Source: Phaeosaccion multiseriatum (taxonomy: Eukaryota; Protista; Ochrophyta, other classes). Taken from it: 64,000 bases of DNA. Shown in pieces: positions 1 through 64,000 of the stretch (position 1 is the stretch's first letter; every line of letters begins with the position of its first letter). The notes beneath the pieces were generated by a model. It did not search any database. It was not told the DNA's origin and worked only from the letters and a program-made list of their open reading frames with translations. Both the position numbers and the translations under genes were made by a program. The stretch is from NCBI GenBank assembly GCA_965112735.1, contig OZ218955.1, positions 186,001 through 250,000 on the forward strand. The letters are read 5' to 3'.

Positions 1-57
1 CTGCACTTGGAGATTGTGGACGAGCTGCTGCTGCACACACCCAACAGCATAGGTGAG

Positions 58-103
<46 letters not shown>

Positions 104-186
104 AGTGGGGGGTGGGGGAGTGCGTGGGCGCGTGGGTGTGGGAGGGAGGCACTGCGAAACAGGCGCGGAGCAAGCAGACACACACG

Positions 187-226
<40 letters not shown>

Positions 227-902
227 CAGATTGGATCTGTTCTATTTATGAAAGCGGCCCATTGCTCGCTGCGGGGGGGGGGGGGGCGTGAGCGGTACTG
301 CCGTTTTGTCATGGACTGCTCCTCCTCGCATATCCTATTACTCCTCCTCTTCCGTCTTGTTCTTGGTCTTTGAGTTCGCCCCCTTTGTCTCTTCTACTTT
401 CCCTTCTCTCGTCCGTTGACGTCTGCTGCACCTGCCCCGCCCTCCAGCCTGGATGCAAGCCAAGGCCGGCTGCCACATGCGCAAGCGCCAGTTCGGGCCC
501 TGTCAAGAGGTGCTGTACAACCAACTGGTGCACCTGGACCCCGTGCCCCCCCCGGTCATCGCCATGTACATTCGTGCCATCGAACGTGCGCGTGTGCGGC
601 GTGACTCGGCCGGCTTCCCTCTCTCACAGAGCGTGGACTGCGCCTCGCACTGGAGCGTGCAAGTGGAGCGGGATGCCGCGAACCGCCGAGCCGTGCGGGA
701 CACTTCCATGTTCAACGGATGCCACATGGGTGGCGAAACCCTCATCATGAGCCGGCCGCTGACGGGCTGGCTCGACGACAAGGGCTTCCTGAATAGGGTG
801 GCTCGCTCGCGCATGCCGCGCAATGTCCGTACTGACATGGGAAACACGATCCGGATGCTCGGCCACCGCGTGCAGAACAAGGGGAAGCTCATCAAGGGGT
901 AG
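1..902 (+). CDS. 3' end of an uncharacterised multi-exon gene (exons <1..52 and 448..902)
   Basis: The donor ATAG|GTGAGT at 52/53 and the acceptor CTCCAG| at 447 join in frame (phase 1), giving LHLEIVDELLLHTPNSI-AWMQAKAG...KGKLIKG*. The sequence is protein-like and non-repetitive. Confidence 0.7.
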
Positions 903-1174
903 CACGGAGAAAAGCGTTGTGTGCCTTTCTTTGCCTGCCCTGCCGCTTGTTTGCCCCTCTTTTGTATGCTTTTGTGCCGCAGTGGTTTGGCCGGCACACC
1001 CCCCGCCCACCCTAAAAGAGAACAAATAAAAGACTCTTGCACACAGGCGCTCCCGCTCCTGCTCTACTGCCGCTCTACTGCCGCCACTCTCTCCCCTCAT
1101 CCGGACACGCTGATTCGCAAAGCATCGCCAGTGATCCCTGTCACTGCATCGCTGCCACTGACCACTGTCATGTG

Positions 1175-2019
1175 TCATCTTTTCCGGGCGGAGAAGCTCT
1201 TGTTGGACAGGTGCAGCACTCCATCGCGCATGCGGCCCGGAGAGTACACGTCCCCCTCCCTCGTGCTCGCGCTGCCCGCCTTGCTCTTCCTACTCTTGTT
1301 GTGGCCCGTCACGATGCCCGACTCCTTCTCCTCATCCTCCTGCTGGGCCGATCGCATCTGGTAATTGCCATTGGAAGCGGCAGGTACAGCAGAGCAAGAA
1401 CAACAAGAGGGCCAAAATGGATCGCATCAATACCCCCCTCCCACGAATATGCCCTCCTTTCCTCTCTCTGCGTGTTGTATGCTCCTCTCCCTCGTAAAAG
1501 TGATTCACTGTCCCCTGAAGAACGAGACGCCTTTCCTTTTCTGTCGCCCTCCCCACCGCTTCTCGTGACGCCCTTGCTCACCTTCTGCTTGGCCTTCATG
1601 CCCTGCAGCATCTTATACGGGACCTTCTGCATCTTCGCCTTGCGCCCGCCCAGGGCCTCAATCTTCTTCTGGTCGTGCATCCTCTTGAGCCGCCCCGTGA
1701 ACTGCTCCGATCCCAAGTCTGTCACGCTCTTCCAAATGGCCTGGTGCTCAGCTTCCCACGACGAGGACCGAGGACGTTTGTTCCCGACCCTTTCTCTAGA
1801 CTTCATCTCAGTACGACCGGGTCCCGTTGTTCTTTTACCACCACCTACTCCTCTTGTCATCCTTTGGGCCGAGGAGTAGGCACCCGAAGCCTCCACCACC
1901 ACCACTGGGCCCCGGGTAGGGGGAGGCGAAGGACCGCCAGTCGCCGCAGCAGAGGCGGGTTTCGCTTTGGGCGCCAGCCCATCGCCTTTTCTCTTCGAAC
2001 CAGCCCCCTTCTTCGCCAT
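1175..2019 (-). CDS. C1orf131/DUF4602-like small-subunit processome factor (exons 2019..1582 and 1357..1175)
   Basis: MAKKGAGSKRK start. Motif KIEALGGRKAKMQKVPYKMLQGMKAKQK and C-terminal GRMRDGVLHLS resemble DUF4602. In-frame splice AAG|GTGAGC ... TACCAG|ATG. Confidence 0.65.
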
Positions 2020-2790
2020 CTTATCAGCTGTTTCTCTTTCTTTTGTTATGTTAAAAGAAGAAGGGAGCTCGGGGAGAGGTGTGCCAGCTGTGAATCCTAT
2101 CACCATCTCTCCCTCTCTGCCTGAGGTGATTCCTATTAAGTCAATAAAGTTCTTCCCCTCTCTGTTCCCCCTCTCTGCCTGAACTCTCATTGTCTCCCTG
2201 TCTGAATGTCTATCCGTCTGTGTATCCCATGCCCTCTCCTTCATCGCTTCTCAGCGCGGATTTGTATTGCCTGGCCCGGAGGCTGAATGTCCGGACCTTG
2301 TCGTCACCGTCGTGTGATAGTGGGCAAGTGAGTCCCGGGCCCCTCGCTCGGCTGTTCAGCGGCCGGCCTGGGACTTTACCCGACCCCCACCCCCCCAAGG
2401 AGGCCCTCTGACGGACCTCGGGACTGACTCAGGCTCTGCAATGCGCCCCTTGCAACACCTTTGGCCAAGCCAAGAGCTCAAATCCTCCTTCTGTAAGTCC
2501 TTTCTTTCTGGCTGTTGAGGGCTGAAGGATAGGGCGCGGGGCGCCGCCCTGGCCAGAGATCGAGTGGGGAGCGGCCCCAGGCGGAGCAAGAGGGTCGGCG
2601 GCGTGATCTGCTGTTCTCTGACAGCGTGCCATCTGATACTGCCGTCACACAGCCGGAGGGGGCTGCTATGGTGGCGTCCATCGGTGTGCTTGGCTCTCTG
2701 CTCTCGCGCAATGGCTAGGCGCCCAATCGCATTCTATTAGTTGGGGCCATCCGTTCGAAAGTGCCGTATAGTGAGGGGTGGGTGGATTGG

Positions 2791-2970
2791 TCGGCCCCGT
2801 GCACGCCTAGCGGCCTAGGCCTATTTGGGAGAATTGCCCGGCCTAGCGAGGGCCGTAGGACTGAAAAGTGAGCGGCCTAGAGCGGCCGGCCGCCGGCCTA
2901 GGCCTAGATCGGCCGAAGGCCGAGCGGCCTAGCGGCCTAGAGCAAAATCGCTTGGCGTGCATGGGGCCGA
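2791..2970. mobile_element. MITE family A (180 bp), 22-bp TIRs, 6-bp TSD GATTGG
   Basis: TCGGCCCCGTGCACGCCTAGCG ... CGCTTGGCGTGCATGGGGCCGA (2 mismatches). GATTGG at 2785-2790 and 2971-2976. Internal CGGCCTAG repeats. A partial second copy lies near 20133. Confidence 0.85.
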
Positions 2971-3552
2971 GATTGGTTGTGTTGCTTCTCGGGCCGTTGT
3001 ATTGGCATGAAGAGGCACTACAAGGACTCGCAGAGGAATCGCAAGCATTCGTAGCGCAGCTGAGGAAAGAATGGAGGGAGACCGAGGGAGGGATTGAGGG
3101 AGGGAAGTGTACGGAGAGAGAGAGAGAGAGAGGGGAAGAGAGGGAGGGAGGGGGGGAAGGAGCGACAGCGAGAAAGCGAGGAGGGGGGGGTGAGAGAGGG
3201 GAGCGAGGAGCCTCGAAGGAGCCGAGCGAGTTCAGGGACAGGCAGCATACCTGCAAGACCAAGATGCGAAGAATTCATGGAGTCGGCTGGAGGCGACGAT
3301 GCCTTGTGGCGAGGGTGCGTGCGTGCGTGCGTGCTTTCGTGCGTGCGTGCTGCTTGCGCCCTCTGAAGTTGATGAAGGCAATCTCCCCGGCCGGCACCAA
3401 CTGTGTGAGAGTATGAGGCTGCTGCTCTCATCGATGCTCCATTCAAGCACGGGAGGGGCAAGGCAGGGTACTTCAAGAAAATGACGTTTCCTTTAATTAA
3501 GGACCCTTGAGGCAAGGCAGATATTGACTCATTGAAATTAGGAATCACGGCG

Positions 3553-3668
3553 GAGACGAGAGAGGGGACATTTTATTCCAAATGTAAATATTCCTAAAAT
3601 ATGCGGAAGGAGGCCAGCAAACGCACAACACATGAATATCAAAAAATGTCCCCTTCTCTTCTCGTTTC
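3553..3668. repeat. Degenerate inverted repeat / MITE-like relic upstream of the GlmS-like gene
   Basis: GAGACGAGAGAGGGGACATTTT ... AAAATGTCCCCTTCTCTTCTCGTTTC around an AT-rich core. No TSD seen. Confidence 0.45.
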
Positions 3669-4004
3669 AGATTTGATGGACGAGCGGTTTTCTTTTTGCC
3701 AACCCTCCCACGCTGAGCCTAAAGTTGTTTTTTCCACACGGCGTACATGTAACCGTTCAAATCCAGCTCATTCGTAGCGGTCGTCACCATAGCATAGTTG
3801 CACGCACCTCCAGCTCTGGCAATGCCTCCTGTGCACGCCACCTGCAGCTGGGCCGGATGCTGGGCCGGGCGCAATTGATTTCACAAATTTTTTTGGAAGC
3901 CCAAAAGAAGAAGAAGAAGAAAGAAGGGGAAGGGAACGCTCCGGGTGAGAGCCTGGTGAGGGCCTGGTGAGAGCCTGCGTCATCGATAGAAGCAGGCGGC
4001 AACC

Positions 4005-7000
4005 ATGTGTGGAAACTTCGGGTAAGTGCTGCTGCGTCCTGCTGCTCGCGGCCGCTGTCGGTGCCAAGTCCAGCGGAAGAAAGCCCGGGGCGGGCAGGAG
4101 CCACGAAAGCATGGAACATGGGAAGGAGACGCTCTAACCACCCTCTATAGAATATGCCTGGGCTTGCCCTTGTGGGGGATCTCTCCTGAAGGAAGCAACG
4201 GGTGGAGATCTGACTCCCTCCCCCCCTCCCTCCCTCCCTCCCTCCCTCCCTCCCCCCCTCCCTCCCTCCCTCCCTCCCTCCCTCCCTCCCTCCCCTCTCC
4301 TCCTCCCCCCTGCCCAGGATGCTGCGGCTGCTGCTGGCCGACCCCCGTCTCGCGGAGAGGCTGCAGCAGCGAGACGATGGGATGACCATGGTGTCCAGCA
4401 CTGACTTGGAGATCCTCACGCGAATGGCCGCTTGCACAGAGATCAGGTCAGACATCACACACCTACCTCATCATCCACATCTGTGTCATCCGTCTGGCAC
4501 CACCTTTCGTGGATCTCTCCTTCCCCCTACTTCTTCTCGCTCTCGCTCTATCCACCCATCTACCACATCCCCATCCCCCTTTTCCCTCCTCTTCACGCCT
4601 CGTCACACCCGCCACCCTCCACCCCCCCCCCTCTCCCCCTCTCTGCCTAAAACAGGGGCGGGCAAGCAGCAGGAGTAAGTGTGATGGAATGGCAAGAACA
4701 AGACCCCCGTCAGATGATGCTGCCGCCCTCCAGCAACAAAGCCTCCGGAGCACGGGGAGGGGAAGGAGAGGGCAATGGCACCGTGACCTCCCCAAAGATC
4801 GCAGCCTCAGACGAAGAGGAGGGGGGCGGCGGACCGGTGTGGGGAGGGGGAAATCTTTCCCAGCCTGGGCCCAAACATCCGCTAGGCTTCGCAGGCATGG
4901 CCTCATCAAAGCCCGACCTGCAACCGTTCCACATGCGCGTGAGGCTGCTGGCGAGGAAGCGACACCCTCTTGCTGACGACTTTGCCGCCCTCTGGAGCTC
5001 CACGTTCCGTTCCAAGCACCCGGGCAGAGCAAAGCTCAAGAAGGCAAACCATCAGAGCTACAGCGCCGCTTACATTGGCCACACACGCTTCGCCACGGGG
5101 TAAGGCACGGGGAGCATAGGTCTCTCTCTCTCGCCCTCTCTCTCCCTCTCTCTCCCTCTCCCTCCCTCTCCCTCTCCCTCTCCCTCGCCCTCTCTCCCTC
5201 TCTCTCTCCATCTCTCTCCCCCTCTCTCTCCCTCTCTCTCTCTCTCTGTGGGTGGAGGGAGTGGACGTGGGGGGTGCGTTTGTGCGTGTGAGAGATGCAT
5301 CACCTCGACGTACTCACAGAGGATACTTCTTGTCGATATTCCTTTGCCCATCTGCAGTGCCTCGTCCCTCCCTCGGATCCTCACCCTTACCCTTAGCCTT
5401 ACGCTGACCCTCATCCCGCCCCTCTCTCACATCTCTCTCTCTCTCTCAGGTCCCTGAACAGAGTGCCTGAACGTAAGTACCATTGTGTGTATTGATGAGG
5501 AATGTCTTTATTGATGAGGAGTGTCTTTATTGATGAGGAATGTCTTTGTTGATGAGGAATGTCTTTGTTGATGAGGAAGGGTCAGGGAGGTGGTGCACTG
5601 TTGTTATTGTGCTTGCTTGGTGCTGTTCTCTTGCCCTGGAGCTAGAGGGGGAGAGAAGGAGGGAGGGAGGAAGGGAGGGAAATGGAGTATCCTCGTCATA
5701 GAGCTTCAGGCTTCATTCAGAGCCCCAGCAGAGAGAGGACTGCACGGGAGGGGAAGGGGGGGTGGTCTGTCTTCGCCTCCCCTTCCCTCTCCCCTTCCCT
5801 CTCCCCTTCCCTCTCCCCTCTCCTCTCCCCTTCCCTCCCCTCTCCCCTCTCCCCCCTCTCCTCTGCTCCCGCCTCTCCCCCCCTCTCCCCTCACACGGCA
5901 AGGTAACCCTACTTCTATCGCCCCCCCCCTCCCCAAAAAAAACTCACCAATCCCTTCCCTCCTTCTCCCCCTCCTCCCTCCCCCCTCCCAGTCCATCCGC
6001 ACGAGTGGACCCCGCTGCGGCAAGAGAACGTGTGGCGTCTCTATGAAGGCTCGTTCCGCCTGCTGCACAACTGCCGAGTGGGCATCAACATCACCCACAA
6101 CGGTGACTTTGAGGCCTTCGACATGTTCAGCGCCATGGCGTCCAACACAGAGCTCGGGCTGTGGCTGGAGAGGGTGTTACACCAACCCAATGCACTCAAA
6201 GGTAAGACAAGACAAGTGAGAATTTATCCATTGGAATTTATGGACTTTGGGGAATTTATCAACCTAAGAATTACGTAATTGTTAGGAGGTGTGGGACTGC
6301 ATTGGCCAAAGCGCTCAACGGGGGATATGGGGGTATATGGGTACGGGGGCGTGGGTGTGGGTGTGGGTGTGGGTGTGGGTCTGGCTGGGTGTGCGTATAC
6401 ATATAAATATTTTTTTAGATATGTTTTCTTCACTCTCTATTTATATACTATATATGTATTATATAGAAGTATGTGTATTGGATGTGGGTGTGGTGTGAAA
6501 GTACGTATGCCTTTGTGCCTGATTCCTTCCGCGGCCCCCCTTCCCTCCCCTATCCACCCCATATATCCCTGTACACACGGCCATGTGGCCACCCACCTGC
6601 CCGCAGGTGACAGCCCCAAGATCGCGGGTCTGATGGATCTCCTCTGCACGCAGGGGCGCTGGGCAGCATCCGCCCGTCTTGCCTATCAACGAGCTATCGC
6701 AACGGGAAAGGAGGACGCTTTCGGAAAAGAGGTGAGTGAGTGAGTGAGTGAGTGAGTGAGTGAGTGAGTGAGTGAGCGGGCCCAGCCTTACGCAATGGTC
6801 ACGAACCGTACTTGGGCCCAGTCGTAACGAAACACACCACACGCCGTTAACGCTCCCCAACGACCGTTAGGGGGTAAGTGCCGAGGCGGGCAACTACGCC
6901 CCCAGCCCCTCCTGGTGCAAGCAGTGGGGAGACCTCATGGAGGGAGTGTGGGAGGGACATAGCAACAAGATCATCAAGGTTGTATTCAAAGACACCAGCG

Positions 7001-8382
7001 GGACGGACTCTTCAGCAGCAGCTTCGGCGAGCGCCGGCGGGAGACGTTACACTATCGTGCAGAGTGCCGTCGGCGCACTGATCGATGATATAGCGGCCAT
7101 GCTGGATCAGAAGGGGGTGGAGTTTACCTGCTACCCCATGCCCAACCGACAGCAGCTGCAGCATCTTGGGACAGGGGCACCGGAGTGGAGCAAGACGGAT
7201 ACATACTCATTTGCTCACCATGCCGTGAGGGCCTTCTTAAGGCAGGACCTGTACACTGCTCTTACTGAGGTGAGGGAGGGAGGGAGGGAGGGAAACTGGA
7301 ATGGACACTGAAACTGCACACTTCAAACTACAAACTGAAACTGTATCTTGTTTCCAGGTGATGCTGCGGGCGGAGGGAAGCTTCGGCATCACATGCATGA
7401 ATACTTTGGAGCAGGACTGTGTGTGCCTCGCCAGCAAGGGGCAGCCCATGGCGCTCTCACTCAGCCCGGAGGAACCCGTTGTGCTCTTTGGGTCGGAGGC
7501 AGCAGCGGTGGGAACGGGGGTGAGGAGGTGAGTAGGGAGGGTGGGGTGGAGGAGAGGAGGTGGGGAGGGGAGGGGAGGGGAGGGATGGAGTGGAAGGGAC
7601 TCACTCTCTCGCGCACGCACGCGCGCACACACACACACACACACTCTCTCTCTCTCTCCCTGTGACTGGTCCTCCTACCTCCATTTCTCTCTAGGTGGGT
7701 GGATAAGCGCCCTGGCGCACAAGCCAGCTCGGAGGTACCCCTCACCACTCAGTCGCACAGAATCGACATGGACGAGAGAGGGGAGGTGATGCGTGTGGGG
7801 CGGGCAGACCCCCTGATGAACCTCCACAGCTTTCTTAACCCCATCCGAGACGAAGAGGCCAAGGCGACGGAGCGGCGGCGAGCTGAGGCCGCCGGTGAGG
7901 AGACTCTTGATGAGAGTATGGCCATGGCGAGGAAGTACAGCGGTGGCACTCTCACTGCGAGCAGCAGCAATCCGGGCTATACTGTTCGTGGTGGCGTCAA
8001 TGGCAGCAACAGCAGCAACAAGAGAACCACAACTATGCTTGCGTCTGGGAGGCAGCAGTCGGCTGCTCCAAAGGCGGGCAGCAGCAGTAGCGGCCCTGGG
8101 GGGGCTGGTGGCGGTGCCAGTAACGGCACTGATGCCCCCCCCGAGGAAGAAGCCATGGGGTGGAACATGGTGTCAGGACTGCAGATCCGCTCCTACTCGC
8201 TTGTGCACTTGCACGAGGCGAGCCAGGGGGACCTGCAAGCCAGGCTCTGCGCCATTGATCCGCAGAAGGAGGTGGGTGGATGGCAGTGGATGGTTGGGGG
8301 TTGGACGGGAGACTCACGCAGACAACCAAACTCACACTCACACTCTCACACATACACATCCATGCACAGACAAAACAAACAT

Positions 8383-8426
<44 letters not shown>

Positions 8427-11400
8427 TCACTCCCACTCACTCCCACTCACTCCCACAGGCCCAGCGAGAGCTTGCAGACGCCTTGGAAGTCTCCAAGCAA
8501 GGCCTCCAGAACGTGCCCGACCTCAGTATGGGCCACTCCCGGCCCAGCCTCAGCGAGATATCAAGGAGGGGCTCGTCCAGCATGCTGGCTTGGTCAGCCC
8601 TCAATGCGAGAGGGAGAGGCCTTCCCACCTCACGGCCAGAGAGACACATGGGGGGGCGGAGTGGTCAGAATAAGGGGACGAGTTGGTGGGGAAGACGGGC
8701 AGTAGTCGAGGGGAAAGGTAGAGGGCAGGAGGGGAAGGAGGAGAGGAGGAAGGAGAAGGAAGACCTTGTGGAGTGGGACTTGCGAAGTGTGTCGTACAAC
8801 GTGTCCACCATCGACGAGAACTGGAGGGACGAGCTGGGAGAGCCGGGGGGGCCATCGGCCTCTGCACCCACGGGGCCGGGCGGCGCGTTGCCGCTGGGGA
8901 GCGCTTTTCAAAAGCCCATCCTCAAGACGGCGGAGGCCTTTTGTCAGCGCCTCTACAAGGCCATGCAGGTAGGTAGAGCGAGTAGGAGGAGGGGGCAAGC
9001 ACATGGGGTATCGGGGGAGGCGGGCGGGGCTGTATGCTCAGTTCCTCTTCACCCGCCCCCACTCACCCCCTACACCCATCCACTGCCATCCACTGCCATC
9101 CCCCATTCACCCCTTTCAGGCTCGGCAAGAGAAGAACACGAACACGATCGACGTGCTTGTGTCGGGCATAGAGGTGTCCCTTTGGATGGCGGAGCAATGG
9201 GCCGCAGACATGAGGCAGATGTTCCCTTTGCTGCGAGTGGAGAGCCTCAGCGCCAACAAGCTCCTGGGTATTGGAGGGCACAGCAATGAGAAGGTAGGGG
9301 AGGGTGCGGGGATGGCAGTGGATGGATGGATGGATGGATGGATGGGTGGGGGGATGGCAGTGGATGGATGAGGGGCTTGGGGATGGCAGGGCAGTGGGTA
9401 GTTCTTATGTTCCGTTGTTGCTCACCCACCCACTGTCCATCCGCTGCCATCCGCTGCTTGGTGTCAGGTGTTCACGTCGGGCTCTCACTTGCTGGAGCTG
9501 TCTGACCTGTCTGAAAACGTCGTGGTGCTGATGGTGTCACAGTCGGGCCAAACCTTCCCCGTGCTGCACGCCACACGGTGAGGGGGGGGTGGATGGCAGC
9601 TGATGGAAGGGAGGAAGGGAGGGAGGGAGGGAGGGTGGACAAGGAGCTTCATTCGCTGCCTTCCTTTCTTTGGTGCTCGCTCAACGTCCCCCTCTCTCTC
9701 TCCTTCCCTCTCTCTCTCCCTCCATCCCTCCCTCCCTCCCTCCCTCCCTCCCTCCCTCCCTCCCTCCCTCCCTCCCTCTCTCCCTCCCTCCCTCCCTCCC
9801 TCCCTCCCTCCCTCCCTCCCTCCCTCCCTCCCTCCCTCCCTCCCTCCCTCCCTCCCTCCCTCCCTCCCTCCCTCCCTCCCTCCCTCCCTCCATCCCTCCA
9901 TCCCTCCATCCCTCCCTCCCTCCCTCAGCATGATGGCTAAGCACGTCCCCCTCGCCGTGTTCCTGATGACCGGAGAGCCCAACAGCAAGATGGAGCAGGC
10001 CCTGCGCCAAGTGCAGGCCACCAACACCACCATGACGGAGAAGGAGCGGCTCGCCCCACGGGTCTTCCTCAACTTCAGGTAAGGAGGGGGGGGGGGATTT
10101 GCTGACTTAGGGGGGGGTTTATTGATTTCTGCTTTCCCTTGTAGGAGTTAACCTAAGAATTACGTATGTATGGGAGGCGTGCAGCTCATCTTCCCTCTCT
10201 TAAATCTCTCTCTCCCTCTCTGCTACGGCTCCTTCCCTTCCCATCCACCGCCACCCCTATATATGTATTATATATACCCCCCCTCCCAGCGGCCACTGCC
10301 CTGCTGAGCCCACGTCCATGGCGGCCATCGCAACTCACCACACGCTGTCAAAGCTGCTTGTCTTCGCCGCGCAGTACACGTGCACGAGGTGGTTGTACGA
10401 CAACAAAGTCGTCGCCAGCAACAAGCGTGCCGACGCGCTTGTCCTATCCTCCGGCACGCCCCCCAAGGTAAGGCAGGAGTCTTACGTATGGTTAGATCAA
10501 GACATATAAGGATGGATAAGGAGTCATACATATGGACAGATGAGGATGATCCTTAGATGGGGGTTGATGAGGATAGGTCGTTAGGTAAGGATAGATATGA
10601 GTAGATAAGGATGGATAAGGACTGAGAAGAACTGACACGATCCTTAGGTAGGGATAGATACGATTAGATAGGAAGAATTGAGACGGACTGAATGGAAGGC
10701 CCAGGCGGTCCGGTGTTGCTCTTGTCTTACTCTGGTCCAGACAAGTAAGCAGGAGTAGGCGTTGGTCGTACATATCCATAAGGGACGCCTCTCATCTCCC
10801 TCCCTCCCTTTCTCGTCTAAAGGGCCCGACGACGAAGAAGGGCAAAGGCAGCAACACGACCATGAGCGACGACACCGGCAGCAGCGATACCAGCACTAGC
10901 ACCAGCACGAGCACCAGCGCGAGCACTACCAGCAGCGCCAGCCGCAACAGGAGCAACGAGGTGGTGGGCTTTATGCGGGGCATGTGCCTAAATGATGCGC
11001 GGGACATGCACATCATGCTCGACGAGGCGGTGCTCAAGGGCGTCACCAACATCACCGGTACGTACGTAATGTTACGTCTCTGTTGTAAGACTCATCACCT
11101 ACGGGCCTTACGTAAGGGTACTCACGAAGGGCGGGGAGGCAGAATGGTTGCACACATTGGATGGCCTCGTTTCGTATGGTGTCTGTTCCTCTCTCTTTTG
11201 TGTCTCTTGCGACCCTCTCCTAGCGCTCTTTTGTTGCCTTGCTGCCCGCTCATGTCTCTCGACTGTTTCTCTCGCCTCTGTCCCTCTCTTGCTGCCCTTG
11301 AATGAACATGACCCCATGAACATGAACAGGGGCCGACGAGCAGGGCAATCGAATCAAGTCGAGTACGAGGGACAGGCTGCTTGACCAAGGTGAGTCTCTT

Positions 11401-11958
11401 CATCCCCGTCATTCTCTCCCTCCCTCCCCCCCCCCCCCCCACTCCCACATACGTCTCCTCCAACCACCCAGCCACCCAGCCAACCAACCAACCAACCAAC
11501 CAACCAACCAACCAACCAACCAACCAACCAACCAACCAACCAACCAACCAATCACCTAACCACCCACCCACCCACCTACCTACCCAATCACCCACCCAAC
11601 CAACCAACCGACCGACCAACCAACACTCAAACCAACCAACCTCCCACCCACCCACACACATATCCACCCACCTCTCTACCCGCGAATAGGCCGAGCTTGG
11701 GCGCTGCACATCAACGAACCGTGGACGGTGATGATGCTCGTGGGCGTGTACGTCATGGTGTCGGTGGTGTTTCAGATCCCCCTCTTCCACCTCGCCACTT
11801 GGGCTGTGGCAAGCGTCCTTCACGCGGCCTTGGGATCGGGTGGGGGCGTGTGCGGAGATGCATGTTGGGGCAACAACATGTACCTCGCTGACTATAGCGG
11901 AGACAGGTAATTCATCCACGGGCGTATCTCTGTGTGTCTGTCTGACTGTCTGTCTGTG

Positions 11959-12049
<91 letters not shown>

Positions 12050-12076
12050 TTCTGTCTGTCTGTCTGTCTGTCTGTT

Positions 12077-12139
<63 letters not shown>

Positions 12140-15019
12140 TTCTCCTTGTCTCTGTCCCTCTCTTCACTCTCCCTATCTCTCACCCTCTCTCTCTCTTCAC
12201 TCTTTTCTCTCCCTCTGTCTCTCTTCACTCTCTCTCTCCCCTTTGGGTGGATTCCTTGGTCCCCTTTGGGTGGATTCCTTGGTCCCCTTGGGTGGTTCTC
12301 ATTCTCACCTCCCCTCAATCCTCTTATCATGTCACATCTCTCCCCACCCGTTCACTGCCATCCACCCACCCACCCATCCACTGCCATCCTAGTGGCCAAT
12401 CATCTGCCCTGGCGACAGTAGTGGGGTTGGTGGTCCGAACCCTCGACGCCATCCTCTACATTTACATTGGGTACTTGCTCACGCTGCTGCTGAGGAAGGC
12501 GCAGGGGAGGGAGGTGATGGCCAGACTGGGGGGGAGGACGCTTGTCGTTGTTGACAACCCCATGGTGCACCAGATGACAGAGGTGCGGGAGAGAGAGAGA
12601 GAGAGAGGACTGACGTACTACTGCCTTGCTGGCTGACTGCCCCACTGACTTACTGTGTCCCTGCCTCATTGCCTCTCGCCGCAGTCGTTCGTCTCGAAGC
12701 TGTTCTCGATGGGCTACTCGTTCAACACGTTGACTGTGCACGGCGGCAGCGGGGTGGACCACTTCGTCCATCGCTTCACACACAGAGTGGTCAGGGGCAC
12801 ACTCCTCGCTGTGGGGAGGTGAGTAAGTCAGTGAGGCAGTATGTCAGTGAGGCAGTAAGTCAGTGAGGTGGGAGTGGTCTCAGGCCGTCAGGAGTGTGTC
12901 CTTCGTGGTCTGGCGGCTTGGCCTCTTTTCTTCTCATGCCTTCCTGGATGGAGCAGTGAGTAGCGGCTTATCTTATGCCCCTCTCTCTCCCCTCCACAGA
13001 CCCGATGGGCGGCTCTGTTCTCTCACCAAGACGGAAGGCACAGTCCTCCTTGCTGTCAAACAAGCCGCCTTCATCCAAAACAAGGACGTCGGTTGCGACG
13101 TCTTCAGCATTGGCCACTCTCCCTACATCCCCGCCATTCCCTGTTGCAACACCATCCCCCTCGTCTCTCATCGCCGGCCCTTCTTGGACGAAGAGGTGTA
13201 CGAGCGGCTGTGGAACGCCAAACGTCCCTTCACCCTGGCTATGGTGCGGCAGATCGGACTGAGGTCACAGAAAGCGCAGAGGGAGATGGTGCAACACACG
13301 AATCAGATACTTGGACCGCGGACGGGGGCAGACGCGCGTGGGGTTGGCAAGGCGAAGTCCACTTTTTTGGCGAGGCAGAACTCGGAGGAGCTGAGGATTG
13401 CGGAGGGGGAGGAGCAGGAAGAAGAACAGGAGGAGGAGGAGGAGGAGGAGGAGGAGGAGGATGAGGAGGAGGACGACGACGAAGAAGAGAAAGAAAAGGA
13501 GGATGAGGAGGAGGAAGACGACTCAGAGGAGGAGTCAGGTATCGTTAACAACCTGCTGCTTTGCATGCAGAACGGCGCAGAGGAGGAGGAGGACCGAGAG
13601 AAGAAGAACGCGAAGAAGAAGATGAAGGTTCAGCCGTACGTAGACCCTGCCACGGGGAAGGTGCGTAAGGAAGACGAGACTCTGGCGCTGGCCACGGAGC
13701 TGCTCGATGACGATGATGATAATGATGGGGATGAGGGTCAGAGCAAGGCCAAGAGGAAGGGGAAGAAGAATCAGATGTACGTAGACCCGACCACAGGCAT
13801 GGTGCGTAAGGAAGACGAGACTTTGGCGCTGGCCATGGAGCTGCTCGATGACGATGACGAGAATGATGGAGATGAGGGGAAGGACAAGACCACGGAGAAG
13901 GGGAAGAAGACGTTGAAGAAGAAGGCGAAGAAGAAGAAGGTGACGACTGCGAAAAAGACCAAGGCTGCCGGAGGGAAGGCGAAGCAGAAGGCGCGAGCGG
14001 AGGAGCCGAAGGAGGAGCTGAAGGAGGAGCTGAAGGAGGAACTGGATGAGGAGCTTAAGGAGGAGATGGGAACAGGGATGGGGATGGGGGTAAGCAGCCA
14101 CATGTCCCAAGGGGGCGCTCCCGGCAGGTCTGTAAGTGCCGAGGCCGACGTGGGAGGAGAGTTTACCATGGACCATACCGGCACCAAGTTGCAGAGGTGA
14201 GTGAGGCACAGGCGATGGACACCTTGCCTTCCTTCGGAGGCCTTCGGAGGCCTTCGTCTGACAGGGGAGGCGGGAGAGTCGGGGAGCTAGCACCTGTCTT
14301 CGTCTCTCTGTCTGTTCTCTGTCTGTTCTCTGTCTGTTCTCTCTCTCTGTCTGTTCTCTGTCTGTTCTCTGTCTGTTCTCTGTCTGTTCTCTGTCTGTTC
14401 TCTGTCTGTTCTCTCTCTCTGTCTCTCTCTCTCTCTCTCTCCGTCTCCCTCTGTCTCTCTTTGTCTCTCTCTCTCTCTCTCTCTGTCTCTGTCTTTTCCT
14501 GTAGCTGTCTTTGTCGCTGTCTCTGTGTGTGTCTGTGTCTCTGCCTCTGCTCGCCCCCCCCCCCCCCCCCCGTTGCCCGAACCCTCCATCCCCTCACAAT
14601 CTGTCTTCCACAGACCCCTCTCCCCATGGCTCATCACGTCTCCTCCTCCTCCTCCTCCTCCTCCTCCTCCTCCTCCTCCTCCTCCTCCTCCTCCTCCTCC
14701 TTCTCCTCCTCCTCCTCCTCCTCCTTAGATTCTCTATGCGTCGGTGCATGGTGGTGACGGCTGGCCCTATGAAGGGTTTGTACGACGGGCTGCCCTACGG
14801 AGCGCACCACGCAGAGCAAGTAGGCATGGCGGGTACGTATCTACTTGCGTATCTACTTACGTATCTTGAACGTAATGACATACCGTAGGCTGTGTCAAGA
14901 AGTGTCATAGCGCCACCCGCACTCCCTGTACCCCCCTGGGCTCTTTCTTTGTGCTGTTACGTAGTGTTTTATAGTGCTATGAAGTCTCTCTCTCTAGCTC
15001 AACTCCCCCTCCCCCCCCC

Positions 15020-15061
<42 letters not shown>

Positions 15062-16859
15062 CGCTGTGGCAGGCAACACTCTGCAAGAGTTCATGGACAC
15101 GACAGACAATAAAACGATTCGCCAATCCAGCGGTACCGGCAAGTCCAGCACTGGACCATCTGCAAACGGGCGGAGCAGTAGTGCTGGTAAGAAGCGTAGT
15201 AAGTCAGCGGAAATAGCCCGTCTCAAGAATGAGCTTGCGGAGCTGGAGAGCCGTCTTGCTCAGTTGGCTCCTCAGGTCGGATCGGAGGAAGCGGCTCTAA
15301 GTGACGAAAAGTGGCGCTCCATCCATGACCCCTCTGCGAGGCTTGCCTTCGCCTCCAAGCTTGACCACCTCACTCACAAGGTTCAAGATCAAGGTACGAT
15401 GGGTATTCGGTGTAGTATGTCAATGGGAGCGTGGGCTGCCCCTCTTCCCATGGCGTGGTGGTGTGTGTGTGTGTGTGCGCGTGTATGTCCGTCTGTCTGT
15501 CTGGGCATGCGTTAGTGTGTATGTCCGGGCGTCGTGTTGACCTCGCTGCTCCCCTCACTGCCTGAGACCGCCGACGCTGACCTTTGCCCCCCCCCACCGC
15601 CCTCCTTCTCCTCCTGCTGCGGCTGGCGACCACCCACCACCCCCTATACCACCACCATTCGCCCCCTGCCCATACGCCTGCCCGTACCCTTGCCCATATG
15701 CCTGCCTGCCTGCCCATATGCCCTTCCCTTTAGCCATGCCCCTGCAGCTGTTCTACGAGTCGCGCGTGGCGTCTCTGGAGCGCTACCTTGCCTTCTGCGT
15801 CACATTCCACGCCATGGCCAAGGCCTGCTGCGAGCCTGCCTTGAGGGTGCCGTGGGACATTGCAAGGAGTCAGGTACGTGTGTTGGGTGTGTGGGGTACT
15901 CGCTCGTTGGCTTACTGCTGCCTGCCCCCCGCACTGACTTTTTTGATAAGGTCACATGAGCTGAAAACTGAAAACTGACTTTTGGGTGACTGACTGACTG
16001 ACTGACTGACTGACTGACTACCTGACTGCCTGACCGCCTGCCTGCCTGACTGCCTGACTGACTGACTGACTTCCCACTCACTCACTCACTCACTCACTCA
16101 CTCGCTCACTCACTCACTCACTCACTCACTCACTCACTCACTCACTCACTCACTCACTCACTCACTCACTCACTCACTCACTCACTCACTCACTCACTCA
16201 CTCACTCACTCACTCACTCACTCACTCACTCACTCACTCACTCACTCACTCACTCACTCACTCACTCACTCACTCACTCACTCACTCACTCACTGACCCA
16301 CTGACCCACTGACCGACTGACCCACTCACTGACTGACTGACTTTCTCTTGATTCGCAGTCCAATCTTCGTGTGGCGACAACCGCAGCGCCCGTGAATGCC
16401 ACGGAGAGCGGCGGGGAAGGAGACGAGCAGTCCACACACCACATCATGAAGAAGTGAGTCCGGCACTGACGCAAGCAATCGAGGGGGGGGAGGGGGGACA
16501 TGTGGAGGGTAGGAGGAGGAGGAGGAGGAGGAGGGGGAGGGGGGGGGGGAGGGGGAGGAGGAGGAGGAGTCTTGAGTTTTGCCTTAGCTGAGCTGAGATG
16601 TGCACAAGGAGCGTCGACCTCACTTCACTCACTTCACTGCACATGACACCCCGCAGAGGCATATGGGCAGGCAGGCTCACTGAAAGGCGCTGCGAAGGGG
16701 TTGAGTTGGCTGCGCATGTGCCCGCCCATATGCCTGCCCGCCTGTCAGCCCATATGCCTGCGGTCAGCCCTGTCCTTTGAGGGGCTCATCGCGCACGCCC
16801 AAAGCTGACTCACTGCACACCCAAGTTCACTCACTGTACACCCAAATTGACTCACTGCC

Positions 16860-16890
<31 letters not shown>

Positions 16891-16965
16891 TGGCCCCAAT
16901 GTAGGTACAAGCGGGAGTTCAAGGACATTCAGAAGACACTCACTCATGTCAACACCCATTTCTGA
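4005..16965 (+). CDS. Large multi-exon GlmS/GFAT-like protein: class-II glutamine amidotransferase (Ntn) + SIS domains + transmembrane helices
   Basis: Spliced translation gives N-terminal MCGNFG (Cys nucleophile, exon 4005..4021), [56 protein letters not shown] (SIS phosphate loop), a hydrophobic block at 11690-12500, [30 protein letters not shown] and RVATTAAPV. Last exon ends [19 protein letters not shown]. Splice phases checked for the first exons and the last exon; several internal boundaries are approximate. Confidence 0.8.
5491..5578. repeat. 19-bp intronic minisatellite (ATTGATGAGGAATGTCTTT) x ~4.5
   Basis: Tandem units are directly visible. Confidence 0.85.
9717..9925. repeat. (CCCT)n intronic microsatellite
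   Basis: Directly visible, upstream of the acceptor at ~9928. Confidence 0.95.
11936..12130. repeat. (CTGT)n intronic microsatellite
   Basis: Directly visible. Confidence 0.95.
16076..16294. repeat. (CACT)n intronic microsatellite
   Basis: Directly visible. Confidence 0.95.
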
Positions 16966-17767
16966 GCCTCCGGAGGGGGAGGGGGGAGGGGAGGAGAGGG
17001 GAGGCGAGGAGAGGGAGCTCGCACCTCTGTCTGTCTGCAGATGAGATGGCACCGCACGGCAGACAAGGGAGAGAGGGTCATGTTTAGCTCGAACAGAACA
17101 CATGTTTGGGAGGGTCGATTTCGGCACTCGATTTGGCATCGTGGCGTGGACTCTATACCCACGTGATATGCAAAGCACAGGGCACAGGAGGAGGATGGGG
17201 GGGGGGGGGTGGCAGTTACTCGTTTGCTGCTCTTGAGAAAGAAAGCGTTAGAGGGTGTTGCCCTGCCCATGCTGCTGCAGGGGACGCGCTGGCCACTCAG
17301 TGGCACTGTTCTCACTACAGGGAGGGAGGGAAGGAGGGGCCCACACAAACACGGGGCGAGGGAAGCTGCAGAGTTTGGGATTTTGGTCTCACTCTCACCG
17401 AACGAATGAATCAAGGGCTCGAGAGGAGCGGCGACTTCGTGCTGTCAGTCACTCACAATATTATGCAACACTACGAAGGTGTGAAGATAGACATGGGATG
17501 GGCGGTTCAACATTACATTATAAATTAAAAGTAAAATTAGAATTTATAAACACAGGCGCTGGCCATTGACTGATCGATCGACGCATCCACTGCCATCTGC
17601 TGACATCTGCTACCGGGGGCACCCGCAACTGTCTCTCTCCTCCCAAAGCTCTCCTTATGCCCTGTTCTCCTCCTCCTTGCCCCTGTGCTGCTGCGTCTGT
17701 GGCTGGCACGCTGACAGCTTTCAACCCCACCTGACATGGAGTGCAACGGGAGATGGAGCGGGCCGAC

Positions 17768-18083
17768 CTGACACCAAACAGAGGACTCCTGCTGTCCTGA
17801 CACCAAACAGAGGACTCCTGCTGTCCTGACACCAAACAGAGGACTCCTGTCCTGACACCAAACAGAGGACTCCTGCTGTCCTGACATCAAACAGAGGACT
17901 CCTGCTGTCCTGACACCAAAAAGAGGACTCCTGCTGTCCTGACACCAAACAGAGGACTCCTGCTGTCCTGACATCAAACAGAGGACTCCCGCTGTCCTGA
18001 CACCAAACAGAGGACTCCTGCTGTCCTGACACCAAAGAGAGGACTCCTGCTGTCCTGACATCAAACAGAGGACTCCTGCTGAC
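17768..18083. repeat. 29-bp minisatellite (CTGACACCAAACAGAGGACTCCTGCTGTC) x ~11
   Basis: Head-to-tail units with no spacers, one unit 3 bp shorter. Lies between convergent genes. Confidence 0.95.
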
Positions 18084-18638
18084 TCCCCGGCCTCGGCCAA
18101 GGGCCTCCTTCCCCTCCAAGTCAATGAAGGCCCCGCCTCGCCAACTTGTGCGTGTTTCTGAAATGGGGGTAAGATTCTTACGGGTACCCATTTATTATAT
18201 CACCATGACTCCAATATACACAAGAGCTCTTCCTTCAGCGAAAGGCCAAAGCCAAAGCACACATGAGTGACTCGCAGCTTTGACCATACATGTACCCCAT
18301 ACCCCCTTGCCCTCTCCCCTTATCCCGAGACGTCCTGTCCTGACACCCCGCCTCTGCGGACTGGCCTATTGAGCAGGAGATTTGATGCCCTCCCACCCAC
18401 CCGCTGCTGTCCTCCCTCCCTCCCTCTCTCTCTCCCTCTCTCTCGTTCTCTCGTTCTCTCCCTCCCTCTCCTCCCACACACTCCAACTCTTCCTCTGTAC
18501 AACCAGCCAGCGAACCAGCCCCATCCTCCTCTTCTCTTTGGTCCCGCCCCCCCAAGCTGCAGTCGTAGCCAATCATCAGGGCGCCATTGCCCGCAAAACT
18601 CACACACACGCACAAAACGAAAGACAAAGCTGTCTCTC

Positions 18639-19253
18639 TCATAGGACCGCAGCCACGAGCGCGGCCCCCACCGAGGTCCCGAGCAGTGCGTAGCTGCCCG
18701 TGTCCGCTGCCTTCATGTCCGACAGCGTCTCGGGCTTAAAGTCCCACACCGCATGCCTCACCGCTCCGAGGTAGTGGTACACCAGCGGAAACACCACCAC
18801 ACCCTTAGCCACCCCTCCAGCCAGCCCCGCCTGCCCCACGCTCTCCATGAGCGCTGTCACGTCTCCCCCGCCGAGGGCCACCGCCCCCACCCCGTACAGC
18901 CCCACTGTAAGGCCCACCCCTGTCACCCGGTTGACGATCGAGGACAGCGCGGCGGGTGGGAATTTGTAAATCGTGACATGCGGGGAGATGGGCCTGCCCG
19001 TCTTGGCCATGCGCTCGGAGTAGCTTAGGGGAGGTTGCTCTGCTGCTGCAGCTGGCGCGGCGCTGGCTTGCTTGGTGCTGGTGGTACTGGTTTGCCTGCA
19101 GCTGCTGCAGCCCACGGCCGCTGGCATGTGCTGCTGCTGCTGCTGCTGCTGCTGCTGTGGTAGCCTCAGTCCCCCTCCTATGGCTCTTCCAACTACTCTT
19201 CCTGCTGCTGCTGCCGCTGGTCTTCGCAACATCATTGCTGAAGAGGTTAACAT
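18639..19253 (-). CDS. SDHC: Succinate dehydrogenase cytochrome b560 subunit, with mitochondrial presequence
   Basis: RPISPHVTIYKFP, SSIVNRVTG and YHYLGAVRHAVWD motifs, three TM segments and an Arg/Ala-rich N-terminal presequence. Single coding exon. Confidence 0.95.
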   Translation of the reverse strand: MLTSSAMMLRRPAAAAAGRVVGRAIGGGLRLPQQQQQQQQQHMPAAVGCSSCRQTSTTSTKQASAAPAAAAEQPPLSYSERMAKTGRPISPHVTIYKFPPAALSSIVNRVTGVGLTVGLYGVGAVALGGGDVTALMESVGQAGLAGGVAKGVVVFPLVYHYLGAVRHAVWDFKPETLSDMKAADTGSYALLGTSVGAALVAAVL

Positions 19254-19848
19254 CGGGGTCCTGGTCCAAATATCCTGAGGAGGGGAAAGAGAGAGAGTGG
19301 AAAGTGATGAGAGGAGGACCAAAGCGAGGGACGAAGGAGAGGGAGAGGAGAGGAGGGTCGAGAGATGATAAGGAAGGCGAGAGGGGGGGAACGGCTGTAG
19401 GTAGAAAGCAAGAAAGAAAAGAGCAAAAAAGCAGAGAAGAAGAGGGAGAAAAGAAAAGGGGCTTTGTATAAGACTGGTCGGACAGAGAAGGAGACTGGTC
19501 AGTAGTGCAAGGAGATTGCAAGTTTTGCGGCTCTTGCTTGGCTCCTTCTTACCCTTGCTTAAAACACCTCTCTGCTCTTCCTGGTGAGTTTCGTGAGGTG
19601 CAAATAGGGCACCCCCCGGGGTTATTCGTCCTATTAAGTCAATAGAATATTCCCTCCTCCCTCCTCTCTCTTTTGGTGAGACAGTCACAGCACGACAGCA
19701 CGTGAGAAGTCCCAAGGTTTTCATGGGATTGGAAGTGAGGAGTAGATTGGTTCGTGTTGTCTCTTTCCACCTCGCTGGCCTAACGAGGAGTGCAGGCCTA
19801 CAGGTGTGCTGCTACCCACTGGGCTGGGCGGCACCACGCACGCGCCCA

Positions 19849-20110
19849 CGGTCGACCCTGGACAAGGTTACAGTGTGCGCCCGCCATAATCAGTAATCAG
19901 GCCGGCTGGCGCCAATAATCAGTAATCAGGCCGGCTGGTGCCGGTCATAATCAGTAATCAGACCCAGCCAGCCGCCGGCCATAATCAGTAATCAGGCCCG
20001 GCTGGCGCCATAATCAGTAATCAGGCCGGCTGGCGCCGGCTGTAATCAGTAATCAGGCCGGTTGCGCCGGCCGTAATCAGTAATCAGATAACCTTGTCCA
20101 GGGCCGACCG
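19849..20110. mobile_element. MITE-like element C: 22-bp TIRs enclosing 7 copies of TAATCAGTAATCAG with GC-rich linkers
   Basis: CGGTCGACCCTGGACAAGGTTA ... TAACCTTGTCCAGGGCCGACCG (1 mismatch). No TSD recognised. Confidence 0.75.
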
Positions 20111-20132
20111 CTCTTATCTGGGGGCTACTCCC

Positions 20133-20208
20133 GCCTAGGATTGAAAAGTGAGCGGCTTAGAGCGGCCTAACGGCCTAGAGCAAAACCGCTAGGCGTACAC
20201 GGGGCTGA
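20133..20208. mobile_element. Truncated right half of MITE family A
   Basis: TAGGATTGAAAAGTGAGCGGCTTAGAGCGGCC..CGGCCTAGAGCAAAACCGCTAGGCGTACACGGGGCTGA matches 2856-2970 with an internal deletion. Confidence 0.75.
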
Positions 20209-20556
20209 GAGTGAAGAATCGGCTCCAGCCAGCAGGCGAGCTTTCTCTGGTCGGCTCCGAAGTCCTACATGTATAATCGCTCAGTATAAGCCTAGGCCTC
20301 TTTTTGGCGCTATGCCTCTTTCTGGCGCAGCCCCCCCCCCCCCCCTACTATCTCTCTGAGCTTCTTCTGGACCCGACCCTCCTGACCTGGCTCAGCGGCT
20401 CCAGACTAGCTACAACACCAGGGGGAAAAGGGAGCCAAATAGACCAACAATAAAATGATATAATGTCTCATGTTAGGTGGTCCTCCCTTACGGACCAGTA
20501 TAAAAAGCTATTTGTCGCCCCGAAGGAGGAAAAGGGAGGGAGGAGGTAGTGATAGC

Positions 20557-23500
20557 TCAGGTTCCAGGGCACAGCAGGGCGTCTTCCACGGTAAAGTCGA
20601 CATCATCCCGCCCCCCGTCCACGCCAAACAGAATGGCCGCGCCCGCGTCGAACACCTCCGTACTTAGCGTGTAAACGGCCTCCTGGGAGTTGATGGTGAC
20701 CCTCTGGCGGGCGTAGTATGATCTTGGGCTGTCTTGGAGTCCAACCAACAATTGGACGTCCCTTTCGGACTCGGCACGGAGGGTGAACGAGAGGGTATAG
20801 GTGGACCCCAGCTCCAGGTCCGCCCTCGGCACAGCTTGGTACAGCTGGGGAAGCAAGGATGACGGGGGCGGAGGAATGCCGGGGGTGTGAGAGCCAGCAG
20901 AAGGGGATGGGGAGATGGGCACGCAGGGCAGACAGGAAGGCAGGACGATGGCTGCGCCAAACCCGAAGGAAGAGAAAGTCACACTCTACTAGCTACATCA
21001 CGCCGAAACGGAACAAAGCCCCGCTGTCATTACTCACCCGCATGTCCTCTCTTCTTCTTCCCCTAGTGTCGATGTCGAACGTCACCGCGCCGTCTGCGGC
21101 GACAAACGAGGCCACCAGAGTGCTGCCAGACCTCACGTACCCGGTCCACCCAGAGAGCCCCTCGTCGAAGTACGTGTTGACGAGGACCCCCGTGCTACCG
21201 TCGCTGCACGTCCTCCCTGCAGGGACAGGAGAGGGAGTAGGAGCTACCGGCGCTTCGGTCACAGGTACCGGTGGTTCGGTCACAGATACAGGTGCCTCAG
21301 TTGCAGGTGCAGGTGCTTCAGTGGCAGGTACAGGTGCCGGAGTAGTGGGGGCTCCATCAGCCCGGCACAACAAACCCCCAAGCATCGTAAAGTCGACGTC
21401 GGACAAGGCGCCTTGAAGGCCGAACTTGACGGGGGACTCGAGGGTCGTAATCGTCGCGCTGACGGTGCATGTGGACACCGTGGGGCCAACGATACAAGGA
21501 GCACTCACGAAGGGCCAGTACGGGGCCTCGAACTGCTGAATGAAGGGGGTGATTTCCCGGGTGGCGTCGGCGGTGATGTCGAAGCTCACAGTGAAGGTTT
21601 CGCCCAGCGTCAGCTCCGAAATGGGAAGCACTTGATAAATTTGCATCTGCCAGTCCGAACTACCGGGTGTGTTGATGGTAAAGCGCGCCCCCCCACCACC
21701 TTCGCTCACGTAAGTAATGGAGCCCACAGAACCAGCCGCAAAGAACTCCCACGGAGCGAGGCTGCCTTCCACCCCGGGGTTGACGAAGACATTGGGCGCC
21801 CCAAAGGGACACGTCGGGTCGTTGATCTCCGGCGTGGGGGGGCTCGTCGCAGGGGGGCTTGTCCCCGTGGGGGTGGGTGGGGGTGTGTCGCCAGTGAGAG
21901 AGGATGTAAAAGCCTCGTAGATGCAGCCACGGTCGTACTGGTCCCACCACTCTCGGGTGTCCGGGTTGTCGTTGTAAGTCTCGCTTTGGCAGCCGGGAGA
22001 TCCAACCACCTGGCGAGTGCATGAGTTGGTGAGTTGGCGTGTGTTCAAGGGGGAGGGGGGGGGGGGTGCAGGCGTGAGGAGGTGCGATGCATCACAGCGC
22101 GACTGACTGACTGACTGACTGACTGACTGACTGACTGACTGACTGACTGACTGACTGACTGACTGACTGACTGACTGACTGACTGACTGACTGACTGACT
22201 GACTGACTGACTGACTGACTGACTGACTGACTGACTGACTGACTGACTGACTGACTGACTGACTGACTGACTGACTGACTGACTGACTGACTGACTGACT
22301 GACTGACTGACTGACTGACTGACTGACTGACTGACTGACTGACTGACTGACTGACTGACTGACTGACTGACTGACTGACTGACTGACTGACTGACTGACT
22401 GACTGACTGACTGACTGACTGACTGACTGACTGACTGACTGACTGACTGACTGACTCACCTGCTCCTCGCACTCCTGTGGCTCCGCGATGCTGCTGCCCT
22501 CACAGATTGAAGACATGAGGCGCTGGAAAATAGCATGGTTCACCATAGCGGAGGGGTGACCGTCGAGCTCGAAGGGCTGGTTGGGTCTGCCGTTGGCCGT
22601 TCCATCCATGTTGAGGTAGCTGAGACCGAAGGTCGCAGCAGTCTTGGGAGGGAGCGGAAGGGGCGGACGAGTGAGGCGGGGAAGGAGAGAGGAGAGAGGA
22701 AGAAAGCCGGCTTCTCCTGCGATCCAGCCGCCCGCTACCCCGCCCATCCACACGCACGCACGCACGTACGCACACGCACGTGTCACCATGCTCTCATGCA
22801 AATAAAACTGTCCAGCCCCCCAACTCAAGAAACTGAAAGTGTCCAGGAAACTGGAACTGTCCGACCCCTCTACACTTACTTGTCGAATGACGTCATCGAA
22901 AGTTGTCGTGTACTCGGAGTACCTCCTCAGGCCGGAGAGGGTGAGGTCGAGATTGGGGAAGTCGGTGACGATGCGCTGCACCACCGCCGTGAACTTGGTC
23001 TCGAAATATTCCGTCTGCACGGAAAACGGCTCCGAGCTCAAGGCCTGCAGAGTGGCGCCCTCGGCTTGAGCGTCACACGCCCACTGCAGCCCCTGGAAGC
23101 AGAAGGTATACCTGGGGGGTATGGAGGACCACAGAATGTCCGATGTTCGGGCAGGCAAGGCAAGAAGAGGACAGGAGTAGGGCAGGAGCAGAAGCAGGGG
23201 TAAGGAGGGGTCAGGGAGGGGGAAGGAAGGAGTTGGGGTGGCTGGGGATTCGTTGAACACGATGCATTCTATTTCCAGGAACAAGGAACAAGCCGCACCG
23301 ACCGCTCAACCCCCCTCTGCTCTCAGAGCACGCACCACAGGCCGATGTAAATCACCATGTCACCATGGTCGTTCTGGCGTCCTGCATCTGCGAGTACGTC
23401 CAGTTGAAGGTCCAGCATGTCCGGGGACAGAGCGGAGGACCACACAATGCTTGCGTCACCCTGGAAGGAACCATCGCCACCGAGGCTGTGCTCGTACACC

Positions 23501-25239
23501 TGTTGCGGAGGCAGAGGTGGCGACAGACGCCGGGGTGGGCGGGCCAGAAGGCAAAAATGGGAGGGAGAGAGGGGAGGGGGAGAGGGGGAGAGGGAGAGAG
23601 GGAGAGAGAGAATGAGAGAGAGACGGGGTGAAATGATTAACGGTGATACATACACGGGAAACACTATACCTTTCCTCAGATAGAACAAGTACGCCGCCTT
23701 CACCAAAACCCACCTGCATGCAGCCTGCCTGGTAGTTGACCTCGGCCTTCCTATCCACCAATCCGTTGACATCCAGCACCATCTGCGCACAGACGTCCAT
23801 AGGGTTTTGGCTGATGGATGGATCTGGCGGCGAGTCGAACACCCAGGTTTGGTAGTCGAAGTCCGTCTCGAACTGATAGTCGAGCTGTTCGAATATAATA
23901 CACAGAGGAGAGAGAGAGAGGTGGGTCAGCAGGGGCCCGCCACAGAGCGCGAGAGAGGGTACATGGCTGATTGTGCTCTTCGCCTCCCCTTGCTCCCGTC
24001 GATGTTTCCAGCTTTCAGGGAGAGCAACAGCGCGTGGCTCCTTCTGTGAGCGCCCCTCTTCAGGTATGCATAAGGCTGCCACCCCTCTATAGACGACTGC
24101 GTGAAGGGGGGGGAGTTGACTGTCTTGTGAGCACGCTCCTCCTCGCATCCACCCCACCTCACTCACCCATGGCAAAGTGGCGAACACGCCCCCCATAAGG
24201 AGGGAGGAGCCCATCACGATGAGCGTGTACGGGGCTTCACCTTCGACAGAGTCTGGCAAGGTGTGAGAGAGAAGATGGGGGAGGGGTGGGAGAGTGAGTT
24301 GGAGAGAGCAAGAGAGAGATGGGGAGAGGAAGAGCATGAGACAGAGTGCCCTGAGGGGGGGAGGCATCGACGGAGGGGGACAGGCAGAGAGCCTGCGGAG
24401 GGAGGGCATAACGTGCACACGCAGGGCCCTTTACCCTTCAAAAGAATGTGTCTATAGCCTCCTGCAGGAGGACCAGAGGTGTCACTCACGTTTCTCCGCC
24501 ATGCACTGAACGACCTCCGTCTGTGTGTAGTAGTGAAAGTGGCACGTGTGCTCGCCTGACAGACAACAAAAGGTAAGACAGAGTTAAGGCTACGCCCATG
24601 ACTTGTGCGAGAGAGGGAGGAGAGCTCACCCTCGAGCTCGAAGGTGTTGCAGAGGCTGTTTCCGTTGATGTCGGTGTCGCATCGGTAGAGGCCCACGTCG
24701 TCGGTGTTGGAACACCTCGGGGTACAGCCCCCCCTGATGTTGGGCTCGGGGATGACGGACACGACTTCAATCCCATTCACTGAGGGGGGGTACAACATGG
24801 AGGGGAGCAGGAGGGTGGGCAAGCAGGGGGCCAGAAAGGGACCAGTCCAGGTCAAGTGTGAAGAGTTCTCACGCAGGCAGGGCACAGGGGCATGGAGGAG
24901 AGGAGACGGGCGGGGCCTCTTGCTTGGGCGCTGCTGCTGCTGCTGCTGCCGCCGCTTTTCTTTCTGAGACTCCAGCTCGAGGCTCGTACGAAAGCGAAGC
25001 CCCTATTCATCAGGCAGTGCTGGGAGGCAGAGAGCCTGTGCTGAGCCGAATCTCCTCTTGAGCCCAGCCACAGGGGACTAGACTTCATCCCAGTAGACGT
25101 CACCAGCCTTATCTTTCCTTCTCCCTCCCAAGTGTGCCCACTCCCTCTCCTCATGTCGCTCACCGTGGAGGTTCTTGGCAAGCAGCATCATCCCAAAGAG
25201 AGCGGCCTGTACGCTTGAAGGGGCCATGGTGTTCACCAT
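20557..25239 (-). CDS. Secreted multi-exon protein: SGNH/PC-esterase-like domain + two CBM4/9-like carbohydrate-binding modules with Pro/Thr linkers
   Basis: Signal-like MVNTMAPSSVQAALFGMMLLA. LIVMGSSLL (G-x-S block I) and LDGHPSAMVNHAIFQRL (D-x-H). Two domains of type VNPGVEGSLAPW..WQMQIYQ..GETFTVSF and VNTYFDEGLSGW..QLYQ..GSTYTLSF. Exon boundaries partly approximate. Confidence 0.65.
22101..22456. repeat. (GACT)n intronic microsatellite, ~89 units
   Basis: Directly visible. It begins right after the minus-strand donor GTGAGT. Confidence 0.95.
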
Positions 25240-26319
25240 CTTCCCTGCTCCCTCACTCTCTCTCTCCTCTCTATCTACCTTCTCCCTGTGCACCTACACA
25301 GCTAGAGGGAGCAGATCAATAGCAGGAGCAGTCCCTGTCAGCACAGCCAGCTACTGAAATGGAGAACACCGCTTCGGAGCCCCTGGCATCAAAACCCAAA
25401 ACCCGAAGGTCTGTTACTTTTGGTTGAGGGAATTTTTGGAATCGTCACAGGAGGGGTTTTGGAGGGAAAAAAGGGAAATCGGCCGACACGTACCCACTCC
25501 CTCCCTCCTCTCCCCCTTGCCTCTCCCCACCCTGTTGCTCCACATCGGCTCCAGGTGAGGTTTCAATAAAACAAATAGCGAGCCCCCCCCCCCCATATGA
25601 GAAGCCTGAAGCCAGACCGTTTGGCCTGCGGCCAGAAGCCCGAAGCCAGGAGGGCCCCCCTAAAATTGAACAGGAGAGAGAGGGGGCACTGAAGAGTAGA
25701 TATACTTGGTCCAATGGCAAGAAAGAAGGCTGAATTATTGATGTTGTTATTTCCAAAATGGAGACTCACACGCCTTCACGTGTGAAGTATCGATAGTAAG
25801 AGTCGCCCCTCTAGAGAGGGGGTGCGGAGGGTGTGCTCAACTAGAGAAAGCTGCTATAATGCTCTGAGCCGCGTCAGATGTATGCTGTCTATGGCAGTGC
25901 TTCCAAGTTGCCTCCCTGCCTTATACTCCCCTACTCTCAACTCCTGCCAGAAGCGAGCCGAGCCCCCTGTTGGCCTTGACATAAGCAAGCCGAGCCCCCT
26001 GTTGGCCTTGACGGACGCCGTCACAGTCTCGCGTGGAGAAAGCTTAGTTTGGGACACCCGTTCGGCCGCGGGAGCGTGCCCCACCTTCTAAGCTTTCGAA
26101 TCCAATCAGGGTTCAAGTGTGGACTCGATCAAACCACCAAACCCCAGAGAGACCCTTCCAGCGTGCCCATCTCCCCCTGCTGAGCTCCTTTCCTTCCTCA
26201 GGCCAGACGCGTCTTCAATGCCACGGGCATCTCTCCTTGCCGCACCTGGGGCAGAGCCTTCCTTCACAGCCCCCCCAGCCACTGGGGAACGCTTACTCCG
26301 TGCCTCTCTCTCCCTCGTC

Positions 26320-26640
26320 ACGGCAGCCATACACCCCGGTCCCTTGCATCGCAGACCCAGCCCATGAGAAGAGGCTCGCTTTGAGCCAAGGGAGTTGACG
26401 TGTTTGCTGCAAATCCTTAGTAGCATCGTATCTCCGATCAATCTGCTATGGAGACTGTGTACACGAGACAGCCCCCTGGATACGCGCAACACGGCACTAA
26501 GATGGCAAGCTCTCGACGACCCTATACGGCCTCGCCCAGAGCTGACATGCTCGGAACTGGTTAGTGCCGTAGAGGGTCTTCGAGAGCTTGGCCACCTTTT
26601 GTGCCGTCTTGCACATATCCAGGGGGGTCTCTCCCATCAG
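26320..26640. mobile_element. Ty1/Copia reverse-transcriptase relics, two fragments in inverted orientation
   Basis: + strand ETVYTRQPPGYAQHGTKMA/KLSTTLYGLAQS (frameshifted); - strand KVAKLSKTLYGTNQ. Both resemble the Copia RVT_2 motif VYMxQPxG...KLxKSLYGLKQ. Confidence 0.65.
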
Positions 26641-26818
26641 GGTGGGCTGTGTCTTCGTTCGAAACCGAAGGGAGTATAGCATCTAGCAGAGTGCATCAGA
26701 TGGAGTGTCCCTCACCAATGAGAGGGGGGGAAGGCGCCATCAGCACCGACGGCCCTCGGATGTCCACAAATCTTGGCACTCTGTCCCAACCACATGATCC
26801 TCTCGCCGTCCCATCCCT

Positions 26819-27073
26819 TTACTTCTTGGGTGTCTTGGCCTTGGGGGGGGGCAGCGACTCATACGCAAGTTGCAGTTGGGAGAGAGTGTCATCCGCCACC
26901 AGCGCTCGGTGTTGCTCCTCCTGCAAGGCGGCGTCCGTCGCGTCTACGCTCTCTTCCCCCCCTGCGCCCTCCCCGCTCGGCCTGTGCTCCTTTAAGAAGG
27001 CCCGCAGCCTCTTGGCAGCCACTTCGACCCCCACGCTCTTTCGCTCTGCAACAGTCACGCCAGGTGGGAGCAT
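26819..27073 (-). CDS. Small 84-aa protein, possibly RNA polymerase I subunit A14-like
   Basis: Intact ORF with ATG after an A-run. EVAAKRLRAFLKEH...DTLSQLQLAYESLPP resembles the two-helix Rpa14/Ker1 pattern ending SQLKRIQRDxxGLPP. Confidence 0.45.
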   Translation of the reverse strand: MLPPGVTVAERKSVGVEVAAKRLRAFLKEHRPSGEGAGGEESVDATDAALQEEQHRALVADDTLSQLQLAYESLPPPKAKTPKK

Positions 27074-27454
27074 TTTTTTTTTTTAAGACCGCCACACAAA
27101 GCAGACATCTGTGAGTCGTTGGCGGATAGCCATCAGCCAGCCATCCAAAGCTGAAACTGAAACTGGTTGGCGCGTTCCTGCACGATTGCATTTTGTATTT
27201 TAATAAAAAAAAACAAGGGAGGAGCTCACCAGGGAGCTCCATAGAGTCCTTTCCTCCGAGAGGCTTGACGATGTCAGCTCAAGCAGTAGCTAGCGGAAGC
27301 AGCGGCGGCAGCAGCCTCAATTGTTGAGAGGTTTCTTTTTCTCTTCCTTTCCATTTCAGATTGACAAAGCTATAGGAGCGGTATCGGTCTACTCCTTACA
27401 GACTCGTGTGCTTCGTCTTCGTTTCTCCTTCGGCGCGTGCTATTTATTAGAGTG

Positions 27455-30401
27455 ATGGCGGACGTACGCGAGGCTTCGCAGCGTGCGGTGCTCTCCGCCC
27501 TCTTCCTCGCCACAGGCGGCCGGAACTCCTGGCACCGCAAGAGCGGATGGAATACCGAAGCACCTTTACGTCTCTGGCATGGAGTGAGCGTGGAGAATGG
27601 CTGTGTGGTGAAGCTCGACCTGGGTAGTAATGAGCTCTTAGGTAAGACGGAATGCAGGGGATCCACCTGCTGGAGCTGTAGTGTGAGGAGGAGCGGGGGG
27701 GCTGCTGGGTGAAGCAAAGTATCTATGAATGTCTGGAAAAAGCCATTGCGGTTCTCCGAAACATGACCACTGGACTGGCAGAGGCTTCACATGATACAAG
27801 GCAATGGAGGGATCGGAGGAATGTGTTGTGTCGATGATGGCTTGGGAAGCCTGCGAAGATGGTCGCTATATGTCTTTTAGCAGCAGTCCTGTTGGCCTGG
27901 GGATGGGGTGGTGCAGGCGGGAGCTGGCGTAGCTTTTGGTGATGGCAACGATCATGAAGTGGAGTGGCACGCAAGGAGTAAAAGAGCTGTCCCCTCTCAT
28001 CCACAGGGACCATCCCGCCGGAGCTTGGTCAACTCTCCACCCTTACTGTCCTGGGCCTCGAGAACAACAGGCTCTCTGGTAAGAAGTGGATAATAGCGGC
28101 CACTAGTTTGCTCAGTGTAACCAACAAAGCCCTTTGCTCTACTCTACAGGGAGCATTCCACCGGAGATTGGCCAGCTCACCAATCTGACACGCCTGGAGC
28201 TCTACAGCAACCAGCTCTCTGGTAAGCAAGTCGCGGTAGCGATCCCCGCGCACCCCCTTTCCTTGATATTGATGTGACCAAAGGACCTTCCCCTCTCCCG
28301 CAGGGACCATTCCACCGGAGCTTGGTCAGCTCTCCAGTCTGATACGCCTGGATCTCCGCTTCAACCAACTGTCTGGTAAGCGGAAGCAACTCTCTCTCGC
28401 GCCCTCTTCACGTCAAAATCGCGTGACGAAAGAACTTTCCTCTCATTCGCAGGAACGATTCCGCCGGAGCTTGGCCAACTGTCCAATCTGAGGACCCTGT
28501 ATCTCCGTGGCTACCAGCTCTCTGGTACGCAAGTGATAGCAACGCTCTGCGCCAGCCTGGCTTGGTCCCTGACACACATCTAGTCACTCAGACAGACCAC
28601 TCCCCTTGGTCCTTTTATTGCCACCCACCATCGGGCATGCTCTGATTTGCTGACTTACTTGAGGACTGCTCTGCCTCCTCTCCCACACCACACGTGCACA
28701 CGTTGTTCAGAGGAGCCATCAATAGAGGAGTTGCGTGCGAGGTGGCAGCAAGCGCTCATCGTCACGGAGGTAAGGATCCAAGGGCGAGGGAGCGATCGAA
28801 GCGCAGGCAAGCCATGCCATCATGTGCATGTTTGGTGTTCGTTGGAGGGACAGGAGGTGCATATGACGTACGTGGGAGTAAGTCAATGGCTTGGCGAGAG
28901 GCATCTGCTTCACTTCACTCATTGAGCGAAAGGGCAGACCTGAGCATCAACCGGTCCCTCCTTCGCCGCCCCTCCTGCCCCGCCCCTTCATCTTCTCTGA
29001 AAGAGGACTGCACAGGCTGATGGGGGTGGTGCTCGGCGTGCCCCGTACGAAGGCGCCAGAGACTTTGGAGTCGGAGCTTTGGGGTCCATGCTGCAGGAGA
29101 GAGATGGCGAGGTGGCAGCGCTGAGAGCAAGACTGCTGGAGAGCGACACCAAAGTCGCCGAGCTAGAGGAGCAGCTTCGCCTTACTGTAGAGCAACTACC
29201 CAACCACACCACGCAGCAAGACGGGAAGGACTTCCGCCTCTTCTCCACTTCACAGATGGCGGAGGCGTGCCGTGACTTTGCGGATGCCGGCGTGCTGCTG
29301 GGCAGGGGGGGCTTCGGGGCAGTGTATCGAGGAAATGGCGCCGCCTTAGGGCTGGGGAGCGCGCAGGAGGTGGCTGTGAAGATGCTCGACGCGGACAGTC
29401 TGGAGACTGTAGTGACCAACTTCCGGAAGGAGGTGAGGGTGCTAACGATGTGTCAGCACGAGAACCTCGTGCCGCTACTGGGCGTCTGCTTGGACCCGAG
29501 CAGCTTGGTGTACCCACTCATGAGGGGAGGCAGCTTGGACGCGTATCTGCCCGTCCGCGCAACGCTGCAGGGAGGCTCGGAGCGAGTGCCGCTGTCTGCT
29601 CCGAGACGGTTGGGAATAGTGGTCGGCGTTGCCAGAGCTCTGATGTACCTGCACAGCGAGATGGGCGAGAAGCCCGTAATCATCCACCGAGATGTGAAGC
29701 CTCACAACATCCTCTTGGAGGAGGTGAGTGAAGGGGATGGTGGAGGCATCTCTGCCTCGCTGGGAGTGCGTCTGGGGGACGTGGGAATAGCTCAGGTGTC
29801 GTCCGGTATGACGGCAACGACAGGAACAACGATAGGAACGGGCCTTGCAGGAACGTTCTTGTACATGGACCGGGACTACATAGATGGTGGTGATCCAAAG
29901 TGTGAGCACGATGTGTACTCCCTGGGTGTGGTGATGCTGGAGCTTGTCATGGGCAAACTTGTGCTTGCTCAACATCTGCAGCACGGTGCGAGGCAGCGGC
30001 TGATATCCGACGACGAAGCCACAGGGGTGAAAGGGATGGCGGATTCAGTCATCTCTTGGACTGGAGAGGCCCCTCCACTGCTTCAGGCGCTCGCAATTAT
30101 GGCGTATCGCTGTACACAGCAAGACCCCGAGGCCAGGCCCTCTCTCAATGAGATTGTTCAGACCCTGGCCGCCGCGTTGGGGAGAGAGCGGAGACGGTCG
30201 GCCGAGCGAGTGGAGCCTGTGCGCGACCGGCGGTGTATCATATGCATGGATGCAGCCCCCCACACACGATTCTTGCCCTGCCTCCATTCCTGCACCTGCC
30301 ACACTTGTGGGACGAGGCTACAGAGCGAGGGGCGACGCTGTCCGCTTTGCAATACGAACATCCACTGTGTGGAGGAAGGGCACTTCGACTCCACGTTTTA
30401 A
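27455..30401 (+). CDS. LRR - coiled coil - IRAK/Pelle-type kinase - RING-HC protein (exons 27455..27641, 28007..28078, 28150..28221, 28304..28375, 28453..28524, 28711..28769, ~29004..30401)
   Basis: LRR N-cap ALFLATGG..W..KSGW..WHGVSV..VVKLDL and four GxIPPELGQL repeats. Kinase motifs LGRGGFGAVYRG, VAVK, HENLVPLLG, HRDVKPHNILL and DVYSLGVV. RING CIIC..PCLH..CHTC..CPLC. All splice junctions are GT-AG and in frame. Confidence 0.9.
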
Positions 30402-31351
30402 GGCTTGGCTGCTTGGCTGGGGTAGGGGAGTATGGGTGCTGAGCCAAAGATGATGGGAGGGAAAGAGCAAGGGGGGGTGCAACGCTGCTGGTGGGCGTCC
30501 CTCGTGCTTCTCACAGCACTGTGCAGACGTCTTACGTGACATCATCATATAAGAGTACGAACCATCCTTGGCCTCACCCCCCCCTCTCCAATTGGCACCC
30601 AAATTGGCTGATAAGCAATACGTATCCAGCAGTCACATTGGCTGGTAAGCAATGAGTACCCAGCTCTCACCGGCGAATTGAAATGGGCAGGCGCGTCGAT
30701 GTCAGCCTCCCAGAGCATCATCGTGTTTGTGTATGTGTGTGTGTGTGTGCGTGAAGGAGGAGAGTTTTGAGTTTAAATTTGGATTTCTAGGGGCCTGAAA
30801 GTGAAACGCCGAAACGCCAGGTGGGGGGACAACCAAAAACCAACTTTAAGAAGAAGAAGGGGCGAGAGGGATAACGGATGCATCAGTAGCACCACAATAG
30901 CAGCAGTAGCAGTAGCCAGTCGCAGCAGCAGTGGCAGCAGGGAGAAGGAGCAACACCACAGCACCACGCGAAAGGACCTCCAACTACCAAACAAGAAAGG
31001 CCGGGCAAAGTTCTTCTCTAGGCTAAAGAGTTACTAGTGTATCATATAACCTGGAGGGAGTGAGGGCCGAGGAAGCGCAGAGCACTAGCAGTAGCGGGAT
31101 GCAAGGACGGAAAGTGCCAGCCTGAACACGTGACAGGAGCGGCAGCAGCAGCAGCAGACTGGCACATACAGTCAGCATGGAGACTGAGCGAAGGGAGAGA
31201 GGGCGAGAGCTTGCGACCTCACGCACCACAGCTCGGACGGGGAGAGAGGGCGGGGCGGGTGGAGCCCACGCCATCCACCATAAGCAAGCCCTCAAGCCCA
31301 AGTTCTTTTCCAAAAATCACTTCAGCTCTCCCTTTCAAGACGAGGACGACG

Positions 31352-34300
31352 ATGGTACGCGAGACTTGGGTGGGGAGAACGAAGATAGGAGGGCGGGAAG
31401 GAAGGGATACGACCGAAGACGGATTCACGTACCACCCAATCCCCAAAGCCCGTGGGGCACTGCCTGACTGCCCGGCAGCCGCTATCTCGGCAACAAGTCC
31501 TATCCTTCCGTTCTTCCAGCGAGTTCACTCCCCCCTTTCCCCCTCCCCTCACTTTCCAACAACTCCTTGCAGCGGCAACCCTCAAGAAGCAGACCCGCCT
31601 CGTGATCAAGATCATCGAAGGCAAGGACCTGCTTGTCTCTGACCTCCTCACCGGCACCAGCGACCCGGTGGCCTTCGTCTCGGTCGGGCCCGCTGCCGCC
31701 GCCTCAACGCCTCTGGCATACTCCCCTACTCGGCTCGGTAAGCACAGCTAAAGAGCAGCAGCAGCAATAACACAAACATGAAGAAGGAGCAGGAGAAGAG
31801 GAGAAGGAAATGCTTGACATAAAGCCATAACTGACGGCACTGAGCCAGGCCCCAACCCCGTCTCAAGCCTTTCCTCGCCCTCGCGCCACCTGTTTGCAAG
31901 TCCTGTTGCTGCATTAGACCGTCCGTGATGTTCTCTCTATGCGGGGGTGCCGTGCGCTCTCTTCCACACCCTCCTTACGTCTCGGTGCTCCCCCTCTTCC
32001 TCACATACACTCACCCTCCTCTCCTTCTTCTTCTCCTCCACCTCTATCTCTTGGACTCTCCCCTTCTCATCCCCCACACACCCCGCCCCTCTCACATCTC
32101 TCTCCCTCTCTCTTTCCCTCTCTCTCACTCTCTCTCACACACACACTCTCTCTCTTTCTCCCTCTCCCTCTCCCTCTCTCTCTCACTAACTCTCTCTTTC
32201 TTTATCTGCCTCTCTATCTCCCTCTCTGCCCCCCCCATCTCCCTTTCCCCCCTTCAGATGCCTCTGCCGCTGCTGCGGTGCAGGGCGTCCAAAGCACCTC
32301 GACTTGTAAAGGCACAGTGGACCCCATCTGGGACCAGGAGCTCACCTTTCCCTTACTCGTCAACACCATAGAGGATATTCTAGAAGGTGGGTGGGTGAGT
32401 TGGCTCAACAGAGACAAGAGAGAGAGAGGGAGAGCTACGGAGGGGGAGAGAGAGAGATCAGAGGGAGAGGGAGAGGGAGACGAAACACAGACAGAGACCG
32501 AGACACAGACAGAGGCAGAGAAGGAGAGACACATACACAGACACCTCCCCTCAGTCCGCCAGAGCCCCCCTCCTCTTAGTCCGCCTTTATCAGCCCACCC
32601 CTCCCCTCAGTGCAGCTTCATCAGCCCTCCCCTTCTCTCAGTCCACCCCCCCTACCCTCCCTCCTGTATTCTTTCCTTGTGACCTCCTCCTCCAGCCCAA
32701 CCCCAAACAAAGCCTTCTGACCTCCTCCTCCCACCCCGAAACAAATACATCAACAGGCGCGGTGGTGATAACCCTCAAAGACGAGGATGACGAGGAAGGC
32801 CCCACAGGCGCCATTCACTACGACGACCTAGGGCAGGTGGTGATACCCCTCGAAGAGGTACTCACACTTGGCAAGGTACTGCCGAATGCCCAATCCGTGC
32901 ACCTCAGCGCCCAATGGTACGTCGTCAAGAGGACACGCGGGATGAAGAAGGTGTCTGGGCAGCTCAAGGTGTCTCTTCTTCTCTTGCTGGGGGACGATAA
33001 CGACCTCCTAGGGGGGGGCGTAACGGGGGCTGCAGGGGAGGAAGCGGACGGAGGAGCAGAGGGAGCGGGGACAGGGGGGTGGAGGGGCTGGGGAAGTGCC
33101 GGGCGAGGAAGAGGGGAGGAGGAGGGCATGTCGCCGGACGCTCGAGGTCAGGGTCCTGGGCAGTACCACTTGTCGGGGGGCAGCGGCGGTGGGCAGATGG
33201 CAGCGGATGGCAGCGGCTGGGGGAGGAGTCTCAAAGCTTGGCAGGAGGAGTATCGGCGCTGTCGGAGGGGACGGAGTACAAGTCCTGTGTCAGGGCGAGA
33301 AAGGCAAGGAGGGGGAGGAGGAGGAGGAGGAGGAGGAGGAGGAGGAGGAGGAGGAGGAGGGGGAAGGGGAAGGGGGAGGGGAAGGGGGGGTGGTGGGCCC
33401 TCAGGCGGGGGGGAGGGGGGGGAGGGGAAGACAGCAACGCGGCCCCGCTCAGCTCCGCCTGTGACCCCCCGAGCCGCCTCCAGCGACCCTTGGGGGGGGC
33501 GAGGGCAGCAGGAGCAGTTGGTGATACAACAGCAGCAGCGGCGGCAGCGACATGGCCTTGGCGACGGGTCCACAAGTAGAGGGGGAGGAGGAGGAGGAGG
33601 AGGAGGAGGAGGAGGAGGAGGAGGAGGAGGCACCGGAAGCAGCAGAAGCAGCACCAACACAGGGTTCAAGCTCAAGCCCTTGACGGCGCCGTTCCGTGTG
33701 CCTGGCAACGCACACTCAGGCATCCCGGAGTACCACTCGCCTACCCACCACACGGAGGAGATGGCACCGGACGGTAGGGGACGAGCGAGGGGGCGGGGGA
33801 AAGGGGGGGACGGCGGAGTTAGAGCTGGCGACGAGGGCCTGGAGGTGGATGTAGAACTGCCCCTGCTGCTGCCGCTGGTGACCTCGCCCACCCGTCCGGC
33901 TGAGGCTGAGGCAGAGTCGGCGTCGCTCCCCCCCGCGCAGTCGCTGCTGCCCTCGCCCTCTCTCTCTCTCTCTCCCTCCAAGGGAAGGAGTAAAAATGCA
34001 GTAGCGGCGGCGGCAGCGGCGGCAGCAGCGCATGAGAAGCTCGCCAGGATGGCAAAGAGGGCCGCTCGGGCTGATGGCAGTACGCGGGCACAGGTGGAGG
34101 AGGCAACCTCGCGGGGAGGACAGCGCACCACCGCAGCAGCAGCGGCAGCGGATCAGCGGTTTCGCTTGAGGCTGCTGGAGGCGTTCGAGCGATTGGCGCA
34201 CAAGGGCACTTCGATTCGAGCGGCAGGGGAACTTCGTGAGCTTATGAGGGAGGCGGACAAGGGGCAGCTTGGGCTCTTTGTGCAGACTGCACGGACTATG

Positions 34301-37300
34301 GATGCTGACACTACATTAGGTGAGTGGGGGGGGGGGGGAGAGGAGGAGCGGAGCATAGCTACTGCGCAGGGCAACCTTCAGTCCCTCCCTTGCCAATTGA
34401 AGGCATCGCACCGCATCCCACCACGCCCTCCTTTCCTCACTTCCCCTTTGCACCAACCAACCCTGCAGCTGAGGCCCGAGCATAAGCCGAGCACAATCAA
34501 ACCCCTCACCCTGGCCCACACCTAAGCAAGACCTCACCCTCGACACCACCCCTTGCCACCCTCCCCTCCTCCTGCTCCCCCCCCCCCCCCCCCCGTCCTT
34601 CCAGCCACCCGCAAGCGCGTGCTACGCCTGCTGGCGGTGCTGGCGTGGGAGCGAGCGGAGGAGTGCGGCACAGCGCAGACCCTCTCGAGAATCGGACACT
34701 ATGTGGAGGAGCGCCTCAAGGATGCGGACATTGCGTCGCTGCAAGACGCTTGTGCTGCGTGTATCGCCAGCCTCACGCTCTCCGCGGTACCGCACGCACA
34801 CACACACGCGCACACACACACACACCCGACAAGCAGTGGCCATAATCGCGGCCATGGAAATAGTCATGGAAACAGTGGGAAGAGTGGGAAGAGTGGTGGG
34901 GGTATTGGTGGTACGGAAGCGAAGAGAGAGAATGCGTACGATGCCCACGGCCGGCACGGAGCTGCTTACATGAATGTCATGAGTCGCTTCTTGGGCCACC
35001 TTAGAGATCAGCTGCCGAGAGTCAGGAACGCTGCGGGTGTGTGTGTGGCGAGGGGCTGTGTGTTACCGCAGAGGGAGGGGAAGGACGCGTTTATTACGCT
35101 TCAGATGGTGACCACCCTCAAGAGCGCGGATGCGGAGGAGGTGCGTGAGGAGAGGGCGAGGTGGAGGGCGGGGAGAGAGGGGAGGTGACGTGGATTGGAT
35201 TCCCATGTCGCCCCCCACCCACAGCGCCTAGTGCACGTCTGTCTTCTCTCTCTTCTTGGGGCCCATCTTCTCCTTCCTCCCCGTGCACGCGCCGTCCTTC
35301 TTTGCCCCTACACCTCTCCCTGCCCACACACCTCTACCCATACGCCCATACACCTCCACCCACACGCCCCCACACCTCTCCCTGCCCGTACTCCTCTACC
35401 CATACGCCCATACACCTCCACCCACAGGTCCGTATGCAGCTCTCCCACCTCGCACAACGCATGTCCAACAGCGCTCTCCTCGCCCCCCGGGAGACGCACT
35501 GTCTGCCCACCGGGGAAGCCCTGTTCGACCACTTCTCTCGCCCCTCGGCCCTCCGCCACTACGAGGCTTTGCAGAGCGCGTCAGAGCTCGGCCTGCTGCC
35601 CCGGGGGTGGAAGGTTCGACCCTTCCCTCAGGCCAGTTTGGAACGGTCCCTGGCGTGTCAGGCATTGCATAGAACAGGGCTCAGTGCGAAGGGGGAGGAG
35701 GTGCTGGTGCTGCTGTTAGAGGCGCTTGACTCACATCAAACGGGTGAGTAAGGCAGTGAAGGCGTTATCGTGTGTTGAGAGGTCACTCACTTACTGGCGG
35801 TGAAGGAGTTGGCGAGTCCCACTCTTTCAGGTACAAGTCGCTTGCTCACTTACTCACTCACTCACTCACTTACTCACTCACTCACTCACTCACTCACTCA
35901 CTCACTCACTTCTGTCCGCTTCCACCCCCCATGCACTGCCATCCATCCATCCACTGCCATCCATCCATCCACTGCCATCCCAGTCGGCACGAAGCACGCC
36001 TTGCTGGACGCTATCACTGGGATGGTGGAGCAAGCCGTCGCAGCGGCAGAAGAGGGCGACAGCACCCTCGTCCTACTCATCTCGTCCGTCCTGCTTGCCA
36101 TTGTGCACCGCTGCGTCGCCGTGCTGCGGGACGTCGGAGGGGAAACCACCAAACTCTCCATCGCAGTAGGAGGAGAAGCAGCAGGGGGTGGAGGGAGAGG
36201 AGGAGGAGGAGGAGGAGGAGGAGGAGGAGGAGGAGGAGGAGGAGGGGGGGGGGGGGGGGAGGAGGGGCAGTAGAAATAGGAGGAGGAGTGGCGGGGGGCT
36301 GGTGGAAAGGACGTGCCGCGGCGTGCAGGACTCTGCTTGCTTTGGTGCGGGTGCGTGCGTTGTCGGCAGAGTTGCTCGCGATGAAGCCCACCACAGTCCT
36401 GACACCCCTGAAGGAGGCGCGTAGAGACGGCGTTAGGGAGGTACGCGAGGCAGCGACGGAGGCCTACAACGCCTACAGAGGCCTTTATGGGGAGACGTGG
36501 GACGAGGCGAGGGGAGGGCATGGATACCACGGTGGGCGTGGTGTGCTAGGAGGTAGAGGAGGAGGCGGAGGAGGTAGAGGAGGAGGAGGAGGAGGAGGAG
36601 GAGGAGGAGGAGGAGGAGGAGGAGGAGGAGGAGGAGGAGGAGGAGGAGGAGGAGGAGGAGGAGGAGGAGGAGGAGGAGGAGGAGGAGGAGGAGGAGGAGG
36701 AGGAGGAGGAGGAGGAGGAGGAGGAGGAGGAGGAGGAGGAGGAGGGAAGGGTGGGGTGAGGAACCCGAGAGTGGCCATCGGGGCGGCGAAGAGCGCGGCT
36801 CGGGAAGCGGTGATTAATCGAAAGAGGAGGAAGTTGATGAAAGACGAAGAGGAGGAGGAGAAGGAGAACAAGAAGAAGGGAAAGGAGAAGGACGAAGCGG
36901 GAGAAGGGGGGTGGGAGAGAGGGAAGGAGGGGGTGGACGAGAAGCACAGGTGGGAAGTCGACGTGAGGCCCAAAGACCTGAGAAAGCTAGCGGAATTGAC
37001 GGGCGGCGCGGAGGGGCAAGACCACAAGGAGGAGGAGGAGGAGGAGGAGGAGGAGGAGGAGGAGGAGGAGGAGGAGGAGGAGGAGGAGGAGGAGGAGGAG
37101 GAGGAGGAGGAGGAGGAGGAGGAGGAGGAGGAGGAGAAGGAGGAGGAGGCAGAGGAAGAGGGGGGGGATGAGGGGGAGGAGAAGGAGAAGGAGAACAAGA
37201 AACACACCAAGAAGAAGAGCAAGAAGAGCAAGAAGATGAAGGAGAAGGAGAAGGAGGACAAGAAGGAGGAAGACGAGGACGAAGACGAGGAGGAGGAAGA

Positions 37301-40300
37301 CGACGAGGACGACGAGAAGGAGGATGATAAGGAGGGGGAGGAGCAGGGAGGGGGGAGGCGAAGGGGGCACAGGGGCAGGATGGGCAGGAACGGCAGGAAG
37401 GGCGACAAGGGGGAAAGTGCCCCAGCGGCTACTGTCGGAGCGACGGCGACAGCGCTGGCGACGGCGGGAGAGTGGCCCAAAAAAAGTTTGACCAACAGCA
37501 ACGTGAGCCCCAGAGCGAAGCGCGACAGACGAGGGCTGGCGACGGAAGGAATGACCAACATGACCGGCACCAGCCCCAGAGCGAAGCGAGGCAAGCGAGC
37601 GCGTCGTGGGAGGTCCTTGTGCAAGTCTCCAAGAGAGGGTAGGGGAGAGGGTAGGGGAGAGGGTAGGGGAGAGGGTAGGGGAGAGGGTAGGGGAGAGGGT
37701 AGGGGAGAGGGTAGGGGAGAGGGTAGGGGGGGGAAGAAGAGGGGGAGAGCAGCGGGGTGGAGCCCAGAGGAGGAGGGGGGGGATGAGGAGGAAGGGGAGC
37801 AGGAGGAGGAGGGGGGCCATGAGGAGGACAGCGACGGAGAGAGCCTCTTTTGGAGACGGCCGCTGCCGAGAGGGGGAGGGGGCGGGGATGAGAGCAGTCC
37901 TCCACCTCCACGAGAGCAGCCGCGGGCGCCCTCCGCCGCTGTATCACCAACTGCTGTATCAGCAACTGCGGCTGCTCCTCCTGCTGCTGCTACTGCCTCA
38001 CCAACCGCGGCTACCGCTGTATCACCAACAGCATCACGACTTCCTGTGGCTGCTGGTGATGTATCACCAACTGCGACTGTGGCGGCTCCTCCTCCGAAGG
38101 CCAGCGCCGGCCAGATGAAAGGCGAAGGCGGTGACGACGCTACAGTTGGCGTCGACCGAAGCTCCAACAGGAAGAGCGGGAAGGAGACAGCGACGGAGAG
38201 GAGGAGAGGGAGAGGAAGGGACAGCGAGCGAGACGCAGGATCAGGGTCAGGGTCAGGGTCGGAGTCGGAGCAGCGGAAGGGGAGCCGAAGCCGCCATAGA
38301 CAGGCGAAGAGAGAGGCTCTACTCACAAGTGGGGGGGAGGAGGGGGAGGGGGAGGGGGAGGGGGGGAAGGAGGGTGATGACGATGATGCTGAGGGTTGGA
38401 GTAGCGCGGAGGAGAGTGTGAGAAGGACCAGGCGGGATGGTACTGGACGGCGCTTGAAGCAATCGCCTGGCAGAGGTCAAGCGAGGGGTCACGCAAGGAA
38501 GACCGCCGGGAGGGAGAAGAAGAAAGTGAAGAGGGCGGAGAAGGAGGAGACGGAGGAAGAGGAAGAGGAAGAAGAGGAAGAGGAGAAGAGTATGAGGAGG
38601 AAGCGGTGCAAGAAGAAGGAGGAGGACAAGAACAAGAACAACAAGAAGACGACGAAGAAAAAGAACAAAAAGAAGAAAAGGAAGGAGGAGGAGGAGGAGG
38701 AGGAGGAGGAGGAGGAGGAGGAGCACAAGAGGAAGCAGAACAGTAGGCAGAACAAGAAAAACAAGAGGGAGAAGCAGGAGGAGACGGAGGAGGAGGAAGA
38801 GGAGGAAGAGGAGGAAGAGGAGAAGAATATGAATAGGAAGCGGTGCAAGAAGAAGGAGGAGGACGAGAACAACAAAAACAAGAAGACGACGAAGAACAAG
38901 AACAAAAAGAAGAAAAGGAAGGAGGCGGAGGAGGAGGAGGAGGAGGAGGAGGAGGAGGAGGAGGAGGAGGAGGAGGAGGAGGAGGAGGAGGAGGAGGAGG
39001 AGGAGGAGGAGGAGGAGGAGGAGGAGGAGGAGGAGGAGGAGGAGGAGGAGGAGGAGGAGGAGGAGGAGGAGGAGGAGGAGGAGGAGGAGGAGGAGGAGGA
39101 GGAGGAGGAGGAGGAGGAGGAGGAGGAGGAGGAGGAGGAGGAGGAGGAGGAGGAGGAGGAGGAGGAGGAGGAGGAGAGGGAGGAGAGGGAGGAGAGGGAG
39201 GATGAGAAAGGGGATGCGCAAGAGCAGGAGCCAGCGGCGGCGTTAGAGAATGACCACAGAGGGAATCACAGAAGGAAGGCTAAGAAAAAGACGAAAGGAG
39301 GAGGTAACGGCGACGAAGTCAAGAAGAGGAAAGGAGGGGTTAACGAGACGAAAGGAGGGGTTAACGAGACGAAAGGAGTGGTTCACGGTGACGAAAGGGC
39401 GCAGAAGAGGGAGAGCAAGGAGAAGGGTGGTGATGGAAGAAAGACGGTGGGAGAGATGGTCATAGGAGAGAGAGGCAGGAGAGAAGAGGAGGAGAAAGCG
39501 CGGCTTGACCAAGAAGAAGTCGACGAGAAAGAGGAGGAGGTAGCCAAGAAAGAAGAGAGGGAGAGGGGGGGAGACGAGGATGACGAGGGGGAGAAGGAGG
39601 ACCAGGAGGAGGAGGAGGAGGAGGAGGAGGAGGAGGAGGAGAAGAAGAAGAAGAAGAAGGAGGAGGAGGAGGAGGAGGAGGAGGAGGAGGAGGAGGAGAA
39701 GAAGAAGAAGAAGAAGGAGGAGGAGGGAGAGAGGGAGACGGATGCCTCCGATGGCAACCGACGCAAGAGCTCAACTCGCAGCCCTATCAGCCACGTGGCA
39801 GGAACAGTAAGTAGAGCAAGCTTGCACCTTGATGGCAATAGAGCAAGCTTGCAACAGCCCGACGGTGAGAGACGGTTTGATGGTGGCAACGAGGGGGAAG
39901 GGCTTGAGAAGGAGGGGCGACGAGGCATGGAGGTAGACAAGCGAGAGGAGGAGGAGGAGGGGAAGGACGGTCTCCGAGCCGAGGAGGAGGAGCACAAGGA
40001 CGAGACCATCGATGGCCCTGCCTCTGTGCCCCAGTGGGATGGGAAGAAGGGAAAGAGGGGCTCATCGTCCTCATCATCAGCACAGGAGAACTTGCTGAGC
40101 CCCCTTGGGAAGAAGGGGAAGAGGGGCTCAGTACAGGAACAATTGCTGACATCCACGCTGAGCTCCACGTCTCCGCTCACCGCACGAGAGGACGACCACC
40201 GAGGATATGAAAGCGGGGATACCGCTGTATCACCAACTGCTGCTGCTGGGGCTTCTACTGCTGCTGGCGAGGATCATATGGCTGGTGACGGGGGTGAGGC

Positions 40301-43300
40301 TGGTGAACTGGGGCGTGCACCCCCGGGGTCGTCTCCCCCTGGGTCTTTCCCCCCTGGGACTCCTCTCCCACAGGTCGTATCCGCACGGTCTGATACTCAT
40401 ACTGGTACAGGTGTAGACAAAGGCAGAGAGGAGGAGAGAGACAGAGACAGAGACAGAGACGGAGCCAAGCTCCAGAGCCAACAGGATAGCGTTGCTGATG
40501 AAGGCACTGCGAAGAGTCGAGCCGACAACGCTCGAGGACAGACACGGAAGGAGAGGAAGGAGGAGCAAGACCAAAAAAGAATGGAGAAGGCGGAGGACAA
40601 GCGGCAGAAGGGGGAGGAGGTGCCGGGAGAGGAGAAGGAGGGGCAGCAGGTGGAGGAAGAGAACAAGCAGGAGAAGCAAAGGAAGAGGGAGAAGGAGAAA
40701 GAGGAGAAGGCGGAGCAGCAGCAGCAGGAGGAGGAGCAGCAGCAGGAGGTGCAGCAGGAGGGGCAGAAGGAGGAGGAGGGGCTGCAGGAGAAAGAAGAGA
40801 AGAAGGACGAGAAGAAGCAGAGGAAGAGGAAGAGGGAGAAGGAGAAGGAGAAGGAGAAGGATGCGGAGACGGAGGAGGAGGGGAGGGGTGGGGAGGGCGA
40901 GAAAGGCGAAGAGGCAACTGCGGAGGAGGAGGAGGAGGAGGAGGAGGAGGAGGGCGACAGGCTTGTGGAGTTTTACGGTGCTGAGGGGCGGCAAGGTGGC
41001 GACGAATCGACACCCCCATCACCTCTCGAAGCCCCTCGGGAGCCCAAGCTCAAGCACGAGCCCAAGCCTAAGCACGAGCCCAAGCCTAAGCGCCGAAAGG
41101 ATATGACGAGTGCGAAGAGTGCGAAAAGTGCGAAGAGTGCGAAGAGTGGGAAGCGGAAGCGGAGCCCGGCTACAGGCTCAGCAACAGGCTCAACAACAGG
41201 CTCAGCAACTGGGACGGCAGCAGGGACGGCAGAACGCGAGTCTGCCCCAGAAGCCGACATTCCAACCCCAGGGTCAGGGTCAGGGTCAGGGTCAAGGTCA
41301 GGGTCAGGGTCAGGGTCAGGGTCAGGGTCAGGGTCAGGGTCAGGGTCAGGGTCAGCGCGAGGGCCAGGGTTAAGGAGAAAGGTGGCGGAAGAGCAAGAGA
41401 AGGAGAAGGAGAAGGGGGGAGAGGAGAAAAAGAAAGAGGAGGGGAAGGAGGACGAGGAGGAGGATGACAGCAGCGGCCGCGGAATGGGCGCACCTGTGGA
41501 GGCGGTTCGGCTCCTGCGGCAGCTCGGGGACAAGGCCGACTGTCTGCAGGAGGGACTCCGGGGGCTCTCGCAGCGGATGGAGGGCATGGGGGACCAGTTG
41601 GTGATACAGCATCAGCAGCATCGGCAGGAGCAGCAGGAGTTGGTGATACAGAAGCAGAGGCAGCAGCGCACGGCGGGTGCTACCAAAGCGGGTACTGCCA
41701 AATGTGACACTCTCCCATCTGCGAAGGGGCGGCAGTTGGTGATACAGCAGCAGACTGTGCCCTGTGATGATGTCCTTGGTGGGGGCATGGATGACGACGC
41801 AGAGACCCGCCGGCAGAACAGCCACGGTCACGATCAGGGCCAGGGCCAGGGTCAGTGCCGGGGTCGGGCTCAGGGTGAGGGTAAGGATATGAGTAACACC
41901 AAGAAGAAGGCTCAGATTCGGAGCCAGGCTGAGCTTCATCATCAGGGCAGGGGCAAGGGGAAGGGACGGAGGAAGGGTGAGGGGAAGGGTGAGGGGAAGG
42001 GCCACCACCAGCAGAATCAGGCCGAGCTTCATGATGAGAATGGTCGGCGTCAGGCTCAAGGCCATGCTCAGAGCAAGGGTCAGGGTCACACTCGGAGCCA
42101 GGGGGGCGGCAATGGTGTCGTCGCGAGGGAGACGAGAGGGAGGCAACCGAAGGGCAGTACGTCACCACCACCATCTTCGCTGAGGGTAAGTCAGCGAAAC
42201 GGCAGCAGGTCAACATCGCCAAGGCAGCGGAACGGCAGCAGATCGCCATCACCATCACCATCACCACCAGCATCGCCCACGAGGGCAAAGCAGCGTAGGG
42301 GCGGCAGAGCACCATCATCATCATCACCACCACCATTATCATCTCCACCACACTCTCGTGCCCGCCCCTCTCGCAACCCCTCTGGCGGCCCATCTAGCGG
42401 CGGAGGCCCTCTGTGGCAAGAGGTGGCAGGCAGGCTACGCTCTGGGGACATCGAAGGGGCGTTCCACTGCACACTGGAAGAGGGGGACGAGAGGCAGCTG
42501 CTGTGGCTCATGCGTAAAGTGGGGCCCGAAGTCAGCCTCAGCAGGGAGGCAAGCCTCGGGCCGATGAGTCAGTGTCGCGCCAGAGGATTGGCTGGCCTCT
42601 TATCGTCACAGTCGGCGAGGACGTTGAAGAGGAGGAGGGGGGGGGGGAGGAGGGAGCGCCGCGCCGCTTCCCCTGACGAGAGGGAGGAAGAGCGCGACTT
42701 CGTTTACTTCTCGAAGCGTTTGTCCAAGACGGCGCCTTCGTCTCAAGACCTGCGGCGTCAGCAGCGACAACAGAGCCCAAGCCGAGGAGAGGGAGAGGGC
42801 AAGAGTTTCCGACTGAAGGAGGAGACCGGCCGTGGCAGGGGTCGCAGTGGCAAAGGTGACAGCAGGCGGAGGGGGAAGTACGCACAGACTGCTCCTGGGG
42901 GAGCGAGAGAGGCCCGCCCTTCCTCCGCCTCGCCCAAACGGCAGCAGCGTCCCCGCCACGGGAGGCTGGGTATGGCGACGCGAGCTCGGCTGTACCACCA
43001 ACTGGCGCGGCTGCTGGCGGCGAGGCTGTATGAGGATTACATCCTTCCGTGGGTGTTCTGTCTGGTGCGGCACGGAGAGGCAAGCCTGCTGCCCCGGGGT
43101 GTGCGCGTGGACCTCGCTGCTGCCCTGCACACGCTCTCGGCCTACCCCACCGAGGGGGGCCTGCTCGCGGCCCGGCTGCGACCACATCTGACGAGTATGC
43201 AGGGGCGAAGGGGGAGAGGAGGAGGAGGAGGAGGAGTAGGAGGAGGAGACAAGGAGCTTCGTTTCCACTTCTACGTGAACAGTGGCGAGGAGGAGGGTGA

Positions 43301-43586
43301 GGCGTACCGTGAGGCCGCCCACGGCTACGACGACTACGAATACGACAGCTTCACAGACGGCGACGACGACGACGACGAAGATGAAGACGAGGAGGAGGAG
43401 GGGGAGGAGGAGGAGCACCGCCACCGCATGCGCCATTCCGAGGAGGGCGGACAGCACTCATCCTCTAGGGTGACAAGAAGAGCCGGCCGTGGCACTCGCA
43501 CGCAAGGCACGCACGGCCACAAGGCTGAGCCTGAGGCCCTTCCCCGTGGCCGTCGCACAGTCGCACAGTCGCACAGTCGGCGCTGA
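31352..43586 (+). CDS. C2 domain + TORTIFOLIA1/SPIRAL2-like HEAT/TOG microtubule-associated protein with very large low-complexity inserts
   Basis: C2 motifs LVIKIIEGKDLLVSDLLTGTSDP, TVDPIWDQELTF and DDLGQVVIPL. HEAT motifs RLLEAFERL, RKRVLRLLAVL, RLKDAD..QDAC and WKGRAAACRTL..RRDGVREVREAA. C-terminal LWQEV..LRSGDIEGAF..LEEGDERQLLWLMRKVGP. The poly-G/poly-E tracts may hide introns or length errors. Confidence 0.7.
38928..39175 (+). repeat. (GAG)n coding trinucleotide tract (~80 Glu); a (GGA)n poly-Gly tract also lies at ~36578-36744
   Basis: Directly visible within the long ORF. Confidence 0.95.
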
Positions 43587-44174
43587 CAGCGGCGGCGATG
43601 GTTCCTCGCTTAGCCTCCGCAGTGCACTCAGCCACGCCGCAGTCAACCACGCCGCAGTCAGTCACGCCAAGATCAGCCACGCCACGATCAGCCACGCCAA
43701 GATGAGTCACGCCAAGATGAGTCACGCCAAGATCAGCGGCGAGGGTCGAGAAGTCACAGGGCCAGGTACATGAGAGGGCACAGAGCTCCCCGAGGGGGTA
43801 TTTCTTGACTTCAGAGGCGAGCGGAAGCGACAGCCGTTGCCTGCATTATTACATACCCTTGCTTGGGCCTGCTCCTATCTCAAGTACCCAAGTGTGTAAA
43901 GATGTACAGATGTGTGCGTTCGGAGAGTCTGTTGGACAAACCTGTCCAGGATGGCAGTTGCGCAGCTGCCGATGCATGCCTATACCACATTGACTACAGC
44001 CCCTGCGCACTCGAACACAATACTTCCATTATGAATTAATAATTTTTTGGACGAAGTCCGCAAAGTGACCTGGGAGAAGCGCTACAGCATTAGCTCTTCG
44101 TGTAGCTCTTTGAGATGCCTACCGACACACTTCCTTTTCAGCGTTTCCGCAGGAGCACTCCCCTTGCCGCCCGA

Positions 44175-46548
44175 TCATTTGGGACGAAACTTGTGATAGA
44201 ACACTTTGTCTCTCCACGCGGTCTTGTCACAGATGGCGGTGCCATCGGAGAATAGCCCCACGGCGTTTGGCCAGAATCCCTGGTCCGCCCAGCGAGCCAC
44301 ATACGGGCCTGGGCGGTAGTTGACGAACTCCTGAGCAAAGTCCATCACCTCGGGCGAGGTGAAGTAGCCCAATGCTCCTCCCACGAAGTTGCCATACCAC
44401 ACAAAGTAGTTATCAGTTTCATCTCCCCAGTTGAACCACGGATGCGATTTCCGATAGTGCTTGGTCATGCGAGGCTCCTCTCTCGTACCCTCATTTACCC
44501 ACCACGTCTTGGGCCCTACGTGCTGGGCCTCACCTGCGGACGATTTGTCTCTCTCCGCCTTGTCGAGAATGGCCGGTAGCACCTGCCGCTCGCACCGCTC
44601 GCTCTCCACGTCCACCCGTGTCTTGACGAACTCTCTGAGCCCCGCCTGGCACTCGGCAGGATCCATCACCAGACTCGTGTGAAGAAAAACGTCCTCTCTT
44701 TCCGCCATGCCCCGAAACAAGTTCTCAGGAGGGGTAGTGAGAAAGCCGATGTCCGTGTCTATCTTGGCAAAGAAGTGAAAGAAGCGCAGCATCCCTTCCA
44801 TGGTGTGGAACATGTCGTACACGTACCAGGTGCACATTCGGGTGTACATAAACGGCGTCGAATAGCACTTCGGCGTGCGCCAGTCGGGGGGGAGGTCCTT
44901 GGGCGTTTCGAACCCGTCGCTGACGAAGGCCCACGGCATTGTCCGATGAGTCCAGGCCAGGATGAACAATGTCTCCCCCACGCCCCCCCCCGGGGCGTCA
45001 TATTGCACTGTGTAGGCCCGGTACTCGTTGTAGGCATCTGCGGCGGTGCACGATCAAACGCCATCGGCAGCTACATCAGCAGTAGCAGCAGCAGGAAGGT
45101 GCGAGAACAGCATGCGCTCCCACAGTGCATCATCATGACAGAGTCAGAACCAACACCCGCGGCGAACGAAGCACCAACATCAGCACCAACATCCGCGACG
45201 AACGAAGCGAGGCAACACGCAAGGCGAGCATGTCGAGTGACTCCGAAGGTGCTTCAGAGAAGCAGCTGAAAGAACACAGAGAGAGCGGGCCTGCCTCACC
45301 TCTCAGAAACACGCCGTCCTGCTCGGCACCACCCCCTCTCCCTTCGCCGTCGCACTGTGCTTCTCTGGAGGGAGGCACAACAAGCGACAACCACACACAC
45401 ACGTACGCACACATACATACGCACACATACAGGGGTGACAGGCGGTAGACGGAGCAGGCAAGGGCAGAGGGAGGGCAGGTGAAAGGGCAGAGAGAGGGTT
45501 TGCGTGTTTCCGTCAAAGCACACCCGTTGGCTGGGCCCGAAACAAAGTGCTGTCACCCTCCTTCGCTCACGCCACCCTACTGACTAGTCCGTAGTCCGTC
45601 CCTCCCTCTCCTCCTCACTATGTCGGCTCCCTCTCTCACTGCGTCCGTCCATCCGTCCCTCCCTCCCTCCCTTACCCTTTCCGTCTAAAGCATGCCATGG
45701 AAGCGGGCACGAGCCCTAGGAACTGCTCCAGGTCCCGCCTGTCTGTCTCCCGCTGTTCCAGCGGCATATCCTCGGGGTGGCGATCCATACTCAAGAGGAC
45801 AACGCCGCTGTCCCCAACAGAAGAGAAGAGGTGCGTCCCCCAGTCCGCCCATGAGACATTAAACCCTTTATGGGCGTTTTTGAGGTACTGCGTCGTCTGT
45901 GCGGCGGTGACGATCACTCCTTTGGCCTCTGCCGGCTCCACAGGACGCCTGTTGTTGTTATCATGGTTTGTTTTTGTTGATGATTCAGCGCATGTACGGC
46001 CGAGCACGACGCGATGCTGTCTGTTAGCCCACATAGGGTTCCTCCTCTCCCTCCCCACTCTTTCTGCGAGGCTTGTGCTCAGCAAACCCCTCCTCTTCGA
46101 CCCCTGACGCACTATCCGCTATCCGCTATCCGCTATCGCGCGCTATCCGCTATCGCCGGCGCCAGCCGATCCGCTATCCGCTATATCCGCTATAGCGCGC
46201 TTTCGAGAATGTGGGCGATAGCGCGTCAGGGGTCGATCCTCTCTAAACTCTCTGCTCCGACGCCGCCGCACCTGTTGGATGTGAAGCGGAGGGCTTTGCT
46301 CTTTGGGTCCGTCGCGGAGCAAAAGGGCTTATCGTCCGGAGTGAGCCCCAGGCTTTGGTCTGCCAAGACAAACTCCTTGCTCTTCCCTTGTTGCCGCCCG
46401 GACACGATCCACAGCTGCAGGAAACCGTGACGATTGAGAAGCAAGTAAGGGAAGGGTGGAGGGGGGGGATGCTCTGCGCCAGCACTTCTCGATAGGATGC
46501 AATTACCTCATCATCTCTAAATGGCTCCCGGTCCTGAGCATGCTCATC

Positions 46549-46590
<42 letters not shown>

Positions 46591-46810
46591 AATGACAGAG
46601 GACAGAGGGGGAGGGAGGGTGATGCTGGCGCAGCACTTCGAAGAGAGGATGGGCAGGATTGTCGCTTACCTCGTATCGTTTCTCATCTTCTCTCCCCTCC
46701 TCTTTTACCCGTCCTACCTCAGGGGAAGCAGGCTGTCGGGGCCATAACGCGATCGCTAGGATCGCTAAAAGAAAGCATGCGACAAATCCACTCAAGCGTG
46801 GGAGGCGCAT
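44175..46810 (-). pseudogene. GT15-like (Kre2/Mnt1 alpha-mannosyltransferase-like) copy 1, exon interrupted by a MITE
   Basis: Type-II anchor MRLPRLSGFVACFLLAILAIALW. Motifs YTRMC, KIDTD, WYGNF..GYFTSPEV and RWADQ. A 140-bp insertion at 46097 adds an in-frame stop (ERIDP*). Confidence 0.6.
46097..46236. mobile_element. MITE family B (140 bp), 20-bp TIRs, 6-bp TSD TCCTCT
   Basis: TCGACCCCTGACGCACTATC ... GATAGCGCGTCAGGGGTCGA with TCCTCT on both sides. The paralogous site near 50319 is empty (single TCCTCT). Internal GCGGATA repeats. Confidence 0.95.
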
Positions 46811-46970
46811 ATCCTTCCTCCTTTCCCTCATGCCGGGCTGCTCGCTGAAGAAGAATATAAGAAAAAGATAAGTCGAGTTGCTGGAAGCAAGGTAAAGTGA
46901 GAAAGAAAAGAAAAAAATGGAGGAGGAGAAGGCCTTCCCTCTCTCGCGCTAGAATTCTCCAACCAGAACA

Positions 46971-47166
46971 TCGACCCCTGACGCGCTATCGCCCACATTC
47001 TCGATAGCGCGCTATCGGGCCCCGCGCTATCGGCCGCCGGCGGATAACGGATAGCGGATCGGCTGGCGCCGGCGATAGCGGATAGCGGATCGGCTGCCGG
47101 CGATAGCGGATAGCACGCCGGCTGGTGCTGGCGATAGCGGATAGCGGATAGTGCGTCAGGGGTGGT
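46971..47166. mobile_element. Second MITE family B copy, inverted, between the two duplication blocks
   Basis: Left TIR TCGACCCCTGACGCGCTATC. Right end GATAGTGCGTCAGGGGTGGT is mutated. Same internal motifs with more repeat units. No TSD. Confidence 0.85.
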
Positions 47167-48423
47167 TGTGTGTGATGTATTATAGAAGAACCGCAGCTAG
47201 CTGTGAAATGTCATCTACAGCTTCACAGACGGCGACGACGACGACGACGAAGATGAAGACGAGGAGACACCGCCACCGCATGCGCCATTCCGAGGAGGGC
47301 GGACAGCACTCATCCTCTAGGGTGACAAGAAGAGCCGGCCGTGGCACTCGCACGCAAGGCACGCACGGCCACAAGGCTGAGCCTGAGGCCCTTCCCCGTG
47401 GCCGTCGCACAGTCGCACAGTCGCACAGTCGGCGCTGACAGCTGCGCGGGTGGTTCCTCGCTTAGCCTCCGCAGTGCACTCAGCCACGCCGCAGTCAACC
47501 ACGCCGCAGTCAGTCACGCCAAGATCAGCCACGCCACGATCAGCCACGCCACGATCAGCCACGCCAAGATGAGTCACGCCAAGATCAGCGGCGAGGGTGG
47601 AGAGAGTCACAGGGCCAGGTACATGAGAGGGCACAGGGCTTCCCGAGGGGGTATTTATTGACTTAAGAGGCGAGCGGCGCGGTAGGAGCGTGCCTCGGTC
47701 CCGTGCATGCCTCGACGACAACTGATGCATTCAGGCCTCTCAAGGCCACTCAACTGAGGCTGCAAGAAAGGCGACTAAGGCCCTACAGCTTCATGCCCTG
47801 GAGCCCCCCCGGGTACCCGAAGGGAAGAAGGGACATGTAGAGACGACAATCGAAGGGGGGGGGGCGAAAGCGGCTGCAGCAGCGCAGCCTTGGAGGCGCG
47901 TTGAGAAGCGGAAGCGAGAGCCGTTGCCTCCATTTTCCCTTCCTTCGGCCTGCTCCTATCTGAAGTACCCAAGTGTGTAAAGATGTACAGATGTGTGCGT
48001 TCGGAGAGTCTGTTGGACAAACCTGTCCAGGATGGCAGTGGATGGCGGAGCGTAGCTGCCGATGCATGCCTTAAGGTACCACATAGAGTCTGTTCGACAA
48101 ACCTGTCCAGGATGGCAGCTGCGCATTGACGACAGCCCCAGCGGACTCCAACATTAATCATTTTAAAAAATCAATTTTATTTTATTTATTTGTTTCTCGA
48201 CTTGCGTAAGAATCGCGCTGACAAGTAGGGAAGGGAAAAAGCGATTGAAGCCGAAAGACTATGGATCGATAGGCATCTCAAAGAGCTACACGAAGAACTA
48301 TGCTGTAGCGCTTCTCCCAGCGTCAATTAGCTACATTTGTCCAACAAAATTACTTGGGGCGATTTGGGCGATTCGTACGCAAATCGAATGTTAAAAAACA
48401 AACAAAGGTCATTTGGGACGAGA

Positions 48424-50857
48424 CTAGTGATAGAACACTTTGTCCCTCCACGCGGTCTTGTCACAGATGGCGGTGCCGTCGGAGAATAGCCCCACGGCGT
48501 TTGGCCAGAATCCCTGGTCCGCCCAGCGAGCCACATACGGGCCTGGGCGGTAGTTGACGAACTCCTGAGCAAAGTCCATCACCTCCGGCGAGGTGAAGTA
48601 GCCCAATGCTCCTCCCACGAAGTTGCCATACCACACAAAGTAGTTATCAGTTTCATCTCCCCAGTTGAACCACGGATGCGATTTCCGATAGTGCTTGGTC
48701 ATGCGAGGCTCCTCTCTCGTACCCTCATTTACCCACCACGTCTTGGGCCCTACGTGCTGGGCCTCACCTGCGGACGATTTGTCTCTCTCCGCCTTGTCGA
48801 GAATGGCCGGTAGCACCTGCCGCTCGCACCGCTCGCTCTCCACGTCCACCCGTGTCTTGACGAACTCTCTGAGCCCCGCCTGGCACTCGGCAGGATCCAT
48901 CACCAGCCTCGTGTGAAGAAAAACGTCCTCTCTTTCCGCCATGCCCCGAAACAAGTTCTCGGGAGGGGTAGTGAGAAAGACAATGTCCGTGTCTATCTTG
49001 GCAAAGAAGTGAAAGAAGCGCAGCATCCCCTCCATGGTGTGGAACATGTCGTACACGTACCAGGTGCACATTCGGGTGTACATATAGGTCTCCGAAAAAC
49101 ATTTCTCCGTGCGCCAGTCGGGGGGGAGGTCCTTGGGCGTTTCGAACCCGTCGCTGACGAAGGCCCACGGCATTGTCCGATGAGTCCAGGCCACGATGAA
49201 CAGTGTCTCCCCCACGCCCCCCCCCGGGGCGTCATATTGCACTGTGTAGGCCCGGTACTCGTTGTAGGCATCTGCGGCGGTGCACGATCAAACGCCATCG
49301 GCAGCTACATCAGCAGTAGCAGCAGCAGGAAGGTGCGAGAACAGCATGCGCTCCCACAGTGCATCATCATGACAGAGTCAGAACCAACACCCGCGGCGAA
49401 CGAAGCACCAACATCAGCACCAACATCCGCGACGAACGAAGCGAGGCAACACGCAAGGCGAGCATGTCGAGTGACTCCGAAGGTGCTTCAGAGAATCAGC
49501 TGAAAGAACACAGAGAGAGCGGGCCTGCCTCACCTCTCAGAAACACGCCGTCCTGCTCGGCACCACCCCCTCTCCCTTCGCCGTCGCACTGTGCTTCTCT
49601 GGAGGGAGGCACAACAAGCGACAACCACACACACACGTACGCACACATACATACGCACACATACAGGGGTGACAGGCGGTAGACGGAGCAGGCAAGGGCA
49701 GAGGGAGGGCAGGTGAAAGGGCAGAGAGAGGGTTTGCGTGTTTCCGTCAAAGCACACCCGTTGGCTGGGCCCGAAACAAATTGCTGTCACCCTCCTTCGC
49801 TCACGCCGCCCTACTGACTAGTCCGTAGTCCGTCCCTCCCTCTCCTCCTCACTATGTCGGCTCCCTCTCTCACTGCGTCCGTCCGTCCGTCCGTCCCTCC
49901 CTCCCTTACCCTTTCCGTCTAAAGCATGCCATGGAAGCGGGCACGAGCCCTAGGAACTGCTCCAGGTCCCGCCTGTCTGTCTCCCGCTGTTCCAGCGGCA
50001 TATCCTCGGGGTGGCGATCCATACTCAAGAGGACAACGCCGCTGTCCCCAACAGAAGAGAAGAGGTGCGTCCCCCAGTCCGCCCATGAGACATTAAACTT
50101 TTTATGGGCGTTTTTGAGGTACTGCGTCGTCTGTGCGGCGATGACGATCACTCCTTTGGCCTCTGCCGGCTCCACAGGACGCCTGTTGTTGTTATTGTTT
50201 GTTTTTGTTGATTCAGCGCATGTACGGCCGAGCAAGACGCGACGCTGTCTGTTAGCCCACATAGGGTTCCTCCTCTCCCTCCCCACTCTTTCTGCGAGGC
50301 TTGTGGTCAGCAAACCCCTCCTCTCTAAAGTATCTGCTCCGACGCACCTGTTGGATGTGAAGCGGAGGGCTTTGCTCTTTGGGTCCGTCGCGGAGCAAAA
50401 GGGCTTATCGTTCGGAGTGAGCCCCAGGCTTTGGTCTGCCAAGACAAACTCCTTGCTCTTTCCTTGCCGCCCGGACACGATCCACAGCTGCAGGAAACCG
50501 CGACGATTGGGAGAAGCAGGTAAGGGAAGGGAGGAGGGAGGGGAATGCTCTGCGCCAGCACTTCTCGATAGGATGCAATTACCTCATCATCTCTAAATGG
50601 CTCCCGGTCATGAAGATGCTCCTCCTCCTCCTGCTGCTGCTGCTTTGTGACAGAGGACAGTGGGAAAGAGGGCGAGGGAGGGTGGATGTTGGCGCCAGCA
50701 CTTCGAAGAGAGGTTAAGCGCTCTCATCTTCTCTCCCCTCTTGTTGTACCCGTCCTACCTCAGGGGAAGCAGGCTGCCAGGTCCATAACGTGATCGCTAG
50801 GAACGCTAGAAGAAAGCATGCGACACATACACCTAAACGTAAGCGTGGGAGGCGCAT
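48424..50857 (-). CDS. GT15-like glycosyltransferase copy 2 (no MITE; ends 5 codons early by AAG>TAG)
   Basis: Same exon layout and motifs as copy 1, with the exon carrying the MITE site uninterrupted. The junction into the last exon is uncertain (a micro-exon may be needed). Confidence 0.7.
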
Positions 50858-51981
50858 ATACCTCCTTTTCCTCCCTCCCCCCCCCCCCCCCCCATCACCA
50901 ACTCTCCTACTTGACGGAGACTCGGTAGTGCACAGCTTGGGGGGGTATCTTCATTCTCTTCCAGACAAAGGCCACAACTCCTACTCTATGTGGAGAGCAC
51001 TCGGCTCCTTGCAGACGAAGTCAAGCACGTAGCTGTGGCGGTTCAATGGAAGGGGATATAATTGACTTAGGTATTCCCCTCCCCCCCCTAAAGGCTGGCT
51101 GCCAGGCTGGCTTTGGGGTTGCTATGACCTTGTCCATGCGTCTACTTCTATCCTATGTGGAGAACAACATGACTCTTTACAACGTCACGGAGGAGCGTGG
51201 CTGCTCCGAGAAAAAATCCCCTCAGGGGCCAAGCTCACTTTACTTTATGATGCCATCTGGGCTGCCTAACAGTAACGACTTAAACCGCCCCCAAGTTTTT
51301 TTTGCGCGTCAGTCTCCTCCGAGCGAAGCAAAGGTACGCAGTGGATGCCCGCAATTGTCATGTGCCGAATCTCCCGCTGAGGAAGGGAGGGGGGACGGTG
51401 CACGATTGAAGAACCAACAGTTGCACGAGTTGCAAGAGTTGACTCCAACGGCGGAGGGCCGTCGACCTCCCCCCCCATCAACAGGGGAGAACTCGCGCAA
51501 GGGCCGACATGCCCCTCCGCGCAAAGGGCGTGAGCCCCCCCCCCCGCATCTTCATTCTTTCGTCACTCTTTAGGAAAAAGGACACTCACTCCTTGGTCTT
51601 TACGTACGGCGGCTTGGGTTCCTCCGACGAGAGCACGAGGGCCCAAAGGTTGGCACATGCTGAGGTCGATACGGCGGATCAACATCAGATCTGAAGCTCA
51701 CTGGAGTATACGGAGCTTAGATACTGTTGCTGGTGCTCAGCCACCTACTGCTGCACGCACGTATCCTCGGGTACCTCGCAGGAGGTAAGGCAGAGTAGAG
51801 AGTTTGTACGGAGGGATTGTGACGCAAGCAACATATGTTTATAATACAAACATTGCCATTGCCTCTTCCCCTCCCTTCCCCTCCTACAACTGTGTAAGTC
51901 AAAAAATATATGGCCTCCTTCCAATCGTCTGCTTCAAGGTCGTGCCTTCCCCCTCCCCCATCAACTGCCATCCACGCCTCG

Positions 51982-52955
51982 TCAGCTGTTGAAGAGCGCC
52001 CGATTCGCCGTTCGCTCCTTCCTGTTGACGAACCTCGCGGCGCCGCCTCCGTCAGCCCCCTGCGTCTCTCGCTGAATTCTCACTTGCAACTCCACCATTT
52101 TGAGAAACGCCTTTTGAGAAGGAAAGAGGGAGGAGGGAGGACAAGGACAATACTTTTAGTGCCACATAAGTTAAGGAGAGGGAGGGGCATGCTCCACCCG
52201 CCCGCCCCATCGCTCGAGGGCGCCCACACCCCCCTCCCCCCATCCACTGCCGTCCCCCACCTTCTTGAGCGCCCCGCTGATGGCCTCTCCCCGCTTGGTG
52301 TCAGGATCGAGGACTTTGGCAGCGTAGGCCACGCTCTCCAGCGTGCTAAGGCAGTGCGGAAAGGGCTCTCGCCGAAACTCATACTGAGAGGTGCCCGCAT
52401 CTGCAATCTGGACCTGATCATATATATATCGTATTATGCAATGAATTGCATTTTGTTTGGGGTGATTTGGGGAAAGGTTTTTTTGCAAATTCGTTGCGGG
52501 AGGAAGCACAGGGAGGCACCGCACACCCCGCAAAGAGGGGTGGGGTGGGTACGTGGTGTCGATGAGCGTCGGAAGGCAGAGAGGCCAGCGACGGACCAAA
52601 GCAAGGCCAGAGGGAGCAGTGAGGGCTGGGTGTCGGAAGCAACGTCTTCTCTTCTCTTGGCTGTGTCAACGGTCCTTGCCCGCTCCTCCTCCCTGACTGA
52701 CCGAAGGACCGCCGCTTGACCACCCCCCTTGCCTGCCCCCTTGCCTGCCCCTTTCCCTGCCCATATGCCTGCCCCTGCCCCTGCCCATATGCCTGCCTCT
52801 GACCCTGCCCTCTCCCTGCCCATACTCCTGCCCCTTCTCCTGCCCCCTCTCCTCACATGCCTTCTCCCTTCGATTGAGTCACGGCACTGCACTCACCAGG
52901 CTACACTGCTCCACAAGAAACGGGTTCCTCGCCAGGAGACTCTTCGCCTGGCTCC

Positions 52956-52987
<32 letters not shown>

Positions 52988-55139
52988 TGGGTGGGTGGGT
53001 TGGTGGGTGGGAGTGGGGAAAAGCCGCGGTGGGTGGGGGGGGTAATTGTACGACAGCCAGGAGAAAGAAGGCAGTCCACGACAGTTCAGGGTAGAAGGGG
53101 GGAAGGCGAAGGCAATGGGTCAGAAGTGTCCCGCTGTGGTTGGGGAGGGGAGAAGGGCGAGCGCCCTCTTGGACGTGACCCTTGGAGTGCACTTATTCTC
53201 AAAAGGGGATGTGGTGATACGTGAAGAGCAACGCAGATTCCCCGCCCAAAGGAATCCGTTCTGGGCCATTTGAGACGTCGTTGGAACAAAGGCTCAGCTC
53301 TGCTACCAGATCTGTAGCTCTTTCTCTGCCCACATGCCTCCACTCTCTGCCCATACACCTCCATCCATTCTCTGCCCATACGCCTATGCCTCACCAGGTA
53401 CCGTCGAGAAGGACCAGCGTGAGCATGCCATCCGTATCCCTTCCACTGCCATCCGTATCCCTTCCACTGCCATCGCCCCCCTCTGCTGTCTGGTGCCGCG
53501 CTGCCCTCTCCCGAGCCAGATCCTGCGTCGTGTCATCGTCATCATGAAGGCCCACCACGCACATACATATACACACACATATACACACATATACACACAT
53601 ATGCGCACACGCACAGAGAGAGAGAGAGGGAGAGAGAGAGAGAGAGACGCAAAGAGAGAGAGAGAGAGACGCAAAGAGAGAAGGCGGGTCAAGATGGTCA
53701 AGATGGTCAGGACGGTCAAGCTGGTCAAGCTGGTAAAGGTGGTCAAGATGGTCAAGATGGTCAAGATGGTCAAGATGGATCAGGATGGTAGCGGCAACCC
53801 CCGACGCACTTTGCTCAGAGGATGGGGGGGTGATAAGAAAGGCATCTTACCTCTATGTTCACAGATGACGGCGTGGGGTAGAAGAGCAAAGGCTTGCCTC
53901 CGCCTCCGTCCCCCCCCCCTCCCGCATCTGTGCCCCTGTCCGCCGCTCGGCCCGCATCCGCCTCACTGAGACACGAACTTTCCTCCTCCTGTTCCCCCAC
54001 CTCCTCCCAGAAGAGAAAACTCTCCTCCTCCACCCCCTCCTTCTCCTCCTCCTCTCCCCTTTCTGCCTCTGCCGACTGGCACTCCCTCTCCCTCTCTCTC
54101 TGGCGCTGCCTCTTGCGGGAGGCCTCGGCTATCGTCTTTGCGACAATGTCCTCGGGAAAGTCCACCCCGACCGCCACGTGCACCTAGTGGGGTGGAAGGG
54201 GAAGATGGCAGTGGATGGGGAGGGGGGGCGTTGGCCGTGAATGGGCTGCGTCGTTCTCATTTCCCTGCCCCCCCGGGGTTGCTCGGCAGCCTTCTCGGGA
54301 GGCTTCAGTCCTCAGGGCCGTCAACGCAGGAGGACTCAGGAGCGTAAAGTGGGGCCGGCTCAAGGTGCAATGAGGCGACACTGTGGAAATGATGTGTTCC
54401 ACAATCACATTTCGCTCACGTATGAAGGGAGGCACACGGCCTGTCCAACAATAACAGGACAAGAATCCTGCCTCTGTTCTTGCCTTGCACGTCTCCTCCC
54501 CCACACTCTCCATCAAGCCAAACAAAAACTCACATTCTCCATGACCATGCCGATGAGTGGCACGCTGGAAACAACTCTCCTCTTTGTCTCCGCGGGGTGC
54601 TGAAGGATGACGACCTGCACCCCGGACGGCAAGCGAGACGCGGGGAAGGCACAGCACACGCACACCTTCGCCGGGCGAATGCACCTGCTGCACACCTCCC
54701 GCGCCAGGGGTGCATCGTGCTGGACGTATCTCGGTCGTCGCCTCCCTGAGTGCGCTGCGTCTTGTGGGGGCGCATCTATCGCAGACCTTCGCGCCTCCTC
54801 CCTGCGCTCGCGCTGGAAGCCCTCCTCGATCTCCTTCTGCTGCTGTCGTCGCCGCTCCTTGCGCTCCCACTGCATCCGCTGCTGCTCCTGCCTGTCTTGA
54901 TGCCCCTTCTTGTCTTGCTGTCCCTCCTGTTCCTGCTGCTGCGGCGCCTTGCGGGGAGGAGCTGAGGATGAGATGTAGCCCCTCAAGACGGGACCACTTG
55001 TCTGCTGCTGCTTGTGCTCTCCAAAGGGAGATCTTATGGGCGGGGGCACGAAGGCAGCCGAATGAGTAGCGGCTGAGGCCATGTACCACAGCACCAGACA
55101 GTCTCTACGGAGGAGGATGCGCGTTACTGCGTTTCTCAT
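51982..55139 (-). CDS. DTWD2: DTW-domain tRNA-uridine aminocarboxypropyltransferase (6 exons), probably plastid-targeted
   Basis: CSRCIRPAKVCVC, VVILQHPAE, LLFYP, LVLLDGTW, YEFRREP..CLSTLES and FLKMVELQ motifs. GT-AG junctions at ~54534, 53863, 53395, 52897 and 52262. Confidence 0.85.
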
Positions 55140-55336
55140 TGGCTCCTCATTCCTTTCCAGGCCATCCGCGCGAGAGGGACCCTATCTTCTACAGTTGGCA
55201 AGGGGGTTGGTGATTTTGGCGTTTCGGATCTCGTCTGGCTGGAAGGCTCAGCTGCCTTCGGTCGACGCGAAAAGGGTAGCTTTGATTCTCGGGGGCGCCT
55301 TGTCAGGTTACAGCTCAAGGCGGTGCGGAGGCTCCG

Positions 55337-58300
55337 ATGGGTAAGATGAGCCCATCCTCCCCAAATGGAAAGATGCGTCCCGCTTCCCCAAATGGAAAGA
55401 TGCGTCCCGCTTCCCCGAAGGGGGGTCTCGAGAAGCTCGGGTCCAGCAACAACAAGGGCGGCGGAAGTGAGAGGGAGAAAGAGAAGGAGAGGGGGAAACC
55501 GACCGGAGAGGAGGTGGAGACCGCGAGAGGAAGGGAAAAGTGGTCCACAGACAAGAGGAAGAGTAAGGCTGCTGAGGAAGACGACGATCTGTACGACGAT
55601 GACGATGACTTTCAGTTGGTTGAAGCTGCTGAGGCAAAAGGGGGAGGTCCAGAGGACAAGGAGGAAGAGGAGGACGAGGAGGAGGAGTGGGACATGGTGA
55701 AAGAGACCGAGAAAGACGTGGGGCCATCCTTTGGAGGTGCCCCGTCTGCTTGCTGGACCATAGCCTTTCCGTGCCGGAGCGACTGCGCGGGGAGTGGCGA
55801 GCCCCTATTGGCAGCCGTGCTCAGCGGCGATGTCAGTCTTGTGGAGGACATCTGGGAGAAGCGGAGTCCGCAACAAGCGAGAGGAGGCGGGTCCGTAGAG
55901 AGGGTGTTGGTGAAGGACAAGAGGCAGCGGACAGCGCTGCACTACGCCGTGGCATCGGGGAGGGCGAAAATGGTCAAACTGCTCATGAACGCTTGGCGCC
56001 CCCCCCTAAAGAGATCGCTAAGGAGGGCACAGAGGGCACTGGACAGCCGCAGAGACGCTTTCGTGGGCAGCCTCCTTGAGCGGTTCGGGGAAAAGGGGAG
56101 GGGCAGTGGGGGTGGTGACAAGGAGCGAAGGCTCGTGGAGCTTGTGGGGGATGTGAAGCGCTTCGGTCAGTGGCTGACAGAAGAGCGGTGCCGCCTGCTG
56201 CGAGCGTCGGAGCTCAAGTGCGAGGCCTGCTGGAGAGAGGTTATCTCTGCCAAGGACTTTCAGGGCCACACAGCCCTTCACTGGGCCGCTGCCTCGCGCT
56301 CCCGAGACTCGGACGTCATCCTGTCCGTGCTGCTCTCCACCGGAAGGGCGGACTTGTCGAGCCAGACCGGGGGGCAGGGCATCGACCGAGACGAGGCGAT
56401 TCTCTGTGTACTCGCAGATATGATGGAGGAGGCAGCGGCAGCGGCAGCGGCAGCAACAACAGCAGCAGATGGAGGAGGAGGTTGCAGCGGGGTGTCAGGA
56501 CCTTCTGTAACCGCTGTGGCGAGGGCCGTCAAGGAGGCGGGTGGTCGGGCGCTGCCCCTGGAGGAGTCTCAGTGGCCCGTCTTCTCCAAGGGGGCGCACC
56601 GCGTGGGGATCGAGGAGTACCACACGAGTACTGGGCGCACCAGGAGGCAGCAGGAGGACGTACAGCAGCTGGTGATACAGCAGCAGCAAGAGGAGCAGCA
56701 GGACGGGGTAGCCAAGACAGTTTCCGTTTCCTTCGCAATGTTCGCCCCCCAAGCCTCGTCGCACGGCATGGGCAGAACCAATACACTGTACTCTCCCGGG
56801 GGACGTCAGGGGCATAGGGGAGGAGAGCAACCATCGGCTGATCTCGTGAAGGTGGGTGACAGGAGGGGATGACAGAAGAGGGAGCAACGAAGCTTGGGGG
56901 GATTCTCGCGCTGTATTTTACGTACAACGTTGTGGTTGCTCGGATCTGCGTGCGTCTGTTTATCGTGCAGTGTGGCATCTCTCTTTCCCCTCGCCTCCCT
57001 CGGCTCTTTTGTCCTGTCCTGGCCTCATATGCCTCTAACTATTCGCTCTCCTCCTCCCCTGCCTCTGAAACAAACAACACACAAACAAACAAAGGTCAAG
57101 TGGTTTTGCAAGAGTGTTCGCACAACAGCCCAGAGGGTCATGGACGCTGAGAACAAGGCCAACAGCAGTCCGCGGGGCAGCAATTACCACCACCACCGCC
57201 ACCACAGCCAGCGGCCTCGCTCCCTCCGCTCATGGCTAGTGGCAGTATTCGAGGAGTTCGATCGGAGAGGTCGCAGCACTGTCAGCCTGAGCGACTTCCG
57301 GGAAGCGCTGGTGCAGAGCCTCGGCATCCGAGTCACTAATGGCACGCTGCTAGAGGTAGGGGCGTACTTCCGAGCAGGGGCGCCGAGGGGAGGTGGGGCG
57401 AGGGCGATGGCGACCACTCGAAGAACCACCACGCACACCACACGATACGGCAGTCTGAGTAGCAGCGGGAGCAGCGGGAGTCTACTGGGGGGCTCAGGGG
57501 GGGAGAGAGGAGGGATGGCAGCAGATGGAGGGCGGGGGCTCATGCTGGACTATGACTCGCTCGTGGATGCAGTTTTGTACGGCCTGGAAGGAACAGGAGG
57601 AGGAGGAGGAGGAGGGGATGGCAGTGGATGGGGGGAGAGGGAGCGGCGCTCAGAGAGAGGGGAGTCCAAGGGGGGGGAAGCCAAGGAGGAGGATGACGAC
57701 GACCTGGAGTACCACCACGCCCACAAGAGCCGAGACATGTGCTGGGGTATGGAGGAGGAGAAGGAGGAGAAGGAGAGAGGGGGGCACTACACTACGGTGC
57801 TGGAGGTGCTGCGTGAGCGCGTGCGTGTGTTAGATCTGAGGGACGGGCAGGGCCGTCCTGCGCTCCTCTTCGCCGCCGCCGGAGACAGGCAGCGTGTGGC
57901 TAAGATGCTGCTGAAGCACGGGGCGAGTCCAGAGGTACGTAGGGAAGCAGAGAGGGAGAGGAGGGAGGGCAAGAGAGAGAGAGGGGGGAGAGGAATGGTA
58001 AGGGAGGGAGAGAGAAGAAGAGGACGAGGATGAATCTGAATCGGAGGCATGGCGCCTTCCCTAACGCCCTCTCATGCCTCATGCTCGTCTGCGATGGATG
58101 ACTTGGTGTCAGATGGAGGCGGGAGGTGGCGTGAATGCCCTCTCTGTCAGCGGCACAGCACACATGCGATCAGCCATCTGTGATTCGGTCCGAGCCAAAG
58201 CCGAGAGACTCGTAAACAGCGGCAGCATGGTCAGGCGCGGGGAGGTGGGGACGGCAGTGAATGGGGGAGGGAGAAGCAGTAGGAGGAGACGAGGGCATGA

Positions 58301-59106
58301 GAGTGGCCACGGGGGCAAGGACAGCGAGGTGGGCGACAAGCACGACCACGACGACGACAACTGTGATGACAACGATAACAACTTGTGCAGCGGCGGCGGC
58401 TTGAGCCGGATGGAACGGAGCCTGCTCATGATCGGCCAGATGGAGGCCACCAGGGGGGGGATGGCAGTGGATGGCGAGGGGGGGACAGGGGCGCTGCACA
58501 TGGCCTGTCGGGCGGGACTGCCGAGGGTGGCGGAGGAGCTCCTGGACCAAGGTGAGTGGAGGCGAGTGCGTGAGAAGGGAGGGAGGTGCGTGGAGGTGTA
58601 TGGGTGGGGAGGGAGGGCGGGCGGGCTGGAGGGAGGGAAGCCTTACGCGGCGTCGAGAGAGTGGAGACACATACCCACGCGCCCACACATGCACCACGGT
58701 CACAATTGGCGTGGGGAGCTACACGCAACCCATCGTCTTCGCCCTCCGACGGCACCCCCCGCTCGTGCTCCCACTGCGCTACAGCCACTCGTGTGCCTAC
58801 CACAAACCGAATACAAAACAAACCTTGTCCTTCCTTGCCCATATTCAACACACCCACTGATCAGGGATTGGCCTGTCCCCGCGAGATGGCATGCTCGAGC
58901 CCGACGCCAACGGGTGGACGGCGCTACACCACTGCAGCAGCGGGGGACGCGCCGGCCATCTGCACTGCGCCACTCTCCTCCTGCGGGCAGGGGCGGTGGG
59001 TAGCGTGGACAGCCAGACACACGGAGGCCTCACTGCCGTACACGTGGCGGCTGCGGGTCTGCCCGCTGATCGACGCACCATGGTCCTACACGCCGCCGGA
59101 ACCGCC

Positions 59107-59140
<34 letters not shown>

Positions 59141-61519
59141 GTGGTGGTGGTGGTGGTGGTTGGGGGGGGGCAGGACCCCGAAGCAGCACCGGTGCTACTA
59201 CGGAGAGTGACTGCTATCGGGTGAATGTTCTCTGCTTGCTGCTGGCGCATGGAGCGAGGCTCGACATGTTCGACCGAGAGGGTCTGCAGCCCCTGCACAG
59301 AGCAGCACGAGCAGGCCAGGTGAGCGGTGGGGGGTGAGGGATGAGCTGCGCGGACAGAAAGGGTTGAAAGGGTAGAGAGAGAACAGAGAGTAGAAAGCTC
59401 ATGGGAGGATACAGAGGGATGGCTGCTCGCCCCCACCTTTCCTCGCCCTACCCTGACTCTGACTGTGACCCTGACCCTGACCCTGACCTTGACCCTGATC
59501 CTGACCCTGACCCTGACCCTGACCCTGACCCTGACCCTGACCCCGACCCTGACCCTGACCCCGACCCTGACCCTGATCATGAATCTGCGACTGCCCCTTC
59601 TCCTACTTCATGTGTCGCACGTGCTCGCTCCATCCTCCTCCCAATCCTCATATCGCTCCCTCCTCCTCCCCTCCCCCCTATGGCTTGCTCCTTCCCTAAA
59701 GGTCCGGGCCGCTCTCTGTCTGCTGTCCGGCGGCGCTGACTTGTACGCTCGCACTCGGAGGGGACAGACAGGTGCGAGGGACGTACCTGGTGTCAGTCAG
59801 TCAGCTAGTACGTGGTGTCAGTCAGTCAGCTAGTACCTGGTGTCAGTCAGTCAGCTAGTACCTGGTGTTGGTCAGTCAGCTAGTACCTGGTGTCAGTCAA
59901 TCAGCTAGTACCTGGTGTCAGTCAATCAGCTCGTACCTGGTGTCAGTAAATCAGCTAGTATCTGGTGTCAGTCAGTCAGCTAGTACCTGGTGTCAGTCAA
60001 TCAGCTAGTACCTGGTGTCAGTCAGTCAGCTAGCACCTGGCGTCAGCCGGCCAGTAGCAGTACCTGGTGTCAGCAAGTCAGTAGCAGTACCTGGTGCCCG
60101 TCAATCAGTAGCAGTACCTGGTGTCAGTCAATCAGTAGCAGTACCTGGTGTCAGCCAGTCAATAGCAGTACTTGGTGTCAGGCTAGGGGGGGGGGGGTAG
60201 CTGGGGCACATGGGGCCTCTCTCATGCAACGGCAAGGGCTTATGTCCGGCTATGCCCGAAGTCCGAACGTGTGCTCACTCGTCCCCCAATCCTCCTCTTC
60301 CTCCCCCTCCTCCTCCTCCTAGATTCGGCCTCGATTCGAAACTAAACCTATCCACTCCACCCCCCCCCCCCCCCCCCAACATCTATCCGCTGCCATCGCT
60401 CCCCCCTTACTTCCAGCCCTGCACCTAGCCGCACTTAAGCGCCGTAAGGCTGTGTGCCGCCTTCTCGCGTATTGGGACAGCGAGCGCTGCGTACTCAGGG
60501 GCCTCCGGGACTGTCTAGGGATCACGGCAGAGGAGGGGATGGGCAGCTCGGCCGGCTTGGGGGGCGAGGATACCCAACAAGACCAGGACGGGGAGGAGGA
60601 CCTCGGTGTGGACGAGGGAGCGGGCATTTTGGCGTGCTTGCACACCCCGTGGGAAGCGGCCTTCCGCGGAGATGTTGATGGCCTCAGGAGGTGTCTGTTT
60701 GACGGGGTCGGCGCAGGGGAGGGGGGCGGGGGGGGGAGGGGGGGGAGGCGAGTCATCTATCCGACGGCGGCGGCACTGCGGAGCCTGCCTTGGGCACCTC
60801 CGGGGCTCGGCAGCCGCACACCTGTGCACGGGCTGACTCCGCTCCATTGCGCTCTCGTCGGACTGGCGGCGGCCGCCAAGGGCATCAACCTGCTAAGTAA
60901 ATCAGGGAGGAGGGGAGGGGGAGGGGGAGGAGGAAGAGGAGGAAGAGGAGGGGAGAGCAATTTAGGCGTTGTGGAGGCGCTGGCCAAGCGTGGCCGGCGC
61001 CCTTCCCACTGTAGCGTGTCCAGCAACGCCGCCGTGTTCCGTCCCTACCGAGCCACCGTGAGGCTCCTTCTGACCCAGGAGAGGGACTCTGTGGCCGGGG
61101 TGGACAAGTGCTGTCGCACCCCGCTACACCTCGCGGCCGCGGCGGGAGTGCTCGACGTTGTCACTGACCTGCTGCAGGGAGGGGCGAATGTGACTAGCGT
61201 GGACACTGAGGGCAACACGCCGTTACACTATGCCTTTGCCTTTGCCAACGCAGCTGTGGCTCAGGCGTTGGAGAAGGCCGCTCGGGCACAGGAGCAGGGG
61301 GGCAGCAGCAGCAGCAGCAGTAGTAGTGGCAGTAGTACCAGTAGGAGTGGTAGCAGGAGCCGGAGCGGTGAGGAGGGTGGTGAGAAGGGTGGGGGTGGGT
61401 CCGATGTTGTGAACAAGGAGGGGCGCACACCGAGGGAGGTGATGGGTTTCGGTGTCAATGTCATGCCCTTGCTCGCCGCCCAACGCACTACAGTCGCGGA
61501 AGCAGCGGTGGACGAGTGA
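55337..61519 (+). CDS. Ankyrin-repeat protein with an EF-hand-like segment, multi-exon
   Basis: Ankyrin motifs RTALHYA, GHTALHWAA, GRPALLFAA, GWTALHH, GLQPLHRAA, RTPLHLAA and GNTPLHYA. EF-hand-like FEEFDRRGRSTVSLSDFREAL. Confidence 0.85.
59452..59578. repeat. (CCCTGA)n intronic hexamer repeat
   Basis: Directly visible. The same unit forms a coding (GS)n tract at ~41270-41355. Confidence 0.9.
59783..60180. repeat. Intronic minisatellite: 25-bp GTACCTGGTGTCAGTCAGTCAGCTA units grading into a ~27-bp variant
   Basis: About 15 tandem units are directly visible. Confidence 0.9.
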
Positions 61520-61541
61520 GAGAGAAGAGAGAGAGGGAGAA

Positions 61542-61572
<31 letters not shown>

Positions 61573-62531
61573 CGTGCGAGCCACGGGGGCGATGTGGAGG
61601 AGCGGTTTGGTTCATTCGTAACGAAAGGAAGGTATGGATCTTAGCAGCCAATGAAAGATGAAAGAGATTACAATAGTAGCTAGTACGTCTTGATCAGCCA
61701 CGTATGGGCGGGCCATACTACATGCAAAGGCTCCAAGCTCCAATGCTTGGGGAAGGGCATTTAGCCGTCAGCCAGCCAGCTAGGAGGGGCGCATCGCCGA
61801 TGGAGGGGAAGGAAGAGAAATATAATAATAATGGGAATCACCTTAAGAAACTGAAAGTGTGAACGTAACTAAGTGTGTGTGTGTGTGATTTTTTTGTCGT
61901 AGCACCAATTGCTGTATCATGGTTGGCATTTGGTGTGGCCTCGATGGCAGCAGACGTTAATGCGAAGTGATGCCACGCCAGCAGGAAAGGCAAGTTGAGT
62001 ATAAAAAAGCAGATAAGAAGAGGGCAGCAGAGAGCATGCAGGGATGGTGAGGGGGATACTGAAGAGGGGCATTAAGGCTGTGTGGGCTAGAGAAGGTGGT
62101 AGTGGCGGCGGCCCCTTTTCTTTTCGAAGGGCAAGGGCAACTGCAGGTGCAATTGTTGAGACAAGAGCAGAAGGACCGACAGTGCGATGAAGCGGTGTAG
62201 GGCATCAAGAAGGAGAGAAGGAGAAGCAGGAGCAGGATCAGCAGCAGGGGGACGGACGGGATATCGCTCTCCGGTGCTCCTCTCTCTGCTCATTGTTGGT
62301 TTGCACAGCTCGCCACTTGTTTCTGCCTACATCGGAGGGGCGCGCTTCTCTGTCATCGACCGCTATTGGGACACAGGTGCCGCGCCGGCGAGCAGCGGTA
62401 GTGGCAACAGCAGCGGCAGCAGTGGTGCTAGCGGCCCTGGCGCCCAGCAGTTTGGTGGTGGTGGCGGCGGTGGAATCAGTACGGAGGGAAGTAGTGTCAC
62501 GAACGGTGCCGGCAGCGACGGGTATGGCCCC

Positions 62532-64000
62532 ATGGGTAGGGGAAGGCCTCCTAGCGGGGGAGGGGGGGGGGGGGGTGCAGCAGTAGGAGCAGCAGCAGCG
62601 ACAGTAGTGGGAGCAGGAATAGGAGGACGAGGGGGAGCAGGCATAGGGGCACTCCAGAGTAACTCGAGCTTGCCGCGTCGAGCGAGAGCAAGAAGGCGCA
62701 CCTACGCCCCAAGGGCCCTACTGCAGCGCCCCTTTGACAAAATCTACTCCTCCTCCCTTGGCGGAGTTGCGTGGGCAGAGCAGGGCGGAGGTACCACCAC
62801 CGCCACCACCAGCGCCACCCCGAGCTACTACTACTCCATGTCCAAGCGGCCGCTGCGGGTCATCACGGACATCGACGATACAGTCAAATCCAGTGGGAAC
62901 AAGCGGCTGGCGGGTATTCCCCTGGGGGGCGTCGATGCCCAGTACGAAAGAGGGGCCTTCTACCCCGGGGTGGCGCAATTCGCGCTGGAGCTGGCCCGGT
63001 TCGGCTCGGCCAAAGAGATTGGCCCTCTGCCAGTGGCGGTGCTCACGGCCAGAGCTCGCGAGTTCAAAGTAGCGTTGGAAATCAACGCGGAGCACCCCAT
63101 CAGCCAGAAGTTCAGGGAGACGGGGGAGAGAGAGGGGGAGGCGGGCTGGGGCATTGGCCCCGTGCTGTACGGGAGCGTCAAGGAGTGGATCATTCAGTCC
63201 GGGAAATCCGTGCGGAAATTTAGCAACTTCAAGCTGCTGATGCGCGCAGACGGGGCGTACATTGCCAGCAAGATGGGCGTGCCTCCCGCTCAGCTCAACG
63301 ACTTTCTGTCGGCCGAATGCGGCGGCACAGCGCTGTCTGCGGCTGCCCATGGGGACAAGAAGAGCAGCAACAGCGGCGGCAGTAGCGGCAGGATTAGTAT
63401 CATTGGTAGCGGCAGAAGCAGGGGCAGCCTCGCGGGAAAGACTGGGAAGAGAGCAAAGGCACACATCACAAAGGGGAAAACTCTGCTGAAGAACACGCTC
63501 AGCAAGGGCAGCCAAAGGACCCCCGGGGGGGGCTCGGGCAACACAAAGCCGCAGTCTCCCTCTCCCTCACCTTCTCCTTCCGCGGCCTTGGCCTTGGCCC
63601 GGGGGGAGAAGGAGGAGCCACCGCTCATGGCCATTTGCGACTACATCTTTATTGGAGACACGGGAGAGGGTGACGCGAAGGCCGGGGACGAGATGTGCAT
63701 CGCCTTCCCACAGGTCATGAGAGCGGTCTTTATGCACGTGGTTTCCGGGGCTGTAGACGGCTCCTCCTGCCCCACCGGGCGGACGGTGAACGGCGTGCCC
63801 GTTGTCTACTTCAAGACTTACATCGGGGCGGCTCGACAGGCCTTCAAGTTGGGGCTGATGGACCGTGAAGGACTGGATCGGGTTGTTGAGGCGGCCAAAA
63901 GAGACCTTACGGAATACTGCGAAGCAGCGTCCGAGGCCTCCGGTGGGGAGCATGTGGTGAAGAGGGAGGACTGCAGCAAGTGGCGCGACTTGCTGGACGA
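62532..64000 (+). CDS. APP1/DUF2183-like HAD phosphatidate phosphatase, partial (runs off the window; true start may be upstream)
   Basis: Frame is open from ~62192 to the window end. Motifs VITDIDDTVKSSG, FYPGV, VLTAR, YIFIGDTGEGD and VYFKTY. A hydrophobic VLLSLLIVGL segment lies upstream of the first ATG. Confidence 0.75.
   Translation, partial: MGRGRPPSGGGGGGGAAVGAAAATVVGAGIGGRGGAGIGALQSNSSLPRRARARRRTYAPRALLQRPFDKIYSSSLGGVAWAEQGGGTTTATTSATPSYYYSMSKRPLRVITDIDDTVKSSGNKRLAGIPLGGVDAQYERGAFYPGVAQFALELARFGSAKEIGPLPVAVLTARAREFKVALEINAEHPISQKFRETGEREGEAGWGIGPVLYGSVKEWIIQSGKSVRKFSNFKLLMRADGAYIASKMGVPPAQLNDFLSAECGGTALSAAAHGDKKSSNSGGSSGRISIIGSGRSRGSLAGKTGKRAKAHITKGKTLLKNTLSKGSQRTPGGGSGNTKPQSPSPSPSPSAALALARGEKEEPPLMAICDYIFIGDTGEGDAKAGDEMCIAFPQVMRAVFMHVVSGAVDGSSCPTGRTVNGVPVVYFKTYIGAARQAFKLGLMDREGLDRVVEAAKRDLTEYCEAASEASGGEHVVKREDCSKWRDLLD

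Follow-up and report, generated by a model that had tools for sequence, protein, structure and literature searches.

A predicted LRR-coiled-coil-kinase-RING protein of Phaeosaccion multiseriatum as a candidate LRR-headed member of a protist kinase-RING family

Fusions of a protein kinase to an E3 ubiquitin ligase are a recent subject of study in plants (PUB33), and fusions of LRRs to an E3, such as LRSAM1, are pattern-recognition ligases of animals. PUB33 has both kinase and E3 activities and forms homomers, and autophosphorylation at one site controls the two activities inversely (10.64898/2026.02.10.704836). Pathogen effectors link the PUB-VI/RLCK-IXb family to immunity (10.64898/2026.02.10.704836; PMC12803775), and the tomato protein SlRLCK-IXb-1 is an active E3 for which in vitro assays detect no kinase activity (PMC12803775). 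LRSAM1 binds its target (bacteria) through the LRR, and its coiled coils serve both for self-association and for control of the ligase (PMC8567218; PMC11863841). Among brown algae, a role as cytoplasmic pathogen receptors has been suggested for the Ectocarpus LRR-ROCO GTPases and LRR-kinases built on type I LRR exons, an exon type present in five of the LRR-kinases (Zambounis et al. 2012, PMC3341825); no exon shuffling or clustering was reported for LRR-kinases (PMC3341825), and neither ‘RING’ nor ‘ubiquitin’ is a word of the main text of that paper.

Here we describe a locus of the ochrophyte Phaeosaccion multiseriatum, located in a window of 64,000 nt (the whole stretch of DNA analysed; contig OZ218955.1, positions 186,001 to 250,000) to which the coordinates below refer. 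On balance we think it probable that the locus encodes, from one gene, a soluble LRR-coiled-coil (CC)-kinase-RING protein, which would be an LRR-headed member of a protist family and would act by the mechanism proposed below.

Gene model and predicted domains

A seven-exon model at 27455-30401 on the forward strand (1932 nt, 643 aa) stays in frame throughout, with every intron GT-AG and 71–365 nt in length under the predicted splicing. Profile, similarity and fold searches were run exon by exon rather than on the joined protein. The initial annotation had read the locus as an LRR cap and four LRRs leading through a helix and a coiled coil to a kinase and a RING, and this order is borne out by the seven in-frame exons and their domain matches. 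Four public sequencing runs of one sample, none of them recorded as RNA, give genomic contigs over 27300-30600 in which the introns are present and no exon joints occur; they show no sequence differences from the locus, and the assembly is therefore confirmed here.

Exon 1 (27455..27641, +) opens with the first ATG in its frame, encodes a cap-like N-terminal segment (W..GW....L..WHGV) followed by a partial first LRR (VVKLDLGSNELLG), and ends in phase 1 at a GT donor; taken alone it has no Pfam match. Four forward-strand exons of 72 nt follow, all of phase 1-1, at 28007..28078 (TIPPELGQLSTLTVLGLENNRLS), 28150..28221 (SIPPEIGQLTNLTRLELYSNQLS), 28304..28375 (TIPPELGQLSSLIRLDLRFNQLS) and 28453..28524 (TIPPELGQLSNLRTLYLRGYQLS), the last being the terminal and degenerate unit (N to Y). 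Each matches 9–10 of the 10 consensus positions of xIPxxLGxLxxLxxLxLxxNxLS, and the 64-kb window holds no further LRR units of the form AG-72 nt-GT. Scanned as single 23-aa exons and not as a joined array, the second and the fourth match LRR_4 with 16.9 and 15.8 bits (E 0.0075 and 0.017) against a cut-off of 27. All four have the 24-residue repeat per 72-nt phase-1 exon that defines the brown-algal ‘type I LRR exon’ (PMC3341825). The variability of the repeats sits at codons 13, 14, 16, 18 and 19 and is concentrated at concave-face positions. The linker exon (28711..28769, +; 59 nt, phase 1 to 0, E-EPSIEELRARWQQALIVTE) has no ATG in its frame.

The last exon (29004..30401, +) encodes a disordered linker, a long helix, the kinase, the RING, a conserved tail and the stop codon. 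An in-frame TGA (28998-29000) lies immediately 5′ of its acceptor, and the frame has an ATG (29088) ahead of the long helix. The helix (29058..29195, +; residues 19–64 of the exon) is unbroken in the AlphaFold model, and these ~46 residues are likely to be a coiled coil: the homologous region is expanded in the paralogue on contig C7 (hereafter C7), where heptad-like repeats fill ~150 aa, and gives weak matches to coiled-coil families in relatives.

The kinase domain (29232..30188, +) is of the RLK/Pelle/IRAK type as judged by profile, sequence and fold matches. Pfam assigns the last exon to PK_Tyr_Ser-Thr (PF07714, 8e-32) and Pkinase (PF00069, 7e-31), and the solved kinases nearest by sequence are BAK1, CERK1, SYMRK, FERONIA and IRAK4 (E 5e-30 to 1e-22), which are also nearest by fold (Foldseek TM (target) 0.78–0.86). 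On the forward strand its motifs are GRGGFG, the Gly-rich loop (29301-29318), VAVK (29370-29381), FRKEVRVL with the alpha-C Glu (29421-29444), HRDVKPHN (29685-29708), DVG (29778-29786) and YMDRDY (29862-29879). The combination pointed out at the outset – VAVK and HRDxKxxN kept, DVG for DFG, YMDRDY for YxxPEY – is thus located by coordinate in each of its parts. The Gly-rich loop, beta-3 Lys, alpha-C Glu, HRD Asp, catalytic Asn and metal-binding Asp are all present and conserved in the clade; in place of the canonical DFG and APE motifs stand DVG and YMDRDY, with loss of the DFG Phe, a regulatory-spine residue, and likewise of the APE Pro-Glu. Confidence of the AlphaFold model is low in the activation segment and in an insert at 244–251.

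The RING-HC (C3HC4; 30234..30350, +) has the spacing C-x2-C-x11-C-x-H-x3-C-x2-C-x10-C-x2-C with all eight zinc ligands (8/8), Ile after C1 and Pro after C7. It matches zf-C3HC4_3 (PF13920) at 2.6e-10 with 40.4 bits against a cut-off of 27, and is modelled with pLDDT 87–95; among the nearest solved RINGs are the equine herpesvirus-1 RING domain, MGRN1, cIAP1/2, XIAP and MUL1. The protein ends in a C-terminal tail, VEEGHFDSTF (30369..30398, +), which follows a motif of the family alignment, E-x-G-x-F-x-x-T-[FYL]. A homodimer prediction for two copies of RING plus tail (30189-30398) scored 0.03, which says nothing either way. Exon-by-exon Pfam searches found no U-box, no SAM, and no Roc GTPase or COR domain.

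Paralogues and the protist kinase-RING family

The C7 paralogue (L014) is 78% identical to the window copy by tblastn and 76% by global alignment. It has a matching exon chain, with exon 1 at 4194-4392, five 72-nt LRR exons, a linker exon at 5735-5793 (59 nt) and a last exon at 6013-7707, and DNA similarity between the two copies runs from 3 nt before the exon-1 ATG to the stop codon. The linker exon is of equal length and phase in both, with a GTAAGG donor, a conserved pyrimidine tract and compensating 3-nt changes. Between the copies dN/dS is 0.30 for the kinase, 0.15 for the RING, 0.24 for the coiled coil and 0.26 for the linker exon (18 codons), values that indicate purifying selection on kinase and RING and imply that both copies are maintained. 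Exon 1 is 69% identical with a dN/dS of ~1.05 (62 codons), which is consistent with either relaxed or diversifying evolution. A further paralogue, C2, is 59% identical and is a CC-kinase-RING protein without LRR exons, and a third, decayed copy (L016) has an exon-1 remnant adjoining a kinase remnant in unchanged order. More distant kinase matches in the genome (L008-L013) belong to other families and have a normal DFG. There are only two intact LRR-headed copies and they are not clustered, which is unlike typical expanded immune-receptor families; the two differ from each other on the concave face of the LRRs.

Comparison beyond this genome indicates that the CC-kinase-RING core is a widespread, uncharacterised protist family whose members differ in their N-terminal modules. 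Proteins with ankyrin repeats, a coiled coil, kinase and RING occur in Ectocarpus fasciculatus and Chrysoparadoxa; other forms are WD40-(UBA)-kinase-RING (one of them from an amoebozoan), UBA-kinase-RING, and a haptophyte cluster with kinase and C3HC4_3. The family alignment shows D[V/A/H]G for DFG, GY[LIM]DP.Y for APE and the tail E.G.F..T[FY]. The present gene has the D[V/A/H]G kinase, the C3HC4_3 RING and the tail, and falls with the protist CC-kinase-RING proteins in a clade apart from plant RLKs. In a tree with three plant RLKs as outgroup and no PUB-VI sequence included, the kinase-RING proteins separate from the plant RLKs (97/97), and the three paralogues of the P. multiseriatum genome form a clade (100/100) that is sister to the ankyrin forms (98/96). 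E. fasciculatus CAM9098093.1 (P0270) and C. australica P0002 resemble the gene in having a coiled coil, an RLK/Pelle-like kinase, a C3HC4_3 RING and the tail, and share with it D[V/A/H]G and Y[LIM]D..Y in the kinase; they differ in having an ankyrin N-terminus (WD40 or UBA in remoter members) where this gene has LRRs, and identity is only 34–38%.

The locus had initially been taken to have an architecture of no recognised family. This view stands for the LRR-headed form and gives way for the core, which belongs to the family just described and has studied analogues. No combination of LRR, kinase and C3HC4_3 RING is present among the 120 best word-search matches or among the RING-bearing proteins of the best 150 representatives in an exhaustive search, no description of an LRR with an RLK/Pelle-type kinase and a C3HC4_3 RING was found in the literature, and among the proteins inspected, LRR-headed members are seen in the P. 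multiseriatum genome only. Naming a broadly distributed kinase-RING family with a non-DFG motif and swappable heads is perhaps more useful than describing a single gene, and members with different heads are natural domain-swap variants.

Alternative readings of the locus

The LRR exons and the kinase-RING exon could belong to two adjacent genes, an LRR-only gene in which the linker exon is read through to a TGA at 28923-28925, followed by a CC-kinase-RING gene starting at the ATG at 29088. This ATG makes a separate product possible in the window copy, C2 is a CC-kinase-RING protein of just that kind, and purifying selection on exon 1 is not evident. However, the C7 kinase-RING has no AUG of its own although purifying selection acts on its kinase and RING: its last exon, with an in-frame TGA directly 5′ of the acceptor, has no in-frame ATG ahead of ‘DADSMQT’, itself located after VAVK; the linker-exon frame has none; and the 219-nt interval between the two contains no ATG-led exon of fitting phase. 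With last exon and linker frame lacking a usable ATG, only exon 1 can supply the AUG in C7. Furthermore, conservation between the copies extends to the linker exon, to the donor of that exon and to the acceptor of the last exon but, splice-site flanks aside, not to the introns; every phase chains back to exon 1; and decayed L016 keeps its exon-1 and kinase remnants side by side. These observations favour a single gene, which we consider highly probable from the comparison of the copies, and two adjacent genes would be quite improbable. If the gene is single, it might yet encode a membrane-bound receptor kinase, like the LRR-RKs of plants or brown algae, with an overlooked signal-peptide or transmembrane exon, and both the kinase family and the LRR type are like those of LRR-RLKs. 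Hydropathy argues otherwise: over 19-residue windows (Kyte-Doolittle) the maximum across exon 1, the LRR exons and the linker is 0.65, reached in exon 1, with a peak of -0.51 in the linker, and a value above 1.6 is reached only in the alpha-F helix, which lies buried in the kinase. A signal peptide or a TM helix between LRR and kinase, as in transmembrane LRR receptor kinases, is not seen in the hydropathy of the exons, and a scan of introns 5 and 6 for a candidate transmembrane exon found no hydrophobic open segment; such an exon was accordingly rejected there, which agrees with the original reading that no membrane span separates LRR and kinase. Intron 1 does hold an ATG-led hydrophobic 19-mer (27859-27915); as an exon it was rejected, being unconserved in C7, where paralogue introns are conserved only at the splice-site flanks, and giving a senseless topology that would keep kinase and RING on the LRR side. 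The modules of the relatives are moreover cytosolic (Ank, WD40, UBA), and a membrane receptor is in our judgement extremely improbable.

A soluble product of one gene could still be an LRR-targeted RING ligase like LRSAM1 in which the kinase is a pseudokinase or scaffold, its fold serving for regulation or docking alone. The changes of DFG to DVG and of the APE motif to YMDRDY point this way, as do the low-confidence activation segment and 244–251 insert; because the DFG Phe and the APE Pro-Glu are replaced, and because the tomato RLCK-IXb relative combines an active E3 with kinase activity undetectable in vitro (PMC12803775), activity of the kinase is not assured. Against this, the catalytic residues are invariant or nearly so across the clade, from stramenopiles to an amoebozoan, the kinase dN/dS is 0.30, and PUB33 is active as both kinase and ligase (10.64898/2026.02.10.704836). 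Nor does DVG look like a recent lesion: since DVG, DAG or DHG marks the whole protist CC-kinase-RING clade, the alignment identifies it, together with the altered APE region, as a clade feature and not decay private to this gene. We consider a pseudokinase rather unlikely, and proceed with the LRR-CC-kinase-RING protein as one soluble chain in which the kinase may take an active part.

Proposed function and comparison with known systems

The predicted 643-aa protein would comprise, in order, a cap-like segment, five LRRs (one in exon 1 and four on cassette exons), a short linker helix, a coiled-coil-like helix, an RD-type kinase of the RLK/Pelle/IRAK family and, at the C-terminus, a C3HC4 RING that resembles those of IAPs and MGRN1 and carries a conserved aromatic tail. 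We suggest that the LRR face binds a protein ligand, that the helix may keep the protein as an oligomer, and that autophosphorylation on the long Ser/Thr-rich activation segment could tune the RING ligase, by analogy with PUB33; the substrate that the ligase ubiquitinates in turn would be the ligand on the LRR face or a partner. Two kinds of ligand are conceivable, a pathogen molecule (for an immune sensor like LRSAM1) and an endogenous substrate, and the immune-receptor role put forward initially is a guess. We know of no innate-immune receptors in the lineage of this alga. A bolder proposal, which we offer as speculation and think unlikely to hold in full, is that CC-kinase-RING is a portable ‘phosphorylate-and-ubiquitinate’ output module placed behind LRR, ankyrin, WD40 or UBA heads, and that the LRR copies diversify their concave face by exon-cassette duplication and act as single-chain intracellular immune receptors that ubiquitinate a recognised pathogen protein, with the kinase as the switch. 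Were such a receptor real, sensor, transducer and effector would be united in one polypeptide, independent of the NLR, TLR and RLK systems. A three-part protein of this kind would also permit a direct test of the coupling between ligand binding, phosphorylation and ubiquitination.

Each of the known systems shares part of this arrangement. Plant LRR-RLKs (BAK1, SYMRK, FLS2) have the kinase superfamily and the plant-type LRR consensus in common with the gene and include its best sequence and fold matches; they carry extracellular LRRs together with a signal peptide and a transmembrane helix and lack a RING, whereas here a RING is present and the membrane features are not seen. The LRR-ROCO GTPases and LRR-kinases of Ectocarpus have the same 72-nt, 24-residue ‘type I’ LRR exons (GxxPxxLxxxxxLxxLxLxxNxLx; PMC3341825), but ROCO proteins signal through Roc-COR, for which no exon here has a match. 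Of the systems studied so far, plant PUB33/RLCK-IXb and animal LRSAM1 come closest. The PUB-VI/RLCK-IXb proteins (Arabidopsis PUB32/33/50, tomato SlRLCK-IXb-1), which also rank first among feature-based matches in the ESM Atlas, combine a cytoplasmic RLK/Pelle-family kinase with a C-terminal E3 domain, as predicted here, although their E3 is a U-box and they have no LRR head, in contrast to the zinc RING and LRR head of this gene. LRSAM1 (LRR-CC-SAM-RING) is cytosolic and has an N-terminal LRR, coiled coils and a C-terminal RING, again as predicted here; its SAM domain occupies the position held in this protein by the kinase, and the likeness lies in domain order and RING type.

Organization of the gene and its paralogues

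The composition of the window is eukaryotic, with a GC content of 59% and short introns, and seven open pieces on the + strand have AG/GT borders and can be joined in frame. Exon 1 (27455–27641) begins with the first ATG of its own frame and encodes a cap-like segment rich in Trp together with an initial, partial LRR. It is followed by four LRR exons of 72 nt each (28007–28078, 28150–28221, 28304–28375 and 28453–28524), a 59 nt linker exon (28711–28769), and a last exon (29004–30401) encoding the helix, kinase, RING and tail. Removing introns of 365, 71, 82, 77, 186 and 234 nt gives a 1932 nt coding sequence of 643 codons and a stop codon. Four public sequencing runs at the locus are genomic contigs from a single sample, identical to the assembly and with no splice joints, and the question of whether this is one gene or two therefore turns on comparison.

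A search of the whole genome (67 Mb, 22 contigs) reveals paralogues on C7 (78% identical) and C2 (59%), plus fragments. The C7 copy (positions within L014, G000:C7:223000–232500) has an exon 1 at 4194–4392, five 72 nt LRR exons, a 59 nt linker exon at 5735–5793 and a last exon at 6013–7707; its helix region (6013–6550) reaches about 150 residues through internal repeats of LQERD(G/D)EVE...RDAELEA, compared with about 46 residues in the window copy. The C2 copy (6872–9018 of L015, G000:C2:1403000–1412999) encodes a coiled coil, kinase and RING. Its RING has a 4-residue insert; upstream, an open frame different from that of the kinase exon finishes with a weakly DnaJ_C-like segment (E 0.1) and, after it, a long coiled coil. 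A further copy on C6 (L016, G000:C6:462000–470000) is decayed and internally deleted: what remains is part of exon 1 (4618–4679, 84% identity) and, about 260 bp downstream, part of the kinase with a stop (4938–5416, 80%), whereas the LRR exons, helix and RING are gone.

Comparison of these copies indicates that the window LRR exons and the kinase–RING exon very probably form one gene. The alternative, a separate LRR gene followed by a coiled-coil–kinase–RING gene, draws on an ATG at 29088 in the window copy, ahead of the helix, on the lack of LRR exons in the C2 copy, and on a dN/dS near 1 for exon 1 (62 codons). It is difficult to reconcile with the C7 copy, where the first in-frame ATG of the last exon is at 'DADSMQT', past the VAVK lysine, an in-frame TGA lies directly 5′ of the last-exon acceptor, the frame of the linker exon lacks any ATG, and a search of the 219 nt between linker and last exon found no phase-compatible exon starting with ATG; the AUG can thus be supplied by exon 1 only. 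Nonetheless, both copies are maintained: comparing window with C7 gives dN/dS values of 0.30 (kinase), 0.15 (RING), 0.24 (helix) and 0.26 (linker exon). Also against two genes, 3-nt changes in the linker exon offset one another, so that neither its length nor its phase differs between the copies; the introns have diverged, yet the GTAAGG donor of this exon and the region around the last-exon acceptor are conserved. A single gene likewise fits both the extent of DNA similarity between the two copies, from 3 nt before the exon-1 ATG to the stop codon, and the adjacent, identically ordered exon-1 and kinase remnants on C6.

The upstream region has additional features. A dispersed element of about 50 bp (27358–27410, 45–95 bp 5′ of the start codon) has at least 21 other copies in the genome with 84–98% identity, one of them at C6:463747–463802, 5′ of the decayed gene copy; public contigs break at the element, and depth there is 3–6 times that of the flanks. 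The element may represent the end of a transposon or a motif shared among promoters or 5′-UTRs. A candidate divergent first-exon ORF lies on the minus strand at 26819–27073 and, if a gene, would leave only about 380 bp upstream of the window-gene ATG.

A variable LRR head

Each 72 nt exon is phase 1 at both ends and encodes one repeat, xIPPELGQLxxLxxLxLxxNxLS. Across the whole 64-kb window, these four are the only AG|72 nt|GT units found to match the LRR consensus at 7 or more of its 10 positions. They share the design of the 'type I LRR exon' known from Ectocarpus LRR-ROCO GTPases and five Ectocarpus LRR-kinases, which have been proposed to be cytoplasmic pathogen receptors (PMC3341825). In the C7 array (L014 4629–5372) a 150-bp unit, made up of an exon and an intron, is repeated in tandem 5.0 times at 93% identity, and two of the exons encode identical protein sequence. 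Differences between its units fall almost entirely at codons 13, 14, 16, 18 and 19 (the x residues of the LxxLxLxxN motif, on the concave face), and the same codons vary most in the window's older array. Since the window and C7 copies have 76–78% of kinase residues in common and none of the residues at these five codons, the predicted LRR face fits a binding surface undergoing change.

Domains and the protist kinase–RING family

Domain searches were run exon by exon. The last exon matches PK_Tyr_Ser-Thr (8e-32), Pkinase (7e-31) and zf-C3HC4_3 (2.6e-10), over the curated cut-off; single LRR exons, being too short, are below the profile threshold (LRR_4, E 0.0075 and 0.017). The solved kinases closest by sequence are BAK1, CERK1, SYMRK, FERONIA and IRAK4, and an AlphaFold model (mean pLDDT 74.8, pTM 0.65) aligns with these same kinases at TM 0.78–0.86 (on target), with a well-formed kinase, a RING at pLDDT 87–95, and last-exon residues 19–64 as a single unbroken helix. 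The RING has all eight ligands (C-x2-C-x11-C-x-H-x3-C-x2-C-x10-C-x2-C) and both the Ile and the Pro that usually serve E2 contact; its nearest solved relatives include an equine herpesvirus-1 RING domain, MGRN1, cIAP1/2, XIAP and MUL1. By hydropathy, neither exon 1, the LRRs and the linker nor introns 5 and 6 contain a candidate membrane span; one stretch alone is strongly hydrophobic, and it corresponds to the alpha-F helix buried in the kinase. The predicted product is soluble and runs from a variable LRR surface through a long helix and a kinase to a complete RING. The initial annotation holds as to domain content after predicted splicing (seven in-frame AG/GT exons, kinase and RING profile matches, consensus LRR exons), the kinase motifs VAVK, HRDVKPHN, DVG and YMDRDY, and the lack of a candidate transmembrane helix between LRR and kinase. 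Intron 1 contains an ATG-led hydrophobic 19-mer (27859–27915, MVAICLLAAVLLAWGWGGA; hydropathy 2.03) that a phase-1 splice could in principle include; it has no conserved counterpart in the paralogue and probably arose by chance.

Relatives were sought by word search and by exhaustive search of representatives, and in both the only full-length matches reaching into the RING have the same core under other heads: ankyrin–coiled-coil–kinase–RING in Ectocarpus fasciculatus (CAM9098093.1) and Chrysoparadoxa australica, WD40–UBA–kinase–RING in a Logan-assembled protein of unknown origin, WD40–kinase–RING in the amoebozoan Stenamoeba, UBA–kinase–RING, and forms with a coiled coil only or no recognisable head. 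The ESM Atlas contributes a 97-member, mainly haptophyte kinase+C3HC4_3 cluster, and its ranking puts plant kinase–U-box proteins nearest. When 18 members are aligned, catalytic residues prove conserved, DVG, DAG or DHG stands in place of DFG in every sequence except one outlier, the APE region has the form GY[LIM]DP.Y, from which YMDRDY is derived, and a conserved E.G.F..T[FYL] tail follows the RING. In a maximum-likelihood tree the three P. multiseriatum paralogues group together (100/100), with the ankyrin forms as sister (98/96) and the whole kinase–RING set apart from plant RLKs (97/97). Judged by this family-wide D[V/A/H]G alignment and the tree, DVG is a clade signature under selection and not a lesion, and the LRR head appears to have replaced another repeat head in this lineage specifically. 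The suggestion that the architecture is not a characterised family was partly correct: no LRR-headed member outside the P. multiseriatum genome was present among the matches inspected, and literature searches found no paper describing an LRR-headed kinase–RING protein, but the kinase–RING core recurs under other heads.

Several observations concern the ankyrin forms. In contrast to the window protein, the Ectocarpus-type forms P0001 and P0270, both from brown algae, have Asp, not Cys, as sixth RING ligand (…CFHSIACQEDA…). A multi-exon kinase–RING gene on C3 (L017, G000:C3:5394000–5403000, about 5090–7810) shows closer similarity than the window gene to the Chrysoparadoxa ankyrin form, reaching up to 53% across the N-lobe, and may be the ortholog of the ankyrin-headed form. 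At 61103–61231 the window has a short ankyrin-repeat match to the N-terminal part of the Ectocarpus and Chrysoparadoxa ankyrin–kinase–RING proteins, with 48–50% identity along some 40 residues.

Proposed mechanism and known systems

We infer a mechanism borrowed from two studied systems, one of which is LRSAM1, whose LRR binds bacteria, whose coiled coils self-associate and whose RING builds a ubiquitin coat (PMC8567218). In the window protein the LRR would catch a protein, the long helix would oligomerise the chain, trans-autophosphorylation would set ligase activity, and the RING would ubiquitinate the caught protein or a partner. The main mechanistic rival, a catalytically silent kinase serving as a scaffold, has a precedent in tomato SlRLCK-IXb-1, reported to be silent in vitro (PMC12803775); the window kinase has the full catalytic set, an RD motif and a long Ser/Thr-rich activation segment, and we consider a silent kinase unlikely. 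An immune function is possible but unsupported; intact LRR-headed copies number two and are unclustered. The three-part chain and the protist kinase–RING family are undescribed; kinase–E3 fusions and LRR–E3 fusions are each already known.
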